Shown here piece by piece: positions 1 to 11,911 of a DNA stretch of 11,911 nucleotides. This DNA comes from Promethearchaeota archaeon (GTDB lineage Archaea > Asgardarchaeota > Lokiarchaeia > Sigyniarchaeales > SOKP01). The notes beneath the pieces were generated by a model. The model had not been told where the DNA came from. It did not search any database and worked only from the letters and a program-made list of their open reading frames with translations. The DNA is taken from the NCBI GenBank assembly GCA_048941265.1, contig JBHLNT010000127.1, forward strand, positions 1 through 11,911, in the 5' to 3' direction. A program made the translations under genes and the position numbers. Every line of letters begins with the position of its first letter. Within the stretch, counting starts at the first letter, position 1.

Positions 1-2
1 TC

Positions 3-173
3 TCTTTTATTAAATCTGATCCAGAACCCTCTCTGATTGAAGAACCCAATTATAAATATAATTTATCGATACTATCTGAAAAGAAATCAAGTGTTCTTTT
101 TGAACTACAAGCGAAAATAGTAACGAGAGTTACAAAAATTAGACCTGAATTCTTAAAACCGCCTAAAACTTAA
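3..173 (+). CDS. 3' end of a hypothetical protein (partial, runs off the window's left edge)
   Basis: Frame 3 is open from the window edge: SFIKSDPEPSLIEEPNYKYNLSILSEKKSSVLFELQAKIVTRVTKIRPEFLKPPKT*, TAA at 171-173, followed by T-rich tract. No family recognised. Confidence 0.6.
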   Translation, partial: SFIKSDPEPSLIEEPNYKYNLSILSEKKSSVLFELQAKIVTRVTKIRPEFLKPPKT

Positions 174-200
174 GATAAAATTTTATTAATCTATATTAAA

Positions 201-250
201 GTTTTTTTATTTTCTGTTTTTAATGTGAAATGCTTTTTATTGTTTTTCCC
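201..250 (+). terminator. Candidate archaeal oligo-T terminator
   Basis: Successive T runs (gtttttttattttctgttttt ... gcttttttattgtttttccc) just after the stop at 173. Confidence 0.35.
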
Positions 251-373
251 TATTAACATAATTCTATAAAGTAAGATAAACAATCATGTAAAATAAAAAA
301 GGATATGAATTAAGATATATTTTCTAAATTACTAAAAATTTTTATCCCATTAAAATTTGAAAGTGTCTTTAGA

Positions 374-1855
374 TTGTCGAGTAATAATATTATTGATTTA
401 TTTCTTAATCCTAAATCTGTTGCTGTTATTGGCGCCTCAACAAATCCAATGAAAGGAGGTAATTGGATTTTAAATAATCTCACAATGAATAATTTCAAAG
501 GTAAGATCTACCCGATCAATCCAAACGCAGAGGGTAAAGTGGTATATAACTTAGAAATTAAAAAGTCTGTATTGGATGTCGACGATGAGATAGATCTCGC
601 AATATTTTATGTACCAAATCGGTTAATACCTGGATTATTAGCGGAGTGCGTTCAGAAAGGGATTAAAGGAGCAATTATTGAAGCTTCTGGGTTTGAGGAG
701 GTTGGAGAACCTGGTCTCAAATTAAGAGATCAAATACTAAAAATTACGGATAATTTCTCAAAAATTAGGCTGGTTGGACCAAATTGTATGGGAGTCACAA
801 GAATTGATGGAGATAGCAACAGCGATGAGAAGGGCGGTTTTTTCGCTTCGTTTGGAATATTAGCTAACTATAGGAGAGGAAATTTAGCCATTATTAGCCA
901 GTCTGGGATGTTAAATGGGGGCTATTTAATGCATTTGATGACAATGTATCCCGATCTTGGGATAAGATATTCTTGTTCTATAGGGAATAAGATGGATATA
1001 GGTGAAATTGAATTTTTAGATTACCTATTAAAAGACTCTACGGTAAATGTTATAGCCATCTACCTTGAATCTTTTAATGATCCAAGAAGATTCATTGAAC
1101 TCTGCAGAGAAGCTAAAAGAATCCCAAATAAAACAATTATTTTTATCAAAGGAGGGATCACTAAACAAGGACAAAAAGCTTCATTGAGCCACACGGGAGC
1201 AATTTCGGAAGATGGAAAATTAACAGAAGCCATTATTAGACAAGCTGGCGTGATTCGTGTAAATAGTTTTTATGAATTATTCCAAACCGCTAGAGTTTTT
1301 TCAATGATGTATAATGCTAATAAAGTATTACCCAAACACGGGAACGTGGCAATGATTGTTGGTTCTGGTGGTGCTGGTACAGTGAGTGCTGATCTAACTA
1401 TTAAATACGGATTAAATTTTCCAATTTTAGGGGATAAAGCTTATAAAACTCTTGTCGAAGTATTTCCAGAATGGATGCCTCCAAATAGGTTCGCACTCGT
1501 AGATATATGGCCTGCTATCGAAAAGGCTAAAGAAAAAGTTAATGAAATGATGAATCTTGTTTTAAAAACGATTTTGGATGAGCCCAAAATAGAAGGTCTT
1601 TTTAATATGGTATTTTGTGCCAAACGTTCAATGGATATGGACACTATCGACAGACGGATTGAAGTATCTAATAAATCTCCTAAACCTGTATTTTATTGGC
1701 TGATTGGCGAACATGAGGAAGTTATTCGAATTTCTGAGTTATTATCTCAATATCATATCCCAAGCTTTATTTCTTTAGAAGAAATGGTTAAAACTTTCAG
1801 TCTCTTGATTCAAGAAGCTCGTAGCAAAGAGAAGATATTGAATATTAAAAATTAA
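374..1855 (+). CDS. NDP-forming acetate/acyl-CoA ligase alpha-subunit-like protein (CoA-binding + ligase domains), paralog 1
   Basis: N-terminal FLNPKSVAVIGAS, YPINP, DLAIFYVP, ASGFEE, LVGPNCMG, IISQSG, SIGNKMD, IYLES, catalytic phospho-His motif SHTGA, GSGGAG. No ATP-grasp beta domain. TTG start. Confidence 0.9.
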   Translation: MSSNNIIDLFLNPKSVAVIGASTNPMKGGNWILNNLTMNNFKGKIYPINPNAEGKVVYNLEIKKSVLDVDDEIDLAIFYVPNRLIPGLLAECVQKGIKGAIIEASGFEEVGEPGLKLRDQILKITDNFSKIRLVGPNCMGVTRIDGDSNSDEKGGFFASFGILANYRRGNLAIISQSGMLNGGYLMHLMTMYPDLGIRYSCSIGNKMDIGEIEFLDYLLKDSTVNVIAIYLESFNDPRRFIELCREAKRIPNKTIIFIKGGITKQGQKASLSHTGAISEDGKLTEAIIRQAGVIRVNSFYELFQTARVFSMMYNANKVLPKHGNVAMIVGSGGAGTVSADLTIKYGLNFPILGDKAYKTLVEVFPEWMPPNRFALVDIWPAIEKAKEKVNEMMNLVLKTILDEPKIEGLFNMVFCAKRSMDMDTIDRRIEVSNKSPKPVFYWLIGEHEEVIRISELLSQYHIPSFISLEEMVKTFSLLIQEARSKEKILNIKN

Positions 1856-1993
1856 TCCCGATCATAGGATCCTCTTAAGTTTAATTGATATGTCATTAAA
1901 TTTTTGTTTTTATCTTAAAATAGTAAAAAATATGAATTAAAAAATATTTCTTAACCCACTTAATATTTACATGACATTATTGAGTGATACTAT

Positions 1994-3472
1994 TTGTTAA
2001 ATAATCATATCGTTGACTTGTTTCTTAATCCCAAATCTGTAGCGGTGATAGGCGCTTCGAAGAATCTAGTGAAAGGAGGCAACCGAATTGTTCATAACCT
2101 CACACTTAATAATTTTAAAGGAAAAATTTATCCTGTAAATCCTACTGCTAAAGGCGACATATACGGTTTAGAATTCAAGAAATCAGTTCTGGACATTGAA
2201 GAAGAAGTGGATCTTGCTATTTTTTACGTAGGCAATAGACTTATTCCGGGATTATTGGAAGAATGTATCAAAAAAGGAATTAAAGGGGCATTAATTGAAG
2301 CCTCGGGATTTGAAGAGGTAGGGAAAAAAGGTCTTGAACTTAGAGATAGGATTGTCGAAATCACAGACAATTTTTCAAAAATTAGAATTGTTGGACCAAA
2401 TTGCATGGGTCTCACGAAAATAGATGGAGACAGTAATAGTGAAGATAAGGGAGGATTTTTCTCTGGATTTGGGGTTTTTGAAAAATATAAAAGAGGGAAT
2501 ATCGCAATCGTCAGTCAATCAGGTATGCTGAACGGTGGATATCTTATGCATATAATGCAAAAATATCCCGAACTTGGTTTTAGATATTCATGTTCTATTG
2601 GAAACAAAATGGACTTAAGTGAAATAGAGTTTCTTGAATACTTTTTAGATGATCCAACCGTTAATGTTATAGCTGTATATTTGGAATCGTTCAGAGATCC
2701 GAGAAAGTTCATAGAATTAAGCAGAAAAGCAAAAAAAATTCCTAAAAAAACAATTATTTTAGTGAAAGGAGGTTTAACATCCCAAGGGCAAAAGGCAACA
2801 TTAAGCCATACTGGAGCTCTAGCAGAAAATTCACAACTACTCGAAGCTATAATCAAGCAATCGGGGGTAATACAAGCTAATAGCTTTGATGAACTATTTC
2901 AATTCGCTAGGACATTTTCAATGGTATACGAAACTGATAAAAAATTACCAAAAAAGGGTGGTGTCTCTACGATTGTAGGTTCGGGAGGGGCTGGTACGCT
3001 AATAGCAGATCTTACAATGAAATACGGATTACATCTTCCGATTTTAGGAGAAAAATCATATCAAGCGCTTGTAGAAGTCTTTCCTGAATGGATGCCTCCA
3101 AATAGATTTAGTCTCGTTGATATTTGGCCAGCTATGGAAAAAGCGATGATGGAGAGAAAAGGTCGAGATGAAGTTATGAAAGCCGCTTATGAAGCAGTAT
3201 TGAGTGAACCAGAAGTAGAAGGGCTCTTCAATATGATGTTTTGTTCTAGACGCTTTAGAAGCATGTGGAATATCCCGAATCTGATAAAAAATACTAAAAA
3301 GATTTCAAAACCGATTTTTTTCTATCTTATAGGAGAAGCTAAGGAAGTTCGGTATCTTTCAGAATTACTCGGAAATAGTAATATCCCATGCTTTACTGAG
3401 TTGGAAGATATGATTAAGAATTTCTGGATATTGGTTCAAGAAGCTAAAAACGATATAGTTAACCTAACCTAA
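1994..3472 (+). CDS. NDP-forming acetate/acyl-CoA ligase alpha-subunit-like protein, paralog 2
   Basis: Same motifs (PKSVAVIGAS, GPNCMG, SQSG, SHTGA), collinear with 374..1855. TTG start with SD-like GAGTGA at 1982-1987. Confidence 0.9.
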   Translation: MLNNHIVDLFLNPKSVAVIGASKNLVKGGNRIVHNLTLNNFKGKIYPVNPTAKGDIYGLEFKKSVLDIEEEVDLAIFYVGNRLIPGLLEECIKKGIKGALIEASGFEEVGKKGLELRDRIVEITDNFSKIRIVGPNCMGLTKIDGDSNSEDKGGFFSGFGVFEKYKRGNIAIVSQSGMLNGGYLMHIMQKYPELGFRYSCSIGNKMDLSEIEFLEYFLDDPTVNVIAVYLESFRDPRKFIELSRKAKKIPKKTIILVKGGLTSQGQKATLSHTGALAENSQLLEAIIKQSGVIQANSFDELFQFARTFSMVYETDKKLPKKGGVSTIVGSGGAGTLIADLTMKYGLHLPILGEKSYQALVEVFPEWMPPNRFSLVDIWPAMEKAMMERKGRDEVMKAAYEAVLSEPEVEGLFNMMFCSRRFRSMWNIPNLIKNTKKISKPIFFYLIGEAKEVRYLSELLGNSNIPCFTELEDMIKNFWILVQEAKNDIVNLT

Positions 3473-3678
3473 ATTTTTTAATACAAATTTAATTACTTGA
3501 TTTTTTAATTTGAAAAATAATAAAAAGAAAATTTCATTAAAGGTTTAATTCCTGCTATTTTGCTGCTATTTAAGGATTCTTTTTTTGCGACAATTTAATC
3601 TATACTTAAATAAATTAAAATGAAATTATTATTTTTATAACTCAGAAAATTGTTTGTAATAAATAATAAGTGATAATA

Positions 3679-4719
3679 ATGGGAAAACAACATGAAATAA
3701 CGGAATCATCGAATTTATTTAAAGAAGATGGTTCACTTGTTCAGCGAGGTTGGGCAAAAAAACCGCTAATAAGATATAACAAGGAAAATATTGGAAAAGG
3801 TTGGACTCGGATTAAAGAATGGGATCATTATTCAATATTAAATAAAGAATTTGGATTACAACTTACAATTGGGGATATAGGCTATTTAACTCAAATGAGT
3901 TATGTTTGGATTGATTTTAAAGAAAAAGCTAAAAATGGAAAAAGTGAGTTTAAATTTTTCACAAAATCTAAGCTTCTTCCCTTAAGTTCATTAGAAGATA
4001 GCATTATTGAATTCCCCTCTAAAAAATTCAAAGCTACTATAGAAAAAAAAGGAAATAATCGAATTTTGTCTATTGAAGATCCCTCTTTTTTGGATAAAGG
4101 AATAAAAGGATCCCTCTCTCTCTATGATAATCCTAAGTGGGATAATACCGTTGTCGTTACGGGATATCAAGAAGATCCCCGACTATTTTATTACAACCAT
4201 AAAATAAACATGATGCCTGCTACTGGAGAAATTAAGGTTGGGGAAAAAAACTATTCCTTTAAGCCTGAGAAGTCCTTTGGATTAATGGACTGGGGACGCG
4301 GCATTTGGCCTTATAGAACACACTGGTTATGGGCTTCGGCATGCGGAATGCTCAATGATGTACCCGTTGCTTTTAATTTAGGATACGGATTTGGAGCTGT
4401 AGGAAGTGAAGAAGGTGCAACTCATACGGAAAATATTGTGTTTTACGACGGAAAAGCTCATAAGATTGATGAGGTCACTTTCCATCATGAAAATCGTGAT
4501 CCCGAAAAACCCTGGAAGTTTACTAGCAACGACAATAGATTAAATTTGGTGTTAGAACCTATAATCCCTCATAAGGAAAAACTAAATTTCGGTTTAATTA
4601 ATCTCAATAGTTCTTTATTGCACGGTTTATATTCTGGAGTCATTGTATTAGATAATGGTGAAAAAATACACATAGATGAAATGTTAGGTCATGCTGAAGA
4701 TATTTATTGGAAATGGTAA
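3679..4719 (+). CDS. DUF2804 family protein
   Basis: GWAKKPLIRYN...RIKEWDHY, FYYNHKIN, MDWGRGIWPY.T.W.WAS, FNLGYGFG, TENIVFYDGKAHK, PWKFTS match my recollection of DUF2804. ATG 3679 preferred over GTG 3670 because that GTG is part of SD-like AAGTGA (3668-3673). Confidence 0.8.
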   Translation: MGKQHEITESSNLFKEDGSLVQRGWAKKPLIRYNKENIGKGWTRIKEWDHYSILNKEFGLQLTIGDIGYLTQMSYVWIDFKEKAKNGKSEFKFFTKSKLLPLSSLEDSIIEFPSKKFKATIEKKGNNRILSIEDPSFLDKGIKGSLSLYDNPKWDNTVVVTGYQEDPRLFYYNHKINMMPATGEIKVGEKNYSFKPEKSFGLMDWGRGIWPYRTHWLWASACGMLNDVPVAFNLGYGFGAVGSEEGATHTENIVFYDGKAHKIDEVTFHHENRDPEKPWKFTSNDNRLNLVLEPIIPHKEKLNFGLINLNSSLLHGLYSGVIVLDNGEKIHIDEMLGHAEDIYWKW

Positions 4720-4983
4720 AAATATTTCATTTTAATTTTAAAGTGATTTTTTTTTAAATGACTTGATTATGGAAAAGATTGTTTAAATTGGAATCAAAAA
4801 ACTTGATTAAAATTAAATAAAACTCAACGCGAACATTTTAGGATGATTAAATACACGCTCGATATGGCAATTTATTCATCTCCATCTGTCATAAATATGT
4901 TGTTATAAGATTGATTTATTCTAGCATCAAATTGATAACAATTTAATGAAATCTTTTTCATAGCTAGAAAACAATAAAATTAA

Positions 4984-5029
4984 TATATAAGATCAAACTT
5001 ATTCATTAAATATAAGTTGAAACTTATTC
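4984..5029. promoter_or_regulatory. TATA-like box overlapped by two tandem palindromic operators ATAAG-N6-CTTAT
   Basis: TATATAA 4984-4990; ATAAG-atcaaa-CTTAT 4987-5002; ATAAG-ttgaaa-CTTAT 5012-5027; both copies share flanks (T...TC). Confidence 0.6.
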
Positions 5030-5048
5030 GTTTTAAAATTGATGAAAG

Positions 5049-5672
5049 ATGGAAACTAAAGCCAAATCAGAAGAAAATACATATCGGAGAAAAATAAAAA
5101 ATTTCAAGGGTTATAGTTATCCTCTTGATAGTTTAACAATCTCAATGATAGGGATTTTTGGTGCCCTAATATGTGTATTAACTATGCTCATTGCAGTTCC
5201 TATTCCTGCTACTCAGGGGTTCATTAATATTGGAGATGCTGGAGTCATGATTACGGGATTATTATTTGGTCCAATCATTGGAGGAATTGCAGGTGGAATC
5301 GGTTCAGCTTTGGCAGATATATTTTTAGGTTATACAATATATGCCCCTGCTACTTTAATAATTAAAGGTTTAGAGGGATTTATCGTCGGTTTAATTGCGA
5401 ATCCAAAAAAAAATTATAAAAAATTAACCTATAGAGACATTCTAGCTGTTGTTATTGGAGGAATGATCATGGTTTTTGGTTATTTAATCTATGAAACCCT
5501 AATCTTTGGCTTTCCTGTAGCCTTATATGAATTTATTTTGAATATTACTATACAATTTGGAGTAAGTGTCATAATTGCCATAATTTTTGCTAAGACTGTC
5601 CGAAGAAATATCATTGATAGCCTTCCTCAAGTATTCGATAAGATTTTTATAATAGAAATTAATGAAGATTAA
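5049..5672 (+). CDS. ECF transporter substrate-specific S component (COG4720-like; possibly PdxU/HmpT-type)
   Basis: Multi-TM protein with IPATQGFINIGDAG, LLFGP..GG.AGGIGSALADIFLGY.IYAP.TLIIKGLEG signature. Substrate uncertain. Confidence 0.85.
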   Translation: METKAKSEENTYRRKIKNFKGYSYPLDSLTISMIGIFGALICVLTMLIAVPIPATQGFINIGDAGVMITGLLFGPIIGGIAGGIGSALADIFLGYTIYAPATLIIKGLEGFIVGLIANPKKNYKKLTYRDILAVVIGGMIMVFGYLIYETLIFGFPVALYEFILNITIQFGVSVIIAIIFAKTVRRNIIDSLPQVFDKIFIIEINED

Positions 5673-5673
5673 T

Positions 5674-7110
5674 TCATAATAAAGTGATGAGAACGTCCAT
5701 AGCATCCAAAACTTTCTTCCCTTCTTCAGTTATAAAATATAAAACTTTTTTTCCCTCTTTTTTTCGATGTATCAATTTTTTTAATTCTAATTCTTTAAGA
5801 TGCTGATAAATGGCCGGTAAACTCACCGATCCTATTATTTCCTTAAGTTTAGTCCCATGAATTCCTTTTTTATTTGAAATAGAAATTTGAGATAATATTT
5901 TCAATTTGGTGCTGAGAATTCCACCCATTCCGGCAGTCTTTGCCTTGGAAGATAAGGCTTCTAACACATAGGGCGCTTTTAATCCACTTCCCGTAATTAA
6001 ACACACTACTTTATCATCAGGATTCATGTTATAATGTTGAATTAGGCTAGTTAGAGCTCCAATGGTTAAAGCTGACGCAGGTTCAGCAAAAATTCCCTCA
6101 TATCTTGCGAGGTCTCCTATAGAACTAAGCATTAAATTTTCAGGAATTGCTAATGCTGTTCCCTTACTCTCTTTTATTGCCTTTATAGCTGCTGCTTGAT
6201 ATAATGGATTTTTAACCATTATAGATCTTGCCTTAGATTGTAAAATATTTTTTTCCTCAATATTTCTGACCTCCTTATGAAGAAATTCATTTACAATTGG
6301 AGCACACACTTCCGATTGTACTCCAACTAGTTTTGGTATCTTTTCAATAAAACCTGATTCTTTGAGTTCTGAAAAACCTTTCCAAATACTAACAAGACAT
6401 CCACCATTCCCCATTGGAATTATAATCCAATCTGGAATGTTAATTTCCTTATAAATTTCAAAAGCTATCGTTTTTTGAGCTTCAATTGTAAGTGGATTGA
6501 ATTCGGGTGTGCATTGATAATAATCTTTATTATATTCAGGGGCTAATGCTGAATTTATAGCATCATCAATAGTATCACCCTCAATAATGATTTTAGAGTT
6601 ATAAGCAATAAGTTGAGCTTTTTTACCAATTTCAATTTCACTTGGAATAATATTTATACTTTCCATCCCTTCTAAAGAAGTATATGCTGCAATTGAAGCA
6701 CCTTGATTTCCATTTGAAGCACAGATTACTTTTTGAAAATCCCAGCTCCTAGCATGGGAAATTAAAAGAGCAGCTGCCCGATCTTTAAATGAATTAGTAG
6801 GATTATGCGTTTCATCTTTAAAAAATAGTTTATTTAACTCTAAGTTTTTGCCAATTCTATTTGATTCTCTACAAGGAGTTCCACCCTCTCCTAAAGTAAC
6901 AAAGAATTCTTTTTTTATTTGAGGCATTGTGAAATAAAAATCCCAAAATGAGTCATATTTTTTTATTGGAGAAAAATTTTCTTTTATTTTTGCTATATCG
7001 GTTTTAATCCAGAGTAAACCTCCACAATCTGAACATTTGTACTCAATTGAAGTGATTTCAAATTCTTTATTACAATTTATACATATGAATGTGAGTGAGG
7101 ATCGAATAAT
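5674..7110 (-). CDS. thrC: Zn-ribbon / threonine-synthase-like PLP enzyme (fold II) / C-terminal winged-HTH fusion; probable ATT start
   Basis: Core motifs TLGEGGTP, KDETHNPTNSFKDR (PLP Lys), PMGNGG, GVQS, EPASA, TGSGLK. Frame stays open upstream of ATG 6927 to TAA 7129-7131, encoding CINC...CSDCGG. C-terminus SLPAIYQHLKELELKKLI...VLYFITEEG is wHTH-like. Start position is inferred. Confidence 0.8.
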   Translation of the reverse strand: MIRSSLTFICINCNKEFEITSIEYKCSDCGGLLWIKTDIAKIKENFSPIKKYDSFWDFYFTMPQIKKEFFVTLGEGGTPCRESNRIGKNLELNKLFFKDETHNPTNSFKDRAAALLISHARSWDFQKVICASNGNQGASIAAYTSLEGMESINIIPSEIEIGKKAQLIAYNSKIIIEGDTIDDAINSALAPEYNKDYYQCTPEFNPLTIEAQKTIAFEIYKEINIPDWIIIPMGNGGCLVSIWKGFSELKESGFIEKIPKLVGVQSEVCAPIVNEFLHKEVRNIEEKNILQSKARSIMVKNPLYQAAAIKAIKESKGTALAIPENLMLSSIGDLARYEGIFAEPASALTIGALTSLIQHYNMNPDDKVVCLITGSGLKAPYVLEALSSKAKTAGMGGILSTKLKILSQISISNKKGIHGTKLKEIIGSVSLPAIYQHLKELELKKLIHRKKEGKKVLYFITEEGKKVLDAMDVLITLL

Positions 7111-7298
7111 TAAACTGCCTCTTAATTTTTATAAATCGAAAATGAAAAATAAAACATAATTTCTTTTCTTTATCAATTTTAAAAAAAACTTTTTTGACTT
7201 TTATATTTTTGACATTATAAAAATAAATACTGTATCTAAGTAAACTTCATAAAAAATATTTCATATATCTATTAAAAGAAAAGAACCATTGAAAAAAT

Positions 7299-7406
7299 AT
7301 GGAAAAATCAGATATATTATTATTAGCTTTTGGAATGATAGTTTTGACGATTTTTACAATTGTCATTATATTACTAATAATTAAAGCGGTAAGATTATTC
7401 CCCTAA
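7299..7406 (+). CDS. Small single-pass membrane protein, 35 aa (MEKSDILLLAFGMIVLTIFTIVIILLIIKAVRLFP)
   Basis: ATG..TAA ORF in the gap between thrC and ald; 23-residue uncharged hydrophobic stretch flanked by charged residues; followed by T-rich tract. Confidence 0.6.
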   Translation: MEKSDILLLAFGMIVLTIFTIVIILLIIKAVRLFP

Positions 7407-7420
7407 GATTCTTTTAAAGT

Positions 7421-7450
7421 CTATTTTTTTTCTCTTATTCCTTTTTCTTA
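7421..7450 (+). terminator. Candidate oligo-T/pyrimidine terminator after the small ORF
   Basis: ctatttttttttctcttattcctttttctt-like pyrimidine tract directly downstream of TAA 7406. Confidence 0.35.
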
Positions 7451-7526
7451 AATATAATTTATAGTTAAATTACTTTTATATTTATTAATAGCAAACTGGG
7501 TTTTATTCCTTTAATTGTATAGTTCT

Positions 7527-8642
7527 TTATACTAAATCTTCAATAGACTCATATGTTAGATTAAATTCGTCAGCAATAGTTTTCAGAGTAATTTTCCCCT
7601 TATATAAATTTATACTTTTTCTTAATGGCTCCTTCATTCTTAAAGCATAAGATATATCTCCTTCAGAAATTAAATCTATGAGGAATGGAAATAGATTTTC
7701 GGATAAAGCTTCTGTAGCAGTTCTGGGATAAGCTCCTGGCATATTTGTAACGCAATAATGAATAATGCTTTCTTCCATATAGATGGGGTCTTCATGAGTG
7801 GTTGCTCTGCTTGTTTCAATACATCCGCCCTGATCAATAGAAATATCTATAATCACTGAACCAGGTTTCATTGTCTTTACCATTTCTCTAGAAATTATTC
7901 TTGGCGCTTTAGCGTTTGGTATCAATATAGTTCCAATGAGCAAATCTGCCAGTTTAACACATTCTTCTCGACTTCTTCGATGGGAGGTTGTTATTGTTAT
8001 ACCCTTAGGTAATGTGTCATTTAGGTATCTGATCCTTGAAATATTCTTCTCTAAAATTATAACATGGGCGCCTATTCCATTTGCAGTAAGAGCTGCACTC
8101 CTTCCGGCAGAGCCTCCACCCAAAATAACTACATAACCATGATAAATTCCAGCAGAGCCTCCTAATAATAGACCAGATCCCTTATTTTTTATAGATAAAA
8201 GATTAGATCCAATAAGGACTGCCATTCTTCCAGCAATTTCAGACATGGGCGTAAGAATCGGCATTTGACCGTTCTCTAGTCTTACGGATTCAAATGCCAA
8301 TGCTGTTGATTTACCATTAATTAACGCTCTAGTAAGTTCTTGATTTGCCGCCAAATGTAAAAATGAAAATAGAATAGGACCTGGATTAAAGAATTTTAAT
8401 TCTTCATTAATGGGCTCTTTAACCTTAACAATGATTTCTGAATCTGAATATACTTTTTGTTTTGAATTTATTATTTTTGCCCCAGTATTAAGATAATCCT
8501 CATCAGAAAAACCTGAATTCTTACCTGCGTTATGTTCTATAATAATTTTATGTCCCATTTGAATGAGATCTTCAACATTATTCGGAGTTAAGCTTACTCT
8601 TCCTTCTCCAATTTTAATTTCTTTTGGAATTCCTATAATCAT
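7527..8642 (-). CDS. ald: Alanine dehydrogenase (bacterial Ald / AlaDH-PNT family)
   Basis: [35 protein letters not shown], Rossmann [39 protein letters not shown]. Confidence 0.95.
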
Positions 8643-8882
8643 AATAAACCTAAATTGAATAAAATTGAATTCTTTAACAAATATAAAAATAAGATAATAT
8701 ATACTTTTTTTGTATTTACTTTAATTTTAGAATTTTAGTTAATGCGTAAATCATCAGTAATTTTGAGTAATTTATTTCATATAAAGTACTAAAAGTATCT
8801 TTTATATTTATTAGCAGTAAAATCCTAATTTATGTTAGTTAGTAAAAACTCAGTAAAATAAAAAAATTTAAAAAGTTGAGGA

Positions 8883-9581
8883 ATGAAAGTAATAGGTTTA
8901 TTAGGAGGAATGAGTTGGGAGTCATCTCTTGAATATTATAGAATTATAAATGAGATTGTGAAACAAAGATTGGGTGGGCTTCATTCTGCGAAATGCATTT
9001 TATATTCTGTGGATTTTGAAGAAATCGAAATTTTACAAAAAGAAGGTAAATGGGACAAGCTAACGAAAATTATGATTGAATCTGCTCAAAATTTGGAAAA
9101 TGCTGGAGCAGAAATGGTTTTAATTTGCACTAATACAATGCATAAAATGGCTAATGAAGTTCAAAATGCAATCCAAATTCCATTATTACATATAGCTGAT
9201 GCTACAGCTGAAAAAGTCAGAGAGAAAAATTTAAAAAAAGTGGGACTTCTAGGTACCAAATATACAATGGAACAAGATTTTTATAAAGGTAGAATAAAAG
9301 AAAAATATAATATCGATGTAATAATCCCAAATCCAGATGATAGAGAAATACTCCATGCGGTTATTTATAATGAACTTTGCCTAGGTCAAATAAATGAAGA
9401 TTCAAGAGATAAATGTAAAAAGATTATTGAAAATCTAATTAACAATGGAGCAGAAGGAGTTATTTTAGGTTGTACAGAAATACCACTCTTAATAAATCAA
9501 AAAGATTTTGCAATCCCCATATTTGATACAACTCTTATTCATTGCGTTGCTGCTGTTGAATATGCTTTGAGGATTGAATAA
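8883..9581 (+). CDS. Aspartate/glutamate racemase family protein (YgeA/RacX-like, PLP-independent)
   Basis: MKVIGLLGGMSWESS.EYYR.INE, LGGLHSA, ICTNTMHK, LLGTKYTME, ILGCTEIP, FDTT.IH. Confidence 0.93.
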   Translation: MKVIGLLGGMSWESSLEYYRIINEIVKQRLGGLHSAKCILYSVDFEEIEILQKEGKWDKLTKIMIESAQNLENAGAEMVLICTNTMHKMANEVQNAIQIPLLHIADATAEKVREKNLKKVGLLGTKYTMEQDFYKGRIKEKYNIDVIIPNPDDREILHAVIYNELCLGQINEDSRDKCKKIIENLINNGAEGVILGCTEIPLLINQKDFAIPIFDTTLIHCVAAVEYALRIE

Positions 9582-9614
9582 ATAAAATAATTAACTCTTT
9601 GTTTTTTAAAAATT

Positions 9615-9649
9615 ATGAAAATTTAATGTGGAAATGAAAATTTAATGTG
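9615..9649. repeat. Perfect 16-bp direct repeat ATGAAAATTTAATGTG x2 (19-bp period)
   Basis: Copies at 9615-9630 and 9634-9649, between convergent racemase and aIF1 genes. Confidence 0.85.
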
Positions 9650-9666
9650 TTTAGATACCCTTCTTA

Positions 9667-9987
9667 CTAGCTTTCTTTTATAAATATTTTATCCTCGTCG
9701 TAACCTAACTTTACTAATAACCCTTTTAATTTAAAACGGTGATCGCCTCTGATTTCTACACTATTATCTCTTACCACTCCCCCAGAACCAAGTTTTTTTT
9801 TAGCTGATTTCAAAATTTCTTGTAAATTAGCATCAAAATTTCCTTCAAAAGTGATAAGAGTAACAATTTTTCCCCATTTTCTTGTGTCATTAGAAATAGT
9901 TATTACTTGTTCATCTGCGCTTAAATCACTACACACACATAAATCTTTTGGAAGCCCACATAAACTACAGATCGCTTCTTCTTTAAT
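9667..9987 (-). CDS. sui1: Translation initiation factor aIF1 / SUI1, probable non-canonical ATT start
   Basis: IKEEAICSLCGLPKDLCVCSDL...RKWGKIVTLI...KKKLGSGG.V..N.VEIRGDHR..LK.LL...GY. The ORF-track GTG (9936) is the Val inside CVC. An in-frame TGA at 9997-9999 caps the frame with no ATG/GTG/TTG in between. Confidence 0.9.
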   Translation of the reverse strand: MKEEAICSLCGLPKDLCVCSDLSADEQVITISNDTRKWGKIVTLITFEGNFDANLQEILKSAKKKLGSGGVVRDNSVEIRGDHRFKLKGLLVKLGYDEDKIFIKES

Positions 9988-10178
9988 TTTGTATTTTCAC
10001 AACCTTTTGATTATTTAATGTTATTACTTATATTACTATATATTTATCTTTTATTTATATAATCTATATTTCTTTTCCTTTATATATAAAATTTATAGTC
10101 CAAATAGAGTTTTGTATAATTAATTTCTTTCATTTAATTTGATCAATATTATATTGATTAGATGCAATAATGAATTAA

Positions 10179-10985
10179 TTGAAGACTAATTTAAGAATTG
10201 ATCCTTCCTTAAGAATGATTGAAAGTTTCAAATTTTCTGCACATAGGGGTTATAAAGATAAATCAATTGAAAACACAAAAGAGAGTTTTTTAAAAGCTAT
10301 TGAGGAGGATCTTGATTATATAGAATTAGACATCCGAAAAACTAAAGAAAATATCCCAATTGTATTTCATGATAAAAAATTAAATCGCATGTTTAATAAA
10401 AAGAGAGCTAAAATCGAAAATTACTCACTCAAAGAATTAAAAACATTAGCATATAAAGATGGTCAGAAAATTCAAACCCTTGAAGAAGTACTTTTAATAC
10501 TCAAAGGTAAAATTAAAATTATTATTGATATTAAAATTGAGGGATTGGAATCAAAAATTATTCAATTAATTAAAAAATACAACCTCATGAATGATGTTAT
10601 TATTCAGAGTAAAAGGGGAGAGATAATAAATAATTGTTATAGAATTACTCCTTCATTAGAATATTCTCTTTATCGTGGTTACTTAGGTAAAATGTGGGCC
10701 TTTGGTGATATTTTAAAAATTCATAAAATTTTAGCCCCAATTTGGTATTATGTAAAGGTTAAACCATATCATATTAATTATATCAATTTGGATGGACCTT
10801 ATATTTATGATGATTTAATAATGACATGCCATTCTAATGGACTAAAAATTATACTGGGATCTTGGAATGTAAAAAAATATGTAAAATATGTTAGAAAATG
10901 GAATGTTTATATTATTAATTCTAATGACCCTAAAAAAATTAAAGAATATCTAAATTATTATAGAAAAAATGGATTTTTAAAATAG
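10179..10985 (+). CDS. Glycerophosphodiester phosphodiesterase (GDPD) family protein
   Basis: SAHRG, ENT.ESF.KA, DYIELDIRKTK...IVFHD..L.R, TLEEVL, IIDIK. Start either TTG 10179 or ATG 10215. Confidence 0.88.
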   Translation: MKTNLRIDPSLRMIESFKFSAHRGYKDKSIENTKESFLKAIEEDLDYIELDIRKTKENIPIVFHDKKLNRMFNKKRAKIENYSLKELKTLAYKDGQKIQTLEEVLLILKGKIKIIIDIKIEGLESKIIQLIKKYNLMNDVIIQSKRGEIINNCYRITPSLEYSLYRGYLGKMWAFGDILKIHKILAPIWYYVKVKPYHINYINLDGPYIYDDLIMTCHSNGLKIILGSWNVKKYVKYVRKWNVYIINSNDPKKIKEYLNYYRKNGFLK

Positions 10986-11147
10986 GTTTAATCTTTATTA
11001 TAAGATTTTTCAATTTCTAAATATCCAATATCTTTTTTAAGTTATAAATCTTAGATCTTTTCATAAATTGATTCACAAAATCCCCATTTTATATCCATTC
11101 TATACTAATTCTGAAAGATTATTAGTTAATTGGTAATTTAAGAGAGA

Positions 11148-11190
11148 TTACGTCATAACGTAAAATTTATTAACTTTGATTGATAATCAA
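11148..11190. promoter_or_regulatory. Two palindromes flanking a TATA-like element upstream of the ZIP gene
   Basis: TTACGT-cata-ACGTAA 11148-11163; TTTATTAA 11166-11173; TTGATT-gat-AATCAA 11176-11190. Confidence 0.45.
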
Positions 11191-11252
11191 TTTATAGAGA
11201 TATTTCCATTTTTTAAATATTATTTAATGCTTAAAAGAAGGTTTTAAGAATA

Positions 11253-11911
11253 ATGCTTGAATGGATAATCCTTTTTAGTATATTAGGAAGTATTGGAGCT
11301 TTATCGGCAGCAGCCATTTTCATTCTATTCAATGATAAAATCCAAAAATTATTAGTCACTATATTAATTTCCTATGCAATAGGTACTTTACTTACCGCTG
11401 CTCTTTTTGGATTAATTCCGGAAGCTATAGAAGGAGCTGGGGATGAACCACATAATGTGATGTTGTTTGTTTTAGGAAGCATCTTATTCTTCTTTTTTTT
11501 GGAAAAAATCATTATATGGAGAAATTGTCCAGATGAAGAGTGTGACGTGCACGGGATTGCAGCTGGACCAATAGTGCTCATTGGAGATGCATTTCATAAT
11601 TTTACGGATGGTATTGTAATTGCAGCTGCATTTTTAACTGATTTTAATATTGGTTTAGCAGCAAGCTTTGCTATTATAGCCCACGAAATACCTCAAGAAA
11701 CGGGGGATTTTGGTATATTACTGCACAGTGGTTTTTCAAGAAAAAAAGCTTATGCCTATAATGCTCTATCAAGTATTTCTACTATCCCTGCTTCGATAAT
11801 TTCTTATTTTGTTTTAGGGATCTTTTCAATAATCATACCCTATGTGTTAGCTATATCCGCCGCTAGCTTCTTATATATAGCTTTATCTGATTTAACACCC
11901 GAACTTCATAA
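11253..11911 (+). CDS. ZIP family metal (Zn/Fe/Mn) transporter, 3' truncated by the window edge (absent from the ORF track)
   Basis: MLEWIILFSILGSIGALSAAAIF...SYAIGTLLTAALFGLIPEAI...FFLEKIIIWRNCPDEECDVH...IGDAFHNFTDGIVIAAAF...AIIAHEIPQETGDFGILLHSGFS..KA...FLYIALSDLTPELH; TM4 HN..DG and TM5 HE.PQE.GD metal-site motifs. Confidence 0.93.
   Translation, partial: MLEWIILFSILGSIGALSAAAIFILFNDKIQKLLVTILISYAIGTLLTAALFGLIPEAIEGAGDEPHNVMLFVLGSILFFFFLEKIIIWRNCPDEECDVHGIAAGPIVLIGDAFHNFTDGIVIAAAFLTDFNIGLAASFAIIAHEIPQETGDFGILLHSGFSRKKAYAYNALSSISTIPASIISYFVLGIFSIIIPYVLAISAASFLYIALSDLTPELH

What the first reader, a model, noticed from the sequence alone, without database searches (positions are those of the whole stretch)
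5674..7110. Threonine-synthase-like PLP domain fused to a C-terminal winged HTH, with an altered substrate site: candidate enzyme-derived sensor-regulator
Seen: after TGSGLK a Gly-rich linker (TAGMGG) leads into about 80 aa of ArsR/PadR-like wHTH (about 5674-5925). PLP-binding elements are kept (SFKDR Lys, PMGNGG, EPASA, TG.G.K). By-eye comparison with canonical ThrC shows changes where O-phosphohomoserine binds: ASTGNT becomes ASNGNQ, and NSxNPxRxEGQKT becomes PEFNPLTIEAQKT (phosphate-binding Arg and NS lost). Established: archaea use enzyme-derived regulators such as RbkR (riboflavin kinase-HTH) and ThiR (ThiN-HTH); MocR regulators use fold-I PLP domains. Inference: a fold-II PLP-domain transcription factor sensing PLP or an amino acid, or a bifunctional trigger enzyme. 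Caveat: some ThrC-like subfamilies vary at these positions.
Basis: partly seen in the sequence, partly recalled or inferred. Interest (0 to 1): 0.75.

Follow-up and report, generated by a model that had tools for sequence, protein, structure and literature searches.

The report
Threonine-synthase-derived vitamin B6 sensor-regulator
This Asgard-archaeal gene, labelled threonine synthase in databases, is most likely a transcription factor made of a threonine-synthase-like vitamin-B6-binding domain fused to a DNA-binding winged helix, controlling the vitamin B6 uptake gene next to it.

Summary
Window 5674-7110 (-) encodes a Cys4 zinc ribbon, a ThrC-like PLP domain and a C-terminal winged helix-turn-helix (wHTH).

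The fusion is one archaeal family, found in Asgard, Bathyarchaeia, Nitrososphaerota, Methanomethylicota, Desulfurococcales and Thermococci. NCBIfam NF004170 names it "threonine synthase".

- Of 69 fused cluster representatives, 67 have lost the Schiff-base lysine but keep the rest of the PLP pocket. 67 of 68 unfused relatives keep the lysine.
- The window's clade keeps Lys109 but is nested among Arg-bearing members. It lacks the residues I recall as binding the O-phosphohomoserine phosphate.
- The genome has two E. coli-type thrC genes elsewhere.
- In 42 of 60 fused loci the neighbour is a PF07155 transporter S component. The window's copy has one significant PDB match, the pyridoxamine carrier HmpT/PdxU2.
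- In four other loci the neighbour is pdxS-pdxT.
- A tandem palindrome, ATAAGTTnnAACTTAT, lies before the transporter gene. It is conserved across the clade and is the only such pair in the 5-Mb genome.
- No PdxS was found in any of the 9 sampled genomes carrying this clade.

Best reading (0.6): a dimeric PLP/B6-responsive regulator of B6 uptake, an archaeal analogue of bacterial PdxR. No paper describing it was found. All evidence is computational.

The parts
5674..7110 (-). Gene for the zinc ribbon + ThrC-like PLP domain + wHTH protein. It is 478 codons counted from ATT 7110; the likely start is ATT 7105-7107; the stop TGA is at 5674-5676.
7105..7121 (-). GAGG (7118-7121) followed by ATT ATT (7105-7110): a ribosome-binding-like element and a conserved non-canonical start.
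   Evidence: One search gives the sequence; 9 of 12 loci of the subclade have no in-frame ATG/GTG/TTG before the zinc ribbon, and 11 of 12 have ATT/ATC as the candidate start 8 codons before the first Cys (L019 also has an ATG at -4). By my reading of the printed sequences, 11 of 12 have GAGG 10 nt upstream of that codon.
7024..7083 (-). N-terminal Cys4 zinc ribbon (Cys10, 13, 26, 29).
   Evidence: Invariant columns in A1; codons confirmed.
5989..6900 (-). ThrC-like fold-type-II PLP domain (residues 71-374). It contains Lys109 (AAA, 6784-6786), ASNGNQG (131-137), TPEFNPLTIEAQKT (201-214), the PMGNGGC loop (232-238) and TGSGLK (373-378).
5914..5985 (-). Gly-rich flexible linker (residues 376-399).
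   Evidence: pLDDT below 50 for residues 376-399 in the AlphaFold model.
5677..5913 (-). C-terminal PadR/ArsR-like winged helix-turn-helix (residues 400-478). The recognition helix carries the invariant YQH motif (Y435, Q436, H437).
5049..5672 (+). Convergent neighbour: a PF07155 ECF-type S component of the HmpT/PdxU2 (pyridoxamine) type. It is the proposed regulated gene.
   Evidence: Pfam E 3.4e-38. Only significant PDB match is 4hzu_S, E 3.9e-20. Adjacent to the fused gene in 42 of 60 loci.
4987..5002 (+). Candidate operator, site 1: ATAAGATCAAACTTAT (1 mismatch to ATAAGTTnnAACTTAT). It overlaps a TATA-like AATATATAA.
5012..5027 (+). Candidate operator, site 2: ATAAGTTGAAACTTAT (perfect palindrome). 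Its last base lies 22 nt before the transporter ATG.

Best explanation
The gene encodes a one-component transcription regulator, not a threonine synthase.

Architecture. A ThrC-derived domain still binds PLP, here through Lys109, but has lost the O-phosphohomoserine site. A flexible linker ties it to a PadR/ArsR-like wHTH. The protein dimerises through the ThrC-type interface. This brings the two linkers, and so the two wHTH domains, close to the two-fold axis.

Target. The dimer binds the tandem palindromes ATAAGTTnnAACTTAT, which overlap the likely TATA box and start site of the adjacent HmpT/PdxU2-like transporter gene. It thereby sets vitamin B6 uptake according to cellular PLP or B6 vitamer level.

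Direction. I infer that the PLP-loaded form represses and the empty form releases the DNA.

Context. The organism appears unable to make PLP, so uptake must be controlled. Lys-less relatives in other archaea do the same job on the transporter gene or on pdxS-pdxT.

Shown by computation: domain make-up, family spread, lysine loss, gene neighbourhoods, the conserved palindrome, and a supported dimer model. Inferred: DNA binding, PLP as effector, and the sign of regulation.
For: 1. wHTH. HxlR scores above the Pfam cut-off. PadR or HxlR is found in 26 and 25 of 27 homologues. The model of the tail has pLDDT 86.5. Its Foldseek matches include YgaV (ArsR type), ArsR, SmtB, MarR-family proteins (MepR bound to DNA, TM 0.76, rmsd 1.1) and a PadR-like protein.

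2. Pseudoenzyme family. Among the best 150 of 1.84 billion representatives, 69 are fusions. Of these, 67 have L/R/I/V/M etc. in place of the Schiff-base Lys. 67 of 68 unfused ones keep the Lys. In genome loci, 43 of 43 complete unfused copies have Lys; fused copies have Lys in 16 (3 of them the window itself) against 44 without. The PLP scaffold is as conserved in the 67 Lys-less fusions as in the unfused enzymes: D110 67, R111 67, G134 66, N135 61, G234 63, G236 67, E343 66, T373 65, G376 67.

3. B6 context.
- A PF07155 S component lies next to the fused gene in 42 of 60 loci, in three different orientations.
- The window's copy matches only HmpT/PdxU2 in the PDB (E 3.9e-20). That protein's substrate is pyridoxamine (PMC4860826, passages).
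- PdxU and PdxU2 are PF07155 (PMC9997740, passages).
- Lys-less fusions sit beside pdxS-pdxT in L120 (operon), L121 and L092 (divergent) and L122 (about 1.2 kb away).

4. Operator. There are two sites in the window, against 0.34 expected (11 of 200 shuffles reach 2). They form the only perfect site and the only tandem pair in 5.01 Mb. In 12 distinct loci of the clade (87,628 nt), all 16 matches with <=1 mismatch begin between 10 nt inside and 73 nt upstream of the predicted transporter start. None lies elsewhere, and none in 925,301 nt of other loci.

5. Auxotrophy. PdxS and PdxJ were not found, and PdxT reached only 22 bits, below its cut-off, in this 91%-complete genome. None of the 9 sampled genomes with this clade has PdxS. 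The 3 genomes of the same family that do have PdxS lack the fusion.

6. Not the cell's ThrC. Two 455-aa E. coli-type ThrC genes score 238.8 and 236 bits on TIGR00260; the one tested against the PDB (L001) best matches 1vb3 at 2e-74.

7. Homodimer model. Score 0.52 against a best control of 0.00. The mark was reached by 20 of 30 proteins solved as pairs and 1 of 23 solved as single chains. The runs agree in at least 69% of their contacts and pLDDT is at least 82. Residue 377 of both copies touch. ThrC dimers are solved, so this pass may reflect likeness to them.
Against: - This clade keeps Lys109 in every homologue that covers the region (116 of 120; the other 4 are N-terminal fragments). Catalysis cannot be excluded.
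- The protein scores just above the TIGR00260 thrC cut-off (173.4 against 167.1).
- No palindrome of this type lies upstream of the regulator gene itself.
- The S-component pocket is only partly like HmpT. Of six named residues, three are identical (Tyr, Asn, Gln), one is conservative (Glu->Asp) and two are changed (His->Lys, Gln->Glu). NCBIfam gives weak sub-threshold matches to folate and riboflavin S components too. The substrate is therefore not settled.
- 18 of 60 fused loci show no adjacent S component. At least 7 of these end at a contig edge on one side, but others have full flanks.
- In 6 of the 9 sampled genomes that have both the fusion and PdxS, the two genes are far apart or on different contigs.
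- Kin are not independent, so the PdxS pattern is suggestive only.
- The roles of the altered ThrC residues are recalled, not checked.
- There are no binding, expression or ligand data.
Confidence: 0.6

Rival explanations
1. Trigger enzyme. The protein regulates as described above, but its Lys-bearing PLP domain is also an active enzyme on a substrate other than O-phosphohomoserine, perhaps in B6 vitamer or amino-acid metabolism. Turnover or substrate occupancy would then be the signal.
For: - Lys109 and all PLP-scaffold motifs are kept in the clade.
- The altered site residues (ASNGNQG, TPE.NPLT.EAQK) are nearly invariant across Loki-, Thor-, Odin-, Heimdall-, Hod- and Hermod-labelled homologues, as expected for a defined pocket.
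- The enzyme domain is 58-91% identical across these lineages.
Against: - Its nearest relatives lack the lysine, and the clade is nested among them. A catalytic role would have to be regained, or kept along a single line.
- The same conservation is expected of a ligand pocket.
- No enzyme partner or pathway genes are conserved beside it apart from the transporter.
Confidence: 0.2
2. A regulator that senses something other than B6. PLP would be a fixed cofactor, and the effector an amino acid forming an external aldimine, as in GabR. The neighbouring S component would carry that compound or another micronutrient.
For:
- PF07155 also holds riboflavin carriers, and the window's S component gives weak matches to folate and riboflavin models.
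- An alanine dehydrogenase and an Asp/Glu racemase lie nearby.
Against: - Lys-less members cannot hold PLP as an internal aldimine, yet they keep the pocket.
- The pdxS-pdxT neighbourhoods and the HmpT/PdxU2 match both point to B6.
- AlaDH and the racemase are not conserved neighbours: each was found in 1 of 60 loci.
Confidence: 0.12
3. A true threonine synthase with an appended domain of no regulatory role, as the database name says.
For: - NCBIfam NF004170 ('threonine synthase', equivalog) aligns end to end.
- TIGR00260 scores 173.4 bits, above its 167.1 cut-off.
- The best PDB matches are ThrC structures.
Against: - A true NF004170 member, P0157 (799.6 bits), carries SFRDR and no lysine, so that name cannot be right for the family.
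- All positions recalled as holding the substrate's phosphate are changed.
- Two E. coli-type thrC genes exist in the genome.
- The wHTH is at least as conserved as the enzyme part.
Confidence: 0.03
4. The winged helix does not bind DNA. It would bind a protein or RNA instead, and the palindromes would belong to another factor.
For: - Winged helices can serve in protein contacts.
- The YQH motif of the recognition helix is invariant (and the following Leu nearly so) across phyla, which is unusual for helices that read different operators.
Against: - The same motif position is conserved in ArsR-type DNA binders. The alignment to ArsR 6j0e puts its 'shhl' opposite 'yqhl'.
- The listed Foldseek matches are nearly all DNA-binding regulators, several solved on DNA.
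- The palindrome co-occurs strictly with this clade's loci.
Confidence: 0.05

Closest known systems
PdxR and other MocR/GabR-type regulators of Bacteria
   Same: Both have a PLP-enzyme-like sensor domain fused to a winged helix. PdxR regulons cover pdxST, pdxK and the transporter pdxU (PMC5320631, passages). These are the same kinds of genes found beside this family.
   Different: MocR proteins have an N-terminal GntR-type wHTH and a fold-type-I aminotransferase-like domain, and are stated to be absent from Archaea (PMC5320631). Here the sensor is fold type II (ThrC-like), the wHTH is C-terminal and PadR/ArsR-like, there is an N-terminal zinc ribbon, and most members lack the lysine. This is an analogue, not a homologue.
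Threonine synthase, short zinc-ribbon or class I type (solved: 2zsj, 2d1f, 1uim, 6cgq)
   Same: Same fold. E 2.5e-51 to 2zsj. SFKDR, the glycine loop, EPASA and TGSGLK are shared.
   Different: ASTGNT, NSxNPxRxEGQKT and GNAGN are changed. The protein carries a wHTH, belongs to a clade whose members mostly lack the lysine, and its gene context is B6, not threonine.
NCBIfam NF004170 (PRK05638), named 'threonine synthase'
   Same: Same three-part architecture. The window protein aligns to positions 4-441 of 442.
   Different: The window protein scores 331 bits, under the 421 cut-off. The true member P0157 is Lys-less (SFRDR) and clusters with a Thermococci copy. The family name is probably wrong.
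Archaeal enzyme-derived vitamin regulators RbkR and ThiR
   Same: Same logic: a vitamin-pathway enzyme fold reused as sensor, fused to an HTH, controlling synthesis and uptake genes of that vitamin.
   Different: A different vitamin and a different fold. ThrC is a user of PLP, not an enzyme of the B6 pathway.
PadR and ArsR/SmtB winged-helix regulators
   Same: Same fold and sequence signature. YGYEIWK and YQHL...GLI...RKYY motifs are seen in relatives. PadR scores 43-47 bits in L120 and L121. ArsR 6j0e is the top sequence match in the PDB.
   Different: Those are small stand-alone dimers. Here the domain is the tail of a 478-residue protein, and dimerisation is predicted through the enzyme-like domain.

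Membership tests
Threonine synthase (EC 4.2.3.1; TIGR00260) | Fold-type-II PLP domain with the Schiff-base lysine | tested here: met
   PALP E 3.6e-62. Lys109 lies in SFKDR, aligned to the lysine of 2zsj and 2d1f.
Threonine synthase (EC 4.2.3.1; TIGR00260) | Residues that hold the phosphate of O-phosphohomoserine (T of ASTGNT, N-S and R of NSxNPxR, N of GNAGN; roles recalled) | tested here: not met
   Replaced by Q136, P202, E203, T208 and C238 in the alignments. None of the 67 Lys-less fused representatives shows Arg among the five commonest residues at the R position, against 21 of 68 unfused.
Threonine synthase (EC 4.2.3.1; TIGR00260) | Score above the curated cut-off | tested here: met
   173.4 bits against 167.1, a narrow pass. 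The genome's two class II copies score 238.8 and 236.
Threonine synthase (EC 4.2.3.1; TIGR00260) | Enzyme activity on O-phosphohomoserine | not testable with these tools
   Needs an assay or complementation.
NCBIfam NF004170 / PRK05638 | Zinc ribbon + ThrC-like domain + C-terminal wHTH, aligned end to end | tested here: met
   Residues 16-477 align to profile positions 4-441 of 442.
NCBIfam NF004170 / PRK05638 | Score above the curated cut-off (421 bits) | tested here: not met
   331 bits. P0157 reaches 799.6.
PadR/ArsR/HxlR-type winged helix-turn-helix | Sequence match above a Pfam cut-off | tested here: met
   HxlR 25.3 bits against 20.8. PadR is below its cut-off in the window protein (18.9 against 27) but reaches 43-47 bits in L120 and L121.
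PadR/ArsR/HxlR-type winged helix-turn-helix | H1-H2-H3-hairpin wing fold | tested here: met
   AlphaFold pLDDT 86.5 with the expected elements. 31 Foldseek matches at E<=1e-3.
PadR/ArsR/HxlR-type winged helix-turn-helix | Sequence-specific DNA binding | not testable with these tools
   Only a candidate operator was found.
MocR/GabR/PdxR PLP-dependent regulators | N-terminal GntR-type wHTH plus a fold-type-I aminotransferase-like domain | tested here: not met
   The domain is PALP (fold type II) and the wHTH is C-terminal.
Local one-component vitamin regulator (functional class) | Conserved linkage to genes of one vitamin, and a conserved palindrome at their promoter | tested here: met
   S component in 42 of 60 loci; pdxST in 4 loci; the palindrome lies only at the transporter promoter.
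Local one-component vitamin regulator (functional class) | Effector binding changes DNA binding | not testable with these tools
   Needs EMSA or ITC with PLP, PMP and pyridoxal.

The most novel reading that the evidence does not exclude
An archaea-wide family of vitamin B6 regulators arose once from threonine synthase and lost the Schiff-base lysine early, making PLP binding freely reversible. The window's Asgard clade, and independently a Bathyarchaeia clade, then regained the lysine by a single AGR->AAR transition. That change would turn the sensor into a covalent PLP trap suited to B6 auxotrophs, or revive catalysis. The same Asgard clade also switched its start codon from AUG to a conserved AUU/AUC, which suggests translational control of the regulator's level.
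Probability: 0.3. Interest if true: 0.85.

Novelty: new variant of a known kind. Interest (0 to 1): 0.78.

Why it matters
- Archaea are stated to lack MocR/PdxR regulators (PMC5320631). My ten searches of the held library found no archaeal B6 regulator.
- This family would fill that gap across Asgard, Bathyarchaeia, Nitrososphaerota and others. It would also be the first fold-type-II PLP domain used as a transcriptional sensor.
- It corrects a curated database name: NF004170, 'threonine synthase', is applied to proteins that mostly cannot form the PLP Schiff base. That matters for metabolic reconstructions of threonine synthesis in archaea.
- It suggests that many Asgard genomes lack PdxS (98 of 121 sampled) and depend on regulated B6 uptake. 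This bears on their syntrophic lifestyle and on cultivation media.
- The lysine's loss and possible return offers a clean case of the enzyme-to-sensor transition.
- The hypothesis is directly testable with one protein, one 50-bp DNA and a few vitamers.

Tried and rejected
- Literature. Ten full-text searches found no paper on a ThrC-wHTH fusion or an archaeal B6 regulator. Two candidate papers were checked with term searches and held nothing relevant: PMC2872624 and the AmzR preprint. I could not find a source in the library for the substrate-contact residues of Thermus ThrC, so those roles are recalled. Supplementary files were not consulted; those of PMC9997740 and PMC5320631 may list archaeal candidates that I did not see.
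- Autoregulation. No ATAAGTTnnAACTTAT-like site with fewer than 2 mismatches lies upstream of the regulator gene in the clade. The only match under 4 mismatches there is one AT-rich 2-mismatch string in L018.
- A wider regulon in this genome. There are seven further single sites with 1 mismatch. Four lie inside ORFs and three are intergenic, and none is paired. I treat them as chance.
- Other conserved neighbours. MCM, GINS, an AIR-synthase-like protein, flavin reductase, an NMO-like protein, ZIP and a DtxR-like protein are each shared by at most 10 of the 60 loci, mostly close kin, so I treat them as local synteny. The window's alanine dehydrogenase and Asp/Glu racemase are not conserved neighbours.
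- A shared operator for the Arg-type Bathyarchaeia and Asgard operons was not found by eye. Group A has its own palindrome.
- The AU test under the site-heterogeneous model did not finish.
- The idea that Lys-bearing fusions are the basal, ancestral form was tested and rejected.
- Six 610-633-aa proteins that first counted as 'fused with Lys' have a different C-terminal extension and were dropped. So was P0133, whose tail looks frameshifted.
Full report
**What is there**

The minus-strand frame 5674..7128 is open. The first ATG/GTG/TTG is at 6927. Starting there would remove a Cys4 zinc ribbon that is invariant in all 27 aligned homologues.

Pfam finds a PALP domain (E 3.6e-62) and an HxlR-type winged helix above its cut-off (25.3 against 20.8 bits), with PadR just below. 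NCBIfam NF004170 (PRK05638, 'threonine synthase') aligns end to end, positions 4-441 of 442, but scores under its cut-off (331 against 421 bits). TIGR00260 thrC is passed narrowly (173.4 against 167.1).

SFKDR, EPASA and TGSGLK are retained. That the changed residues hold the phosphate of O-phosphohomoserine is my recollection of the Thermus structure papers. I found no text for it in the library.

AlphaFold models give a confident enzyme domain, a disordered linker (residues 376-399) and a three-helix, two-strand winged helix. The full-length model has pLDDT 83.8 and the tail alone 86.5. Foldseek places the tail among ArsR/SmtB, MarR, PadR and HxlR regulators, with 31 chains at E<=1e-3.

**Organism and paralogues**

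Named homologues are from Asgard archaea labelled Promethearchaeota/Lokiarchaeota, Thor-, Odin-, Heimdall-, Hod- and Hermodarchaeota. They are 58-91% identical. The window lies in a 5.01-Mb, 91%-complete genome.

That genome has three further thrC-type genes over the TIGR00260 cut-off. Two are 455-aa copies scoring 238.8 and 236 bits; the one tested against the PDB (L001) best matches E. coli ThrC 1vb3 (2e-74). The third is a 426-aa zinc-ribbon paralogue without a winged helix. The fused gene is therefore not the cell's only candidate threonine synthase.

**The fusion is a family, and most of it cannot be an enzyme**

All 120 closest proteins end in the same winged-helix sequence. 116 of the 120 show SFKDR; the other four are N-terminal fragments.

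I searched 1.84 billion cluster representatives with a profile of 27 homologues and inspected the best 150. I left out six 610-633-aa proteins with another kind of tail, one with a frameshift-like tail, and fragments. That leaves 69 fusions and 68 unfused proteins.

- The Schiff-base lysine is present in 2 of the 69 fusions. In the other 67 it is replaced by L, R, I, V, M and others.
- It is present in 67 of the 68 unfused proteins.
- In the 67 Lys-less fusions the rest of the PLP scaffold is as conserved as in the unfused enzymes: D110 and R111 67 of 67, G134 66, N135 61, G234 63, G236 67, E343 66, T373 65, G376 67.

P0157 is a true NF004170 member (799.6 bits) and carries SFRDR. The curated name 'threonine synthase' therefore sits on proteins that cannot form the internal aldimine.

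In genome records the fusion occurs in Asgard lineages, many Bathyarchaeia, Nitrososphaerota, Methanomethylicota, Desulfurococcales and Thermococci. At the lysine site, 43 of 43 complete unfused copies have Lys. Fused copies have Lys in 16 cases (three of them the window itself) and another residue in 44. Two further Arg-bearing copies are cut by contig ends.

**Where the window's protein sits**

I built trees of 78 rows. One used all columns. The other used only the zinc ribbon and PLP domain, with the lysine column removed. Both put all fusions in one clade (SH-aLRT 90 and 81), which means one gain of the winged helix. Both split the fusions into two groups:

- a hydrophobic-substitution group (Thor, Nitrososphaerota, Methanomethylicota and some Bathyarchaeia);
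- an Arg group (Asgard, Bathyarchaeia, the NF004170 type and Desulfurococcales), with support 99.

The window's Lys-bearing clade (8 rows, support 97) is sister to an Arg-bearing Asgard copy, inside the Arg group. A second Lys-bearing clade lies inside Arg-bearing Bathyarchaeia.

Holding all Lys-less fusions together as one clade is rejected: delta lnL 101, p-AU 6e-5, on 49 rows under LG+G4, with the group named only after I had seen the tree. The same test under the mixture model did not finish.

Arg codons at the site are AGA or AGG in 28 of 32 fused loci, and Lys codons are AAA or AAG. The two states are therefore one transition apart. Either the lysine returned twice or it was lost many times. 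These data do not decide between the two.

**Gene neighbourhood**

I clustered ORFs around 60 fused loci. Only one neighbour is shared across the family: a PF07155 ECF-type S component, present in 42 of the 60. It usually lies within about 140 bp of the fused gene and occurs in three arrangements:

- downstream and convergent (all 13 loci of the window's clade, the window included);
- downstream on the same strand (Bathyarchaeia and some Asgard);
- upstream and divergent (Thor, one Bathyarchaeia, one Nitrososphaerota).

At least 7 of the 18 loci without it end at a contig edge on one side.

The window's copy (5049-5672) matches one PDB chain only, 4hzu_S (E 3.9e-20). That chain is HmpT/PdxU2 of Lactobacillus brevis, whose substrate was identified as pyridoxamine (PMC4860826, passages read). 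Of its six named pocket residues, the window protein keeps three, has one conservative change and has two real changes. PdxU and PdxU2/HmpT are the PF07155 members listed among the three characterised prokaryotic B6 carriers (PMC9997740, passages).

Independently, I compared the coordinates of PdxS and fusion hits in 121 genomes of the phylum. Three Lys-less fusions lie beside pdxS-pdxT. One heads an operon (L120), one is divergent (L121) and one is about 1.2 kb away (L122). A Nitrososphaerales locus (L092) is also divergent from pdxS-pdxT.

**Candidate operator**

Upstream of the transporter gene, the window's clade carries a 7-2-7 palindrome, ATAAGTTnnAACTTAT, usually twice.

- In the window the sites are 4987-5002 (1 mismatch) and 5012-5027 (perfect). 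Site 2 ends 22 nt before the ATG at 5049. Site 1 overlaps a TATA-like AATATATAA.
- The window has 2 matches against 0.34 expected; 11 of 200 shuffles reach 2.
- In the whole genome this is the only perfect match and the only pair.
- In 12 distinct loci of the clade (87,628 nt), all 16 matches with at most 1 mismatch begin between 10 nt inside and 73 nt upstream of the predicted transporter start. 10 of the 12 loci have at least one. There are none in 925,301 nt of the other loci.

The hydrophobic group has its own palindrome, CCTATATATAGG. It lies about 40 nt upstream of the fused gene in 9 loci, whether the divergent neighbour is the transporter, pdxST or something else. It may simply be a palindromic TATA region.

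**B6 supply**

PdxS and PdxJ were not found in the window's genome, and PdxT reached only 22 bits, below its cut-off (completeness 91%). Four EcfT/CbiQ-type genes are present.

PdxS was found in 23 of the 121 sampled genomes of the phylum. None of the nine genomes carrying the window's clade has it; their completeness is 91-100%. The three genomes of the same family that do have PdxS lack the fusion. These genomes are kin, so this is a pattern and not a test.

**Dimer**

A two-copy model passed. The score was 0.52 against a best control of 0.00. The mark was reached by 20 of 30 proteins solved as pairs and by 1 of 23 solved as single chains. The runs agree in at least 69% of their contacts and pLDDT is at least 82.

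The interface is the enzyme-like domain and includes residues 375-383, with residue 377 of both copies touching. The two linkers therefore leave near the symmetry axis, which fits a palindromic site. Threonine synthase dimers are solved, so this pass may only reflect that likeness.

**Reading**

The most economical account is a dimeric one-component regulator whose ThrC-derived pocket reports PLP or a related vitamer. Its winged helices would occupy the transporter promoter. I put 0.6 on this.

The sign of regulation (loaded form represses) is inferred from feedback logic only. Because this clade keeps the lysine, a trigger-enzyme version remains open (0.2). So does an effector other than B6 (0.12). 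A plain threonine synthase is unlikely (0.03).

Bacterial PdxR is the nearest functional analogue. It controls pdxST, pdxK and pdxU but is built from other domains, and its family is stated to be absent from Archaea (PMC5320631, passages).

**Start codon**

In 9 of 12 loci of the window's subclade, no in-frame ATG/GTG/TTG lies between the upstream stop and the zinc ribbon. In two more the only candidate is a TTG two codons before the first Cys; the twelfth locus (L019) has an ATG four codons before it. All 12 have ATT or ATC eight codons before the first Cys. By my reading of the printed sequences, 11 of the 12 have GAGG 10 nt upstream of that codon. Three relatives outside the subclade (L045, L049, L024) have ATG at that same position. 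Public gene calls for close homologues start at internal methionines and so lack the zinc ribbon (for example P0001 and P0003).

**Limits**

Supplementary files were not seen.

Noticed in passing
window 7105-7121 (-); loci L012-L018, L036-L038: There is a conserved non-canonical start. In 9 of 12 loci of the subclade no in-frame ATG/GTG/TTG precedes the zinc ribbon. An ATT or ATC stands 8 codons before the first Cys, with GAGG 10 nt upstream (my reading of the printed sequences). Three relatives outside the subclade (L045, L049, L024) have ATG at that position. Public gene calls for close homologues are N-terminally truncated as a result.
   Followed up: partly
NCBIfam NF004170 / PRK05638; P0157: The curated equivalog model named 'threonine synthase' is met by a protein with SFRDR in place of SFKDR (799.6 bits). 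Annotation pipelines probably mislabel Lys-less regulators as threonine synthase.
   Followed up: partly
L055, L063, L067, L077, L057, L071, L058, L076, L092, about 40 nt upstream of the fused gene: The hydrophobic-substitution group shares a 12-nt palindrome, CCTATATATAGG (<=1 mismatch, one per locus). It is preceded by a second TATA-like element and recurs across Thor-, Bathy- and Nitrososphaerota records. It could be an operator or a conserved bidirectional promoter.
   Followed up: partly
121 sampled genomes of the window's phylum: PdxS (PF01680) was found in only 23 of 121 genomes, and in 8 of the 52 that are at least 90% complete. Many Asgard genomes may depend on external vitamin B6.
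   Followed up: no
L001 2745-3692 (+) and L002 1903-2676 (+) (own genome, contigs C253 and C150): The two E. coli-type thrC paralogues are each followed by a similar gene that, by eye, has a small-GTPase P-loop (GLDxAGKTS) and a long C-terminal extension. These were not annotated with any tool.
   Followed up: no
P0226, P0240, P0244, P0251, P0253, P0270: These are ThrC-like proteins of 610-633 aa that keep the lysine and carry a different, roughly 200-aa C-terminal extension ending in a shared '...SPDII.AS..AF...YN' motif. Nature unknown.
   Followed up: no
window 374-1855 and 1994-3472 (+): Two tandem paralogous genes of about 492 aa with CoA-binding and succinyl-CoA-ligase-like flavodoxin domains, of the ADP-forming acyl-CoA synthetase alpha type.
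   Followed up: no
window 7527-8642 (-), 8883-9581 (+), 3670-4719 (+): Alanine dehydrogenase, an Asp/Glu racemase and a DUF2804 protein flank the locus. None is a conserved neighbour of the fused gene: each was found in 1 of 60 loci.
   Followed up: partly
own genome C262 (L003 1318-2598 +): A third zinc-ribbon ThrC-like paralogue without a winged helix, with its own altered site (VSSGNVG; YNPFIIKGAKT) and a very long branch in the trees. Function unclear.
   Followed up: no
own genome C321:7078: A single 1-mismatch copy of the palindrome lies about 170 nt upstream of a 443-aa membrane protein. It is unpaired and possibly a chance match.
   Followed up: no

Follow-up and report, generated by a model that had tools for sequence, protein, structure and literature searches.

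A probable AUU start codon and possible self-limitation of translation initiation factor aIF1 in a Loki-type Asgard archaeon

The aIF1 locus

The window, meaning the whole 11,911-nt stretch of DNA analysed here, carries on its minus strand the aIF1 (SUI1) gene of a Promethearchaeia (Loki-type Asgard) genome (Table 1). Profile searches find aIF1 as a single copy in this 5.0-Mb, 361-contig genome. The frame that follows the in-frame TGA matches Pfam PF01253 (SUI1) at 48.5 bits, above the cut-off of 25.5, and NCBIfam NF002096 at 97.7 bits, 0.3 short of the cut-off of 98; in the whole-genome search the latter scores 96.9, again below the cut-off. Like the solved M. jannaschii aIF1 (PDB 4mo0), the protein carries the ICxxCGLPxxLCVC knuckle within an alignment spanning query residues 5-103 (E 2.5e-22). 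Because this alignment pairs query residue 5 with chain residue 3, the zinc knuckle is part of the solved aIF1. The other genes of the window are intact under translation table 11.

Table 1. Coordinates of the features at the aIF1 locus and of other genes of the window
Feature	Position	Strand	Remark
aIF1/SUI1 CDS, as inferred	9667-9987	minus	106 codons from ATT, plus stop TAG 9667-9669
ATT, inferred start codon of aIF1	9985-9987	minus	six codons upstream of first Cys
In-frame TGA	9997-9999	minus	closes the aIF1 frame three codons upstream of ATT
ATC (Ile just before first Cys)	9970-9972	minus	only other near-cognate start candidate
GTG (Val of C-V-C)	9934-9936	minus	first canonical in-frame codon of aIF1; gene callers' pick
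Zinc knuckle C-x2-C-x6-C-x-C, ICSLCGLPKDLCVC	9931-9969	minus	aligned with M. jannaschii aIF1 (PDB 4mo0), residues 3-17
Shine-Dalgarno-like motif AAGGTTGTGA	9997-10006	minus	last three bases are the in-frame TGA
Spacer AAATACAAA	9988-9996	minus	9 nt between motif and ATT, non-coding
Mini-ORF GTG AAA ATA CAA AAT TAA	9983-10000	minus	out of frame; read as by-product
TTG-TGA	9997-10002	minus	in-frame start-stop
A+T-rich intergenic region	10007-10178		shared with divergent GDPD gene; presumed promoter
GDPD gene	10179-10985	plus	divergent from aIF1; Pfam match
PLP-dependent enzyme gene	5674-7128	minus	Pfam PALP from residue 77
First tandem paralogue	314-1852	plus	CoA-binding and Succ_CoA_lig domains; acetyl-CoA synthetase (ADP-forming)-like
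Second tandem paralogue	1988-3469	plus	same domains and likeness

Read directly, the minus strand runs AAAAGG TTG TGA AAA TAC AAA ATT AAA GAA GAA GCG ATC TGT AGT TTA TGT GGG CTT CCA AAA GAT TTA TGT GTG TGT, with no ATG, GTG or TTG in the aIF1 frame between the in-frame TGA and the zinc knuckle. This confirms what an earlier note on this DNA had claimed, namely that aIF1 lacks a canonical start before its knuckle, in both the minus-strand reading and the coordinates. Because the first in-frame ATG, GTG or TTG is the GTG of the C-V-C segment, an ORF listing with canonical starts yields only an 89-aa aIF1, which loses three of the four knuckle cysteines.

Conservation of the start codon

The window's own family, f1, supplies 35 aIF1 copies with the Cys knuckle from other assemblies, three of them second aIF1 copies within a genome. 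At the position of the window's ATT, these copies have ATT in 29, ATC in 3, ATA in 3 and ATG in none; the ATG in close orthologues that the earlier note named as a refutation did not turn up. From the upstream stop to the first Cys, 28 of the 35 are free of in-frame ATG, GTG and TTG; in the remaining 7, the sole canonical codon is the GTG inside the ribosome-binding motif, brought into frame by an 8-nt spacing. An in-frame stop lies one to three codons upstream of AT[TCA] in 28/35 copies, five with a single intervening codon. The earlier note had proposed AUU initiation 9 nt behind the Shine-Dalgarno-like GGTTGTGA with a 106-aa product, and the orthologue comparison supports this well: every copy has a near-cognate codon at this position, and the distance from motif to start is 9 nt in 27 copies and 8 nt in 7.

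Within the knuckle, the four cysteines are kept in 35/35 copies with variation between TGT and TGC, and the proline is kept in 35/35 with all four Pro codons in use. The codon at the position of the window's internal GTG is GTG in 3 copies, ATG in 1, and ATA, ATC, ATT, GTA, GTT or GTC in the other 31. Since Cys and Pro are invariant amid synonymous variation and GTG occurs in just 3/35 copies, translation includes the knuckle and does not begin at the internal GTG, and a near-cognate start becomes unavoidable. At the level of sequence comparison, protein-level selection on the zinc knuckle is demonstrated.

Downstream of the ATT, f1 copies encode K, N or S followed by three acidic residues. 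The K-[DE]3 stretch between the ATT and ATC codons is open in all 35 copies and resembles the acidic stretch that follows an ATG or GTG start in other families, which makes the ATC the less likely start. On this comparison, aIF1 very probably starts at the AUU and would yield a 106-aa product with the full zinc knuckle. The tryptic peptide beginning at the inferred Met would read M/-KEEAICSLCGLPK.

The ribosome-binding motif and the leader

The core GTG[AT] of the motif is present in 34/35 f1 copies, 23 of which carry exactly AAGGTTGTGA; one copy has AGGAAGGA in its place. The spacer sequence is not conserved, and 8/35 orthologues have an extra in-frame TAA or TAG within it. The second aIF1 copies L154, L155 and L163 (genomes G144, G125 and G084) show a perfect GAGGTGA, an 8-nt spacing and an ATT or ATA start.

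The 16S rRNA is found neither in this genome nor in the congeners G001 and G005, so the anti-Shine-Dalgarno sequence is taken from three relatives, one of the same family (G016) and two of the same order (G032, G038), in which the 16S 3' end reads GGATCACCTCC. With this end, GGTTGTGA pairs at 6/8 positions and has two mismatches. RNA genes are poorly represented in this assembly as a whole: besides the 16S rRNA that was not found, aragorn detects just 12 tRNA genes in the 361 contigs, the majority containing introns, and among them no tRNA-Met.

Motif k-mers peak before the ATG starts of this genome, which points to ribosome-binding motifs in use. GTGA stands most often 6-7 nt before the ATG (43 and 33 of 1561), with 18/1561 at 9 nt; the 9-nt spacing of aIF1 is thus longer than the genome mode. 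Motif, spacing and codon of aIF1 are all sub-optimal, which fits a deliberately weak site without proving one. An Rfam search of the leader and intergenic region returns no match, and the leader folds no better than its shuffles (z 0.26). A search for RNA runs that contain the locus lists none.

Starts of aIF1 in other Asgard families

Sampling of aIF1 gives matches in 36/41 related genomes and in 117/121 genomes of the phylum sample. From these, 140 aIF1 loci were read and the 129 with a Cys knuckle classified; the other 11 (L004, L167, L169-L177), which lack a Cys knuckle or are truncated at the edge of a contig, were left out. With classes outside f1 assigned by eye from codon position, the start is near-cognate (ATT, ATC, ATA or CTG) in 54/129, ATG in 48/129, GTG in 20/129, TTG in 3/129 and ambiguous in 4/129. 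A strict automatic test finds 45/129 knuckle-bearing genes without any canonical codon before the knuckle. By family, these are 28/35 in f1, 2/8 in f2, 2/2 in f6 (CTG), 8/21 in f9 (CTG), 1/1 in f11 (ATA), 1/3 in f16 and 3/3 in f17 (ATA).

Families f5, f7, f9, f12, f14 and f26 have a GTG or ATG at a distance of 5-6 codons upstream of the first Cys, which points to positional homology. In f7, f9 and f26, GTG sits at the same distance from the first Cys as the window's ATT and is followed by the same acidic stretch, and in f5, f14 and part of f7 an ATG stands five codons before the first Cys. The equivalent codon in the sister family f2 is ATA in 3 copies, TTG in 3, ATG in 1 and GTG in 1. In f9, one codon alternates between GTG (9) and CTG (8) behind AGGAG.

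Near-cognate starts elsewhere in the genome

Near-cognate starts are a general feature of this genome. Upstream of first canonical codons, a correctly spaced 5-mer ribosome-binding motif precedes ATT, ATA, ATC, CTG and ACG 1.4-3.4 times as often as the background of 1.1%. After the upstream stop, 564 of 5024 ORFs of at least 100 codons have at least 30 codons without ATG, GTG or TTG, and about half of these stretches are coding-like. A rough estimate puts near-cognate starts at 3-8% of ORFs of at least 100 codons. Of 20 candidates in which a near-cognate codon follows such a motif, no fewer than 10 show a Pfam match that already starts, from profile position 1-4, ahead of the first canonical codon and directly behind the ribosome-binding motif plus ATT, ATA, ATC or CTG. 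These genes encode SMP-30, an alpha/beta hydrolase, a TFIIB zinc ribbon (a TFIIB paralogue), polyprenyl synthetase, a GPN-loop GTPase, SDR, a Ras-like GTPase, a DEAD helicase (Hel308-like), a hexapeptide protein and DUF7065 (contigs C190, C221, C247, C274, C277, C286, C301, C321 and C40; loci L182-L195).

The aIF1 gene fits this lineage pattern: a near-cognate codon stands 4-9 nt after a 16S-complementary motif, and the N-terminus is conserved upstream of the first canonical codon. Because near-cognate starts are found genome-wide here, the ATT start is not unique to aIF1 and represents one case of a lineage habit.

Other genes of the window also have open codons upstream. The PLP-dependent enzyme gene has 67 open codons before its first ATG, a CxxC...CxxC zinc-ribbon-like stretch without ATG, GTG or TTG, and an ATT ATT at 7110-7105 after AAGAGGC is possibly another near-cognate start. 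In the first of the two tandem paralogues, 20 open codons precede the first canonical start.

Two genes serve as controls. The GPN-loop GTPase has an ATT start in this genome; across 25 f1 loci its start is ATT or ATA in 17, ATG in 7 and TTG in 1, and in f2 it is ATG in all 4 readable loci. In six genomes the GPN start is ATG or TTG while the aIF1 start is still ATT or ATA. The gene for aIF1A starts with ATG in 29 and TTG in 2 of the 31 genes read in the 41 relatives, and the 30 best-scoring phylum loci have TTG in 21 (f9, f10, f26), GTG in 5 (f20) and ATG in 4; a near-cognate start is needed in 0/61. At the aIF1A loci (L068-L097, L312-L341), the ATG starts in the window's order have no visible ribosome-binding motif and are possibly leaderless, and the TTG (f9, f10, f26) and GTG (f20) starts sit behind GGAGG-type motifs.

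A cross-genome proxy counts coding-like stretches of at least 30 codons without ATG, GTG or TTG in 200 kb from each of 8 genomes and in this genome; frameshifted genes and spurious ORFs push the counts up, which makes it a crude measure. It gives 0.6% for G104 (f9), 0.1% for G067 (f17), 3-8% for subsamples of this genome and 6.7% for G064, whose aIF1 starts at ATG. Across these nine genomes, the aIF1 start type and the extent of near-cognate use show no connection by this crude proxy. The raw share of ORFs with long start-less leaders is 9-19% in all sampled genomes and is uninformative alone. Judged by codon identities, aIF1 does appear special within the habit: ATG occurs in 0/35 copies while GPN reverts, and near-cognate starts recur in seven families with different codons, including families in which the habit is low. 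The mere conservation of a weak start, on the other hand, is not peculiar to aIF1.

Proposed self-limitation of aIF1 synthesis

In the proposed mechanism, the imperfect Shine-Dalgarno motif GGUUGUGA, whose last three bases would form the in-frame UGA by chance, would place the 30S subunit, and initiator Met-tRNA would start at the AUU nine bases downstream. The product would be the 106-residue aIF1 with its full N-terminal zinc knuckle, a factor expected to destabilise initiation complexes on near-cognate codons. More aIF1 should accordingly depress initiation at its own AUU and less aIF1 should favour it, and the outcome would be a self-limiting loop of aIF1 synthesis.

The biochemical footing comes from other archaea. 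According to PMC4705826, a 30S complex with Sulfolobus aIF1 binds AUG mRNA and not AUU mRNA, and, going by PMC4705826 and PMC6237735, 30S binding by aIF1 and its discrimination against non-AUG codons are known for Sulfolobus and Pyrococcus only. The IF3-like autoregulation of aIF1 put forward in the earlier note would follow from this reported action of Sulfolobus aIF1 and is weakened by the genome-wide use of ATT, ATA, ATC and CTG. In a lineage tolerant of many AUU and AUA starts, aIF1 may discriminate poorly, which would weaken any loop. By this reasoning, functional feedback of aIF1 on its own AUU start would be the mechanism that suggests itself most readily; it is plausible, somewhat short of probable. 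The statement as a whole, an AUU start together with self-limitation of aIF1, may be judged slightly more probable than its negation.

The main alternative accepts the AUU start as real and regards it as one of the lineage's many weak starts, which would set a low, fixed aIF1 output with no loop of consequence. Near-cognate starts behind ribosome-binding motifs throughout the genome, the retention of ATT or ATA by the GPN-loop GTPase in 17/25 family loci and the missing correlation between aIF1 start type and genome-wide near-cognate use all agree with it. Against it, aIF1 has ATG in 0/35 copies and GPN in 7/25; aIF1 uses CTG or ATA even in families with almost no such habit, as seen in the 200 kb sampled from G104 (f9) and G067 (f17); and aIF1A has a near-cognate start in none of its 61 genes. 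Moreover, any discrimination by aIF1 against AUU would produce some feedback automatically. A fixed weak start of this kind is a serious possibility, yet on this evidence a doubtful one.

Other readings of the start region

The motif region also contains a mini-ORF and a start-stop, and the earlier note had suggested that either could give coupling, reinitiation or a +1 shift. Ribosomes might start at the out-of-frame GTG 9998-10000 and then reinitiate at the overlapping AUU (AUUAA), or they might use the TTG-TGA. Both elements are present, and their recurrence speaks for such a route: a 5-codon ORF with a stop overlapping the aIF1 start is found in 23/35 f1 copies and an in-frame TTG-TGA in 22/35. 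The GTG, however, lies inside the ribosome-binding motif itself and so has no motif of its own. The layout is also lost in other copies, since the ORF has 14 codons in three ATC-type copies, an earlier stop in L020, a GTG in the aIF1 frame in the 7 copies with 8-nt spacing and no GTG in L018. As a mechanical outcome of GTGA, 9 nt and an ATT followed by A, gone in the ATC and 8-nt variants, the mini-ORF and TTG-TGA look like by-products. The elements noted earlier are real, and the regulatory role suggested for them is not supported; reinitiation is very improbable.

A +1 shift finds no support either. The uORF stop is preceded by AAT, TAT or CAT; the three ATC variants lack this stop, and 7 copies have the GTG in the aIF1 frame, a pattern unlike that of a prfB-type frameshift. 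A +1 slip is implausible, since AAU, UAU and CAU in the P site could not pair again with AUU.

A start at the internal GTG, which would give an 89-aa aIF1 without the zinc knuckle and make the upstream motif a relic, has in its favour that this is the first canonical codon and that a public gene call of that length exists (P0005), and it can be set aside almost entirely, given a GTG in just 3/35 orthologues, which counts against the true start at GTG 9936 that the earlier note had allowed for, four cysteines and a proline kept invariant through synonymous changes, and a knuckle that belongs to the solved M. jannaschii aIF1.

The remaining readings invoke readthrough or recoding of the TGA (TTG-TGA-AAA), or blame the lack of a start on an assembly error or a pseudogene; they deserve equally little credence. 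Two ENA gene calls read MWKYK, with TGA as W (P0001, P0003). TGA readthrough is all but excluded because 8/35 orthologues have further TAA or TAG stops on the way from the TGA to the ATT, so the TGA is not the sole interrupting stop that recoding would call for. Contigs from two of four public runs span 9600-10150 without insertion or deletion, so the 1-nt indel raised in the earlier note did not appear over the start region; as these runs are only possibly from the source sample, they exclude an indel weakly. The intact state of the window's other genes under table 11 speaks against decay or error as well, and because the same arrangement recurs in 35/35 family copies from other assemblies, the missing canonical start is neither an assembly slip nor chance.

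Consequences for public annotation

NCBI lists 106-aa proteins (P0002), one of them from a close relative, that start MKEEAIC at the ATT position; calls starting there are named 'stress response translation initiation inhibitor YciH'. Public calls for this aIF1 clade disagree with one another, reading TGA as Trp (P0001, P0003), truncating the protein at the internal GTG (P0005) or starting at the ATT position (P0002). Gene callers cut aIF1 to 89 aa or read TGA as Trp, and therefore the clade's public aIF1 sequences are partly wrong.

Relation to known systems and significance

In bacteria, infC (IF3) is autoregulated through its AUU start codon. In eukaryotes, eIF1 is reportedly autoregulated through an AUG in poor context, a finding attributed to Ivanov et al. 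in 2010. PMC6237735 mentions eIF1 autoregulation solely as a eukaryotic parallel.

The aIF1 arrangement shares features with both. As in infC, the gene of a factor that rejects non-canonical starts itself begins at AUU behind a ribosome-binding motif, and conservation keeps this codon weak (near-cognate in 35/35 f1 copies). The folds of IF3 and aIF1 are, however, unrelated, and for aIF1 the loop is a predicted one. Moreover, AUU and AUA starts are very rare in E. coli, whereas many other genes of aIF1's lineage use them. The likeness to eIF1 is closer in descent: aIF1 is the eIF1 orthologue, and in both cases a weak initiation site lies on the fidelity factor's own mRNA. The eukaryotic signal, however, is the Kozak context of a true AUG on a scanned mRNA, whereas in aIF1 the signal is the codon, placed by a ribosome-binding motif. 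Compared with the other ATT-, ATA- and ATC-start genes of this genome, aIF1 has the same codons, the same kind of motif and the same gene-caller failure. It differs from them in that aIF1 is expected to police such starts, has no ATG in 35 copies, and carries CTG or ATA also where the habit looks rare.

Full-text literature searches turned up no report of a non-canonical start or of autoregulation for archaeal aIF1, and none of near-cognate starts in Asgard archaea. Two reviews (PMC7531240, PMC6412873) do not mention AUU, autoregulation or feedback. Bacteria (IF3, AUU) and eukaryotes (eIF1, poor AUG context) tie the amount of a fidelity factor to the stringency it enforces, and no such tie is described for archaea in the papers searched. 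Asgard archaea are the closest relatives of eukaryotes known, and a weak start on their aIF1 opens the feedback question to direct testing. The finding also connects to the unexplained abundance of AUU and AUA starts in Loki-type genomes.

A broader idea is that Asgard aIF1 has repeatedly come under a weak start, in seven or more of the 21 families for which a gene could be classified, as a self-setting stringency thermostat. The start would be AUU, AUC or AUA in A+T-rich lineages and CUG or GUG at about 49% G+C. Loki-type aIF1 would be held low enough to express a set of AUU- and AUA-started genes, whose output would be tied to the aIF1 level. This extension is speculative and, as a whole, unlikely. 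If it were true, the thermostat would stand in archaea where eIF1 autoregulation stands in eukaryotes, and might be the forerunner of the latter.
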